Below, piece after piece: positions 1 to 64,000 of a stretch of 64,000 nt of DNA. Position 1 is the first letter of the stretch; every line of letters starts with the position of its first letter. The translations under genes were made by a program, and so were the position numbers. Below the pieces are notes generated by a model. That model saw only the letters and a program-made list of their open reading frames with translations. It ran no database searches and was not told the origin of the DNA. The stretch is from an uncultured Solirubrobacterales bacterium (GTDB lineage: Bacteria > Actinomycetota > Thermoleophilia > Solirubrobacterales > Solirubrobacteraceae): the NCBI GenBank assembly GCA_963828535.1, contig CAWHEM010000010.1:7280-71279 (forward strand), given 5' to 3'.

Positions 1-987
1 CCGCGTGTTGCCGACCACGGCCGGGTCGATGTGCTCGAACGTGGACGGGTCGACGTTGACTCCGGCGACGTGCATGCCGCCCTTGTGCGCGAACGCATTG
101 CGGCCCACAAAGGGTTGATCGGGATCGGGGGTGAAGTTGAGCAGCTCGTCGAGGAAGTGAGCGGCCGGGGTCAGTGAAGCCAGCTGCACGGTGGACACGC
201 ATTCATGACCGAGCTTCAGCTGCAGGTTGGGAATGATGGTGACCAGATTGGCGTTGCCACAGCGCTCGCCGTAGCCATTCATCGTCCCCTGGACGTGAGT
301 CACGCCCTGGGCCACGGCCGCAAGTGAATTGGCCACCCCGCAGCCGGCATCGTCGTGACAGTGGATGCCGACCGCCACTCCGGTTCCGGAGAGGGCGCCA
401 AGCACCCGAGCCATGGCCAGCTCGACCTGGCGAGGCAGCGTACCTCCGTTGGTGTCGCAGCAGACAACGGTCTCCGCCCCCGCCTCGGCGGCCGCGCGCA
501 GGCACTGCAGTGCATAGTCAGGATCGTCGGCGAATCCGTCGAAGAAGTGCTCGGCGTCGTAGACCACCCGCTTGCCCTCGGCGACGAGAAAGGCGACCGA
601 GTCGGCGATCATCCTCAGGTTCTCCTCGCGGTCCACCTTGACCACCTTTTCCAGATGCAGACCCCATGTCTTGCCCACGACGGTGCAGACCGGCGCGAAG
701 CACTCGGCGATCGTCCGCAGGGCCACGTCCTCGGAGGCCGTACGCGAGTCCCGGCGGCGGGTCATCCCAAACGCCGCGATCTCGGCGTGCTGGAAGGTCT
801 CCGCAGCGAGCAGCTTGAACAGCTCGAGCTCCTTGGGGTTGGAGCTCGGAAACCCGGCTTCGATCAGATCGATCCCGACCTCGTCGAGCCGATGGGCGAC
901 GCGCAGCTTCTCCTGGGCGGACAGCGACATACCCTCGCCCTGCATGCCATCACGCAGGGTTGTGTCGTAGAGCTGGATCTTGGTCAT
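1..987 (-). CDS. cimA: Citramalate synthase (LeuA/CimA family), running off the window's left edge
   Basis: Manual translation from ATG at 987: MTKIQLYDTTLRDGMQGEGMSLS...; later ..VGIHCHDDAGCGVANSL..HVQGTMNGYGERCGNANL..FAHKGGMH. QGEG and HKGG motifs are typical of CimA. Not in the ORF track because it is open-ended. Confidence 0.88.
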   Translation of the reverse strand, partial: MTKIQLYDTTLRDGMQGEGMSLSAQEKLRVAHRLDEVGIDLIEAGFPSSNPKELELFKLLAAETFQHAEIAAFGMTRRRDSRTASEDVALRTIAECFAPVCTVVGKTWGLHLEKVVKVDREENLRMIADSVAFLVAEGKRVVYDAEHFFDGFADDPDYALQCLRAAAEAGAETVVCCDTNGGTLPRQVELAMARVLGALSGTGVAVGIHCHDDAGCGVANSLAAVAQGVTHVQGTMNGYGERCGNANLVTIIPNLQLKLGHECVSTVQLASLTPAAHFLDELLNFTPDPDQPFVGRNAFAHKGGMHVAGVNVDPSTFEHIDPAVVGNTR

Positions 988-1009
988 CGAGGCGGTCGCG
1001 CCGAGTCCA

Positions 1010-1945
1010 TCACGCCGCCTTCGTCGGCACCTTCACGTGGTCCAGCCACTCGGCGTAGCGCGGGTCCCGGCCGTGCAGGGCATCGTCGAAGACCCGCTGG
1101 ATCTCCGCGGTGACCGGACCCGGCTTGCCCGCGCCGATCTGGTGATCGTCGATTTCGCGCACCGGGACGAGCTCGGCTGCCGTGCCCGACATGAACACCT
1201 CATCGGCGAGATACAGCTCGGCTCGAGCGATGTCGCGCTCCACCACGTCGTAGCCAAGGTCGCGGGCGATCTTGATGATCGACTTGCGATTGATCCCATC
1301 AAGAATCCCGGCCGTCTGTGGTGGGGTGAGGAGCTGGCCCTCCCGGCAGGCGAAGAGGTTCTCGCCGGAGCCCTCGCACACAAAACCGCGCGGATCGAGC
1401 AGGATCGCCTCCTGGTAGCCGGCCTTGGACGCCTCGATCTTGGCCAGGACGCTGTTGAGGTACTGCCCTGAGGCCTTGGCGTGGGGAATCAGCGAGTCAT
1501 GGGAGATCCGCCGCCAGCTTGAGATCTTGGCGCGGATGCCCAGTCGCTTGCCGTCCTCGCCCAGGTAGGCACCCCAGCGCCACGCTGCGATCGACACCTC
1601 CACCGGGGCATCGAGCGGGTACAACCCCATCTGACCGTAGCCGCGATAGACGATCGGGCGGATGTAGCACTCGCGCAGATCATTGGCCGCGATCAGTTCG
1701 TGGGTGGCGGACCGCAGCTCCTCGAGCGTGAATGGGATCGGCATGTAGTAGAGCTCGGCGGACTTGTACAGGCGGTCGAGATGGTCACGGTGGCGGAAGA
1801 TGGCCGGACCGCCGGCGGTCTCGTAGGCACGCTCGCCCTCGAACACCCCGGTGCCGTAATGCAGGCCGTGGGTCAGTACGTGGACCTTTGCGTCCTCCCA
1901 GGCGACGAGCTCTCCGTTCTGCCAGATGAGGTCCGCTTGTTCCAC
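1010..1945 (-). CDS. ilvE: Branched-chain amino acid aminotransferase
   Basis: HGLHYGTGVFEG, YIRP, AKASGQYLNS, EGSGEN, ILDGINR and GTAAE motifs. Confidence 0.96.
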   Translation of the reverse strand: MEQADLIWQNGELVAWEDAKVHVLTHGLHYGTGVFEGERAYETAGGPAIFRHRDHLDRLYKSAELYYMPIPFTLEELRSATHELIAANDLRECYIRPIVYRGYGQMGLYPLDAPVEVSIAAWRWGAYLGEDGKRLGIRAKISSWRRISHDSLIPHAKASGQYLNSVLAKIEASKAGYQEAILLDPRGFVCEGSGENLFACREGQLLTPPQTAGILDGINRKSIIKIARDLGYDVVERDIARAELYLADEVFMSGTAAELVPVREIDDHQIGAGKPGPVTAEIQRVFDDALHGRDPRYAEWLDHVKVPTKAA

Positions 1946-1954
1946 AGCTACTCC

Positions 1955-2983
1955 TTAGAGGTGTCTTAGTACTGCCTCGGTGGCCTGCGCCGTGTCCGCA
2001 TCTCCCCCGAGGTCGGCCGTTCGTAGCCCCTCGGCCAGCGCCCGGTCGACAGCCGATTCTATCGCCGCCGCCTCCACTTCCAAATTCAGTCCGTGGCGAA
2101 GCATCATCGCTGCCGACAGGAACATGGCCAGCGGGTTGGCGACGCCCGTGCCGGCAATATCCGGTGCCGACCCGTGAACCGGCTCGAACACACCCGGGCC
2201 GGACTCGCCCAGCGACGCCGACGGCAGCATTCCGATCGACCCCGTCAGCATCGCGGCCTCGTCGCTGAGGATGTCCCCGAACATGTTCTCGGTCACGATC
2301 ACGTCGAAGTGCCTCGGCGCTGAAATCAGCTGCATGGCCGCGTTGTCGACCAGCACGTGCTCGAGTTCGATGTGCGGGAACTCGCGGGAATGCAACTCCC
2401 GGACGACCTCTCTCCACAGGCGGCTGGTCTCGAGCACGTTGGCCTTGTCGACGCTGGTGACGCGTGAGCGGGCGGCTCCGAACGCCACCCGAGCGATCCG
2501 CTCGATCTCCGGCCGGGTGTAGGCGCAGGCATCGGAGGCGGAGTCAGCGGTCCGGGTCTTTTCGCCGAAGTAGATGCCCCCGGTCAGCTCGCGCACAACG
2601 AGCAGATCGGTTCCCTCGATCCGCTCCCGCTTCAACGGACTGGCGTCGTAGAGGGGCGGCAGCGGTCGCACGGGCCGCAGGTTCGCGAACAGACCAAGCC
2701 CCTTGCGCAGGCCGAGCAGACCCTGCTCCGGCCGGGGCTTGGCCGCGTCCGTGGTATCCCATTTCGGACCGCCCACCGCGGCCAGCAGTACGGCATCTGC
2801 AGCGCGGCAGGCCACCAGCGTCTCGTCGGTCAGCGCCGTGCCGTGGGCATCGATCGAGGCGCCCCCGAACAGGTGCTCCTCATAATCGAAGTGCGTACCC
2901 AGCGCGTTCAGCACCTCGACGGCCGGGGCGATGATCTCCGGCCCGATGCCGTCGCCTGGCAGGAGGACGATCTTGGGCGTCAT
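1955..2983 (-). CDS. leuB: 3-isopropylmalate dehydrogenase
   Basis: [41 protein letters not shown]. Start set at ATG 2983, 7 nt after TAGCTT. Confidence 0.96.
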
Positions 2984-3021
2984 CGGCGGCAAGCTACAGG
3001 GCGACGCGCGATAATGAGGGT

Positions 3022-3354
3022 GTGGCCTACGACGAGGATCTGGCTCACCGCATCCGGGAACTCGTGAGCGGTGAGCAGGGGCTGAGCGAGAAGCAGATGT
3101 TCGGTGGCCTGGCCTTCCTGATCGGCGGCAATATGGCGGTCAGCGCTAGCGGACAAGGGGGCCTGCTGCTGCGGGTCGACCCCGCCCAGACCGACGAGCT
3201 TCTGGACAAGCCCCACGCTGAGGCGTTCGTGATGCGGGGCCGAGCCATGCAGGGATGGCTGCGCGTCGACCCCGCCGGAGTCGGCACCAAACGAGAGCTT
3301 GCCCGCTGGGTCGCGCTCGGCGTGGGCTACGCACGGTCGCTGCCCGCGAAGTAA
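3022..3354 (+). CDS. TfoX/Sxy N-terminal domain protein
   Basis: [48 protein letters not shown] pattern. Confidence 0.85.
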
Positions 3355-3357
3355 GGC

Positions 3358-4137
3358 CTAGTGTCGCGAGCCGCCCGGGTTGCGCGCCGTCATGTTGAGC
3401 CGCACGTACTCGAGCGTGAGCGGCTCCCCGGTCCGCTCCAGGACGCGCTCGACGAACGGCCGATGCAATGACTCCGGCAGCCGGTCCAGGTGCCGCACCA
3501 GGCAGACCGATCGGGTGAAGGCGCGTGCGTCCGGAAGCGTCACCGACCGAGGCTCCAGCCACGAGCTGATCTCGGCAAACCCGGCCTGCTGCAGTCGCAG
3601 TGAGGTCGCCTCGGCGGTGGCATAGTTCCACGGCCGCTGCCAGCCGTCGAAGTACTCCGCGAATGACGGCTCGCCTGCCACCTCGTCGGACTGAGCCCGG
3701 AAGGTGTCGATGTTGCCCCTCCCTCCGCACTGCGCCATCAGCCTGCCGCCCGGCCTGAGGTTGCGGCGCAGCGCCGCGAACAGGGCTTGGTGATCGGGGA
3801 TCCAATGAAACGTAGCGTTGGAGAAGATCACGTCGACGGGCTCGGGAAGCTCGAGCTCGGCCAGGTCTTGGCCGAGCACGGTGGCACGATCGCCGAGCCG
3901 TGCCCGCGTGTGCTCGATCATCGAGGGCGCCGCGTCGACCGCATACACCTTGCCTCGCGGAACCCGCTCGATCAGCACCTCGGTCACCCGGCCAGAGCCA
4001 CAGCCGGCATCGAGAACGACCTCGTCGCCCTCCAGCTCAAGTCGTTTCAGCTGCTCACGTGCCCACCCCAGCTGCGGATCGGAGATGCGGTCGTAGGTCG
4101 CCGCGTCCCAGTCGCGGCTCCTCGGGCCGGGTGTCAC
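3358..4137 (-). CDS. Trans-aconitate 2-methyltransferase-like class I SAM methyltransferase
   Basis: WDAATY, VLDAGCGSG, DVIFSNATFHWI (Tam-like). Start overlaps the leuD stop (GTGA). Confidence 0.8.
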   Translation of the reverse strand: MTPGPRSRDWDAATYDRISDPQLGWAREQLKRLELEGDEVVLDAGCGSGRVTEVLIERVPRGKVYAVDAAPSMIEHTRARLGDRATVLGQDLAELELPEPVDVIFSNATFHWIPDHQALFAALRRNLRPGGRLMAQCGGRGNIDTFRAQSDEVAGEPSFAEYFDGWQRPWNYATAEATSLRLQQAGFAEISSWLEPRSVTLPDARAFTRSVCLVRHLDRLPESLHRPFVERVLERTGEPLTLEYVRLNMTARNPGGSRH

Positions 4138-4715
4138 AGGGCGGTGGTGACCGGACCCGGACGCTCCCGGCCTTGCTCGTAGGCGGAGATCGCCTCGTCG
4201 GCGCCCAGCGTGAGCGCGATGTCGTCCAGCCCGTTCAGGAGGCGATGCTTGATCTCCGGGTCGACCTCGAACCGCGCCGTGCCGATCCAGCCATCCTGGT
4301 TGTCGGCCCGCCAGCGCACCTCCTGCGCGGCCAGGTCCACCTGGGCCTCACCGGCCTCGGCGATCGAGGCGCATTCGGCGGCGCTCAGCTGCACCGGGAG
4401 CAGGCCGATCTTGGTGCAGTTGGAGCGGAAGATGTCGGCGAAGCTGGGCGCGATGACGGCCTGGAAGCCGTAGTCCTCGAGCGCCCATGGGGCGTGCTCA
4501 CGACTGGAGCCGCAGCCGAAGTTGCGGCCGGCCAGGAGGATCGGATTGCGCGGGAGATCCCAGCCCGGCTCTTTCGCCCAGTCGTAGAACAAATATTCTC
4601 CAAAGCCCGTCCGCTCCACTCGCTTGAGGAACTGCTTGGGGATGATCTGGTCGGTGTCGATGTCGTCGCGGTTCAGCACCGACACGCGCCCGGTGATCGT
4701 TTCGATCGCTTTCAT
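4134..4715 (-). CDS. leuD: 3-isopropylmalate dehydratase small subunit
   Basis: [40 protein letters not shown] at 4715 overlaps the leuC stop. Confidence 0.96.
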
Positions 4716-6070
4716 GACTGCCACTCCCTGATGTCGACGAACCGGCCTTCGATCGCGGCCGCGGCCGCCATCTGCGGGGAGACCAGGTGCGAGCGGGCTC
4801 CGCGGCCCTGGCGCCCCTCGAAGTTGCGATTTGAGGTGGAGGCCACCCGCTCGCCCGGGGCGGCGATGTCCGGGTTCATGCCCAGGCACATCGAGCAGCC
4901 GGCGCCCCGCCAGTCGAAGCCCGCGCGCCTGAACACCTCGTCGAGGCCTTCACGCTCGGCCTGCGCCTTGACCTGCTGGGATCCCGGCACCACCATCGCG
5001 TACACGTCGGCGGACACCTGGCGCCCGTCCACCACGGCCGCCGCGGCGCGCAGGTCGCCGATCCGCGAGTTGGTGCAGGAACCGATGAACACCCGGTCGA
5101 GCTTGATCTCACTGATCGGTGTTCCCGGCGCCAGGCCCATGTACTCGAGGGCGCGCTCGTCCTGCTCGGAGGCCGGATCGGGCACGGCCTGCGTCACCGA
5201 GACGACCATCTCCGGATTCGTTCCCCAGGTCACCATCGGGCTCAGCGCCTCCGCATCGACCACGACCTCACGGTCAAACTCGGCACCGTCCTCGGTCTCC
5301 AGCGAACGCCACGCATCCGGGACTTCCTTCGGCGCCCCCGGCCGGCCGCTCATCCACTCGAAAGTGGTCTCATCGGGAGCGATCATCCCGGCCCGACCTC
5401 CGGCCTCGATGGTCATGTTGCAGACCGTCATACGCCCCTCCATCGACAGGGCCTGGATCGCGGGGCCGGCGAACTCCGCGACGTGCCCCACCGCGCCGGC
5501 CACGCCGATCTGGCCGATGGTGGCCAGGATCAGGTCCTTGGCGCTGACCCCGAACCCGAGGTCGCCCTCGTAACTGATCCGCATCGACTTCGGTTTGGAC
5601 TGCACCAGACACTGCGTCGCCAGGACGTGCTCGACCTCGCTGGTGCCGATCCCGAACGCCAGCGCGCCGAATGCACCGTGGGTCGCCGTATGCGAGTCGC
5701 CGCAGACGATCGTCATTCCCGGTTGCGAAACCCCGAGCTCCGGCCCGATCACGTGCACGATCCCCTGGTGCTCGGAGCCCAGCGAGTAGACGGGGATGCC
5801 GAACTCCTCGCAGTTGCGTTCGAGCGTCTCGACCTGCACCCGGGACAGCTGGTCACGAATTCTGGCCGCCACCGGCGTCCCGTCGGTGGGAACGTTGTGG
5901 TCCGCGGTGGCCAGAGTGCGGTCCGGTCGGCGCACCTTGCGCCCGGCGAGACGCAGCCCGTCGAAGGCCTGCGGGCTGGTCACCTCGTGCACGAGGTGCA
6001 GATCGATGTACAGCAGTCCCGGCGCAACCTCGTGCGCACTCCAGATCTTGTCGAACAGGGTCTTGGGCAT
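4712..6070 (-). CDS. leuC: 3-isopropylmalate dehydratase large subunit
   Basis: [43 protein letters not shown]. Confidence 0.97.
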
Positions 6071-6078
6071 GGGTGGTC

Positions 6079-6675
6079 CTAGCTCCTTCGCAGACCGGCG
6101 CTGACTACCGCCAGCAACACGGCCTCATCGGGTCCTGAGTTCTCAAAGTGGTGGGGCAGGTCGGCGTCAAAGGTCACGCAGTCGCCGGCCGAGAGCTCGA
6201 AGCGCTGGCCATCGGACACCAGCGCGACCGAGCCGGCTTCGACGAGCGCACTCTCGCGGCTTCCGGGTTCGTGCATCGGCGGATCGCCCGGGCCTCCGGT
6301 GAGCGCGCCGCGAGCCAAAACGTGACGCGACAGCTCCGCGCGCTGACCCGGCAGCGGCGGAGTGAGGATCTCGTAGCTGTGCCCCTTGGCCCGGCCGGGG
6401 CCCTTGCGGCGCTCGGTCCGGCGAACGATGGTCACGGCTCCGCTCTCGTCCAGTCGCAGCAGCTGCGAGAGGCTCAGCTCGAGTCCGGCGGCAATCCGGC
6501 TGGCCACCTGGAGCGTCGGGCTCGTCTCGCCGCGCTCGACCTGCGAGAGCATCGGTGCACTGACGCCTGAGCGCTCGGCGAGATCCCGCAGCGACAGGTC
6601 CATCGCCTCCCGGAGCGCGCGTACGCGGATGCCCAGGGCGTCGATCGGTCCGGCCACTTCGGTGACGGTTGGCAT
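6079..6675 (-). CDS. XRE-family HTH regulator with C-terminal cupin domain
   Basis: From ATG 6675: [28 protein letters not shown] (HTH) plus cupin [17 protein letters not shown]. Ends 8 bp before leuC. Confidence 0.9.
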
Positions 6676-6679
6676 ACGC

Positions 6680-6699
6680 GCGTACGTTATCACGTACGC
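6680..6699. promoter_or_regulatory. Perfect palindrome GCGTACGT-N4-ACGTACGC, candidate operator of the XRE regulator
   Basis: Seen directly 5 nt upstream of the XRE start codon and overlapping a TAACGT -10-like hexamer on the minus strand. Confidence 0.6.
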
Positions 6700-6744
6700 A
6701 GGCTGGCCGGCGGCGGCGCTCGCGGGATGTGTAGCCTCACGTCC

Positions 6745-7687
6745 ATGATCTCGCGTCCGGACGTACTCGTGCTCGGCGGTGGTGGTGTCCTCGGAGAGGC
6801 GTGGATGATGGGCGTCCTGGCCGGTATCGAAGATGCCACCGCGTTCGACCTCCGGCGCTGCGAGTACTTCGTCGGCACCTCGGCGGGCGCCATCGTGGCC
6901 GCTCATCTTGTCGCCGGAAAATCGCCGCGGCGCCCCGCCAACGTCGGTACCGAGCTCGATGTCTCCGGCTCCCGCCCGGTCAACAGCCTGGCCAATGTCG
7001 CGATCGGCGCCGCGCGGCGCGCCGGTGCCTGGGCCCTGGCCGCGGGCGCTTCGTTCGCGCCGCTGGCGCTGGGCCTGGCCGCGCCCGGAGGGGCCCTGGT
7101 GCGGGCGGGGATGCTGCGAGCGCTCCCACGCCCGCAGGACAGGCTGGATGATCTCCAGCACAACATCGAGCGCTCCGGCGCCCGGTTCGACGGCCGCTTG
7201 CGGGTTTCTGCGGTTGACCGCCGCAACGGCCGGCGCGTCATGTTCGGCAACCCCCGCGCCCCCCGGGCCAGCGTGGCCGAGGCGGTCGCCGCCTCCTGCA
7301 GCGTCCCGTGGCTGTTTGCGCCGGTCAGAGATCGGTGGGCGCGACTACGTCGACGGGGGGGTCTGGAGCGCGACGAATCTCGATGCCGCGCCCGCCGGTC
7401 TCGATACCCACGTTCTGTGCCTGAATCCCACAGCGAATATCGTCGGCAACCAGAGCGTCCTCGCTCTGATCCGCAACGTCGCCCGCTCCGCGGTGTCGAT
7501 CGAGGCGATGGCGCTGCGCCGCCGGGGTGCCGCCGTCCAGACGGTAGCCCCCAACATGGAGAGCGCCGCCGCGATGGGGACGAACTTCATGGATCGCGAG
7601 CCCCGCGGCCGCGTTCTGGCCGCGGGGTATCGACAGGGCGTCTCGCTGGCTACGGAGTCCGGACCGGCTCTGCGGCCGCCGCAGTAG
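6745..7687 (+). CDS. Patatin-like phospholipase (one frameshift near 7330)
   Basis: GGGGVLG, GTSAG nucleophile motif; DGG motif (DYVDGGVWS) in the second frame. Confidence 0.85.
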
Positions 7688-9236
7688 CCGCCTCCGCTTC
7701 AGCCATGATTCCGCGGCGTCGCACGGCGTTGGAGAGCGCTCTTACGTAGGCGCGCGCCGCCGCCTCGAGGATGTCGGTGGACACACCCTGCCCGGAGCCG
7801 ACGACGCCCTTGACGTCAAGTACGACTGAAGTCTCCCCGAGGGCGTCCTGACCCCCGGTGACAGCGTCGATCCGGAACTCGCGCAGCTTCGCGTCGGTCG
7901 CAGCGGCCGCGTTGATGGCGTGAAAGATCGCGTCGATCGGGCCGTCGCCGGTGAACGCTCCGGTGAGCTCCTCTCCGGACGGCGCCCGGATGCCGACTGT
8001 CGCGTGCGGCGGCCGGCGCGACGATGCCTCGACGTCGAACCACTCGAGCGTGTAACCGGCGAGCTCCTCTCGCAGCTCGTCGGTCAGGAGCGCTTCCAGA
8101 TCCATCGCGGTGACTTGCTTCTTCTTGTCCGCGATCTCCTTGAAGCGTTTGAACGCCGTGTTCAGCACGTGCCCGCTGACCTCAAAGCCCAGCTCAGACA
8201 TCGCCTGCTGCAGGGCGTGGCGACCCGAATGTTTGCCGAGCACGATCGAGTTGGCCTCCAGCCCGACCGTCGTCGCATCCATGATCTCGTAGGTGGTGCG
8301 CTCTTTGAGCACGCCGTCCTGATGAATGCCGGACTCGTGCGCGAAGGCATTGCGGCCGACGATCGCCTTGTTGGGCTGCACGGCGTACCCGGTGAGCCGG
8401 GAGACCAGCCGCGAGCTCCGGGCGATCTCCTTGGTCACGGCGCCCGTGTGCAGGCCGACATCCGCCCGGCGGGTGTGCAGCAGCATCACAATCTCCTCCA
8501 ACGAGGCGTTGCCCGCACGCTCGCCGATCCCGTTGATCGCACACTCCACCTGACGCGCCCCCGCCAGAAGTCCGGCGAACGAGTTCGCGACCGCGAGGCC
8601 CAGGTCATCGTGGCAGTGGACCGACAGCACGACATTGCGCAGATCGGGGACGAGCGCGTACAGCCGCTCCACGTACGCGGTGAATTCATGCGGCATCGTG
8701 TAGCCGACCGTGTCCGGGATATTGATCGTGGTGGCACCCTCGTCAATGGCTATCTGGCACACCTCTGCGGTGAACTCGAGTTCGGCGCGAGTGGCGTCCA
8801 TGGGCGAGAACTCCACATCGTCGACGTACTGCTTGGCATGGGCCACGGCCGCCCGCGCCTGACCCTTGACGTCGTCGCGGGTGGTCTGGAGCTGGTGGAC
8901 GATGTGGATGTCGGAGGTCGAAATGAAGGTGTGAATCCGCGGGCGAGCGGCATCCTGGACCGCATTCCAGGCGGCGTCGATGTCGGCGACGTGGGTCCGT
9001 GCCAGCCCGGCGATCACCGGGCCCTCCACCGTGCGCGAGATCTCCCGCACCGCCTCGAAGTCCCCGGGCGAGGTGATCGGGAACCCGGCCTCGATCACGT
9101 CGACCCCCAGCCGGGCCAGCTGCTGTGCGATCTCCAGCTTCTCCTGCGTGTTCAACGAGATCCCCGGGGATTGCTCACCATCCCGCAGGGTCGTATCGAA
9201 GACCAGTACTCGGTTGGGATCTTCGGGCTTGCTCAT
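7650..9236 (-). CDS. leuA: 2-isopropylmalate synthase
   Basis: DTTLRDGEQSPG, HCHDDLG, GIGERAGNA, FAHESGIHQDG and a C-terminal regulatory domain. Confidence 0.96.
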   Translation of the reverse strand: MSKPEDPNRVLVFDTTLRDGEQSPGISLNTQEKLEIAQQLARLGVDVIEAGFPITSPGDFEAVREISRTVEGPVIAGLARTHVADIDAAWNAVQDAARPRIHTFISTSDIHIVHQLQTTRDDVKGQARAAVAHAKQYVDDVEFSPMDATRAELEFTAEVCQIAIDEGATTINIPDTVGYTMPHEFTAYVERLYALVPDLRNVVLSVHCHDDLGLAVANSFAGLLAGARQVECAINGIGERAGNASLEEIVMLLHTRRADVGLHTGAVTKEIARSSRLVSRLTGYAVQPNKAIVGRNAFAHESGIHQDGVLKERTTYEIMDATTVGLEANSIVLGKHSGRHALQQAMSELGFEVSGHVLNTAFKRFKEIADKKKQVTAMDLEALLTDELREELAGYTLEWFDVEASSRRPPHATVGIRAPSGEELTGAFTGDGPIDAIFHAINAAAATDAKLREFRIDAVTGGQDALGETSVVLDVKGVVGSGQGVSTDILEAAARAYVRALSNAVRRRGIMAEAEAATAAAAEPVRTP

Positions 9237-9362
9237 GTCAGTTCCCTTCTGTCTCGAACTTGGCTTCTTCTCGGTGCTGGTTCGCGGCTACGTGCGGCCG
9301 CCGGCGCGCTATTCCCCCTTGCGGGGGAGGAGAAGAAGTCGAAGGGCGAGACGGAAAGACAT
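9237..9362 (-). promoter_or_regulatory. Leucine-responsive translational attenuator of leuA
   Basis: Leader CUUCUUCUC pairs with downstream GAGAAGAAG, and leader UCUUUCCGUCUCG pairs with CGAGACAGAAGGGA, which contains the leuA SD. Inner hairpin CCCCC-GCAA-GGGGG. Confidence 0.72.
9309..9362 (-). CDS. leuA leader peptide MSFRLALRLLLLPRKGE
   Basis: ATG TCT TTC CGT CTC GCC CTT CGA CTT CTT CTC CTC CCC CGC AAG GGG GAA TAG: 6 Leu codons, 4 in tandem, ending 72 nt before the leuA ATG. Confidence 0.8.
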   Translation of the reverse strand: MSFRLALRLLLLPRKGE

Positions 9363-9404
9363 GCGCGGCGAAGATTAGCAGCGCGTCCGCGGCGCGCAAG
9401 GGCG

Positions 9405-11232
9405 TCAGCGGCTCCGCGTAGAGGGCGTCGATCTCGGCGGCGTACTTCGCCGCGATCGGCTTGCGCTTGAGCTTCATCGTCGGCGTCAGCTCGTCGCCCG
9501 CGGGCGCCCAATCGCAGGGGAGGATGCGGAACCGCTTGATCTGCTCGACCCGGGAGAGGTGCGAGTTGGCGCGCGCCACACCGGCGCTGACCTCCTCGAG
9601 CACCGACGGTTCGTCGGCCAGCGCGGCCGGCGAACCGTCCGCCAGGCCCAGCCGCTGGGCGAATGCCGCCGACGCATCGGGGTCGAGCACGATCAGCGCG
9701 ACGTTGTAAGGGCGCCCGTCACCGATCGCGATCGCCTGGCCGATCAGCGGACTGCCCGTCTTCAGCTGCTGCTCGATGTTGGCCGGCGACATGTTCTTGC
9801 CCGCCGCGTTGATGATCAGCTCCTTCTTGCGGTCGATGATCTTCAGGTAGCCGTCGTCGTCGAACTCACCGATGTCGCCGGTGTAGAGCCAGCCGTCCGC
9901 GTCGATCGTCTCTGCGGTCTTCTCGGGCTGGTTGCGATATCCGCCCATCACGATTCCGCCGCGCACCAGCACTTCCCCGTCCCGCGCGATCCTGATCTCG
10001 ACGCCTGGCAGCGGTTTGCCCACGGTCCCGAATCTGAGACCGTCGTCCGGCACCAGCGTGGCGACGCACGAGAGCTCGGACATCCCCCACACCTCGCAGA
10101 TGGGGATTCCGAGCGCGGCGAAGAACTCGAACACCTCCAGCGGAGCCGGCGCGGCGCCGATCATGTAGTGCTCGCAGCGATCAAACCCGAGCCGGGACCG
10201 TAAGGGAGCGAGGATCCGTTGATCGGCGTGCCGGTAGGCGTCCAGTTCCTCAGGGCTGAGACTCTCCCCACGCTGCTCGGCCCGTACCTTCCGTAGGCCG
10301 AGCTCCACCGCCTGCGTGACAGCCCGGCGTTTGGTCTCGTCGGGCTCGGCGGCGAACCCGGCCTGGAGCGCGGCCATCAGCTTCTCCCACATCCGCGGCA
10401 CGCTTCCGAACCGGGTCGGGCGCGCGTCGACCGCGTGAGCGAACACCTGCGCGGGGTCGGGACACGTGGTGATGGTGAAGGCCCAGATCATCTGGGCGTA
10501 ATGCACGAGGCCCCGGTCGGCGATATGGGCGTTGGGAAGGAACGAGATCACCGAGCCCTGATCCGAACGCCAGCCGGTCGCCTCGTGCAGGGCTCGGCAC
10601 TGGGCGAGCTCGTTCGCGTGGGTGATCTGAACACCCTTGGGCGGGCCGGTGGTGCCGGAGGTGTAGATCAGGGTGAGCACGTCCTCGGGCGTCACGGCAC
10701 GCCAGGCGGCCTCAAACTCGAACTCGCGACCGGGAACCAGCGTCTCGAGCTCGGCCAGTGAGATCGCGCCTCCGGGCGCGGCGTCAAGCACGACCAGATG
10801 CTCGATCGACCCGGTTTGCTGGATCGCGGCCTGGGCTTGCGGCAGGAACGCGGCCTCTACGACCAACACCCGGTTACCGGCGTCGCCGAGCAGATACGAA
10901 ATCTGCTCCGGCGAAGACGTGTTGTAGATCGAGAACGGCGCACCCCCGAGGTGCATGACCGCCGTGTCCAGCAAGTGGAACTCGGGTCGGTTGGTGAGCA
11001 TGAAGCCCACCGTGTCCCCGTGGCGAACGCCCAGCGCATGAAAGCCGCCGGCGAGATGGCGGACCCGGTCGGAGTACTCCCGGAAGCTGATCGACACCCC
11101 GTCACCCATGGTGCGCACGGCGACCGCATCGGCATGCTCGGCGGCAGCGAGTTGAAACGCCTCGCACATACTTCGGGCCTGCAGCGCCTGCGGGGGTGCC
11201 TGCTGCGGCCGGATCTCGAGTGCGCCCCCCAT
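9405..11232 (-). CDS. Long-chain fatty acid-CoA ligase (AMP-binding, FadD-like)
   Basis: IYTSGTTGPPKG, EVWGMSE, GWLYTGDIG, DRKKELII, ELTPTMKLKR. True stop probably near 9405; the ORF read-through to 9238 is likely a 1-nt error. Confidence 0.9.
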
Positions 11233-11275
11233 CCTGGCCTCTACATCTATCACCCGGGCGGCGCGATCGCCAGTC

Positions 11276-12283
11276 TCAACCGCCAGGAGTGAGCACGACC
11301 TTGCCGATGTTCCGTCGCTCAGCGATGAAGCGGTGCGCGTCCGGGGCACGGTCGAACGGGAACGACTCTGCGAGCACGGGCTGGATGGTGCCGTCGGTCA
11401 GCAGCTCGGTGAGGGGCTTGCGCCAGCGCTCGGCCGATTGGAGCTCGTCCCAGATCGACAACACGTTGAGTCCGATCACCGACTTGGAGTCAGACATCTG
11501 CTTGATCATGTTGAACCGCGGCATCTGCAGAGCAGTTCTTGCCGCGGCCAGCAGGTTGCGACGCTCGCCGGAGACCACGCCGGAGGCGCCGAAGCACACC
11601 AGCCTTCCGCCGGCCCGCAGCAGCCGGTAGCTGCGCCGGAAGCTGGCACCCCCGAGCGCATCCATCACGAGATCCAGCTTTGGCAGTCCGCGCTCCCAGC
11701 CCGAGCTCGTGTAGTCGACCGGATGATCGACGCCGAAGCCGCGAATCGCCTCGTGCTTGCCCGGCGACGAGGTTCCCCAGATCTCCGCACCGACGCGCTT
11801 GGCGATCTGGGTGGCGGCGATCCCCACCCCACCGGCCGCCGCGTGGATCAAGATCCGCTCGCCGGCCTGGAGGTTGCCGGCGCGGATCAGCGCTTCCCAC
11901 GCCGTCGCGTAGGCGATCGGGATCGTCGCGCCATGCTCGAAGCTGACGTCATCCGGAAGGGGTACGACGCCGTCGGCGCGGGCCACCGCGCGCTCCGCGT
12001 ACCCGCCGAAGCGAACCGGCGCGATGACGCGCTGGCCGGTCCGGAGCGTCCCGTCCCCGCCGTCGCCGAGCTCAGCCACGGTTCCCGAGACCTCGTAGCC
12101 GACGACGCACGGGGGCTTCGGCGCGTCTGGATACAAACCTAATCTGGCCATCAGATCGGCGAAGTTGATCCCCGCTGCGGAAACGTCGATCGCCACCTCC
12201 CCGGGTCCTGGCCGCGGCGTTGGGCGTTCCTGGATCTGGAGCACCTCGGGTGGCCCGTGGCGGGTGATCACGACGGCGCGCAT
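11276..12283 (-). CDS. NADPH:quinone oxidoreductase (MDR family, VAT-1-like)
   Basis: AAGINFADLMARLGLYP, GYEVSG, HAAAGGVG, RNIGKVVL. Confidence 0.9.
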   Translation of the reverse strand: MRAVVITRHGPPEVLQIQERPTPRPGPGEVAIDVSAAGINFADLMARLGLYPDAPKPPCVVGYEVSGTVAELGDGGDGTLRTGQRVIAPVRFGGYAERAVARADGVVPLPDDVSFEHGATIPIAYATAWEALIRAGNLQAGERILIHAAAGGVGIAATQIAKRVGAEIWGTSSPGKHEAIRGFGVDHPVDYTSSGWERGLPKLDLVMDALGGASFRRSYRLLRAGGRLVCFGASGVVSGERRNLLAAARTALQMPRFNMIKQMSDSKSVIGLNVLSIWDELQSAERWRKPLTELLTDGTIQPVLAESFPFDRAPDAHRFIAERRNIGKVVLTPGG

Positions 12284-12292
12284 ACGCCGAAA

Positions 12293-15188
<2,896 letters not shown>

Positions 15189-15264
15189 TGACTCGATTCT
15201 ACTCAGCGTTGCCGTGGGACGGCCGGGCCGGATCGCGAGCGACGGCCCGACGACGGCGGCCGAC

Positions 15265-16260
<996 letters not shown>

Positions 16261-16341
16261 GGCTGGCAATGTAGCCGTTGATCGCTGCCGGGCGATTTCT
16301 CATCCGCCGCCGGACCCGGCGCGGCGCCATCACGAAACGGC

Positions 16342-17197
16342 TCAGGCGTTTGCCACTGCGACCAACGATCTCCCGGCCAGGCGGATGGTTCCGTCCGGGG
16401 CCGTATACGGCGCCGCCAGCTCGCCGATCCGGCGTTCAAGCTCGGCCTGCTCGTCATCGCTCATCTCGATCCAGACGCCGCTGAACGGCCGCGAGAGATC
16501 GAGGGTCTCGTTCACATAGGCCTCGACGTCCGGGTAGGCGCGCTCGAGCGCGACCGACTCGACCGTCACGTCGAGGAACCCTGCGCCTTCAAGCAATTCG
16601 GTCAGCGCGCCCGGAACCGCCAGCGCGAACATGCCGGGCCCGCCGGCCGCCCGCGGATCGGCGCGCCCCATCGCCACCAGCGCCTCGGTGGGGATCGTGG
16701 CCCACGGATTTTCGCCCGGTCCGTCCCACACCGCCAACGCGAACCGGCCGCCTGGCCGCAGCACGCGGCGCACCTCACGGGCGCCCGCTTCCGGGTCGAC
16801 GCTTAGCATCAGCCCCCAACGGCACAGGACCGCGTCGACATCGGCAGTCGGAAGGTCGATCCACTCGAGATCGAGCTGGCGAAACTCGACCCTCGAGACC
16901 TGCAGCGTCTCCGCGCGGGCGCGGGCCAGGTCGAGCATCGCCTCGGCACCGTCGCTGGAGATCAGCGTGCCGCCGGGCTGGATCAGCTCGGCGGCCAGGA
17001 ATCCCGTGTCCCCTGGCCCGGCGGCGAGCTCCAGCACCCTCCAGCCCGGCTGCAGCCCCAGGTGCTCGATCAGCCAGGCCGAGACGGGCATCCCCCAGTC
17101 GCGAATCTGCGTGGCGCGCCGGCCCCAGCCGGCCGCCGCCTGCTCCCACATCTCCTGCATGTCGGCGCGGAACTTCGTTGGGATCGGTGGCGCTCAT
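16342..17197 (-). CDS. Class I SAM-dependent methyltransferase (UbiE-like fold)
   Basis: VLELAAGPGDTG, DAVLCRWGLM, VLRPGGR. ATG overlaps the stop of the MerR gene; N-terminal frameshift. Confidence 0.8.
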
Positions 17198-17970
17198 CGT
17201 CTTCTCTCCACCGACAGCCGGCGGGTGATCTCCCGGAATGCATCTTCGATCTGCGTGCTCAGGCGCTGGCGGAAGATCGCCATCAGCGCCTCCGAGGCGA
17301 TCGGTCGTAGCCGCTCGACGGCTTCCTCAATCTCCGGCCAGCGCTCCGGCGGCATGTCGGCCTGCTCGAATGGCTTCCACACCTCCTGGAGAAACAGTCT
17401 CACGAACGACCGTGAAACCGAATCTGAATGTCGCTCAATCTCCTCGAGGATCGCCAGCGCGCTCTGCAGCGAGATGCCGCGCCCCACCACCTCCTCGGCG
17501 ACCGCCAACAACGAAGGACTCGGGACCTCGTATTGGTCCTTGGCCACGGGGACCAGGACGCCGAGTCTCTGTGCCTTGCCCAGCACCTCCGGGGCGTCCT
17601 CGGCGCTGACGCGAAAGCGCTGGCCGAGCTCGGCCAGCGTCAGGGTCTCCGCGCGCTCGGACGGGACCGGCGCGCTCAGCGCCTCCTTGAAGCGCAGCAG
17701 CCGCTCGGCTGTCCCCTGCGTGTCCTGCAGGAGCCGCTTGATGCCGTTGAGGTTGAACCCGTCGTCCTGGAGTTCACGAATCAGGCCGAGTTGCGCCACG
17801 TGCTCGGGTCCGTAGTAGCCGACGCGCAGCCGAACCTCGGGCGGCGCCAGCAGGCCGCGAGCCTGGTGGGCGCGGATGTTGCGCACGGACATGCCGGACT
17901 CCGCCGCCAGCTGCTCGATCGTGAGCTGGTTCGGCGAGTCGGCAACCTCCAGCCGGCGGACCGAGGACAT
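17194..17970 (-). CDS. MerR-family transcriptional regulator
   Basis: LTIEQLAAESGMSVRNIRAHQARGLLAPP..YYGPEH..LQDDGFNL. Confidence 0.88.
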   Translation of the reverse strand: MSSVRRLEVADSPNQLTIEQLAAESGMSVRNIRAHQARGLLAPPEVRLRVGYYGPEHVAQLGLIRELQDDGFNLNGIKRLLQDTQGTAERLLRFKEALSAPVPSERAETLTLAELGQRFRVSAEDAPEVLGKAQRLGVLVPVAKDQYEVPSPSLLAVAEEVVGRGISLQSALAILEEIERHSDSVSRSFVRLFLQEVWKPFEQADMPPERWPEIEEAVERLRPIASEALMAIFRQRLSTQIEDAFREITRRLSVERRR

Positions 17971-17985
17971 GCGCCGATCATACGT

Positions 17986-19262
17986 TCAGCCGAGCTTCCG
18001 CCGCAATAGCTTGCCCGACGCGGTCCGGGGCAGCTCGGCGGCGAACTCGAACGCCTTCGGGATTTTGAACCGGGCCATCCGGGCGGCGCAGAACTCACGC
18101 AGCTGCTCAGGCTGAGGGTGGGCTCCGGGCCGGGCGACGATCGTCGCTATCACCGCCTCCCCCCACTCCGGATCCGCCCGCGAGTGCACGGCGGCGTCGG
18201 CCACGTCGGGGTGCTCGAGCAGCACCGCCTCGACCTCAGCCGGAGCCACATTCTCGCCCCCGGTGACGATCGTGTCGGACTTCCGGCCGATGATCTCCAG
18301 GCGCGAGCGCTGGTCGACCCGACCGAGGTCGCCGGTGTGCAGCCAACCCTCCTCGTCCTGCGAGCTCGCGGAGACGATCGGCCCGCGGACCAGGATCTCA
18401 CCCTCGCTCATCCTCAGCTCGACTCCGGGCAGCGGCCAGCCGAAGGTGGCGATCTGCGAGCACGCCTCCGTCATTCCGTAGGTCGCGGCGACCGGTACTC
18501 CGGCGGCCCGAGCCCGCTCCAGCAGTGCCGGAGCCATCGGGCCACCCCCGAGGAGCGCCCAGCGCAGCGTCGGCGGGTCCGACAATCCCGCGTCGAGCAG
18601 CCGCGCCAGCATCGTTGGCACCAGCGAGACGATCGTGATCCGCCGTGCCGGATCCATCAGCTCGCCCAGCACCCAGTCGGTGTCAAAGCGGCCGGGGAGC
18701 ACCGCGGTGGTGGCGTAGATCGCGCTGCGGATCGGGACCGAGAGCCCGCCGACGTGGGTCAGCGGCATCGGGCACAGCCAGCGCTCCGCGGGGTCGAGAC
18801 CCAACGCCACCGCCGAGCCAAGGGCGCTGGCGAGGAAGTTGCCGTAGCTCAGCTCTACCGGTTTCGGAGCCGCCGTCGTGCCTGAGGTGTGCATCACCGC
18901 CGCCACCGGATCCCCGCCGGACCCGCCCGGCATCCCGGAGAACTCGGACCCCTGCAGCGGCTCGGAGACGACGACATCGCCCCGGCCAGACGCTGCTCGC
19001 GCTCGCGCTGACTCAGCCGCAGGTCGATCGGCACCATCGGGTGGCCGCTGAGCAGGCCGCCATGCAGCGCGATCACGAACGTCCTCGCCGGGTGGCAGCG
19101 CCAGCGCGACCGGCGCTCCCGGCTCGAGGCCGAGGCGCTGCAGCGCACCGGCGGCCGAAACGCCGCCCGCGCCAACTCCGCATAGGTGAGGTTGCGCTCG
19201 GGACCCTCGATCGCGACCCGGTCGGGATGCTTGGCCGCGGCGAGGTGGATCCAGGAGGGCAT
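17986..19262 (-). CDS. menE: o-succinylbenzoate-CoA ligase (frameshifted)
   Basis: HTSGTTAAPK, HVGGLS, YGMTEACSQ, TGDLG, TGGENV, PRTASGK; located in the men cluster. Confidence 0.88.
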
Positions 19263-19310
19263 GACCGAACGGTAGTCTCAGGCGCCGCCCCCACGTCAGC
19301 AGGAGGATCC

Positions 19311-20178
19311 GTTCTGTCCGTCACCTGGCAGTCCGAGGGCGAGTATCGCGGACATCCGCTACGAGCTCTCGGCCGGCGATGACGCCGGCATCGCCAAGAT
19401 CACCATCAACCGTCCCGAGGTCCGCAACGCCTTCCGTCCCGAGACGGTGGTCGAGCTGATCGATGCCTTCGAGCGCGCCCGCGAGGACCAGTCCGTCGGC
19501 GTCATCATCCTCACCGGCGAGGGTCCTGACGCCTTCTGCTCGGGCGGCGACCAGCGGGTCCGCGGCGAGCGCGGCGGCTACGTCACCGGCGCGGATCCGG
19601 CGGCCGCCGTGGCCGGCCACACGCAGGTCGGCCGGTTTCACGTCACCGACCTGCACGTCCAGATCCGCCGGATGCCCAAGCCCGTCGTGGCGATGGTCGC
19701 GGGCTACGCGATCGGCGGCGGCCACGTCCTGCACGTCATCTGCGATCTGACGATCGCCGCCGAGAACGCCCGCTTCGGGCAGACCGGCCCGAAGGTCGGC
19801 TCGTTCGACGGCGGCTTCGGCGCCAGCGTGCTCTCCCGCCTCGTCGGACCCAAGAAGGCCAAGGAGATCTGGTTTCTGTGCCGCCAGTACGACGCGCAGC
19901 AGGCGCTCGACATGGGCCTGGTCAACACCGTCGTCCCGCTCGAGCGCCTCGAGGAGGAGACGGTGCAGTGGTGCCGGGAGATGCTCGCCCTCTCCCCCTT
20001 CTCGCTGCGGCTGCTCAAGGCGAGCTTCAACGCCGACGAGGACGGCCTGTCCGGGATCCAGCAGCTGGCGCACGACGCCAACCTGCTGTTCTACATGAGC
20101 GAGGAGGCGGCGGAGGGCCGGCGCGCCTACCTGGAGAAGCGCGTGCCGGACTTCTCCCAGTTCCCGCGGCGGGCCTGA
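19311..20178 (+). CDS. menB: 1,4-dihydroxy-2-naphthoyl-CoA synthase (N-terminal frameshift, start approximate)
   Basis: [42 protein letters not shown]; AGGAGG SD at about 19300. Confidence 0.95.
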
Positions 20179-20182
20179 GCTG

Positions 20183-21094
20183 ATGAGCTCGCGCGCCGCG
20201 GTCGCGACCCCCGATGGGGTTCGCATCTGGTTGATGGCGGCGCGTCCGCGGACGCTGCCGGCGGCGATCGCGCCCGTGCTGGTCGGGACCGCGCTCGCCG
20301 GGTTCGCCCACGTGTTCCATCCGCTGCGCTTCATCGCCGCGCTGATCGGAGCGATCTTCATCCAGGTCGGGACGAATCTGTCGAATGACTATTCCGACGC
20401 GCGCCGGGGAGCGGACACCGAGGACCGGCTCGGGCCCGTCCGCGTGACCGCCGGCGGGCTCGTTCCCCCCCGCCAGGTCCTGATCGCCACCTACGTCTCC
20501 TTCGGCATCGCCGTGCTGGCCGGGATCTATCTGGTCGTCGTCGCCGGTTGGCTGCTGCTGGCCGTCGGCGCCGCCTCGATCCTGGCCGGTGTGCTCTACA
20601 CCGGCGGTCCCCGGCCCTACGGCTACGAGGGTCTCGGCGAGGTGTTCGTGTTCCTGTTCTTCGGCATCGTCGCGGTGGCGGGGTCGTACTTCGTCCAGAC
20701 CAAGCACCTGGACTGGGAGGCGTTCGCCCTCGCCGTCCCGGTCGGCCTGCTGGCGGCGGCGATCCTCGTCGTCAACAACTTCCGGGACATCGACACCGAC
20801 CGCCGGGCGGCCAAGCACACGCTCGCGGTGCGCCTGGGCCGCGAGCGTACCCGCGACCTCTTTGCGGTGATGATCTACCTGGCCTACCTCCTGGTCCCGG
20901 TGACCTGGATCTTCGGTCCCCTGAAGCCGTGGGTGCTGCTGCCGTGGCTGTCGCTGCCGGGCGCGGCGCCGCTGGTGCGGCTGGTCCGCAACCACACCGA
21001 CGGACCGTCGCTGAACCAGGCCCTGGCGCAGACCGGCATGCTGCAGCTGGCCTTCTGCATGTTGCTTTCGGCCGGGCTGCTGCTCAGCCGGTGA
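20183..21094 (+). CDS. menA: 1,4-dihydroxy-2-naphthoate polyprenyltransferase
   Basis: [45 protein letters not shown]. Confidence 0.95.
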
Positions 21095-22136
21095 AGCTGA
21101 CGCTGCGCCGCTTAGAGGCGCGCATGCGCGCGCCCGTGGTGTCCGCTCACGGCTCCGTCGACGCTCGCCCGTTGATCCTGGTCTCGTTGACCGGCGAGGA
21201 CGGAGTCACCGGGTATGGGGAGGCGGCGCCGCTGCGCTCCTATGACGGCGTCGGTAGCGAGGACGTCGTCGCGGCCCTGGAGGACTGCCGCCAGATTCTC
21301 GCCGGGGTGTCCGCGGACAGCCCGCGGGCGGCGATCTTGGCCGCCTGCACGCGGGTTGCGGTCCTGCCCCAGGCGGTGGCCGCCATCGACCTGGCGTTGT
21401 GGGACCTCGAGGGTCGCCGCGCCGGCCTGCCGGTGTGGCATCTGCTCGGTGTCGGCGCGCCGGAAGCCATCGAGGTCAATGCCAGCCTGGCGGTGCCCGA
21501 CCGCTCCGGCGCCGCCACCGCCGCCGCGGAGGCGCGGCAGGCCGGGTTTCGCTGCGTCAAGGTCAAGGTCGGGGTCGGCGACGACGCCGGTCGGCTGGCC
21601 GCGGTACGGGCGTTCGCCGGACCGGCGATGGCGATCAGGGTCGATGCCAATGGCGGCTGGTCGGTCGACGGAGGCCGTCGCCGCGCTGCGCGGGCTGGGG
21701 CCGGTCGGCATCGAGCTGTGCGAGGAGCCCGCTTCGGGCGTCGCTGCGGTCGCGGAGGTCGCCGCGCAGGTGCCCGTTGCCGTCGCCCTCGACGAGAGCG
21801 TGCGCCAGCCGGGCGCCCTGGACACCCGGGTCTGCGACGCCGTCTGCCTGAAGGTCTCCGGTGCGGGCGGGATCAGCGGGGTCCTCAGCGCTGCGCGACG
21901 AGCCCGCGCGGTGGGCTACGAGGTGTACCTCGCCTCCACCTACGACGGTCCCCTGGGAATCGCCGCCGCGCTGCACGCCGCCGCGGCGCTCGACCCCCGA
22001 CCGCGCCTGCGGCCTGGCCACGCTGGGGATGTTCGACGGGCGAGGAGACCCCCTGGCGCCGCTGTTCGGCCGGATGTCGATGCCGGTGGGCCCGGGGCTG
22101 GGGACGGGGCTCGTCGACTGGTACCGCGACGGCTGA
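21091..22136 (+). CDS. menC: o-succinylbenzoate synthase (enolase superfamily, frameshifted)
   Basis: GYGEAAPL, KVKVG, RVDANGGW, EEP, LDES, CLK, ACGLAT across frames. Confidence 0.85.
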
Positions 22137-22168
22137 GCCGGCACCCCGAGGTTTGGGGCCTCAGAGGG

Positions 22169-22207
22169 TTTGGGCCTAAGTGTCGCTATGCGGAACTAAA
22201 GCCCAAA
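22169..22207. repeat. Imperfect inverted repeat between convergent menC and menH (terminator or REP-like element)
   Basis: TTTGGGC..AGT..CGC-TAT-GCG..ACT..GCCCAAA, locally AT-richer, preceded by a near-duplicate GGTTTGGGGCCT. Confidence 0.4.
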
Positions 22208-22212
22208 GGCAC

Positions 22213-22942
22213 TCAGGCGCTCTTGGCGGCCAGGGTCGACGAGACCCGCTCCGGCGCCTCGAGGTGGACCGCGTGCCCGGCCCCCGGCACCACCTCGACC
22301 CGACCGTCCGGCAGCGCCGCCGCCATCTGCTGCGCGACGGCGGTGAACTTATCGTCGCGCTCACCGACCACCAGGACCACGGGCATCGTCAGCTCTCCCA
22401 GGCGCTCCCACAGTGATGGCAGCGCACCCGTCCCGATGCCGCGCAACGCGCGGGCCAGCCCCGACGGCGTGTTCCGCAGCCGGTCGAGATGCACCTCGGC
22501 CGCCACGTCGTCCGGAAGTCCGGCCAGCACCGGGGTCCGGGCCCAGTGTCGGGCCAGCGCCTCGATGTCCAGCCGCTCGAGCTCGGCCGCCACACGCTCA
22601 TCGGCCTCGTACCGGGCCCGCCGTTCGGCGTCGTCGGCGATCCCCGGGCTCGCCCCGATCAGGACGAGCCGCCGCACGCGACCCGTCATCCCCGGCGCCA
22701 GCGCCAGCGTGCAGCGCGATCCGGCCGCCCATCGAATATCCGGCCAGCGTGAACGGCTCGGCCGGTGCGAGCGCCGCGAGATCGGCGAGTACGGCCGCGA
22801 GGGTCACCGGCTGCGTCTCGGACGCGGTGCCGTGGCCGCGGAGGTCGGGGGCGAGCGCCCGGTAGCTTTGCGGCAGCGCCTCACGGACCCGCCCCCAGCT
22901 CGCGCCGGTGTGGGTGAAGCCGTGGAGCAGCAACAGGTCCAT
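22213..22942 (-). CDS. menH: SHCHC synthase (alpha/beta hydrolase, frameshifted)
   Basis: LLLHGFT, DLRGHG, GYSMGGRIALH, VGERDDKF, AGHAVHLE. Confidence 0.88.
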
Positions 22943-22954
22943 CGAAAGAACATC

Positions 22955-24683
22955 ATGACCGTGACCGACACCTACATGCTGCTGCGCGCGCTGGCCGACG
23001 AGTTCGCTCGCTGCGGGATGGAGGAGGCCTGCACCTCCCCCGGCTCGCGCTCGACGCCGCTCGTGCTCTCGCTGGTGCGCGAGCCCCGGATCCGCTGCTT
23101 CTCCCATATCGACGAGCGCTGTGCGGGCTTCTTCGCCGTCGGCGCGGCGAAGGCCTCCGGGCGTCCGGTCGCCGTAGCCTGCACCTCCGGCACCGCGACC
23201 GCCAACCTGGCGCCCGCGGTGATCGAGGCTCACCAGGCACGGGTTCCGCTGATCGTCCTCACGGCCGACCGCCCGCCCGAGCTGCGCGATGTCGGAGCCG
23301 GCCAGACGATCGACCAGGTCAAGCTCTACGGGGGCGCGGTCAAGTGGTTCTTCGAGGTCGGGGTGCACGAGGCCTCACCGGAGGGCCTGCGCTGGATCCG
23401 CACGCTGGCCTGCCGGGCGTACTGGACCGCGCTGGCCGGGCGGGCCGGACCGGTGCACCTCAACTTCCCGCTGCGCGAGCCGCTCGTGCTCGACGGCGAG
23501 CTGCCCGCGGATCGCAGCGGCCGCGCCGGCGCCCGCCCGTACGTGAGCTTCGACCGCCCCGCCACCCGGTCCGCCGGCGCGCGGAGCGATCCCCCGTCCG
23601 GCCGCGTGCGTGATCGTGGCCGGAGCCGAATCCGGCACCGCGCCCGACGGCCGGCGCCTGGCCGAATACTCGGCGCGAGCCGGCGTTCCGCTTGCTCGCC
23701 GACCCGCTCTCGGGTGCTCGCCGGGGGACGGCGGCGATCGCCCACTACGACATGCTGCTGCGTGACCCCGAGTTCACTGACGCGCACCGGCCCGAGTTCG
23801 TGATCCGCGTAGGCGAGCTGCCCACGTCCAAGCCACTGCGGTCGTGGCTGGCGAGCCTCGACGACGTCGTCCAGATCGCCGATCGATCCCGACGGCGGTT
23901 GGCAGGACCCGGACGCCATGGTGGGCATGCGGATCACCGCCCCGTTCAACGCGCTGCTCAGGACGACGCAGCCGGGGCGCCGCCCGCCGTGGTCGCCGAT
24001 CCCGGCTGGCTGGAAAGCTGGCGTGCGGCCGACGAAACCGTCGCGCAATCGCTCAGCGCCACCCTCGGCGACCAGCTCTCCGAACCGCTGGTGGCCGCCC
24101 GCCTGACCGAGTGGCTCCCGCCGGAGGCGACCCTGTTCGTGGCCTCCTCGATGCCCATTCGCGACGTCGAGACTGCTCGGCCCGGCGTCGGCGCAGAACC
24201 CGAGGATCCTGTCCAACCGGGGCGCCAACGGGATCGACGGCACCGTCTCGGCCGCGTTCGGCGCTGCCGCGGTGAGCGCAGGGGCCGGTCGTGCTGCTGA
24301 TCGGCGACGTCGCCCTCGCCTACGACATCGGCGGCTTGCTCGCGGCGACGCGGCTGGGGCTGTCGCTGACCATCGTGTTGCTCAACAACGACGGCGGTGG
24401 CATCTTCCATTTTCTCCCGGTGTCAAGCCAGCGGGATGCCTTCGAGGAGCACGTTGCCACCCCGCATGGGTTGGACTTCGCCCACGCCGCGGCGCTCTAC
24501 GGCTGCGGCTATGAGCGCCCGCACGGACCTCGCCGGCACTCCACGCCGCGCTCACGCGATCGATCCAGGCGCCCGGTACGCACGATCATCGAGGTCAGGA
24601 CCGACCGCGAAGCCAACCTGGCGCTGCATCGGCGGATGGCCGAGACGGCGCTCGACCGCGCTGCGCGCAGCGAGGGACGCTAA
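22955..24683 (+). CDS. menD: SEPHCHC synthase (ThDP-dependent, frameshifted)
   Basis: SPGSRSTPL, IDERCAGF, CTSGTA, LTADRPPEL, SSMPIRD, NRGANGIDG, GDVA..NNDGGGIF. Confidence 0.93.
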
Positions 24684-26123
24684 CCCGCGAGCACCGGCAG
24701 CAGGGCCTGCAGCTTGACCTCGGTCTCGGCCAGCTCGGAGGCGGGATCGGAGTCGCGGACGATTCCGGCGCCGGCGTAGAGCCGGGCGTGGCGGACCGCG
24801 CAGCAGCGCGCAGCGCAACGCGACGCAGAACTCACCGTCTCCGGTGGCATCGGTCCAGCCGACTGGGCCGGCGTACCAGCCACGGTCGATTCCCTCGAGG
24901 GCCGGGATCAGCCGCTCGGCCGGCTCCCGGGGCTCGCCGCCGACCGCCGGCGTCGGGTGCAGCAGCCCAGCCAGCTCGATCGCGCCCAGCGGCCGCGCCA
25001 GCTGGGCGCGGATCGGCGCCGCCAGGTGCTGGATGTTGGCCACCCGCACGAGCACCGGTTCCGACGCAGCGGTCACCCAGACCGCGTGCGGGCGCAGGGC
25101 CCGCGCGATGCGCCGGGCGACGATCGCGTTCTCCTCGCGGTCCTTGTCGCTGCGCAGCAGCTGCTCGCCGAGGTGGTCGTCGACCGCGGGATCGGCGCTG
25201 CGGCGAGTCGAGCCGGCCAGCGCGACCGTGCTGGCCCGCGCGCCCTCGCGCCGGACCAGCAGTTCGGGGCTGGCGGCGACGAATGTCGCCTCGCCGCGGC
25301 CGACCGCGAACACGAAGCACGATGGGAACGCGTCCCGCAGGAGCCCGAGGATCGCCGCCGGGTCGTGCGCCGTGGGGGCGAGCACCTCCACCTCGCGCGC
25401 CAGCACGACCTTTTCCAGGGCGCCGCGAAGCGATCCGCTGGACCGCGCGCGGCGACAGCCTCCTCGTAGTGCGAGGGGGGCATCGTGCTGCGAACTTCGA
25501 ACCGCCCGTGGGCGCAGGATCGAGCAGCGGCATCGACCCGTCGCGCAACTCATCCAGCCGGGCCGGCCACCCGCGCGTGGAGCGAGTCGAGCGTGTCGTC
25601 GGGGCTGACGTCGACGTTGACGGTCAAAGACGTCTCCTCGACCGCGGCGGGCCAGCGAGAGTTCCGGAACGTGCAGCGAAGCGGCGTCGAATCCGTTCCA
25701 GGCCCGAGAGCCGCCGCCATCGGCCGCGAAGGCGAAGCCGCCCACCGCCACGAGCCCCGAGCCGGGAGCGCCCGCGGGTGGGTCACTGGGGGCGCCGGCG
25801 GTCAGTTCGCGCCAGGCCGCCGCCGCGGTGGCGAAGCGCCTCTCCCCGTGGCCGGACAGATTGCGGACACAGCCGAGGGCGGCCAGCGAGGCGGCGCCGC
25901 GCTCGGGCTGCTCCAGACAGAACCACGCCTCGCCGGGGCGTCGCGAGCGCGTGACCACCGCGGAGGGATCGACCGCCCGGGCACAGGCCGACGTGACGCT
26001 GACCAGCTGCGGCCTGCCGCGGGCGCGGGAGTGCCGCAGCGCCTGCTCGAGCCTGGCCGTCAGCCGCCTCCAGGCGGGCTCGTCCAGCCACGGCGACGGA
26101 CGCGCAGGCGCGGCGGTTTCCAT
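24680..26123 (-). CDS. menF: Isochorismate synthase (frameshifted)
   Basis: EKVVLAR, ASPELL, ALAGS, LHPTPAVGG, RGWYAGPVGW, YAGAGIV..ETEVK. Confidence 0.92.
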
Positions 26124-26141
26124 GTCAGGAAAGCGTAGTGG

Positions 26142-26699
26142 TTAGGTTTCGCCGCGCCCGCGGGAGATCGCGATCTCGCCCGTGCGGGCCATCTCGATCA
26201 GCCCAAAGGGCCGTACCAGTCGCTCGAACGCGTCGACCTTGTCGCAGGTGCCGGTGATCTCGGCCACGACCGAGCGCTTGCTGACGTCGACGATCTTCGC
26301 GCGGAAGATCTCGCAGATCTGCATCACCTCGGCGCGGCTGGCGCCGTCGGCAGTGACCTTGAACATGGCCAGCTCTCGCGCCAGGGTCTCCTCAGGCTCG
26401 AGGTCGCGGATCTTCAGGACGTTGATCAGCTTGTGCAGCTGCTTGGTCACCTGGTCGATCGGGTGCACCGCGCCATCGAGCGTCAGCGTGATCCGTGACA
26501 CCCGCTCGTCGTCGGTGGGACCGACGGCGAGGGTGTCGATGTTGAACCCGCGCCGCGCGAACAGGCCGGCGATCCGGGTCAGAACACCCGGCTTGTTCTC
26601 GACGAGGATCGAGAGGATGTGCTTGCGACCTGTGCGCAGGCCGGAGACCGCCTCGAGATCCTCGAGTGACAGGACTTCATTGGTTCCTGGTTCGCCCAT
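26142..26699 (-). CDS. ilvN: Acetolactate synthase small (regulatory) subunit
   Basis: LSILVENKPGVLTRIAGLFARRGFNIDTLAVG, KQLHKLINV, EMARTG. Confidence 0.95.
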   Translation of the reverse strand: MGEPGTNEVLSLEDLEAVSGLRTGRKHILSILVENKPGVLTRIAGLFARRGFNIDTLAVGPTDDERVSRITLTLDGAVHPIDQVTKQLHKLINVLKIRDLEPEETLARELAMFKVTADGASRAEVMQICEIFRAKIVDVSKRSVVAEITGTCDKVDAFERLVRPFGLIEMARTGEIAISRGRGET

Positions 26700-26710
26700 C
26701 ACCGGCCCCC

Positions 26711-28389
26711 TCATCCCACCATGTCCCGCGCGGCCTGGCCGGCCGGGATCATCGGATAGGTGTTCTCTTCGCGCGTGACGCTGACGTCGACCACGACAGG
26801 GCCTTCGGTGGCGATCGCGTCCTTCATGTCCTTGACCAGGGTGTGCTTGTCGGTGCACCGGATGCCGGTCGCGCCCATCGCCTCGGCGAGCTTGGCGAAG
26901 TCCGGCCATTTGCCGGTCTCGACGTGGCTGTAGCGCTTGTCCCAGAACAGCTCCTGCCACTGGCGGACCATCCCCAGGTAGCCGTTGTTCATGATGAACA
27001 CCTTGATCGCGATGCCCTCCTCGGCACAGGTCGCGAGCTCCTGCATGTTCATCTGCACCGACCCATCGCCGGCGATGCAGACCACCGTCTGATCCGGGCA
27101 TCCGACCTTGGCCCCCATCGCCGCCGGCAGCCCGAAGCCCATCGTGCCCAAGCCGCCCGAGTTGATCCACCGGCGGGGTTGGGAGAAGTGGTAGTACTGG
27201 GCCGCCCACATCTGATGCTGACCGACGTCGCTGGTGACGATCGCGTCGCCGCCGGTGGCCTCGTAGAGGGCCTGAATCATGTACTGCGGCTTGATCTCGG
27301 AATCAGTCGAGTCCGCGTAGCCCAGCGGGTGGCGCTCCTGCCAGGTGCCGATTCGCGACCACCAGTCCTGCAGGCGCTCCGGATCGGCGGCCAGCGCGCG
27401 GTACTCCGCGGTCAGCCGCGGCAGGATGTTCTTGGCGTCGCCGACGATCGGGATGTGCGCGGGAACATTCTTCGAGATCTCGGCCGGATCGATGTCGATG
27501 TGGATGAACTTCGCCCGCGGCGCGAACTCCGACAGTTTGCCGGTGATCCGATCGTCGAAACGGGCGCCGATGGCGACGATCAGATCGGCCTCGTCCATGG
27601 CGTAGTTGGCGGCACGCGTGCCGTGCATGCCGAGCATGCCCAGCCACTGCTCGTGCGGAGCCGGGAAGCGCTCCCAGCCCCATCACCGTGCAGGTCACGG
27701 GGAACCGATCCGCCGTGGCCAGCTCGGTCAGCTCCGCCGAGGCGTTGGCGATGATCACCCCACCGCCGGCGTAGATCACCGGCCGTCGCGCATTGGCCAG
27801 CGCTTTGGCGGCCAGCCGGATCTGCTTCTGGTTGCCGTCGGTGGTGGGCTGGTAGCCCGGCAGGTGCACGTCGGTGACCGGCTCATAGGGGATGTCGGCC
27901 CGGCTCAGGTCCTGCGGGATGTCGACCACGACGGGACCGGGACGGCCGGTGCGGGCGATGTGGAATGCCTCGTGGATCGAGCGCGGAAGCTCGAGCGGGT
28001 GCTGGATCATGAAGCTGTGCTTGACGATCGGCATGGTGATCCCGATCGTGTCCGCCTCCTGGAACCCATCGGTTCCGAGCAGCTCGGTGCGCACCTGGCC
28101 GGTCAGGAAAACCACCGGCACCGAGTCCATCATCGCGTCACAGATCGGCGTGACCAGGTTGGTGGCGCCGGGACCACTGGTGCCGATCGAGACGCCGACC
28201 TTGCCCGTGGCCTTGGCGTAGCCCTCGGCGGCGTGACCGCCGCCGGCTTCGTGGCGAACCAGGATGTGGCGAATGCCCGCGTCGTAGAAGGCGTCGTAGG
28301 TCGGGAGGTTGGCGCCCGCCGGGAAGCCCGAATACGACGTCGACACCCTCGGCCTTCAGGCATTCCATCAAAGCGTCGACTGCACGCAT
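26711..28389 (-). CDS. ilvB: Acetolactate synthase large subunit (frameshifted)
   Basis: VFGLPGG, RHEAGGGHAAEGYA, TSGPGATN, DVGQHQMWAA, GDGS..NNGYLGMVRQWQ; AAGGAGG SD before ATG 28389. Confidence 0.95.
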
Positions 28390-28500
28390 TAGCGCTTCCT
28401 CCTTCCAACGATTCGGCATTTGGGCGCGCGCGGCACGCTCCGCGCGCGGCGGACCGGCGAGTCTAGCAACGGGTTTGGCCGCCCGGAAGGGGCGGCCGAG

Positions 28501-28801
28501 TCAGGCGGCGCGGTGCTGCATCGACGCTTCGGGAGCCACCGCGACCTCGGGAAACTCGAGCTCGGCACCGCAGCGCATGCAGACCGCGTCGTAGAGCTTG
28601 ATCACTCGGCCGCAGCTGGGACATTCCCGCCGCAGCTCCTGGTTGTCGAACCGGTAGAAGATGGCGGTGAGCAGGCCGAGGAACGGAACCAGTGCCGGAG
28701 ATCATGAACCAGATGAAGAACGAGCTGCCCTTCATCCGGCCGACCAGCCCGCCGGCGAGCCCGAAGCAGAACATGATCACCAATAGACCACCGCCGGCCA
28801 T
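28501..28801 (-). CDS. Small membrane protein with C-terminal zinc ribbon (frameshifted)
   Basis: Hydrophobic N-terminus (GLAGGLVGRMKGSSFFIWF), then in a shifted frame RRECPSCG...CMRCGAELEFP. Confidence 0.65.
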
Positions 28802-28811
28802 GGCTAACCGT

Positions 28812-29007
28812 TCACCAGACGAGCGTTTTTACTGCCCACAGCACCGCGATCACCACGGCAACGGCAACGACCGTCCAGAACACCGCCGTGACGATGCCGA
28901 TGACCAGCTTGATCGCCAGCGCGACCGCCGCGATCAATACAACTCCGGCCACCGCCTTGCGCAGGACCGGTGTCCGGGCCCGGCGATCCCTCTAGTTGGG
29001 TTTGCAT
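28812..29007 (-). CDS. Small two-TM membrane protein (frameshifted)
   Basis: VLRKAVAGVVLIAAVALAIKLVIGIVTAVFWTVVAVAVVIAVLWAVKTLVW*. Confidence 0.6.
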
Positions 29008-29011
29008 ACGA

Positions 29012-29231
29012 TCAGCGTACCGCGCCGCCGAACGCCGGCAGTCGGCGATTCGCAGGGATCAGTCGAAGACGCGCTTGAGGTGCTCGAAGCGCGATGCGGG
29101 CTTCGGCGTCACGGCCGTCGAAGCGCAGCCGAGCGAGCCGGTAGCGGCGGACCGCCGCCGTGCCGGGCTCGGTCGCCGACGACACGCCGATCGGCGACGA
29201 GCAGAACCTTGGATGGAGTGGGGCGTGTCAT
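29012..29231 (-). CDS. Possible small basic hypothetical protein
   Basis: ATG at 29231 (MTRPTPSKVLLVA..), then ..RYRLARLRFDGRDAEARIALRAPQARLRLIP..; needs a frameshift. Confidence 0.3.
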
Positions 29232-29289
29232 GGCAAGCATGATGATCCTCCCTGCTAAGGCCCACATTGGCCCGCCGGTATAAACATCC

Positions 29290-29996
29290 TCAGCGCCGTC
29301 GGGCCGCGCGGCTGGCCGCGCCGGGCCACGGCGTGATCGAGCGCCTCCCGCGCGGGCGCCTGCAGGCGGCGACGCATCCGCCAGCGCGCGCCGGAGAAGG
29401 CGAGATTGGCCAGCGTGGCGAAGCCCGGACTCGTCGGCGCGCAGAGGCCAGCAGCAGGTGAGCGACGCGATCGGCCGCGGGCAGCTCGGGGTCGGTGGCC
29501 TTGACGCACAGGCAGTAGACGCGCCGGTCGCCCGCGGTGACGACCAGCAGCGCTCCCGCCTGCCCGACGCAGCCAGACCCCGAGCTCGCCGCGCTCCGAG
29601 ACCAGCCCGGTGCGCTCGTAGAGGGCTCGTGCGTCGTGGCCGATCAGATCGCCCAGCAGCAGCATCGCGCGCTGCTCGGCCTGCGGGGCGGCCCGCGCGG
29701 GTGCCGAGCGGGGCTCACGACATTCGCCCCCCGGGCCGCGTAGAGCTCGGGAATGATCCAGGCATGGGCGAGCAGGATCGCGCTCACCGGAAGGGTGATC
29801 GGCTTGAGCACGCCGAGCAGGACCGCGGTGATGCACGAACGGGACGGTCTGGGATACGGTGCTCAGCGTCCACAGCTGTCCCGTGCGGGCGAGCGAGCGC
29901 GCGGTGGCGCGAGGGCGCCACGTGGACCGCTGCCAGCTCGGGCAGCTGGCTCGAGCGCGCTGGGGAGCCGGCGATCTGCGCGCCGGCGTCAGCCAC
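29290..29996 (-). CDS. Hypothetical membrane-anchored protein with Cys-containing cytoplasmic domain (multiple frameshifts)
   Basis: Stitched: ..TVPFVITAVLLGVLKPITLPVSAILLAHAWIIPELYAARGANVV..QAEQRAMLLLGDLIGHDARALYERTG..RRVYCLCVKATDPELPAADRVAHLLLALRADESGFATLAN..; GTG overlaps the end of the upstream gene. Confidence 0.65.
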
Positions 29997-30217
29997 CGGC
30001 GATGGGCCGGCGAAGGATCACCAGCGGCTCGTCGAGCGGCAGCTCGTGGACCTGCTCGGCGTGACCCTCGCCGCGTGAGATCACGGCGAAGTAGCCCGCA
30101 TCGAGCTGCGCTCGGAATGCCGTCGAGCGGCCTGCTGCACCGCCTCGCCGTCCTGCGCGGTCCACTCCGCGAGCGTGGTGTGGCCGGTCTGTGATCCATG
30201 CGGATGAGTCGGGACAT
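29989..30217 (-). CDS. ~75-aa protein with C-terminal diglycine (-RRPIAGG*), frameshifted
   Basis: AGGAGG SD plus ATG at 30217. Stitched MSRLIRMDxTGHTTLAEWTAQDGEAVQQAAxTAFRAQLDAGYFAVISRGEGHAEQVHELPLDEPLVILRRPIAGG-TGA. TACGAT -10 at 30246-30251. Confidence 0.7.
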
Positions 30218-30319
30218 CGCGCCTCCTGGGGTCGGGTGCCAGCACATCGTACGCCCAGGCCGGGAAGGTTCTCGCCCCTCGGCACGTCATCTCCGTGCAG
30301 ATGCCCACGACCGACCCGC

Positions 30320-30965
30320 ATGGCCTCCGCCGGGGTGACGCCTCGCGCTCGCCGCCGCGCCGATTCCCCTCCCGGCCTGGTCTCACGGCGCCAAGCACGA
30401 TCGCGTGATCGCCCGCCGGGCGCCGGCGCGGCAGCGCCCGCGCTGCGGGCCCGCCCGGTGCGGGTTCGCCCGGTTCTCCCGGCCCCCCGCGCCCACGCGG
30501 CGGGCGATCCGGCCAACACGATCTCCGACTTCAAGTTCTCGCCCGCCACCACCACCATCCACGTCGGCGACACCGATCACGTGGACCAACACCGGCCCGA
30601 GCCCGCACACCGCGACGGCCGCGAATGGCAGCTTCGACACCGGAACGCTGACCAAAGGGGCCAGCGCGTCGCACACCTTCACCCACAGCGGGACGTTCGC
30701 CTACATCTGCACGATCCACCCGTTCATGAAGGGCACCGTCGTCGTCCTCGCCTCCACGAGCACGCCGGCGACGAGCGCGACCCCCACCACCCCGTCATCG
30801 ACCGCGGCCACCCCCGCCGCGGGCGCGACCCCCGCCGCGACGCAATCACACGGCCCGACGCTCCCGCTCACGGGGATCGACGTACCGGAGATCGTCATCG
30901 TCGGGCTGGCGCTGCTGGCCCTCGGCTGGCTCCTACGCCGCCGCTCGGCGAACGCGTCATCCTGA
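30320..30965 (+). CDS. Secreted cupredoxin (plastocyanin/amicyanin-like) with LPXTG sorting signal (frameshifted)
   Basis: DFKFSPATTTIHVGD, WTNTGPSPHTAT, YICTIHPFMKG (His/Cys/His/Met ligands), T/P/A linker, LPLTG plus TM plus RRR. Confidence 0.85.
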
Positions 30966-32130
30966 GAGCTCGGCCAGGCGCCGCTCGAACAAGCGGCGCT
31001 CGGTGTCGTCCTGGACGAGTCCCAGCGCTCGGCGATACTCGTCGCGGGCCTCTCCAGTCCGGCCAAGACGACCCAGAAGCTCGCCCCGGGTGGAATGCAG
31101 GTAGCGGTAGCCGGGCAGCTCGAGGCGCTCGACGATCTCCAGCCCAGCCTCCGGACCGTGGGCCTCCGCCACGGCCACGGCGCGATTGAGCTCGACCACC
31201 GGGGAGCCGGTCAGCCGCGCGAGCTCACCGTAGAGCGCAGCGATCTGGAACCAATCCCGTCGGATCCTCGGCATGCAGGGAGGCAATCGCTGCCTGCACC
31301 ACATACGTCCCCCGTCCGCGCAGCGCGAGGCCCCGGTCGAGCACGATGCGCCCCCGGGCGATCTGCTCGGTATCCCACAAGGAGCGATCCTGATCGCCCA
31401 GCAGCACCATCTCGCCGTCGCGGAAGCGGGCGCTACTGCGGGAGTCGTGCAGCAACATCAGCGCCAGGAGGCCGTGCGTCTCGGGCTCATCCGGCATCAA
31501 CTCGGTCAACGCCTCCCCCAGGCGCACCGCCTCCGCGGTGAGATCGTTGCGCCCGCTCCAGCCTTCGTTGAAGATCAGGTAGACGACCGCCAACACGGCG
31601 GCCAGCCGCTCGGGGAGCAGGTGATCGGGAGGCACGCGGAAGGGGATTCCCGCCGCCTCGATCTTGCGCTTGGCGCGGACCAGGCGCTGGGCCATGGTCG
31701 CCTCCGCGACCAGGAACGCGCGGGCTATCTCCTCGGTACTCAGTCCGCCCAGCGTGCGCAGCGTCAGAGCAACCTGCGCCTCGGCGCTCAGGGCGGGATG
31801 ACAGCAGGTGAAGACGAGCTCGAGCCGCTCGTCGGGAAAGGTCGGTTCGTCGATCGGCGACTCCACTGCCTCAGAGACCGCAAGCAGGCGAGTCTTGTGC
31901 GCGAGCGTGCGGTCGCGCCGGATGCGGTCGATCGCCCGCCGCCGGGCCGTGGTCAGCAGCCAGCCGCCGGGGTTGTCCGGCGTGCCGTCCTTCGGCCAGC
32001 GCTCACGCAGCGACGGTGAACGCCTCCTGCAGCGGACTCCTCGGCGAGATCGAAGTCTCGGAGGTAGCCGATCAGGGCGGCCAGGACCCGGCCCCACTGC
32101 TCACGAAAGATCTGCTCGAGTATGGCCAGC
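30957..32130 (-). CDS. ECF sigma factor with C-terminal TPR-like extension (ECF42-like, frameshifted)
   Basis: [74 protein letters not shown]. Confidence 0.9.
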
Positions 32131-32138
32131 CCCGCTTC

Positions 32139-33582
<1,444 letters not shown>

Positions 33583-33586
<4 letters not shown>

Positions 33587-35011
33587 CGCCGCGCCTGGCT
33601 TCCGTCAAAGCCGATCGCCTGCTCGAGCGCGTAGGCAGCGTCGAGCATCCGGCTCTCGCTGAACGCGGGGCCGGCGAGCTGAAAGCCGACGGGCAGGCCC
33701 TCGCTGAGCCCGCAGGGGATCGAGATCGCCGGAATGCCGGCCAGCGGCATCGGCACGGTGCAGAAGTCGTTGAGGTACATGGCCAGGGGATCATCGGTCT
33801 TGGCGCCGAGCTCGAACGCGGTCCACGGGCTGGTCGGAGTGACGACGAAATCGAAGTCCTCGAACGCCTGGCGGAAGTCCTCGGCGATCTTGGTCCGCAC
33901 CTTCTGAGCGGTTCCGTAGTAGGCGTCGTAGTAGCCGCTGGAGAGCGCGTAGGTGCCGAGCATGATCCGGCGCTTTACCTCGGATCCGAACCCGGCCGCG
34001 CGGGTATGGTTGTACATCGTCACGAGATCAGAATCGCCGTCGATCGCGGAGTCCGTAGCGGACCCCGTCGAAACGGGCCAGGTTCGCCGACGCCTCGGCC
34101 GGGGCGATCAGGTAGTACGCCGACAGGGCGTGCGGGGCGTGCGGTAGGCGGCACGGTTGCACGGTCGCGCCCAGGCTCTCGGCCAACGCGAGGGTCGCCT
34201 CGAAGCGCTCTCGCACGCCGGGTTCGACACCGCCGCCGTCGCCCGTCAGCTCCTCCGGCACGCCCAGCCTGATGCCGCTCAGGTCCTCGGCCGAGGGCAT
34301 CGCGATCTCCCCCGGGAAGGCGAGCGAGGTCGAGTCACAGGGATCCCTTCCGATCATGTGCCGGAACAGCAGCGCCGCGTCGCTGACGTCCCGGGTCAGC
34401 GGCCCGGCCTGATCGAGCGAGGAGGCGAAGGCGATCATCCCGTAACGGGAACACGCGCCGTAGGTGGGCTTCATGCCGACGATCCCGCACAGCGCGGCAG
34501 GTTGGCGAATCGAGCCCCCGGTGTCGGTGCCGATCGCCCACGGCGCCAACCCGGCCGCGACCGCTGCCGCGCTGCCGCCGGAGGACCCGCCCGGCACCCG
34601 CCGGCGATCCCATGGGTTCAGCACCGGGCCGTAGGCTGAATTCTCGTTGGAGGATCCCATCGCGAACTCGTCCTGGTTGGTCTTGGCGAGCAGGGCTGCA
34701 CCGGCCGCCACCAGCTGCTCCACAACGGTGGCCGTGTACGGGGGGCGATAGTTCTCGAGGATGCGCGAGCCGGCCTGGCTGGGCACCCCTTTGGTGCAGA
34801 ACAGATCCTTGACGGCGAGCGGAACCCCGGCCAGGGGGGCGTCGCTGAGGGCACGCTCCGCCGGCGCCTCGGCGGCCACCCAGGTGAACGCGTTGAGCTC
34901 ATCGCCCGCCGCCCGTTCCCGGTAGGCCTCGAACAACTCGGCCGCTGAGACCTGACCGCCGCGCACGGCCTCGGCGGCGGCCGTGGCGCTCAGCTCGATG
35001 AGCTCGCTCAC
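33583..35011 (-). CDS. gatA: Asp/Glu-tRNA amidotransferase subunit A (frameshifted)
   Basis: [47 protein letters not shown]. Confidence 0.96.
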
Positions 35012-35296
35012 GTCGCGCCCGGGCTCGGGACGCCGAAGCCGCCCTCAAGCGGCTCCGGGGCGGATTCCAGCGCAACCTCGACCGTCAGCGATGGGCGCGG
35101 CACGTCCTCTCTGCATCACGTTGACCACGTCGACGACGTGCGAGGTCGGCGGGACGCCTTCGAGATCGAGCTCGCGGATCTTCTCGATGTGCTCGAGCAC
35201 CTTCGACAGCTCTCCGGCCATCCGCTGCACCTCTTCCTCGGACAGCTCCAGCCGAGCGAGCCGGGCGACGTGGAGAACCTGCGATCGATCGAGCAT
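35008..35296 (-). CDS. gatC: Asp/Glu-tRNA amidotransferase subunit C (C-terminal frameshift)
   Basis: [27 protein letters not shown]; directly precedes gatA. Confidence 0.93.
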
Positions 35297-35338
35297 CGGG
35301 CTGATTCTAGGATCAGCCCAGGTTCCCCGGCCGCTCCC

Positions 35339-35878
35339 CTACGTTGGCCGACTGCGTGTCCCTGTCTGCGGGCGCGTCGCCACAGGCTCGGGGTGCCGCA
35401 CCGGGATCACCCCAGGTCCGTCTCGCTCGGCGATGCCCTCCTGGCGCAGCGAGCGCCAGGCGCCGTATACGAGCGCGAGGGCGCCGGCGAGGCCGACATA
35501 GGCACCGGCTCGTGCCTGCACGACATCGCCGGGTCCGGGCTGATTGATCAGAACGCGATAGACGAGCGCGAGCGCGGTGATGACCGACAGCACCGTGACC
35601 ACGGCGCTCAGCGTCACCGGGAGAGCCGGCGCGCGACGGCTGGCCTGGAAGTACACCAGGGCCAGCGCACACCCCACCGTCGCCAGCAGCAACCATCGCA
35701 TGATCGTCAGGCCGTCCCAGGCGTTTACCGCCACCGGCAAGCCCAACCGTTGCGCGGTCGGAGAGAACGCTCCCGTCAATCCATACCAATCGAGAACGAA
35801 CATGGACGCCAGCAGCACGAGTGCGCTGGCGCCCACAAGCAACTCTCCGCTGCGCAGCCGCGACGGATCCAGATTCAT
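35339..35878 (-). CDS. Four-TM membrane protein, paralog 1
   Basis: GELLVGASALVLLASMFVLDWYG..NAWDGL..GAYVGLA. Confidence 0.8.
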   Translation of the reverse strand: MNLDPSRLRSGELLVGASALVLLASMFVLDWYGLTGAFSPTAQRLGLPVAVNAWDGLTIMRWLLLATVGCALALVYFQASRRAPALPVTLSAVVTVLSVITALALVYRVLINQPGPGDVVQARAGAYVGLAGALALVYGAWRSLRQEGIAERDGPGVIPVRHPEPVATRPQTGTRSRPT

Positions 35879-35920
35879 GGCACTACCGCCACCTCGGTGA
35901 GCGCTCCCGCCTGCTGTCGC

Positions 35921-36502
35921 TCAGACGCGCGGGGGCGGAGTCGACCCGCCAGGGCCCTCGGGTGGAATCGAACCGGGAGTGCTACCAGGTCCGGGGGCCG
36001 CCGGGCCCGCGCCACCGCCCGGGGTCGATCCGGCGCCGGGCGTCCGGGTCGCCACCGGACGCGCTGGACGGCCGCCTCCAATCGGCGCTGTCGCATTGCG
36101 CAGCTGCAGGGCGAAATACACCAGCGCGGCGGTGACGATTACATCGACGTAGAAGCCCCAGCCGAGATCGCTGAAGTGGTTGATGTGAAAGAGGAACTTC
36201 AGCACCAGGAAGGCCGCAGCGACGACGGCCAGGATGAATCTGGTGTGGGCACGGCCGCCGCCGAGTGCCGGGATGGCCGTCTGCGGCGAGAACTTCTCGA
36301 TCGCGAGGTCGGCGATGACCGCCAGCGCTGCGATGAAGGCGAGGATGCCGAGCCATCCGTCAGGAGCACTGGTGGCCGAGAACGTTGCCGAGAACGGCCC
36401 GACGCTCACGTCAAACCAGGGCAGGACCAAGAGAAAGATTGCCAGCAGCAGCGCGAGACCGCCAACGATCTGCTCCTCGCGCGTGACATTTTGCAGGTTC
36501 AC
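35921..36502 (-). CDS. Four-TM membrane protein, paralog 2, Pro/Gly-rich tail
   Basis: EQIVGGLALLLAIFLLVLPWF..GWGFYV. Confidence 0.8.
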   Translation of the reverse strand: MNLQNVTREEQIVGGLALLLAIFLLVLPWFDVSVGPFSATFSATSAPDGWLGILAFIAALAVIADLAIEKFSPQTAIPALGGGRAHTRFILAVVAAAFLVLKFLFHINHFSDLGWGFYVDVIVTAALVYFALQLRNATAPIGGGRPARPVATRTPGAGSTPGGGAGPAAPGPGSTPGSIPPEGPGGSTPPPRV

Positions 36503-36599
36503 TGAGCCCTCCAGGGTAGGTCCACCGTGTTTAGCTCACTGTTCTAGGTCAAGCACAGCCCTCCTCCCCGCGGCGAGCCTTCACGGGGGCGACGCCAGC

Positions 36600-37163
36600 C
36601 TACCGCTCGGGTAGGCCGGATGCGACTGCGCGGGTTTTTCTGGACCGTTGTACGACGTGATCCCTGTGCGCCCGCTCCTCGCGCGCGGACTCGAGCCCTC
36701 CGAGCGCGATTCCGATCGTGGCCAGCAGGCCGAGAAAGGCGCCGAGCTTGATATCCACCACCGAGTCGGCGCGGGGGGGAACGAGCAGGACCCGGTAGGC
36801 CACGAACACGGCCAGCAGCGTGCCGAGCGCCGCCACGGGCGCACCCGTCGCGGTTCTCGCGCCGTGGCCCCGCTGGCGGGCGTGCAGCACCACACAGCCG
36901 AGCGCGAACAGGATCGTGGCCAGCATCAGCCAACGCAGCAGCGTCAGTCCGTTCCACGCGTTTTCCGCGCCGGTGGTCCCCGAGCGCCGGAGCGCCGGCA
37001 CGCCGACCTTGCCGAACCACTCCAGCGCGAACATGGTCAGCGCCAGCAGCAGCGCGCTGCTCGCGCTGATCACCTCCCCGCTGTGCACCCGCGGTCCGAT
37101 TCGCCGGACCGGCTGCCACTCCGCCGCCGGCTCGGGCGCCTGCGGCTCGTCGCCCGAGGCCAC
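36600..37163 (-). CDS. Four-TM membrane protein, paralog 3
   Basis: GEVISASSALLLALTMFALEWFG..NAWNGL..GAFLGL. Confidence 0.8.
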   Translation of the reverse strand: MASGDEPQAPEPAAEWQPVRRIGPRVHSGEVISASSALLLALTMFALEWFGKVGVPALRRSGTTGAENAWNGLTLLRWLMLATILFALGCVVLHARQRGHGARTATGAPVAALGTLLAVFVAYRVLLVPPRADSVVDIKLGAFLGLLATIGIALGGLESAREERAHRDHVVQRSRKTRAVASGLPER

Positions 37164-37165
37164 GA

Positions 37166-38035
37166 TCAGGCCGCGGAATGCGCCAGCGCGTGCTGGAGCC
37201 GCGCGGCGCTGACGGTGTTGCGCAGCAGCATGGCGATGGTCATCGGTCCCACGCCCCCGGGTACCGGCGTGATCCACCCCGCGCGCTCCCGAGCGGCGTC
37301 GAAATCGACATCGCCGACCAGGCCGTCGGGCGTGCGGTTGATGCCGACATCGATGACCGCCGCCCCCGGCTTGACGTGTTCGGCGCCGAGCAGACGCGGA
37401 ACCCCGACCGCGGCCACGAGGATGTCGGCGCGTGCGCACACGGCGGCCAGATCACGGGTGCGGGAATGGCAGATCGTCACCGTCGCGTGGCGCGCCAACA
37501 GCAGCGCCGCAACCGGTTTGCCGACCAGATCAGAGCGACCCGCCACGACCGCCTCCGCGCCCTGGAGCGGTACCTCGTAGCCGTCAAGCAGCTCGATCAC
37601 CCCGAGCGGCGTGCACGGCCGCAGCCCGAGGGTTCCCTGCCACAGTCGCCCAATGCTGACCGCCGTCAACCCGTCAACATCCTTTTCCGGCGCGATGCGT
37701 GCGGTCAGCGCCGCCCCGTCGAGTGGAGCGGGGACCGGAAGCTGGAGCAGGATGCCGCTGATCTCGGGGTCCGCGTTGCACTCCTCGATCAGCGCCGCGA
37801 CCTCGTCCTGGGGGACGCCTGCGTCGAGGTGACGGTGATGATCGGCGATCCCGGCCTCGGCGCAGGCCTTGCGTTTGTTGGCCACGTAGACAGCCGATGC
37901 CGGATCGTCGCCGACGAGGATTGTCGCCAGTCCAGGTGGGCGGCCAATCATGTCTGCGACCTCCGAGACCTCACGGGCGACGTCGGCTCGGACCCGCGCC
38001 GCCACAGCCTTTCCATCAATGATCGCCGCGCTCAC
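37166..38035 (-). CDS. folD: Methylene-THF dehydrogenase/cyclohydrolase
   Basis: [46 protein letters not shown]. Confidence 0.96.
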
Positions 38036-38071
38036 CGCGTGCACGCTAGAGGATCGAGGCCCAACGGTTGA

Positions 38072-40289
38072 TCAACGCTTCGTGATCGGTGCCAGGTCGG
38101 CCACGAGCTTGCGCTCGGAACGGTCCTTGCTGAAGCGGATGACCACGATTCCACCGGGCTCGAGCCCGGTCACCACACCCTCGCCGAAGCTGGGATGAAC
38201 GACGTCGTCGCCCATTCGATAGGCCACCAACGGCGCCTCGCGCTCAGCGGGGGAAGACGAAGCCCAGGAGGTGGCGCGGGCGCGAAAACCACCCGGCGTC
38301 CCGGTTCCTCGCCGCAGCGCCTGTTCCTCGCGGTCGGTCAACGCCGCCGGAATCTCGCCGATGAACCGGCTCGGGGCGCCGAAGCTGCGAGCTCCGAATA
38401 CCGTCCGCGTCCGGGCGTAGGTGACGTAGAGGTCACGCTCGGCCCGGGTGATGCCGACGTAGCACAGGCGGCGCTCCTCCTCGAGGCCCCCCTCATCGAG
38501 GGCCCGGGAGTGCGGGAACACCCCCTCCTCACAGCCGATCATGAACACGATCGGGTACTCCAGGCCCTTGGCGTTGTGAAGCGTCATCAGCGTCACCAGG
38601 CCCTCGTCGTCATTGCGTCCGTCGGCGTCGGCGATCAGCGCGATCTGCTGCAGGAACGCGGGCAGTGGCGCTTCGTCGGGATCAGCGGTGGCGACGAGCT
38701 CGGAGGAGGCGTACTCGACGGCCACGTTGACCAGCTCGTCGAGGTTCTCGATCCGGCCCTGGGCCTCGATCGTGCGCTCGGCCTCGAGCGCTTCCCGGTA
38801 GCCCGTCTCGTGAAGGGTCTCGCGCAGCAGCTCGGCCACCGACGCGCCGGACTCGGCGCGCTCCCGGAGCACGTGCATCGTCGCCATGAACCTGCGGATC
38901 GCCTTGACCGCCGCCGGACCGAGGCCCGGCACCTGTTCGGGATCCGAGGCCGCGTCCCAGATCGACATGCCCATCGTATTGGCGAACGCGAGCACACGTG
39001 AGAGTGATGTCGACCCAATGCCCCTGCGCGGGGAGTTGACGATCCGGGTGAACGCGCCCACGTCCTGGGGATTGATGAGGGCGGTCAGGTAGGCGATCGC
39101 ATCCTTGATCTCGGCGCGTTCGTAGAACTTCGTCCCGCCGATGACCTGATAGCCGATCTCCGCCCGCACCAGCGTGTCCTCGAGCACGCGGGACTGCGCG
39201 TTGGTGCGATAGAAGACGGCGATCTCCGCGCGCGCGACCCCCTCGTCGACGAGCCGCTGAATCTCGCCGGTCACGAACCGGGCCTCGGCGTGCTCGTCCT
39301 CGAGCTCCCGGACCTTGATCGGATCGCCCTGGCCGAGGTCGGTCCACAGTTGCTTCGAGCGGCGCCCGCGATTGTTGATGATCACCGCGTTGGCGGCGTC
39401 GAGGATCGTCTGGGTCGAGCGATAGTTCTGCTCGAGCTTGACCACGCGGGCATCGGGGAACGTGTCCTCGAATTCGAGGATGTTGGCGATATCGGCCCCT
39501 CGGAATTGATAAATGGACTGATCGGGGTCTCCCACCACAGCCAGGTTCCGGTGCTCGCCGGCCAGGAGCTGCAGCCACCGGTACTGCGCGTGATTGGTGT
39601 CCTGGTACTCGTCGACCATCACGTGCCGGAAGCCCTCGGCGTAGCGTTCGCGGACCTCGGGGAACAGCTCCAGCACGTTGACCGCGCGGACCAGTAGATC
39701 GTCGAAGTCCATCGCGTTCATCCGGTGCAGCTCGCGCTCGTAGCTGCGGTACACGTCGGCCACCGTCTGCTCGAAGAACGAGCCGACCTGGTGCCCGTAC
39801 TCATCGGCGTCCCGGAGCTTGTTCTTGGCGTCGGAGATCTGGGATTGGATCGCCCCGGGAGTGAATCGCTTCGGATCGACGCCGAGGTCGTCCAGGCAGC
39901 GCTTGACCAGCCGGCGGGAGTCCGCCTGGTCGTAGATCGTGAACTGGCGGGTGTAGCCAAGCCGGTCAGCATGGGCGCGGAGCATCCGGGCACAGGCCGA
40001 GTGGAAGGTCATCACCCACATCGCGCGGACCCGGCGGCCGACCAGCATCCCGGCACGATCACGCATCTCCCCCGCCGCCTTGTTGGTGAAGGTGATGGCC
40101 AGGATCTCGTTCGGCTTGGCGGCATCGGTCGCCACCAGGTACGCGATCCGGTGGGTCAGCACGCGGGTCTTCCCGGATCCCGCTCCGGCCAGGATCAGCA
40201 GCGGTCCGTCGCGCGTGGGTGACGGCCTCACGCTGGGGCTCGTTGAGCCCCGAAAGGAGGGTGTCAAGCTCGGCCGTGGTCTCGGTCAT
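38072..40289 (-). CDS. pcrA: ATP-dependent DNA helicase PcrA/UvrD (N-terminal frameshift)
   Basis: AGAGSGKTRVL, TFTNKAA, VDEYQDTN, LEQNYRST, EEERRLCYVGITRA, C-terminal Tudor-like VVHPSFGEG. Confidence 0.95.
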
Positions 40290-40346
40290 AGCGGCTGTTC
40301 AGACGGTAGCGCCCGCGTCGGCGCCTGAGCGCGTCATCCTCTGGCC

Positions 40347-41276
40347 ATGAGAGAGCTCCGAGCCGCCTGCGCCGCGATCGCCGCCCGTGCTCGCTACGTC
40401 CAGATCGATCTGGCGGCGCTCCCCGCCTATGCCCTGGGCCTTCCCGGCCAGCCACCCGATCCGGGTCCAGACGTGGATCTGCGCTCGGGCTCAGCCGAGC
40501 AGCGGGCGGCGTTCTGGCTGACGCTTGACGCGATCAACTTCGGCTCGGGGTGGTTTCCCACCCTGAACAAGCGCCCCGGGCACTCGGGCTACTTCACCGT
40601 CGCCGCGGGCATCCGCGAGCGCTTCGCCCGGGACGGAGGCTGGAGCGCCGCTGCGCTCTCCCGCATCGAGGCGGGCGAGATAGCCGCGACGCTCGGTCAG
40701 GACCCCCGACACGAGTTGATGGCGCTGTTCGCCGCTTCGCTGCGGGACCTCGGCCGGCACGTGGGCGATGAGAACGGCGGACAGGTTCGAGCACCTGGCC
40801 CGGCCACCGGCGGATCGGCGGTCGCGTTGGCGCTGCGCCTCGGGTCCTGGGCCTGCTTTGCCGACCGCTCGCGCTACGAGGGCATCGATGTCCCCTTCCT
40901 CAAACGCGCCCAGATCGCGGCCGCGGATCTGGCCCGAGCCGGGCGTGATCAAGCCAGACGATCTGGGTGGGCTGACGATGTTCGCCGACAATCTGGTCCC
41001 GCACGTGCTCCGGCTCGACGGGATCCTGCGCCTGCACCCGGGACTGGTCGCCAGGATCGACCGCGGCGAGCTGATCGAGCACGGCAGCCGGAGGAAGTCG
41101 AGATTCGTGCCTGCGCACTGCACGCCGTCGAGCTGATCGTCGCGGCGGGGACCGAGAGCGCCGCCGCTGAGGGCGGGACGTGCGCGGCGGAGATCGACCA
41201 GCTGCTGTGGCTGCGCGGTCAGCAACCGCGCTACAAGGCCTCCCCGCGCCACCGCTCGCGCTGCACCGCGTACTGA
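40347..41276 (+). CDS. Queuosine salvage hydrolase (DUF2419/QNG1 family, frameshifted)
   Basis: LTLDAINFGSGWF, FLKRAQI, MFADNLVPHVLR, EVEIRA, IDQLLW, HRSRCTAY*. Confidence 0.85.
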   Translation: MRELRAACAAIAARARYVQIDLAALPAYALGLPGQPPDPGPDVDLRSGSAEQRAAFWLTLDAINFGSGWFPTLNKRPGHSGYFTVAAGIRERFARDGGWSAAALSRIEAGEIAATLGQDPRHELMALFAASLRDLGRHVGDENGGQVRAPGPATGGSAVALALRLGSWACFADRSRYEGIDVPFLKRAQIAAADLARAGRDQARRSGWADDVRRQSGPARAPARRDPAPAPGTGRQDRPRRADRARQPEEVEIRACALHAVELIVAAGTESAAAEGGTCAAEIDQLLWLRGQQPRYKASPRHRSRCTAY

Positions 41277-41280
41277 GTGC

Positions 41281-42480
41281 TCACCGCGCCGTAGCGCGCG
41301 ATCAGCTTGCGGTAGGCGTCGAACGCCGGCTTGGGCGAATAGTCGTCTCGGAGCAGGCCGAAGAAGGACTGGAAGTTCGGCCCGTGGGAGTTGTTGTCCC
41401 GCAACCCGAACCAGTTGAAGTTGGTGATGTTGTAGACCCCGCGGTAGGCGATCGCCGTGTGCACGAGCGCCGAGAGGGCGCGGGCCTGGGCGGCCTCGTC
41501 CGGACGGTTTGGGCCCGTCGGGTAGCCCGTTTCCTCGATGCGAATCGGGGTCGCTCAGCCCGAAGCCCGCGTGGCGCATGTAGCACTTGCGCATCTGGGC
41601 GAGACCTTCGAGGAACGCGTCGGCGAGGTTCTTGATCGGCGGGGAGTCCGGCAGCAGGATTCCCGGGGTGTAGGTCCCGGGATAGATGTCGATGCCGACG
41701 TAATCGGTGGCGTGGCGGAGGCGCTTGCCGCCGAGCCGGCCGAGGTCGTGCCAGAAGCGCGCGTCGACCTTGTGGTCCGCGGAGCGCCACGCATAGTTGA
41801 AACCGATCTTCTGCCAGGTGTAGTGATGGCGCAGCGATTCGCGCTTGGCGGCGATCACGCCCGTCGACGAGCGCGCGGACCGAGTTCTTGTAGAACCCGT
41901 CGGAGGTGTTCGGCGAGAAGTTGAGGTTGACCTCGTTGGTGATCTGCAGGCCGGTCACCCGACGATTCGGTCCGAACGCGCGCACCACCTTGCGCACGAA
42001 GGCAACCCACTTGCCGATGTTCCCGTTCTCGGCCTCCGCGGGGTGATAGCGGACCTGCAGCTCGACATCGATGCCCTGCCGAGTGAGGCGGCTGGCCAGC
42101 CGCTGGAATTCGCGGATGCCCTGATCCCCGTCGGACATGAACAGCCGGTTGAGGCGGACGAACAGGGACCGCCGGCCCTTCAGCAGCGTCAGGGCACGGT
42201 CGCGCTTGGCGAAGTTCTCGGGCACGAGCGGAGTGGTGTTGGCTGTCCCGCCCTCGCCGGCGAGCCGCGGTCCGACGCCGAACCGCAGCGCCGGTCCGCC
42301 GCCGGGGGCGTCGTTCGCATAGCTCTGCTCGCAGAGCGGGTCAGGAAGTGTGGCGGGCGGTGTCCTGCGACGGGGAGATCGCGCCGGCGATGTCCCACGG
42401 AATCGCCAGCGCGACCGCGGGCGCTGGCTGAGCAGCGTGGCGGCGACCAGCGGAAGCCGCCGCGAATGCGAGCCGCCCGA
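41281..42480 (-). CDS. Secreted clan GH-A-like glycoside hydrolase (frameshifted, boundaries approximate)
   Basis: LQITNEVN (acid/base), DYVGIDIYP, IRIEETGYPT (nucleophile), WFGLRDN..FGLLRDDYSPKPAF. Confidence 0.65.
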
Positions 42481-42497
42481 GCGCAAAACCGGGCGCC

Positions 42498-43960
42498 TCA
42501 GCCCTCCAGCGCCTCGCCGCGCGCGCGGGCGATCGCCTCGGCGCCCGCGTCGCCGACGAGCAGCTCCGGCCGAAGCGTCCCGCTGGCGACGAGGTCGAGC
42601 GCCGGGAATCGCCCCGTGCTGGCCAGCGCCAGGTTCAAGGCAATCACCGTGGTCTCGCCGCCGATCGGAGCCGCGGCGGTGGCAATCACCGTCAGCGACC
42701 CGCCGTCGACGATGTTCCGCGCCGCGGCCAGACGCCTTGCGGGCCGCCTGGGGGTGCATCCCGTCGAGCGTGTCGATCAGCACGACGGCGTCGGCACCGC
42801 GGGCGGCAACCCGCCGCGCCTGGTCGATCACCAGCTCGACCGCGTGGTCCTGGGCATCGGAGGACGCCGCGAAGCTCACTGCCGAGGCGGGAGTGAGACC
42901 GGCCTCGCTCCACACCCCGATCTCCTCGGGCCGGACTCCCGCCAGCGCGATCGATACCTGGAGCTCCTCCTGGCCGGCGAGCACGGTGGCCAGGCGTCGC
43001 AGCGCCTCACTCTTGCCTGCCCGGGAGGCGCCGACCAGCGTCACCCGTGAACCCTTGCCGAACGGCGTCAGCCATTCGATCGCCTTGATCGTCGGATCCT
43101 CGGAGCCGAGACGGAAGCGCTCGATCGGAAATGCCGCCGGCAGATCGTCAAACCGCGTGCCCAGCTCCGATGCAGGCGCGCCATTGATCGTGTCGACGCG
43201 GACGAGCGAGGCAAAACGCTCCGAGCGGCGCGGGGCGCGCCGCGGACCGCGTCACCCGGTCCCCGGAGACGAGCTCGCAGCGTTTGACCTGGGCCGCGGA
43301 CACGTAGACGTCGTCGTCGGAGGGCTCAGGGGGCTGGACGCGGACGAAGCCGGAGCCGTTGGGGAGCAGCTCGACGACGCCCTCGACCGGTCACATCTTC
43401 GCTCGTCGGCGACGGGCTCGGCGTCCCGCGAGCGGTCCTGGTCCCGCGAGCGCTCCTGGTCACCGCGCGGTCGCTCGGAATCCGCGCGAGCGCTCGGGAT
43501 CGCGATCCCGGGAGCGCGACCTCGTTCTCGGCTGTGCGCTCCGGGCCGATCCGCGTCCGGCTCCTTGGCCTCGGCAGCAGACTCGTCGCCGTCCGGCTTC
43601 TTCGCTCCTCATCGCCTTCCTGGCGCTGTCATCATCGCGGGCGCCGGCACGAGTGCGGTTGCCGCCGCGGGCGCTGGTGCGGGCGCGGCCGCCGCGCCGC
43701 CGGCGGGTGCCGGTCGGCTCATCCTCGGCCTCGATCCTCGGCGGCCGCGCGCGTCCGTCATCGAGGTCGGCTTCGGCCGCCGCGCTCGAGTCGACGTCTG
43801 GCGTGACGGTGCTCGCCTCGCCGCCCTGGCGACCGAGGATGGCGTCGATCAGCTCTGCTTTGCGCAGCCGACGATAACCGTCGAGCGACAGCTCTGAAGC
43901 GATCGTGTGTAGGTCGGCGAGTGGGCTCTCTTCGAGCGCGGCGCGATCCAGTACGGACAT
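42498..43960 (-). CDS. Rho-like protein with degenerate ATPase domain (frameshifted)
   Basis: Rho N-terminal helix bundle (LADLHTIASELSLDGYRRLRKAELIDAIL), OB fold (GSGFVR..DDVYVSAAQVKR), TPFGKGSR, AGKS, RPEE, AARN, FPALDLVASGT; AGGAGG SD. Confidence 0.85.
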
Positions 43961-44064
43961 GATGTGGCCTCCTGTGGGCTCGTATCGGTGGGCTCCGGTC
44001 GCGTTGGGGCAGCAACCGGCGATCTTCACGACTGAATCTAGCGTCGCGTTGAGGACGACCGCGA

Positions 44065-44662
44065 TCACGTGCCCGGGGGCGCAACCGAGCTTGCGGGCGA
44101 CACCAGCTCCGGGCGAGCTCGGCCACGACGGGTCGGGTCCAGTGCCCCAGGGGGTTGTGCTCGCCGCGCGGCGAGATCCGCGCCTCGCCCGGGCGAGCAG
44201 GCCGCCCGCGAACACAGCCACTGAGCTGGCCAGCGCAAGGTAGGCCCCCGCAGCCGGGTGCAGGAGGTCCGCCGGGCCGGGCGGGACGATCGTGCGGTAG
44301 GCGCAGAGCACGAGCGCCACGGTTCCGGCTCCCGCGATCAGCCGTCCGGCGCCGCTCGCCCGGTCGGTGATCGACAGCAGCGAAATCCCGCCGGCGATCC
44401 CGGCGAGGAGCGCGAGCACGATGTCGATCTGATTCAGCACCCGCCACCCGGATACGTGCAGCTCGCCAAGGTGGCGGGCGAGCTCCGCGCCTTGGGTGAT
44501 CAGCGGCGCCAGGGCGCCGAACTGGCCGGCCACGCTCTCGGCCTGGTCGATGAACGACGGCGGGATCGTGAACGAGTACCAGGGCAGCCACAGGCTGACC
44601 AGCAATCCCGCCGCGCCCAGCGCGGCGATCGCGTACGGCCACGTGCGACGTCCGCTTGACAT
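44065..44662 (-). CDS. Four-TM membrane protein related to the 35.3-37.2 kb paralogs (3' end approximate)
   Basis: LGAAGLLVSLWLPWYS..SGWRVL..GAYLALA. Confidence 0.7.
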
Positions 44663-44672
44663 TGCGCTGCGG

Positions 44673-45624
44673 TCATCGGCGGCCGCTCGCCTCGGCTTGA
44701 GCGTCATGGACGGATGTCCTCGTCTGCGCCCAGCGCAGCGAATCCTCGACGCGCGCCTCGCTGCCGAGCCGTTGCTCGCCCGAGAGCACCGCCCGCACGG
44801 CCATGAAATCTGCGGTCTCGGCGACATCGTGGACCCGGAGCACGTGCGCGCCGGAGCTGATCCCGTGCGCGACCGCGGCCAGCGTCCCCGCGAGCCGTTC
44901 ACGCGGGGCCCGGTGGGTGATCGCGCCGACGAAATCCTTGCGGGACACGGCGAGCAGCACCGGCCGGCCGAGCGCGTGCAGGTCCGGGAGGGCCCGCAGC
45001 ACCTCGACGGTCTGCGACGGCGTCTTGGCGAAGTCCGGACCCGGGTCGAGCATCAGCTGCTCGAACGCCACCCCTCGCCCCATGGCCACCTCGATTCGCT
45101 CGCGCAGGAACGCCAGCACGTCCTCGGCGACGCGTCCGTCGAGAGCGGGGTCGAGCAGCTTCTGCTTGGGCGCCGCGCGCGTATGCATGATCACCAGCGC
45201 GGCGCCGGTGGCGGCGCACACCTCCGCCAAGCGCGGATCTCGCAGTCCGCTCACGTCGTTGACGATCGAGGCTCCGGCTTCGATCGCCGCCTGCGCCACC
45301 GCGGGCTTGTAGGTGTCGACCGAGACGATCGCTCCGAGCTGGCCGCTGACCAGTCGGATCAGCGGCACGACCCGTTCGATCTCCTCGTCCGGCTGCGACC
45401 GCCGGACGGTTGGTGACGCCGGACTCACCGCCGATGTCGATGATCTGAGCGCCCGCGGCCAGCAAGCTGCGCGGCCAAGCGCCACACGCTCCTCGAGCGT
45501 CTGGTGCAGGCCGGCGTCCGAGAACGAGTCCGGGGTGGCGTTGACGATCCCCATCAACCACGGCCGCACCTCCGAGTTCCAGCATCCCCGCGCTCGTCTG
45601 CAGGCTGAGCGCCGGCGCACTCAT
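44673..45624 (-). CDS. folP: Dihydropteroate synthase (frameshifted)
   Basis: LMGIVNATPDSFSD, IDIGGES, SVDTYK, NDVSG, LDPGPDFAK, SRKDF, RVHDV. Confidence 0.93.
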
Positions 45625-46253
45625 GGGTCGGGCTCGGCGTCCACGTCCTCCGGTGCCCGCTCTGCGCGGCCAGGCCCGGTAGCAGACCGACGCTTCCAGC
45701 ATCGCCGCATGCGTGATCTCGCAGGCTGGGCATTCGGCCAGGTGAGCCAGCAGCCATTCGTCGTCCTCGCCGGACAGCGGCTCCGAGTCCTGTCGACGGG
45801 CGAGCAGGCGCAGCGCACGCTCGCCATCCGGGCAGGCGCGGTGGCGGGAAGCGGGCTGCCCCGGCGTTCGACGCGCAAGCGCAACCGGGCCCGGGCGAGC
45901 AAGGGGGCCGACCGCAGCACTGCTCGACGTCCATGACCTGCGCAATCTGCTCGTAGGAGAGACGCAGCAGCTCCCGCAGCGCGAGAACTTCACGCTGGCG
46001 CTCGGGCAGACGCCGCGGTCGCGCTCGCCAGCTCCGCCGCCACCGCCGCGGCGAGCCTGGCTCCGACTCCGGCCGTGGCGTTGCCGCGCCGGGGAGCTCG
46101 AGCCCGCTGCGCGCGCGCCCGACATGCCCGCGCGGCCGCCGCGAGCAGCGCCACGCGGTCGCCGGTCTGCGCTTCCCGAGCCTGCGCCGCTGCCTCGTCG
46201 GCCGCCGGTCCCGGTCCCAGCACCCGGCGGCAGAACTCCTGCACCTCGTCCAC
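45621..46253 (-). CDS. Sigma-70 region-4 domain fused to a zinc anti-sigma (HxxxCxxC) domain (frameshifted)
   Basis: RLPERQREVLALRELLRLSYEQIAQVM..LLARARLRLR, then CPDGERALRLL..WLLAHLAECPAC. Confidence 0.7.
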
Positions 46254-46262
46254 GGCGTGAGC

Positions 46263-47944
46263 TTAACCGACCCTCGGCGCGATGCCCTCGATCGCTGCTT
46301 CGGTCCGGAAGCGCTCGAGCTCCAGCGTGACCCGCGCTCGTCCCAGCCCAGCTCCGCCCCCATCGCCCGCGCCACCCGCATCGGCGCCTGGTGGCCGGGG
46401 GCGCATAGCTCTCGCGCCGCCAGTAGCCCAGGCGCGTCCGTCGCAGCAGCACGTCGGCGACGGTGCGCGCCTGCTCGTGACGGGCCGAGAACGGTGCCTC
46501 GGCCAGCAGGTCGGGCAGGCCCTCGACGATCGGCTGGGCCAGCTCCCCGCGCTCGGCGGCCGTCTCCAGCACCCGCTCGGCGGCATAGCCGTAGCGACCC
46601 GCCAGCGCCGCGTAGGCCTCTTCTCGCACGCCCTCGATCCGGGGCAGCCGATCGGGATCGATGGGCTGACCCAGTGGGATCTCATGGGTGCGGCAGGGCG
46701 CCTGCCGACCGTCGCGCTCGACCACTCGGTCCACCGCGAGCTTGGCCATGCGTCGCCACGTCGTCAGCTTGCCGCCGGTGATCGTGATCAGCCCACTCGA
46801 GGTCTCGTACAGCTCGGCCTTGCGGGAGATATCGACCGACTTGCGCGTATCTCCGGTGGAGATCAGCGGTCGCACGCCGGCGTAGGCGCCCGTCAGCTGG
46901 TCAAAACCGAGGTCGGTGCCGAAGAACGTGTTCGTGGCCTCCAGCAGGTACGCGATGTCCTCTCGGAGGGTTGAACGTGGTCGATGTCGCCCTCGTAGTT
47001 GTTGTCCGTCGTGCCGATCAGGCTGCGGCCCGAGCCACGGCAGCGCAAAGATCGAGCGACCTTCGCCGGCCGGCACGATCGCTCCGGCCACCAGGGGCAG
47101 GTCCTCGTGGGCCATCGTGACGTGGGTGCCGCGGCTGGGCGTGATCCGGGGCAACTCGGCCTCGGAGTGCAGCTCCTCGGGGCGGATCCGGTCGGCCCAC
47201 ACGCCGGTGGCGTTGATCACGTTGTCGGCGTCGAACGTGAACTGATCGCCCGCCTCCGCGTCGCGGACCGTGACGCCGGCCCCGTGCCCGTCCTCGCGGG
47301 CCAGCTCGGTCACCTCCATGCGGTTGACGCAGATCGCGCCGAAGCGCTCGGCCTCGCCGAGCACGGTCAGGACCAGCCGCGCATCGTCGGTCTGGCAGTC
47401 GTAGAACAGATAACCGCCGCTGGGCTCCCGGCCGGCCAGCGCGGGCAGCAGCTCGATCACCTCCTCGCCGGAGATCACCCGGTGGCGAGCCGGGCTCCAA
47501 TCGCTGTCGGCCTCCTCGCCGGCTGCGGCCGCGGCCGCGGCGGTTGGCCCGTCGACCTCGCAGGCGCGGGGTGGCCATCACGTCGTACATGTTCAACCCG
47601 ATCCCGATCAGCCGATCCGGGCGGGCGCCGTCGAATGCCGGCACCACCAGCTGCAGCGGACGGACGAGGTGAGGCGCGAGCCTGACCATCAGCTGACGCT
47701 CCAGCAGCGCCTCGCGGACGAGGCCCAGGTCGAAGTTCTGCAGGTAGCGCAGGCCGCCGTGAACGAGCTTCGACGAGCGGCTGCTGGTGCCGGAGGCGAA
47801 ATCGGCCTTCTCGACCAGCGCAACGCTGTAACCCCGTGATGCAGCGTCCAGCGCGACGCCAGCTCCGGTGATCCCGCCCCCGATGACGACGATGTCGAAG
47901 CGCTCGCTGGTCAACGCCTCGATCGCGCGCTCCCGGGTGATCAT
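46263..47944 (-). CDS. glpD: FAD-dependent glycerol-3-phosphate dehydrogenase (frameshifted)
   Basis: VIGGGITGAG, SGTSSRSSKLVHGGLRYL, NATGVWAD, YAGVRPL, ITGGKLTTWR. Confidence 0.93.
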
Positions 47945-48047
47945 GCGCTGCAGCCTACTTCGGGCGCCCCGTGGCCGGATGGCCAGGAACGGAGTCCGGC
48001 TCGCGGCCGGCGGCGGTCAGCACAGCAGGGCGTGTCCCGCGCGGCGC

Positions 48048-48902
48048 TTAACCGCCAGCTTTACGGTAGAGACCCAGCAGGATGGTCTGCATCAACTGCG
48101 CGGTTTCCCCGCCGGGGCAGCAGGTCGGGCCGCCGGGGTCGCTGATCCCCATCTCGATGTGGGGGCCGGAGGAGATGCCGACCTGGCCACAGCCGACCTC
48201 GGCGATCGGCTGGCCGGCGAGGACATGAGCGCCGACCGCAACCAGCGCCGGTGAGGCATGGCCGTAGTAGATGTAGCGGCCGGCGTACTGGCCGCTGTCC
48301 ACCTTGAGAATCGGCGCGGCAGGCCCGAAGCCGGAGATTCCCTCCTGGACGATCGTGCCGGAGGTGATCGCGACCTCGACCACCTTGGATCCGCACGCGC
48401 TGCCGCGGGTGGCGATGTCGACGCCCTGGTCGAGTGACCAGCTGCTGGGCGAGAGCACCCGGCTGATCGGCCGCAGTGGGAACACCCAGGTGCTGGAGCC
48501 CCCTTGCGAGGCGCCGAAAACGCCGGAGCTCTTGGTCAGCGTCTTGACCGCCGCCAACAGGACGGCGGCGGTCCGCGCCCCGACCGATCCGCTAGCCGGG
48601 ATCAGGGCGTGGGCACGCTGAAAGCGCCTGACGGCCTGCTGGGTCATGTTGCCGAAGTAGCCGGTCTCGGACACGACGAAGCCGACCTCACTCAGCCACG
48701 TCTGCAATGTCTTGACGTCCTGGCCGCTCTCGCCCTTGCGCAGTGTGCGCGAGAAACTCGAGTACACGACAGCGGAGGTGTCGAAGCCGCGGGGCTTCTG
48801 CGTCGGCGCGATGCCCGCCCCCCCTGAGGCCGCCGTCGCGGTTCCCACGGGGACGAGCAGGCAGAGTGAGAGCAGCACGAGTAGGCACCGTGAACGAGGC
48901 AT
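48048..48902 (-). CDS. Secreted peptidoglycan-binding plus M23/LytM-like domain protein
   Basis: Signal peptide, [21 protein letters not shown] (PG_binding_1), [24 protein letters not shown]. Confidence 0.85.
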
Positions 48903-49032
48903 CGCCCCACGAAGTTCGACCGTGCCCGTGCCGGCACCCATGCCGACGGCGTGGTTGCGCATCTTCTGGGGTTGAAAGCTGCTGAAAGCGAACACGCAGG
49001 AACCTTCCGCGGGTGCGGTGTTGCACAACGCG

Positions 49033-49165
49033 CCTGATGCCTACGGGGTTAGCTGACGGGCTAGCGCTCGGTGCTGACTCGCTTCTCACGGATCACCGCG
49101 AGACTCGCCCCAAACCTTCTTGGGTTCCCCGCTCCCCGGGACGGCAAGACCGGGGACTCGGCGGG
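49033..49165 (-). ncRNA. Cyclic di-AMP (ydaO/yuaA) riboswitch
   Basis: Minus strand CGCCGAGUCC..GGGGAACCC..UGGGGCGAGUC..CCCGUCAGCUAACCCCGUAGGC; TAGCTT -10 at 49170-49175; sits upstream of a cell-wall gene, the usual actinobacterial context. Confidence 0.9.
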
Positions 49166-49225
49166 CGGGAAGCTATCAGAAACTTCCGCGCCAGGAAGGA
49201 ATCTGCGGCCTGCCGTCGACGCCGC

Positions 49226-49633
49226 CTACCCTGAGTGCGCGGGATCCGCTACGCCGGCCTTCTGACGCTCGGCGATGATCTCCTTGATCCGGTCCAACGT
49301 GTCCTCGGACATCCGCCGGATCTCCCAGTGGGTCAACTTGATGACGCGCATCGGGGAGGTGGCGATCACGTCGGCGTTGCGTGGCTCGCGGGAGAGCAGG
49401 CCCATCTCGCCGATCAGGTCCCCCTCTTTCAGCGAGGCGATCTTCTTGCCACCCGTGATCACGTCGGCGGTGCCCTCCTCGATCGCGATCAGCTCGGTCG
49501 AGTAGTCGCCCTCCTTCATCAGGATCTGACCTTCGGCCACGCTCGTCTCGGTCGCGAACGCGGCTAGGCGCTTTGCCTCCTCAGGCCCAAGCTGCGAAAA
49601 CAGGGGAATGGCCTTCAGCCGGTTGGGATCCAT
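49226..49633 (-). CDS. Stand-alone cyclic nucleotide-binding domain protein
   Basis: LKAIPLFSQL..EG..IEEGTADV..GDLIGEMGLL..PRNADV. Confidence 0.88.
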   Translation of the reverse strand: MDPNRLKAIPLFSQLGPEEAKRLAAFATETSVAEGQILMKEGDYSTELIAIEEGTADVITGGKKIASLKEGDLIGEMGLLSREPRNADVIATSPMRVIKLTHWEIRRMSEDTLDRIKEIIAERQKAGVADPAHSG

Positions 49634-49816
49634 GGTCGCTCCTCGTCTTAGGTATCACAGGGGCGGCCGGCCGCACCGAGCGAGATCGCTGCTCGGGTGG
49701 CGCGCTCCGCGGCAACACGACTCTATCCGCCGAAAGGCGGTGTGGAAACCCCTCCGTGATCAATCCCACGCAGCACCGGCCGTCGACCCTCGGGGACCAG
49801 GCCAGCCCAGGCCACC

Positions 49817-51244
49817 CTAGAGCGCCTGGACCTCGGAGGTGATTTCGCTCACCGATGCCTTGGCGTCGCCGAACAGGAGCGAGGTCTTGGGGTCGTAGAA
49901 CAGCGGATTGTCGATCCCAGCGAAGCCCGAGGCCATCGAGCGCTTGAGCACGATCACCGCGGCAGCCTTGTCGACCTCGAGGATCGGCATCCCGTAGATC
50001 GGCGAGCCGGGCTCGTTCTTGGCCGCCGGGTTGGTGACGTCGTTGGCGCCGATGACCAACACCACGTCCGTACGAGAGAACTCAGGATTGATGTCGTCCA
50101 TCTCCCGGAGCAGGTCATACGGCACGTCGGCCTCGGCCAGGAGCACGTTCATATGCCCGGGCATCCGTCCGGCGACGGGATGGATCGCGTACTTGACCTC
50201 GACGCCCTTGGCCTCGAGCGCGCGCTCGAGCTCGCGCACCGCGTGCTGGGCCTGCGCCACCGCCATCCCGTAACCGGGTGCGACCACGACCAGCCGCGCG
50301 TAGGAGAGCTGGATGGCGACGTCCTGGGCGCTGGTCGAGCGCACGGTTCCGCCACCTTCGGGTCCGCCGGCCGCCGGGGCGGCGACCTCGCCGCCGAAGC
50401 CACCGGCGACGATCGCCGGCACCGAGCGGTTCATCGCCTTGGCCATCAGGTTGGTGAGGATCGAGCCGGAGGCGCCGACGATCATTCCGGCCACGATCAG
50501 CGCGGTGTTGTCCAGGGCGAGGCCGGTGGCCGCAGCGGACAGACCGGTGAAGGCATTGAGCAGCGAGATCACGACGGGCATGTCGGCGCCGCCGATCGGC
50601 AGCACGACCATGTTCCCGAGGATCCCCGCGGCCACGAGGATGCCGAGGATGAACAGCGCCTCGGAATGGTCGCCGGCGGCGAGCGCGATTGCCGAGCCGA
50701 CGGCAACCAGGAATAGGACCAGGTTGATGACCGTCTGTCCTGGCAGCTTGATCGGTCTGCCGGGAAGGATCTCCTGGAGCTTGGCGAAAGCGATGTTCGA
50801 GCCCCAGAACGAGATCGAACCGACGATCGCCGCGAACAGCGACGGGATCTCGACCCGCAGGGGAAAGTCACCGCCGAAGTGATGGCGGTACTCAACCCAG
50901 GCGATCAGCGCCACCGCGCCGCCGCCGACGCCGTTGAACAGCGCCACCATCTGCGGCATCTGGGTCATCTTCACGTTCCGCGCTGCGGGCACGCCGACGG
51001 CGGTGCCGATGACCACCCCAAGGATGATCAGCCACGGCGTGCTCGACCCGGACAGGGCGTGCTCGTGCAGCAGTGTGGCGATTACCGCGATCGCCATACC
51101 GACGGCGGCGATCTTGTTCCCGCGCACCGCGGTCCGGGGGCCGGTCAGGCCCATCAGGCCGTAGATGAACAGCGAGAACGCGATGATGTACAGGACATCG
51201 ATGAAGTTCTGGTACTGCAGGAAGATCGTCCCCAACGCGCTCAC
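49817..51244 (-). CDS. pntB: NAD(P) transhydrogenase beta subunit
   Basis: GGADMPVVISLLN, PGYGMAVAQAQH, HPVAGRMPGHMNVLLAEA. Confidence 0.97.
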   Translation of the reverse strand: MSALGTIFLQYQNFIDVLYIIAFSLFIYGLMGLTGPRTAVRGNKIAAVGMAIAVIATLLHEHALSGSSTPWLIILGVVIGTAVGVPAARNVKMTQMPQMVALFNGVGGGAVALIAWVEYRHHFGGDFPLRVEIPSLFAAIVGSISFWGSNIAFAKLQEILPGRPIKLPGQTVINLVLFLVAVGSAIALAAGDHSEALFILGILVAAGILGNMVVLPIGGADMPVVISLLNAFTGLSAAATGLALDNTALIVAGMIVGASGSILTNLMAKAMNRSVPAIVAGGFGGEVAAPAAGGPEGGGTVRSTSAQDVAIQLSYARLVVVAPGYGMAVAQAQHAVRELERALEAKGVEVKYAIHPVAGRMPGHMNVLLAEADVPYDLLREMDDINPEFSRTDVVLVIGANDVTNPAAKNEPGSPIYGMPILEVDKAAAVIVLKRSMASGFAGIDNPLFYDPKTSLLFGDAKASVSEITSEVQAL

Positions 51245-51564
51245 GGCTGTTTGACCTCCTCAGCCGCATCCTCGGTCTTCGGCGGGTCCTTGCGCTTGAA
51301 CATGCCCAGCATCCGGTCGGTGACCAGGAAGCCGCCGACGACGTTGATCGTGCCGAAGGCCACCGCAATGACCAGGAGGATCTTCTCCAGTACCCCGCTG
51401 GACTCGGAGACCAGCAGGAGACCTCCGAGTACGACGATCCCGTGAATCGCGTTGGTGCCGGACATCAGCGGCGTGTGCAGGGTGTTGGGCACCTTGGAGA
51501 TCACCGCGAAGCCGACGAATCCGGCGAGCACCAGCACCGCGATGTCGATTACCAGCCTGTCCAT
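51241..51564 (-). CDS. pntAB: NAD(P) transhydrogenase alpha subunit, membrane part (alpha-2)
   Basis: LHTPLMSGTNAIHG, INVVGGFLVTDRMLGMF. Confidence 0.95.
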   Translation of the reverse strand: MDRLVIDIAVLVLAGFVGFAVISKVPNTLHTPLMSGTNAIHGIVVLGGLLLVSESSGVLEKILLVIAVAFGTINVVGGFLVTDRMLGMFKRKDPPKTEDAAEEVKQP

Positions 51565-51579
51565 CGTCAGTCTCCCGGG

Positions 51580-52716
51580 CTAGGCGGCCGCCGAGGCCGC
51601 AGCCTTGGCGCCTTCGTGGACGATCTCTCCGCCGCGGGTGATGCACGCCCCGGCGATCACCTCGTCGTCGAAATCCAGACTCAGCGTCCCCTCTTCGGAG
51701 ATCATCAGCCCCAGCAGCGCGGAGACGTTGCGCGCGTACAGCTGCGAGGCGTGCTCGGCCATCGTCGACGGGACGTTCAGCGGCGCAAGGATCTTGACGT
51801 CGTGGCGGACGATCGACTGACCGGGCTCCGAGAGCTCGCAGTTGCCTCCGCTCTCAGCGGCGAGGTCGACGACCACCGAACCCGGTTTCATCTTCTTGAC
51901 CGCTTCCTCGGTGACCAGGATCGGCGCCCGGCGGCCCGGCACCGCGGCCGTCGTGATGACGACGTCGACCTTGCCGATCGCCTCGGCCATCAGCTCCTGC
52001 TGACGGGCCTGCTGCTCGGCGGTGAGCTCCTTGGCGTAGCCGCCCTCGCCCTCGAGGTCGCCGCCCAAATCGAATTCCAGGAAGTGGGCTCCCAGCGACT
52101 CGACCTGTTCCTTGACCGCCGCCCGGACGTCGAAGCCCTGGACGACGGCCCCGAGCCGGCGGGCAGTGGCGATCGCCTGCAGCCCGGCCACGCCGGCGCC
52201 GAGCACCAGCACGGTGGCGGGACGGATCGTGCCCGCGGCGGTCATCAGCATGGGAAAGAACCGGCCGAGCTCCTGGGCGCCGATCAGCGCCGCGCGGTAG
52301 CCGCCGATGTTGGCCTGTGAGGACAGTGCATCCATCGACTGCGCGCGGCTGATCCGCGGTATCGCTTCCATCGCAAAGCTGGTCACGCCAGAGCGTGCGA
52401 TGGCCTGGACGCCGTCGCCGTTGGTCAGCGGCGCAAGGAAGCCGATCAGCACGCCATCGGACTTCAGACGGCCTGTCTCCTCAGCGCTCGGGGGAGCGAC
52501 CTTGACCACCACATCGGCGCCGTAGACAGCGCCGGCGTCGTCAACCAGATTGGCCCCGGCCTCCTCGTACATGGCATCCGGGATGTGCGCCGCGGCTCCG
52601 GCGCCCCGCTGCACGACGACCTCGTGGCCCTGGCCCTCGAGTTTGCCCACAACCTCGGGGATCAGGGCAACGCGCCGCTCTCCCTCTGCCGTCTCCTTTG
52701 GGACTCCGATCTGCAT
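51580..52716 (-). CDS. pntAA: NAD(P) transhydrogenase alpha subunit, soluble part (alpha-1)
   Basis: IGVPKE, PRISRAQSMDALSS, GAGVAGLQAIATA, GGYAKE, GGNCE. Confidence 0.96.
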   Translation of the reverse strand: MQIGVPKETAEGERRVALIPEVVGKLEGQGHEVVVQRGAGAAAHIPDAMYEEAGANLVDDAGAVYGADVVVKVAPPSAEETGRLKSDGVLIGFLAPLTNGDGVQAIARSGVTSFAMEAIPRISRAQSMDALSSQANIGGYRAALIGAQELGRFFPMLMTAAGTIRPATVLVLGAGVAGLQAIATARRLGAVVQGFDVRAAVKEQVESLGAHFLEFDLGGDLEGEGGYAKELTAEQQARQQELMAEAIGKVDVVITTAAVPGRRAPILVTEEAVKKMKPGSVVVDLAAESGGNCELSEPGQSIVRHDVKILAPLNVPSTMAEHASQLYARNVSALLGLMISEEGTLSLDFDDEVIAGACITRGGEIVHEGAKAAASAAA

Positions 52717-52767
52717 ATGCGGCGCGAGAGGCTATCGGGTGAGTGCCGATGACGTCCGCTGCTGCAA

Positions 52768-54519
52768 TCAGGCCAGCCCCACGGGCGCGAATGCCAGCGC
52801 GCTCAGCAGTCCCACGTCGGCGGCCATGCGCGCGAGCGAGCGCGCGGCGGCCGACGTCGGACCGGCGCCTCCGGGGCGGCCACCACGGCCGTGCGCGTGA
52901 GCGGGGACGCCGGCGCGGGAGAAACCCGCCGAGCTGCCGCCGAGTACCGAGGCATTGGCCGCGGCGCCGCCGGCCGTGTGCGGTGAGGCAGGCGCTGCGC
53001 GCGGGACCGGGGCAACGGGGAGCGCGCGGCGTTGCAGGGCCATGAGCGCCTGAGCCGTCACCCACACCGGGGTGTGATCGGCCGAGCGCGAGTAGCGGAC
53101 ATGGCCGTCGGCGGCGATCAGGGAGCGCAGATAGCTCAGCGGTGAGATCGCGCCGCGACGGTGCAGCGAGTCCGGATCGACGCCGGCGGCCAGCAGACCC
53201 TGGATCGCGAACGCGGTCGACTGCGCGTTCGACTGCCCGCCCGGTTGGGCTGGGAAGCCGCCGTCCAGGCTCTGTTGACGACGGATGAACGTCACCGCCC
53301 CGCCCGTCGCCGACCCGTGCCGGCCGAGGGCCTCCAGGGCAGCGCCGGTGTCATCGACATCACTGCCTCCGCCGGCGGTAGCGAAGCTGAAGCCGCCGTC
53401 GCGGTTCTGCTGGCGGGCGAGCCACGAGAGCGTGCGCCCGGCGGGCACGACGCCGTCCGCGCGCAGCGCCAGGACGGCGAACGCGGTCAGGTTGACCTGC
53501 CCCGAGACCGAGCCGTCGCTCCGGACCGCGCTCTGGACGCGAGCGACGAGGTTGTGGCCGCCGAAGCTCTGCGCCGAGACCCCGGCGGCTCGGGCCACGA
53601 GGATCGTCCGCTCGATCGCCCCAATGTCGGCATACGAGTCAGCGCCACCGCGGATGTAGCTGAGCAGGCTGTGCCCGCCGGGATTCAGGTCGAGCGGATT
53701 GTGCCCGGCCGCGGCCAGCCCGAGTGCCGCCCACCCGGAGTACAGCTCCGAAGAAGACGTGCCGGGGGATGGTCCAAAGCCGCCGTCGCGATGCTGGGCG
53801 GCGAGCAGATACCCGGACGGAGTGCCGGCGGCGCGTGCGGGCGTCGCGGCGCCGAGGCCGGCGGTGACGATGAGACAGACCAGTGCGAGCGTCGGCATCA
53901 CCGCGCCGTCCCAGGTGCGCCACGTCACCTGCAGCCGCTCGGCGAAGCGGGCGATTGAGCGCGTCAGCGCCGGCCCGAAGGCCAGCGCGAAGACGAGGCA
54001 TCCACCGGCGTGGATGAAGTCGAACCCCGTGCCCCGGCCGACGTACACCCCGAGCGCGGCGGCGCTGTGGTCGCTGAAGGTGACCCAGTCCCCCAGATCC
54101 TGGAAGGCCGCGAACGCGTACCCGACCACGCCGCAGATCAGCGCCAGCGGCCAGCGGCCGATCTGGCGGCCGGTGGCGCGAGCGAGGAGGGCGCCGATCA
54201 CTCCCACGGCACCCCAGGCCGCCATCTGCCACGGCGTCCACGGGCCCTGGCCGAAGAAGAAGTTCGACGTCAACCCGGCCAGGGCGCCGACCACGAACCC
54301 CGGTGCTCCCCCGAGGGCGTAGCCGGCGATCAAGACGATGTCCGTCGTGGGCTTGACGTTCGGGAGCGCCGCGAAGGCGATCCGCCCGAGTGCCGCCAGC
54401 GCCGCCAGCGTGCCGACGAGGGCGACGATCCGCGCGTCCGGACGCGTCCGCTCGTACCACGCGAATCCGGCCGCGAGGGCAAGGCCCAGGATCGCGAAGG
54501 CTCCGATCTGCCAGCTCAT
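52768..54519 (-). CDS. ECF S-component (CbrT-like) fused to an extracellular prenyltransferase/squalene-cyclase-repeat alpha-barrel
   Basis: PNVKPTT..GGAPGF..SNFFFGQGPWTPWQM (S-component), then repeats QHRDGGFG, QNRDGGFS, QSLDGGFP, SNAQSTAFAIQGL. Confidence 0.85.
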   Translation of the reverse strand: MSWQIGAFAILGLALAAGFAWYERTRPDARIVALVGTLAALAALGRIAFAALPNVKPTTDIVLIAGYALGGAPGFVVGALAGLTSNFFFGQGPWTPWQMAAWGAVGVIGALLARATGRQIGRWPLALICGVVGYAFAAFQDLGDWVTFSDHSAAALGVYVGRGTGFDFIHAGGCLVFALAFGPALTRSIARFAERLQVTWRTWDGAVMPTLALVCLIVTAGLGAATPARAAGTPSGYLLAAQHRDGGFGPSPGTSSSELYSGWAALGLAAAGHNPLDLNPGGHSLLSYIRGGADSYADIGAIERTILVARAAGVSAQSFGGHNLVARVQSAVRSDGSVSGQVNLTAFAVLALRADGVVPAGRTLSWLARQQNRDGGFSFATAGGGSDVDDTGAALEALGRHGSATGGAVTFIRRQQSLDGGFPAQPGGQSNAQSTAFAIQGLLAAGVDPDSLHRRGAISPLSYLRSLIAADGHVRYSRSADHTPVWVTAQALMALQRRALPVAPVPRAAPASPHTAGGAAANASVLGGSSAGFSRAGVPAHAHGRGGRPGGAGPTSAAARSLARMAADVGLLSALAFAPVGLA

Positions 54520-56110
54520 ACCCTCACCTCGGCCCGCTGGATCAGCTTGACGCCATCATCCGAGCGCATCGCATGGCCCGCGCCACCGAGGATCCGAGCC
54601 GTTTCGGTGGCGAAGTAGGTACCGCCGCTCAGGACCTCGGCGGCGGGGCCGTCGGCGATCGGCGCCCCGTCGGCCAGTAGCACCACCCGCTCGGCGAGCG
54701 CGGCGACGAATTCGGGGTCGTGAGTGGCCACCAGCACGGCGATCTGCAGACTGCGCAGGAGTACCGCGAGCGCATCCTTGTCCTCACGATCCATACCCCG
54801 CGTGGGCTCGTCCAGGCAGGCCACCATCGCCCGCTCTCCCCCTCTCCGTCTTCGTCGAGGACGATCGCCAGCGCCAGACGCTGTTTCTCGCCACCGGACA
54901 GATCGCGCGGATGCCGATCCGACCAGCCCGGTCCCCCGAGCCCAACGGCGGACAGCGCCGGCGCCGAGGCTTCGTCGCCGACGCGCTCGTGGATCAGGTA
55001 GTCCGTGGGGTTCTGCAGCAGCAGGGCGACCCGGCCGGCGGTTCGGACCCGCCCCCGAGTGGGCTTCATCAACCCCGCGGCGTGCCGCAGGAGCGTCGAC
55101 TTCCCGGCGCCGTTTCGTCCCATCAGGGCCACCCGCTCGCCCGGTTCGATCCGGAAGCTGACGTCGCGAAGGATGGCGGGACCGTTCGGCAGCTCGTGCC
55201 AAACGCGCTCCAGGGACAGGGCGGGGCGTGATCCGCCGCGTGAGCCTGGGGACGGGCGCGCCTCGCCCCCGAACTCGCGGGCCTCGGGCAGCAGGCCCCG
55301 CCGGCGCAGCGCCGCCCGGGCGGCCTTGACCCCCGGGACCGGCGAGAGCCCCAACCGCTGCAGCAGGCGCCCGCCCGGGGTGGCCAGCGCCGGGGCCGCT
55401 TCGACGGCCCACTGCAGGAACTCGGTCGGGGTGCCGTCGAACGCGATCCGGCCCCCGATCATGGCGATCGTTCGGTCGGCCACGCCCAGGCATCGCTCGA
55501 GCCGGTGCTCGGACAGGAGCACGGTGGTATCCAGGTCCTCGTTGAGACGGCGCAGCAGCCCGATCAGCTCGTCGCCCGCGACCGGGTCCAGCTGCGAGGT
55601 GGGCTCATCGAGCACGACCAGCTGGGGGCGCCCGGCGAGCGCTGCGCCGAGGGCGACGCGTTGAAGCTCGCCACCGGACAGCTCCGAGGTCGGGCGCTCC
55701 AGTAGGTGGGCGATCCCAAGGGCCAACGCTGCCTCCTCCACGCCGCGCGCCACCGCCCCCGCCGGCTCCCCGCGGTTCTCCAGCGGAAAGGCCAGCTCGG
55801 CCCGCACCGTCCCCATCACGATCTGTGTCTCGGGATCCTGGAACAACGTGCCCACCGCGCGGGCCAGGTCTCCGGGGCCATGGTCGTGCGTGTCCATCCC
55901 GGCCACCGTCACACGTCCGGCGAACTCGCCACCGTGGAAGTGCGGGACCAATCCGCTGGCCGTCCCCAGCAGGGTCGACTTGCCCGATCCCGAGGCACCG
56001 GCGACCACGACCAGCTCCCCCGGCTCGAGCGTCAGCGACACGTCCGTGAGCGCCGGGTCCGCGGCCCCGGGGTAGCGGTAGGAGACCCGGTCAAGCTCGA
56101 GCACGCTCAC
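54516..56110 (-). CDS. Duplicated ECF ATPase (two ABC domains, C-terminal frameshift)
   Basis: GASGSGKS/LSGGELQR/LDEPT and GRNGAGKS/LSGGEKQR/LDEPT. Confidence 0.93.
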
Positions 56111-56970
56111 CGACCGATCCCCCGGCGGTCGGCAAACGGGATCAGGGCGAGCACGGGCACCGCGATCGCCACCGCCAGCACCCCGGCGTCGACCGGGGCG
56201 TGGAGCGTCGGGTAGGCCTGCAGCGGGACCAGGCCGCCGACCCGGGCAGCGATGGCGAGCGCGAGCAGCGCGACGGCGCTGGCGCCGAAGGACAGGTCGT
56301 GACGGCTGTAGGGCCGACGCATCCTTGGGGGGCGCCGCGCCGCGCCGTAACCGCGGACCTCGAGCGCAGCGGCCACATCCAGCGCGCGGTCCAACACGCC
56401 GGAGCTGGCGGCCCGCATCAGGGCGAGGCGCGAGGGGGGTGCCCCCGGCCGGCAGCGCTGGGCCTCGGCCAGCCGATGGGAGTCGCGGAGCAGCACCGGG
56501 ACCATCCGGGTCGCGAGCGTCGCCGTCAGCGCCGAGCGGAACGAGACACGGCGGAAGAGCCGCAGCACCTCATCCGGATCGATCGCGGCGGTGTAGAGCG
56601 CGCCGCAGAGGATCATGGCCACCGCCCGCAGCCCGAGAATTCCCCCGTACGCGACGGCTTCCAGCGTCACGTCGGTGTGGCCCAGCACGGGCACCTCACC
56701 GAGGCGCAGGATCACCGTCAGCCCATCTCGGGTGACGAGCGCGTTGACGACCACGATCAGCAACGCCAGCAGCAGCGCGAGCAACAGCGCTCGGCGCAGC
56801 TCCATCCACACCTGCGCCCTGATGCCCGCTCCGAGCAGCGCGATGATCACGCCCACCAACGCGAGCGGATGCGAGAACAACAGCGCCGCCCCCGCGAGGG
56901 CCAGGCAGTACAGGCAGCCGGCGCCGGCCCGCGCGGCATGAAGCGGTGTGCGCCGGCGGCGGTAGCTCAC
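56107..56970 (-). CDS. ECF transporter T component (EcfT/CbiQ-like)
   Basis: Multi-TM protein with the two Arg motifs (AQRCR, LEVRG). Confidence 0.88.
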   Translation of the reverse strand: MSYRRRRTPLHAARAGAGCLYCLALAGAALLFSHPLALVGVIIALLGAGIRAQVWMELRRALLLALLLALLIVVVNALVTRDGLTVILRLGEVPVLGHTDVTLEAVAYGGILGLRAVAMILCGALYTAAIDPDEVLRLFRRVSFRSALTATLATRMVPVLLRDSHRLAEAQRCRPGAPPSRLALMRAASSGVLDRALDVAAALEVRGYGAARRPPRMRRPYSRHDLSFGASAVALLALAIAARVGGLVPLQAYPTLHAPVDAGVLAVAIAVPVLALIPFADRRGIGR

Positions 56971-57929
56971 GCGGCTCCCTGCACCGGGAGCGGTATGTCA
57001 CGGGCACCCTGGAGCGCCAGAGCAAAGTGATCGTGCAGGCGCCCCGGGGTGAGCGCGTTCGCGGCCGCGGCTACCCCAGCGGAGTCGGTGCCGGTGACCA
57101 GCCACACGGGCTCGGAGACATTGTCCCGGGTGGCGGCGATCAGACCCGCACCCGGTCCGAGCGTGCGGGCAACGTGGCCTGCAGGGTCGAGCAGCTTCAG
57201 CGAGCTTCCCTCGGATCCGGCAAAGCGTGCGTAGACACCGCTGCGGCCGGGACCCCGGGCGATCAGGGCGGCGGCGACGAGCCCGTGCACCTGTGACCAC
57301 GTTCCGACCACCACCCCGAGTGAGTCGGTCCCCGAACCGGTCCCGAGCAGCTGGCTGGCCACCGGAACACCGACCGCCTTGAGGGCGGCGCCCACACGCG
57401 CGCAGGCACTCGAGGCGCCCCGCGCGCACTCGATCACTGTCGGCAGGCGCTTGCCGCCGGTCCCATGCACAAACGGCTCAGGGAACGAACCGACCACCGC
57501 CGGGACCGAGTCGGTCACCGACCAGTCGTGAAGGTCCCACCAGATCCGGTCGCCGCGATGCACGCTGGTGCTGGCTGCACCCTGGGCGGCTTCGATCCCG
57601 TTGACGTAATAGAACCAGTCGTGGTGCGAGGAGTCGCCGCCGTGGCCTGCGATCGACTGGACGAAGCCGCCGCCGTAGCGGGTCTGCACGTGGAACGAGC
57701 GCTCGAGCATCCGCATCACGGTCTCCGCACCGGGTACGCGGGGCTCGGTGATGGAGCCCAGAGTGTCGGTCCCGAATCCGCTGGTGACGGTCAGACTGAC
57801 CTGACTCGTGCCGGCGCCGGGGCCAAGCCCGCAGCCTGCAACTACGGCCGCGCTGGCCATGAATGCCGCGAACGCAGTCCACCGCTTCTCAGCCATGGAG
57901 CCGATGAGGTGTCGACGCAAGAGGGCCAC
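56967..57929 (-). CDS. Lipoprotein with DUF4430 (transcobalamin C-terminal-like) domain
   Basis: Lipobox VAGC; ETVMRML..GGFVQSIAG..WFYYVNG..GDRIWWD. Confidence 0.8.
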   Translation of the reverse strand: MALLRRHLIGSMAEKRWTAFAAFMASAAVVAGCGLGPGAGTSQVSLTVTSGFGTDTLGSITEPRVPGAETVMRMLERSFHVQTRYGGGFVQSIAGHGGDSSHHDWFYYVNGIEAAQGAASTSVHRGDRIWWDLHDWSVTDSVPAVVGSFPEPFVHGTGGKRLPTVIECARGASSACARVGAALKAVGVPVASQLLGTGSGTDSLGVVVGTWSQVHGLVAAALIARGPGRSGVYARFAGSEGSSLKLLDPAGHVARTLGPGAGLIAATRDNVSEPVWLVTGTDSAGVAAAANALTPGRLHDHFALALQGARDIPLPVQGAA

Positions 57930-57961
57930 CCCTTTCCGCGAGGGCGAATCGGCTTTGTGGT

Positions 57962-58115
57962 CGGAGGCTGGTCTCCTGGCTCCCGGGCCTACCGTCCGCG
58001 CCTTCCCGGCGAGCTCTGCTGCCAGTGGCGTCCGTGCGGACGGCTTCCCCGGTCACAGTGGCGGGTCCGCGCCGGAATCGCACCGGCTTCCCTTTTCCAC
58101 CGACCTTGAACCGGT
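57962..58115 (-). ncRNA. Cobalamin riboswitch
   Basis: Minus strand GGU..AAAAGGGAAGCCGGUGCGAUUCCGGCGCGGACCCGCCACUGUG..GCCACUG..GGGAAGGC..GAGCCAGGAGACCAGCC (B12 box). Confidence 0.95.
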
Positions 58116-58165
58116 CCATCGTACCGCGATCCCCTCGGGAGAGGACGTAGACTGAGTGGCCCACA

Positions 58166-58720
58166 ATGACCGTCAACCTGACTCGCATCTACACCCGTCT
58201 CGGCGACGACGGAGAGACCCATCTTGGCGATATGAGCCGGGTGCCGAAGACCCATCCTCGGATCGAGGCCTACGGCACGGTCGATGAGCTGAACGCCCAA
58301 ATCGGCGTCACCCTGACCATCGCCGGATTGCCGGCGGACTACGACCCGTGGCTCCGACGCATCCAGAACGACCTGTTCGACGTTGGCGCTGACATCTCGG
58401 CGCCGGAGGACCGCGAGCGACAGCGACTGCGCGTCCTGCCAGAGCAGACGGAGTGGCTCGAGCAGCGCTGTGACGAGGTCAACGCGACACTTGCGCCTCT
58501 GAAGTCGTTTGTGCTCCCGGGTGGTAGCGCCGCGGCGGCGCACCTGCACGTGTGCCGTACGGTGTGCCGGCGGGCCGAACGCCTGGCCATCGCGTGTGGC
58601 GCCGAGGTGGGCGCTGAGGTGGTGCGCTACCTCAACCGCCTCTCGGACCTGCTGTTCATCCTCAGCCGCGGGGCCAACGGCGGCGAGGAGCCGCTGTGGG
58701 AACCTGGGCGCTTTCGATAA
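58166..58720 (+). CDS. pduO: Cob(I)alamin adenosyltransferase, PduO type
   Basis: TRIYTRLGDDGET, YGTVDELN, FVLPGG, RTVCRRAER, YLNRLSD. Confidence 0.93.
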   Translation: MTVNLTRIYTRLGDDGETHLGDMSRVPKTHPRIEAYGTVDELNAQIGVTLTIAGLPADYDPWLRRIQNDLFDVGADISAPEDRERQRLRVLPEQTEWLEQRCDEVNATLAPLKSFVLPGGSAAAAHLHVCRTVCRRAERLAIACGAEVGAEVVRYLNRLSDLLFILSRGANGGEEPLWEPGRFR

Positions 58721-58751
58721 GCAACGCCGCCGAAATTTTTGAATCGGGGCA

Positions 58752-59606
58752 CTAGCGCCGGAGTACCAGCATCACGCATGTGGCCAGCGCGGCCGCCGTC
58801 GCGGCGATGGCCGCCGCGCCGACGACGAACGCGTGATGCAACTGCGCGTAACTGACGACCTGGTGCGGGCGCGCGAACACGACCACGAGCGCCAGCAGCA
58901 GGGCTCCGCCGAGTACCGCTGCGGGAGGTCCGAGCGCCTCGCTCAGAGAGAGCTTTACCGCCGCTTCCCCGGCCGCGGGCTGGCGCCTGCGCGAGTCGGC
59001 GACGAACACCGCCGCCACACCCAGCAGCGACCAGGCTGCCGCGACCAGGAACCCGCCGATCACGTCACTCGCGTAGTGCCACTCCAGGGACAGAAACGAG
59101 AAGCTCACCGCGACGGCGAAGGCCGCCCCTAAGGTGGCCACCAGCGGCCGCAGGCGAGCCGGCGCGGCGAGGACGCAACACAGCGCCAGTGCCAGCGCCG
59201 CGGTGGCGTGGCCGCTGGGCCATGACGCCGGCGAAACCGGCTTGACGCCCGCGAGCAGATCGGCGGCCCTCGGAGCGGCCAGCAGCGGCTTGAGCAGCTG
59301 GGTGGTGACGTTGGCCCCCAGCAGGATCGCGCCGATGGCCACGCCTACCCACATCCGCCGGCGCGCGAGCGCCACGGCGACCGGCACGACGGCCAGGTAA
59401 ACGTAGGGCGACGGGTTGCACAGGCGGGCGATGAAGGTCGCGAGCGAGCCGACCCGCGGATGCTGGCCGAGGTTGCCGAAACCGTTGTAGATCGACTGGT
59501 CGGCCCGCTGCGCGATGCCCACGTGAAAGGCCAAGAACCACGTGAGGATCAGCAACCCGACCGCGGCCGCCGCGCCAAGGAGCGCGAACACGGCACGTCT
59601 GGGCAT
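58752..59606 (-). CDS. PAP2-family membrane phosphatase
   Basis: K..R, SWPSGH, HYASDVIGG motifs; multiple TMs. Confidence 0.85.
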   Translation of the reverse strand: MPRRAVFALLGAAAAVGLLILTWFLAFHVGIAQRADQSIYNGFGNLGQHPRVGSLATFIARLCNPSPYVYLAVVPVAVALARRRMWVGVAIGAILLGANVTTQLLKPLLAAPRAADLLAGVKPVSPASWPSGHATAALALALCCVLAAPARLRPLVATLGAAFAVAVSFSFLSLEWHYASDVIGGFLVAAAWSLLGVAAVFVADSRRRQPAAGEAAVKLSLSEALGPPAAVLGGALLLALVVVFARPHQVVSYAQLHHAFVVGAAAIAATAAALATCVMLVLRR

Positions 59607-59682
59607 GTTTAGAAGGGTACTGCGGCGCCTCACTGGCCCCTAAACGCGGCCCGACGCCTGACTGGCAGAGCGTCTGGCACCC

Positions 59683-60255
59683 CTATTGCGGTGCCGGCGC
59701 AGCCTTGCGGCTGATCTTCATCTCCGGAGAAATCCCCGTGCGGCGAACGTGCTCGTAATGCTCCACGTCCTCAGGCGAGGCCACCTCGATGCTCAAGTCC
59801 GCAGCAAGTTCGAAGCGTCCGGCCTCGTAGAGCAGTTCCTGGTAGCGGGGCACGCCGGGCGGGCGTCCCTCGACATCGATGTCGTGCTCGCCGCAGCGCA
59901 AGGTCCACCGCTGGCTGCGCACGAGCTTCTCCGCGTTGAGCTTGACCGGGACGGTGTCGGCGCCTGCCTCGCCGTCGGAGCCGGTGTCCATCCGTAGCCG
60001 CGCGTGCGCGGCCCACAGCGCGCGCGCCAGACGGTCGAGGTTGCGCCCGTACGGAGCCGGAACGATCGAGACGGCACCCCGGGCACCTGACTCCCCACGA
60101 ACCGCTTTGGCGACGGGGCCGACGAGGACGAACTCGACTCGGCTGGCCCGGAGCCAACGCATGACAGCGATCCAGTGCTCGTCCAGATGCTCGAAACCTT
60201 GCGTGGGTTTGGCGGGCCCGGGCTCGATGCGGGGCGGGCGATGTCTAAGGAGCAT
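59683..60255 (-). CDS. Hypothetical protein resembling a degenerate minimal nucleotidyltransferase
   Basis: VEFVLVGPVA..VSIVPAPYGRNLDRLARAL..DIDV..VASPED. Confidence 0.55.
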   Translation of the reverse strand: MLLRHRPPRIEPGPAKPTQGFEHLDEHWIAVMRWLRASRVEFVLVGPVAKAVRGESGARGAVSIVPAPYGRNLDRLARALWAAHARLRMDTGSDGEAGADTVPVKLNAEKLVRSQRWTLRCGEHDIDVEGRPPGVPRYQELLYEAGRFELAADLSIEVASPEDVEHYEHVRRTGISPEMKISRKAAPAPQ

Positions 60256-60291
60256 GTGGTTGCGATTCGCCCCAAGGCGCCGGATTCCTTC

Positions 60292-62229
60292 CTAATTCAC
60301 ACCCGCCGGGGCTCGCAGCGGCTGGGAGCGTGCAGCGGGCGGAGCCGACTCGGCTGGTTCTACCGGTGGGGTCTCGATGACCACTCGGCACGGCCGATGA
60401 GCGAGCAGGTAGCTGGCCGTCGGTCCGAGCGCGCGCTCGGCGGCCGGCGCGTGCGCGGTCGCGAGGTAGATGATCTCGGCCTGCGAGCGCACGGCCTCCT
60501 CGACGATGGCGGCGCCGGGGTTGCGAGTGCGGATCAGATGCGTGTGCACCTTCAGACCGGCCTTCCGGCCGGTGACCTTCGCGCTCTCGAGGACGCTGAG
60601 GCCAAGGCTCTCCTCTTCTTCGAGGCCGGCGTCAAGCGATAGCTGGTTCGGAACCCGGAGCACGTAGACCGCCTCGACGAGGGCTCCCTCCCCCACTAGC
60701 TTGGCAGCAGATCGCAACGACGAGGCGTCGACATCAGCGCCGAAGATAGGAACCAGCGCAGAGCGGTATTCCAGCTCGACGAAATGGGCTGGGCGTACCC
60801 GGTGCGGAATCTTGTGGTGAGAGGTGAGGTCGAGGCCCTGGCGTCGGCGGAAGATCACGTAGCCGGCGAGGCCGACGATCATCCAGCAGGTACCGACATA
60901 GCGGGCATCGACGTGCAGGGCCAGCACCGACACCCAGGCCGCGAAGGTGCCGGCTCCCCCGATTACCGCGGTCAGCGGCAACTGCCTTCCCCTGATCCCG
61001 ATGTTCCACGGCATGCGATAGGGGCGGTCGAGCTCTGGTTCCTTGAAGCGCAGCGCGATCACCGCCGCGTGCGCGGTCGTGAACGACAGCATTGCGCCGA
61101 AGGAGTAGAGGTTTCCGAGGAAGTCGGTCTGGCCCGGGATGAGCAAGATCCCGGCGAAGATCGAGAACACGACGATCGTGAACCAGGGGGTGCGGTAGCG
61201 CTTGTGTAGGCGGGCGAAGATGCTCGGCAGCTGCCGGTGCTCGGCCAGTGACCAGGACAGACGGGAGATCCCGATCAGCCCCGCATTCGTGGCGATGAAC
61301 AGGATCGTCGCGGCGAGGATGCCGACGTAGTAGCGCAGCACGTGGGTGATCCCGGCGGGAAGGCCGAGGTGCTCGACGATCCCCAGCACCGGGTCGTTCT
61401 GAAAGCCGCCCTGCTGCGGCGGCAGCCCGAGCAGCGTCTGTGCGTGGGCGCCGTTGCCGGTCACCGGCAGTGCCGATAGCGCGACCACGGTCATTCCGGC
61501 GTACACGCCGAGCACGGCGATCAGGATCAGGTTGACCGCCCGGGGGACGTCCTTTCCCGGGTCGCGGGCCTCCTCCGCCATGTTCGAGACGGTCTCGATC
61601 CCGGTGTAGGCGAGCATGGCCAGCGACAGCGCGAAGATCAGATGCGAGAACGTCGGAACCGAGCCGAGGTGCACCTGGTTGATCAGTCGTGATGGGTTGA
61701 GGACCAGGAAGAACCCGAAGGCGATGATGATGATCTGGGTGAGCAGATCCGCGATGGCGAGGAAGAAGTTGAGCTTCGCCGACTCGCCGATCCCGCGGAT
61801 ATTCAGCCAGGCCAGCACCGCGATCACACCCAGGCCGCCGATCACGTCCCCGGGCGGATGGGTGAGCGCGGGCCAGAACGCACCCAGGTAGTGCGGGACG
61901 AAGAAGGCCGAGATGGCGATGGTGAGGATGTAGTCGAGGGTCAGCGCCCAACCGGCGAAGAAGGACACGAACTCGTTGAAGGCGTGCCGGGCGAACGACG
62001 AGGAGCCGCCCGCCTCCGGGAACATCGCGGAGCCCTCGGCGTAGGTTTTCGCCGTCAGCGCGAACAGCCCGCCGGCGAGCATGAACACGATCGGTGTGAG
62101 CCCTAGCGCGAAGGCGGCGACCAGCCCCAGGGCGTAGTAGATCGACGAGCCAACGTTTCCGTAGGCGGTCGAGAACAATCCGCCGAGACCTACGCTGCGC
62201 CGGAGCCCGTGGTTTTCGATGCGAGCCAT
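60292..62229 (-). CDS. APC-family permease fused to a C-terminal universal stress protein domain
   Basis: YGNVGSSIYY, EAGGSSSF, LAYTGIET, ~12 TMs; C-terminal GAAIVEEA..LGPTASYLLAHRPCRV. Confidence 0.88.
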   Translation of the reverse strand: MARIENHGLRRSVGLGGLFSTAYGNVGSSIYYALGLVAAFALGLTPIVFMLAGGLFALTAKTYAEGSAMFPEAGGSSSFARHAFNEFVSFFAGWALTLDYILTIAISAFFVPHYLGAFWPALTHPPGDVIGGLGVIAVLAWLNIRGIGESAKLNFFLAIADLLTQIIIIAFGFFLVLNPSRLINQVHLGSVPTFSHLIFALSLAMLAYTGIETVSNMAEEARDPGKDVPRAVNLILIAVLGVYAGMTVVALSALPVTGNGAHAQTLLGLPPQQGGFQNDPVLGIVEHLGLPAGITHVLRYYVGILAATILFIATNAGLIGISRLSWSLAEHRQLPSIFARLHKRYRTPWFTIVVFSIFAGILLIPGQTDFLGNLYSFGAMLSFTTAHAAVIALRFKEPELDRPYRMPWNIGIRGRQLPLTAVIGGAGTFAAWVSVLALHVDARYVGTCWMIVGLAGYVIFRRRQGLDLTSHHKIPHRVRPAHFVELEYRSALVPIFGADVDASSLRSAAKLVGEGALVEAVYVLRVPNQLSLDAGLEEEESLGLSVLESAKVTGRKAGLKVHTHLIRTRNPGAAIVEEAVRSQAEIIYLATAHAPAAERALGPTASYLLAHRPCRVVIETPPVEPAESAPPAARSQPLRAPAGVN

Positions 62230-62242
62230 CTGCCCGTCATCG

Positions 62243-62319
62243 AAGCTAGGCCCGGCCGCGTCAAGGTCCCGCTAAACATCGGGGCCTCGGCGTAGAGAAG
62301 TCGTTAAGCAGGGCGATAA
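62243..62319 (-). promoter_or_regulatory. Five helically phased hexamer repeats plus -10 box: candidate KdpE/OmpR-type operator
   Basis: Minus-strand TTATCG, TTAACG, TCTACG, TTAGCG, TTGACG at plus coordinates 62314, 62302, 62291, 62270, 62259 (spacing 12/11/21/11); TAGCTT at 62243-62248. Confidence 0.55.
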
Positions 62320-62364
62320 ATGCGCGACGCTGCCTCTCCGCGGAGGCTGTGCGCCCAGTACGCC

Positions 62365-63054
62365 CTACCCGGTCGGATCCCGCAGCCGGTACCCCACCCC
62401 CGGCTCGGTGACCAGATACTGCGGTCTAGACGCATCCGGCTCCAGCTTGGCCCGGATGTGGGCGACGTGAACGCGGAGGTAGTGGGTCTCGGCCCCGTAC
62501 TCGGGTCCCCACACCTCCTGCAGCAGCTGGCGGTGGGTGACCAGCCGACCATGGTGCTGCGCCAGCACGCGGACGAGCTCGAACTCGATCGGGGTCAGGT
62601 GCACCTCCTCGCCATCGCGGAGAACGCGCCGGTCGGCAAGGTCGACGACCACCCGCCCGAGGTCGAGCAGCGGGCTGCCCCCCGCCTCGATTGAGCGGCG
62701 CATCACGGCCCGCAGGCGGGCGAGGAGCTCGTCGGTGCCGAACGGCTTGGTGACGTAGTCGTCGGCGCCGGCATCCAGTGCGCGGACCTTCTCACGCTCG
62801 TCGCCGACGGCGGAGAGCACGAGGATCGGGAGCCGGCTCCAGCGTCTGACCTCCTCGCACACCTCGACGCCCTGGCCGTCTGGGAGGACGAGATCGAGCA
62901 CCAGCGCGTCGGGTGGTCTCAGCGCCAACGCGGTGAGCGCCTCCGCTTTGGTCTCGGCCGCCTCGACCGCGTACCCGGCGCTGCGCAGCACGATCTTCAG
63001 CCCCCGCACGATCTGCGGCTCATCGTCGACGACGAGCACCCGGGGAGCGCTCAC
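62365..63054 (-). CDS. kdpE: KdpE-like OmpR-family response regulator
   Basis: VLVVDDEPQI, LDLVLPD, KVRALDAGADDYVTKPFG, THRQLLQEVWGP..HYLRV..TEPGVGYR. Confidence 0.88.
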   Translation of the reverse strand: MSAPRVLVVDDEPQIVRGLKIVLRSAGYAVEAAETKAEALTALALRPPDALVLDLVLPDGQGVEVCEEVRRWSRLPILVLSAVGDEREKVRALDAGADDYVTKPFGTDELLARLRAVMRRSIEAGGSPLLDLGRVVVDLADRRVLRDGEEVHLTPIEFELVRVLAQHHGRLVTHRQLLQEVWGPEYGAETHYLRVHVAHIRAKLEPDASRPQYLVTEPGVGYRLRDPTG

Positions 63055-64000
63055 GAAACCGGCTCCGGCTGGGACACGACCGGGAAGCTGACCGCAAAGG
63101 CGGTGCCGCGATCGACGCCTGACTGGACCACGATCTGGCCGCCGTTGGCCTCGACGAAGCCTCGACAGATGGCGAGCCCGAGCCCTGAGCCCGCGCCGCT
63201 GCGACTGCGCCCGCGGAAGAACGGCTCGAACACGCGCGAGCGCAGCTGTGTGGGGATCCCGCGGCCTTGATCGATCACGCGCACCGTGACCCGTCCCGAT
63301 CCCATCCCGGCGGTGATCTGGACGGGAGCCTCGGGCGGGGAGAACTTGATCGCATTCTCGATCAGGTTCGAGAACACGCGCTCGAGCTGGGCGGCGTCCG
63401 CCCGGACGAGGGGCAGGTCGGGGGCGAGGCGGAACTCGATCGGGTGCTCGCTGCGCAGATGCCCGGCGGCCGAGGCCACCACATCGTGCAGGTCGCACCA
63501 GTCCTCGCGCGGCGCGACGGCGTCGGCCTCGATCTTCGAAAGGTCGAGCAGGTCCTCGACGAGCTTCGCCAGCCGTGCGCCCTCGGTCTCGATGACGTCG
63601 ATCAGCTCGGCGCGATCGTTCGTGGAGAGACCGACCGACCGCAGTCCGGACCCCGCGGTCGTAATCGCGGTCAGCGGCGTCCGCAGGTCATGCGAGATGG
63701 CGTGCAGAATCGCCGTCCGGGCAACGTCGGCGCGCCTGGCGGCTTCGGTTTCCGCGGCCCGTTCGGCCAGCCGCTCCCGCTCGACGGCAACGTCGATCAG
63801 CCGCCCGAGCGGCTCGGCGATCCGCTCGAGGTCGTCTTGCTCCCAACCGGTGTCGCGGGAGACATACAGCCAAGCCGTTCGGGTCCGCGCGCGCAGCGGC
63901 ATCGCCAACTCTTCCGGCCTCGGGGAGGGCACCGGCTCCAACGCGACACGGGCCCGGCTTGAACCGATGGCGCGCGCCAGACGCCCACCCAGCGTCTCCA
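63051..64000 (-). CDS. kdpD: KdpD-like sensor histidine kinase (C-terminal part; start lies beyond the window)
   Basis: AISHDLRTPL, NLIENAIKFS, DQGRG, GSGLGLAIC; stop overlaps the kdpE start. Confidence 0.75.
   Translation of the reverse strand, partial: ETLGGRLARAIGSSRARVALEPVPSPRPEELAMPLRARTRTAWLYVSRDTGWEQDDLERIAEPLGRLIDVAVERERLAERAAETEAARRADVARTAILHAISHDLRTPLTAITTAGSGLRSVGLSTNDRAELIDVIETEGARLAKLVEDLLDLSKIEADAVAPREDWCDLHDVVASAAGHLRSEHPIEFRLAPDLPLVRADAAQLERVFSNLIENAIKFSPPEAPVQITAGMGSGRVTVRVIDQGRGIPTQLRSRVFEPFFRGRSRSGAGSGLGLAICRGFVEANGGQIVVQSGVDRGTAFAVSFPVVSQPEPVS

Follow-up and report, generated by a model that had tools for sequence, protein, structure and literature searches.

The window, the whole 64,000-nucleotide stretch of DNA analysed here from an uncultured Solirubrobacterales bacterium, carries on its minus strand two overlapping genes, which encode a small protein ending in Gly-Gly and a larger partner protein with an invariant cysteine. 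Judging by the loci compared in bacteria and phages, the two genes are kept together, and it is likely that the cysteine acts chemically on the Gly-Gly tail in some way. We regard the pair as real and unnamed and as kin to ubiquitin-like (Ubl) and carrier systems; there is a fair chance that it is of a new kind. Its features in the window are the following.

30246–30251, minus strand: -10-like hexamer TACGAT; a matching hexamer occurs in 17 of 17 relatives, versus 15% of shuffles
30222–30227, minus strand: Shine-Dalgarno sequence AGGAGG, 4 nt upstream of the ATG; 16 of 17 relatives have an SD-like word
29989–30217, minus strand: gene of the small Gly-Gly protein, a predicted divergent beta-grasp; 74 residues in relatives; frameshifts near 30190 and 30125
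29992–29997, minus strand: terminal Gly-Gly codons with TGA directly after; last Gly in 72 of 72 small proteins, penultimate Gly in 71 of 72
29290–29996, minus strand: partner gene, about 220 residues in relatives; at least five frame changes; stop at 29290 or 29255
29745–29880 (approximate), minus strand: hydrophobic stretch of the partner with a central Pro, a likely membrane anchor or hairpin
29506–29508, minus strand: invariant Cys codon of the partner; 74 of 75 partners, and 82 of 82 in the metagenome set (best 80 of 127)
29470–29472, minus strand: invariant Asp codon of the partner (P-x-x-D), where the model begins the helix that follows the Cys strand; 75 of 75 partners

The pair is flanked by a cupredoxin/ECF-sigma/gatB block on one side and by two small membrane ORFs followed by ilvB on the other. 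Both genes are interrupted by indels in the window assembly. Mapped by intact homologues, the small gene consists of three frame pieces (30217–30191, 30188–30129 and 30120–29992), running from an ATG at 30217 to a TGA at 29991–29989, and the partner begins with a GTG at 29996, which gives an 8-nt overlap with the small gene stop, and continues from its start piece into five profile-matching pieces in two alternating frames. The adjoining gatB gene is likewise split, into four frame pieces. Because gatB is split too and both genes of the pair are intact in relatives, the indels most likely stem from errors of the assembly; that the pair is a true pseudogene was rejected, gatB being equally broken. 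The source genome (G000) is 74% complete and consists of 13 contigs. An earlier note, made from the letters of the window alone, had proposed a hidden module of two indel-broken genes, with a small protein of about 75 residues ending in Gly-Gly, a -10 element and a Shine-Dalgarno sequence of its own and a partner whose start overlaps it. With the frames corrected via the relatives, where the small protein has 74–75 residues and ends in Gly-Gly directly before the stop, all of this stands.

The upstream signals are shared by the relatives. A TA-x-x-[AC]-T hexamer lies within 60 nt upstream of the small gene in all 17 relatives that could be scored (one further locus is too short), 32–41 nt before the start in 16 of them. 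A sigma-70 consensus scan found no full promoter near the small gene.

A DNA search of 40 relatives returned 19 other loci. Eighteen of these loci were parsed into an intact small gene and a downstream partner, and the nineteenth (L007) was parsed separately; among the intact relatives the small protein has a mean column identity of 82% and the partner one of 59%. Both families are large: in wider searches, 7,962 of 8,000 and 7,998 of 7,998 scored candidates passed, and the homologues bear source names from Solirubrobacteraceae. Among 120 genomes of the family, the small gene is present in 102 and the partner in 108, and every genome with the small gene also has the partner, so that the pair occurs in 102 of 120 genomes, mostly as two paralogous pairs each. 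Among 151 genomes of the class, the same 34 match both profiles. Pairs are also found in other Actinomycetota, an Elusimicrobia MAG, Bradyrhizobium plasmids, viral contigs of up to 436 kb and jumbo phages.

The linkage of the two genes is tight. Counted over distinct loci (20 duplicate or own loci removed), 72 of 74 small genes are followed by a partner within 1.2 kb, and a small gene lies upstream in 72 of 74 partner loci, so the co-occurrence in bacteria and phages that the earlier note had put forward as a check is borne out in both directions. The pattern is broken by one small gene that stands alone, one locus with the order reversed and one partner without a small gene. A metagenome set of 79 loci, retrieved with a partner motif from which both the Cys and the Gly-Gly are absent, gives the same picture: of the distinct loci that extend 900 nt or more upstream, 43 of 43 contain a small gene (best 80 of 127). 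The partner is not read in the same frame relative to the small gene at every locus; read-through is thus not conserved, and the idea that the pair is a single fused gene was rejected on this ground.

The pair comes in several forms. We refer to the window's form as type A and to a second chromosomal pair, located between thiD and ilvD, as type B; the type B partner has a single N-terminal hydrophobic segment. In the source genome the type B pair is intact (contig C13, 116.5–117.4 kb; L100:856-1743), and its small protein ends in Gly-Gly plus Arg. A third type comprises six stand-alone small genes ending in Gly-Gly-Gly, in genomes that also carry both pairs; these genes (L033 and L137–L141, around 1500–1820) have no partner within 1.5 kb. 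In a jumbo phage (L066/L068:4180-5300) the small protein is fused in frame to the partner right after the Gly-Gly. The fused gene is present in two assemblies, which are identical over the stretch read; a one-base change would split it, so the fusion may be recent.

All 72 small proteins have the last Gly, and 71 have the penultimate one as well; 60 end in a free Gly-Gly followed by the stop, 10 carry 1–9 extra residues, one ends in Ala-Gly and one is fused. Rows were selected with profiles that contain the Gly-Gly, so these counts may be favoured; the viral and metagenome loci were found via the partner. The metagenome tails (n = 57; best 80 of 127) comprise 51 Gly-Gly-stop, 2 Ala-Gly-stop, 3 Gly-Gly plus one residue and 1 other. 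The free Gly-Gly is found in all 25 type A small proteins, and 16 of 21 type B proteins with displayed tails have 1–9 residues after it. In the source genome, only 344 of 28,485 stop-terminated frames of at least 65 residues (1.2%) end in Gly-Gly; the Gly-Gly terminus of the small protein is far above chance.

The model of the small protein (20-row alignment, pLDDT 89) has the order beta-beta-alpha-beta-beta-beta with a free tail. The listed Foldseek rows are almost all beta-grasp domains (RA, ubiquitin, PB1, UBX), with E values of at least 0.02 and none significant. VIA ranks PB1 best (Z 5.0, rmsd 3.1 Å, 63 residues aligned), followed by ULD, RBD, UBX, USP7-Ubl and SUMO at Z 4.0–4.4. The small protein is thus predicted to be a divergent beta-grasp; the beta-grasp fold that had been suggested from the tail is matched by the topology of the model and by nearly all of the structural neighbours listed for it, although the scores are not strong. 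The nearest named cluster in the Atlas is ThiS (0.77), a lead only. The ThiS profile (PF02597) matches one of 72 members, a paralog, with E = 0.008 and 17.1 bits versus a cut-off of 22.5, which agrees with the earlier remark that the small protein does not read like ThiS or MoaD. That neither gene belongs to a named family also holds: Pfam, PHROGs and NCBIfam scans of the pair gave nothing over cut-off, PADLOC had no match for six proteins, and the best E values of PDB sequence searches with the two profiles were 0.43 and 0.49.

Across 75 partner domains the most conserved positions are Asp (75), Cys (74), Pro (74), Ala (74), an Asp-Glu pair (71 and 70) and Asn (59), in keeping with the Cys and the Pro/Asp motif that had been picked out in the window. 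The sole row without the Cys comes from a phage with two partner copies, of which it is the second. In the metagenome set, retrieved with a motif that leaves the Cys out, the Cys is present in 82 of 82 rows, 70 of them distinct (best 80 of 127). A second Cys two residues before the invariant one is typical of the window's type and occurs in 25 of 75 partners overall.

Most actinobacterial partners also carry a hydrophobic segment. The partner had been described as membrane-anchored with two transmembrane segments. The hydrophobic stretch itself was found, but Kyte-Doolittle analysis of 25 window-type partners gives one clear segment in 20, two in 4 and none in 1; the stretch of about 40 residues with a central invariant Pro fits a hairpin. 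Such segments are present in 24 of 25 type A partners, in 12 of 13 of type B and in the majority of the remaining actinobacterial partners, one of which has it at the C-terminus; of 21 distinct viral loci, only 1 has one. A membrane anchor is therefore a likely feature of the actinobacterial partners and not of the family as a whole. Many phage partners (L063–L067 and L078–L097) have, instead of the anchor, a Thr/Trp/Asn-rich low-complexity region followed by a charged helix. Three type B partners of one genus (L114, L116 and L122) have a long Gly/Asp-rich insertion in the domain and keep the Cys.

The partner domain was modelled from the 75 rows with a pLDDT of 93 as two helices, four strands and then further helices, and the invariant Cys is located at the end of the fourth strand (residues 63–68). 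Foldseek found nothing significant for it in the PDB (E of at least 0.87), and an Atlas feature search gave no usable match. In VIA, polo boxes rank first (Z 5.5). For residues 1–98 the listed rows include six RWD-domain entries (Z 3.2–4.1, rmsd 3.5–6.5 Å over 85–90 residues), and a BRISC chain is listed in the same Z range for residues 1–107. RWD is described in PMC1779556 as an inactive form of the E2 fold. The VIA top 50 contains no catalytically active E2, which is compatible with the fold all the same. UQ_con and Prok-E2 profiles match 0 of 75 partners at E of 0.1 or below, and in an hhalign comparison with two bacterial E2 sequences the partner profile reached a probability of 0.1, equal to the reversed control (the profile is shallow). 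E2/UBC enzymes carry a His-Pro-Asn motif before the Cys. Among partner columns conserved at 90% or more there are no His-Pro-Asn columns, and no His of any kind. The predicted fold, a helix, a four-stranded sheet and further helices, is weakly RWD/UBC-like; because the RWD/UBC rows are weak and the E2 profile comparison is negative, the E2 link is a lead and not a membership.

A connection between the two proteins is suggested by a natural loss of the small gene. Six genomes of the family have the partner at the type B thiD-[small]-partner-ilvD locus and lack the small gene genome-wide. In five of these loci the partner follows thiD directly; the sixth is truncated at a contig end and has ilvD downstream. 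The Cys column of the six orphan partners reads H, R, R, R, Q and T, while the Cys is kept in 18 of 18 type B loci that have the small gene. The orphan partners are on long branches (1.59 and 1.45, versus a median tip of 0.18 and a same-genus thiD stem of 0.17). Five of the six come from one genus, and a single origin of all six is not rejected (AU p = 0.44), so that the joint loss of small gene and Cys is one or two events. Five orphan partners have a Cys one residue earlier, which means that the Cys may have shifted rather than gone; only the partner of G521 is without any Cys. The Cys is also retained in a few partners that have no small gene beside them (L098). On balance, the co-loss seen in these sequences points to a Cys that is kept for the sake of the Gly-Gly protein.

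No dedicated activating enzyme accompanies the pair in the loci searched. With three E1 and two JAB queries, tblastn found no match in 207 partly overlapping loci (941 kb, flanks of 1.5–8 kb), so the reported absence of E1, ThiF and JAB genes from the neighbourhood holds beyond the window. The source genome has one ThiF-family gene over cut-off, which is rhodanese-fused (MoeZ-type) and located beside CysM and JAB genes; a gene next to it is presumably CysO-like, going by its sequence and position. UQ_con has no match in this genome. The free Gly-Gly of most members has to be activated at the expense of ATP, and a MoeZ-CysO-CysM-JAB cluster is encoded elsewhere in the host genome; the pair is therefore probably not self-sufficient. 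According to PMC3227635, mycobacterial MoeZR sulfurates both MoaD and CysO; serving several Gly-Gly carriers, it is a precedent for a shared E1. The product described for MoeZ/MoeB-type E1s in PMC3227635 and PMC8561144 is a thiocarboxylate and not a thioester handed to an E2; Urm1 also conjugates to proteins, in a manner dependent on acceptor cysteines (PMC8561144).

Our preferred explanation is that a host E1 of the MoeZ type, encoded elsewhere, would activate the Gly-Gly tail of the small protein, that the partner Cys would act as an E2-like acceptor and take the tail as a thioester, and that the partner would then pass the small protein to a target near the membrane. Phages would employ the same kit in a soluble form and rely on the host's E1. 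To this whole chain, an E2-like partner charged by a host E1 and tagging a membrane-side target, we assign somewhat less than an even chance: no structural match is significant, and no target, E3 or deconjugase is linked to the pair. Alternatively, the small protein could be a sulfur carrier like CysO, MoaD or Urm1, with MoeZ thiocarboxylating its tail and the partner Cys taking the sulfur (as an acyl-disulfide, then a persulfide) for a membrane-side thiolation, cofactor or redox step. The rhodanese-ThiF gene in the CysO/CysM/JAB cluster, the only over-cut-off E1 of the source genome, agrees with such a role, as do the position of the paralogous pair between thiD and ilvD and the one paralog that ThiS matches at E = 0.008. 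Four of the six stand-alone third-type genes are found, in three contexts, by moeA, a PBP_like gene, or mobA plus an aldehyde ferredoxin oxidoreductase, and one is near a TauE sulfite exporter. However, that ThiS match is a single one, below cut-off, among 72 members; the partner is neither fused nor linked to a sulfur-using enzyme; the window pair sits between the cupredoxin/gatB region and ilvB with variable neighbours; and the pair is common in phages among unrelated genes. We consider a sulfur carrier unlikely.

The partner could also be a cysteine protease or transpeptidase for Gly-Gly-X bonds, similar to the lone E2 of E2-CBASS; it would process the small protein by trimming or release and might be able to capture it with no E1 involved. 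Such an enzyme would explain the lack of an E1 in the 207 loci and would have substrates in the 16 of 21 type B tails with residues after the Gly-Gly and in the phage fusion just after it. A precedent is an E2 that cuts after Gly and needs no E1 for conjugation (bioRxiv 10.1101/2022.05.25.493364), but there the activity needs His87, whereas no partner His column reaches 90% conservation. In 60 of 72 small proteins, including all 25 of the window's type, the Gly-Gly is free and leaves nothing to cleave, the variable frame of the partner leaves no conserved read-through product, and a host JAB could do the trimming. As the E1-free route needs both a residue after the Gly and a His, it fits the tailed type B proteins and the fused phage gene but not the free Gly-Gly majority, and as a general account it is improbable. 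The last reading that we weighed is non-covalent: the small protein would bind and regulate the partner, or serve phages as a decoy for host Ubl defence enzymes, with the Cys serving at an interface, in metal binding or in redox chemistry. Plain interaction modules are common among beta-grasp and RWD domains and make up most of the fold rows obtained here; the orphan partner is kept in five of five sampled genomes of one genus, which implies a function without the small protein; and the window's type has the second Cys two residues before the invariant one. Yet this second Cys is present in only 25 of 75 partners, and a free terminal Gly is kept at about 20–40% identity across bacteria and phages together with a single invariant Cys. 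Such joint conservation usually marks tail chemistry, as in ubiquitin, ThiS and MoaD, and a purely non-covalent pair seems to us quite unlikely.

Among the closest described systems are the Ubl plus E2 (UBC) pairs and the Bil/Bub operons (PMC11601596; PMC11601603; PMC1779556), with which the pair shares tight gene coupling, a terminal Gly on a protein predicted to be beta-grasp-like and a one-Cys partner whose predicted topology is weakly RWD/UBC-like. The bacterial Ubl conjugation operons described in PMC11601596 and PMC11601603 have their own E1 and peptidase and are sparsely distributed. Unlike the Bil/Bub and Ubl-E2 systems of these papers, the pair locus has no E1, DUB/JAB or E3, and the partner has no UBC/Prok-E2 match and no His-Pro-Asn but does have a likely membrane anchor; unlike Bil/Bub, the pair is fixed in the chromosomes of a bacterial family and is also found in phages. 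The lone E2 of Serratia marcescens E2-CBASS (bioRxiv 10.1101/2022.05.25.493364) is likewise a Cys enzyme beside a C-terminal-Gly protein with no E1, but it acts on a CD-NTase that has a residue beyond the Gly, and its catalysis is His-dependent, whereas the pair has a 74-residue beta-grasp-like protein with a mostly free Gly-Gly and no conserved His. ThiS, MoaD and CysO with MoeZ (PMC3227635) and Urm1 (PMC8561144) are small Gly-Gly-ended beta-grasp proteins, as is predicted here, and can share one E1 encoded elsewhere; unlike ThiS, MoaD and CysO, the small protein has no over-cut-off profile match, has a dedicated Cys partner and no linked synthase, and is widespread in phages. No description of the pair was found in the literature by title or abstract start; supplements, including that of PMC1779556, may list such families. 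It is possible, if still doubtful, that the pair is a self-contained two-gene conjugation system with a beta-grasp family and a cysteine-enzyme fold of its own, fixed twice in Solirubrobacterales chromosomes as membrane-anchored paralogs, soluble in jumbo phages and with no dedicated E1, E3 or deconjugase. A two-gene version of Ubl conjugation, near-core in an abundant family of soil bacteria as two membrane-anchored paralogs and present in jumbo phages too, would bring ubiquitin-like chemistry into everyday membrane physiology and into the way phages take over their hosts, and would add a new cysteine-enzyme family. Natural controls exist in the partners that lack both the small gene and the Cys, a Cys-to-Gly paralog, the fused form and the tailed forms.

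The search for further members produced several additional observations. Two phages (L060:3183-4318 and L067:3245-6498) have two or three partner copies per small gene, one copy with Gly in place of the Cys, and in L091:4021-4509 an ORF that we take by eye to be HNH-like lies between the small gene and the partner. A fold search of BFVD returned an unnamed viral protein (E 0.0025, TM 0.60) and an uncharacterized protein of Agrobacterium phage Atu_ph07 (E 0.08). Annotated phages gave no tblastn match with three queries. Scans of viral contigs gave three 15-residue matches with the window-type small protein, unconfirmed by broader profiles, and no match with the window-type partner or with one other small protein. 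G374/L051 was rejected as a family member, having neither Gly-Gly nor partner, and P0124 and P0125, tried as poly-Ubl repeats, are unrelated repeat proteins. A genome of the same order (G040) has a cluster with a complete E1, two UQ_con-type E2s and a JAB (L112/L113, G040:C26:5.7-11 kb) and has no match for either gene of the pair.

The surroundings of the type A pair also have recurring elements. The two small membrane ORFs between the pair and ilvB (window 28463–29007, minus strand) encode about 60–64 residues, one with a C-x-x-C zinc-ribbon-like end, and have no Pfam match; the first is present in 17 of 31 type A loci, the window's included. A short basic ORF of about 55 residues lies 3' of the partner (window 29060–29235, minus strand, frameshifted) and, judging from translations, is found in many relatives, not all, among them L002, L003, L006, L015, L016 and L019. 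In 6 of 25 type A loci (L004, L005, L006, L012, L013 and L016) there is no ATG, GTG or TTG between the small gene stop and the invariant N-terminal motif of the partner, which suggests non-standard starts or coupled re-initiation of the partner.
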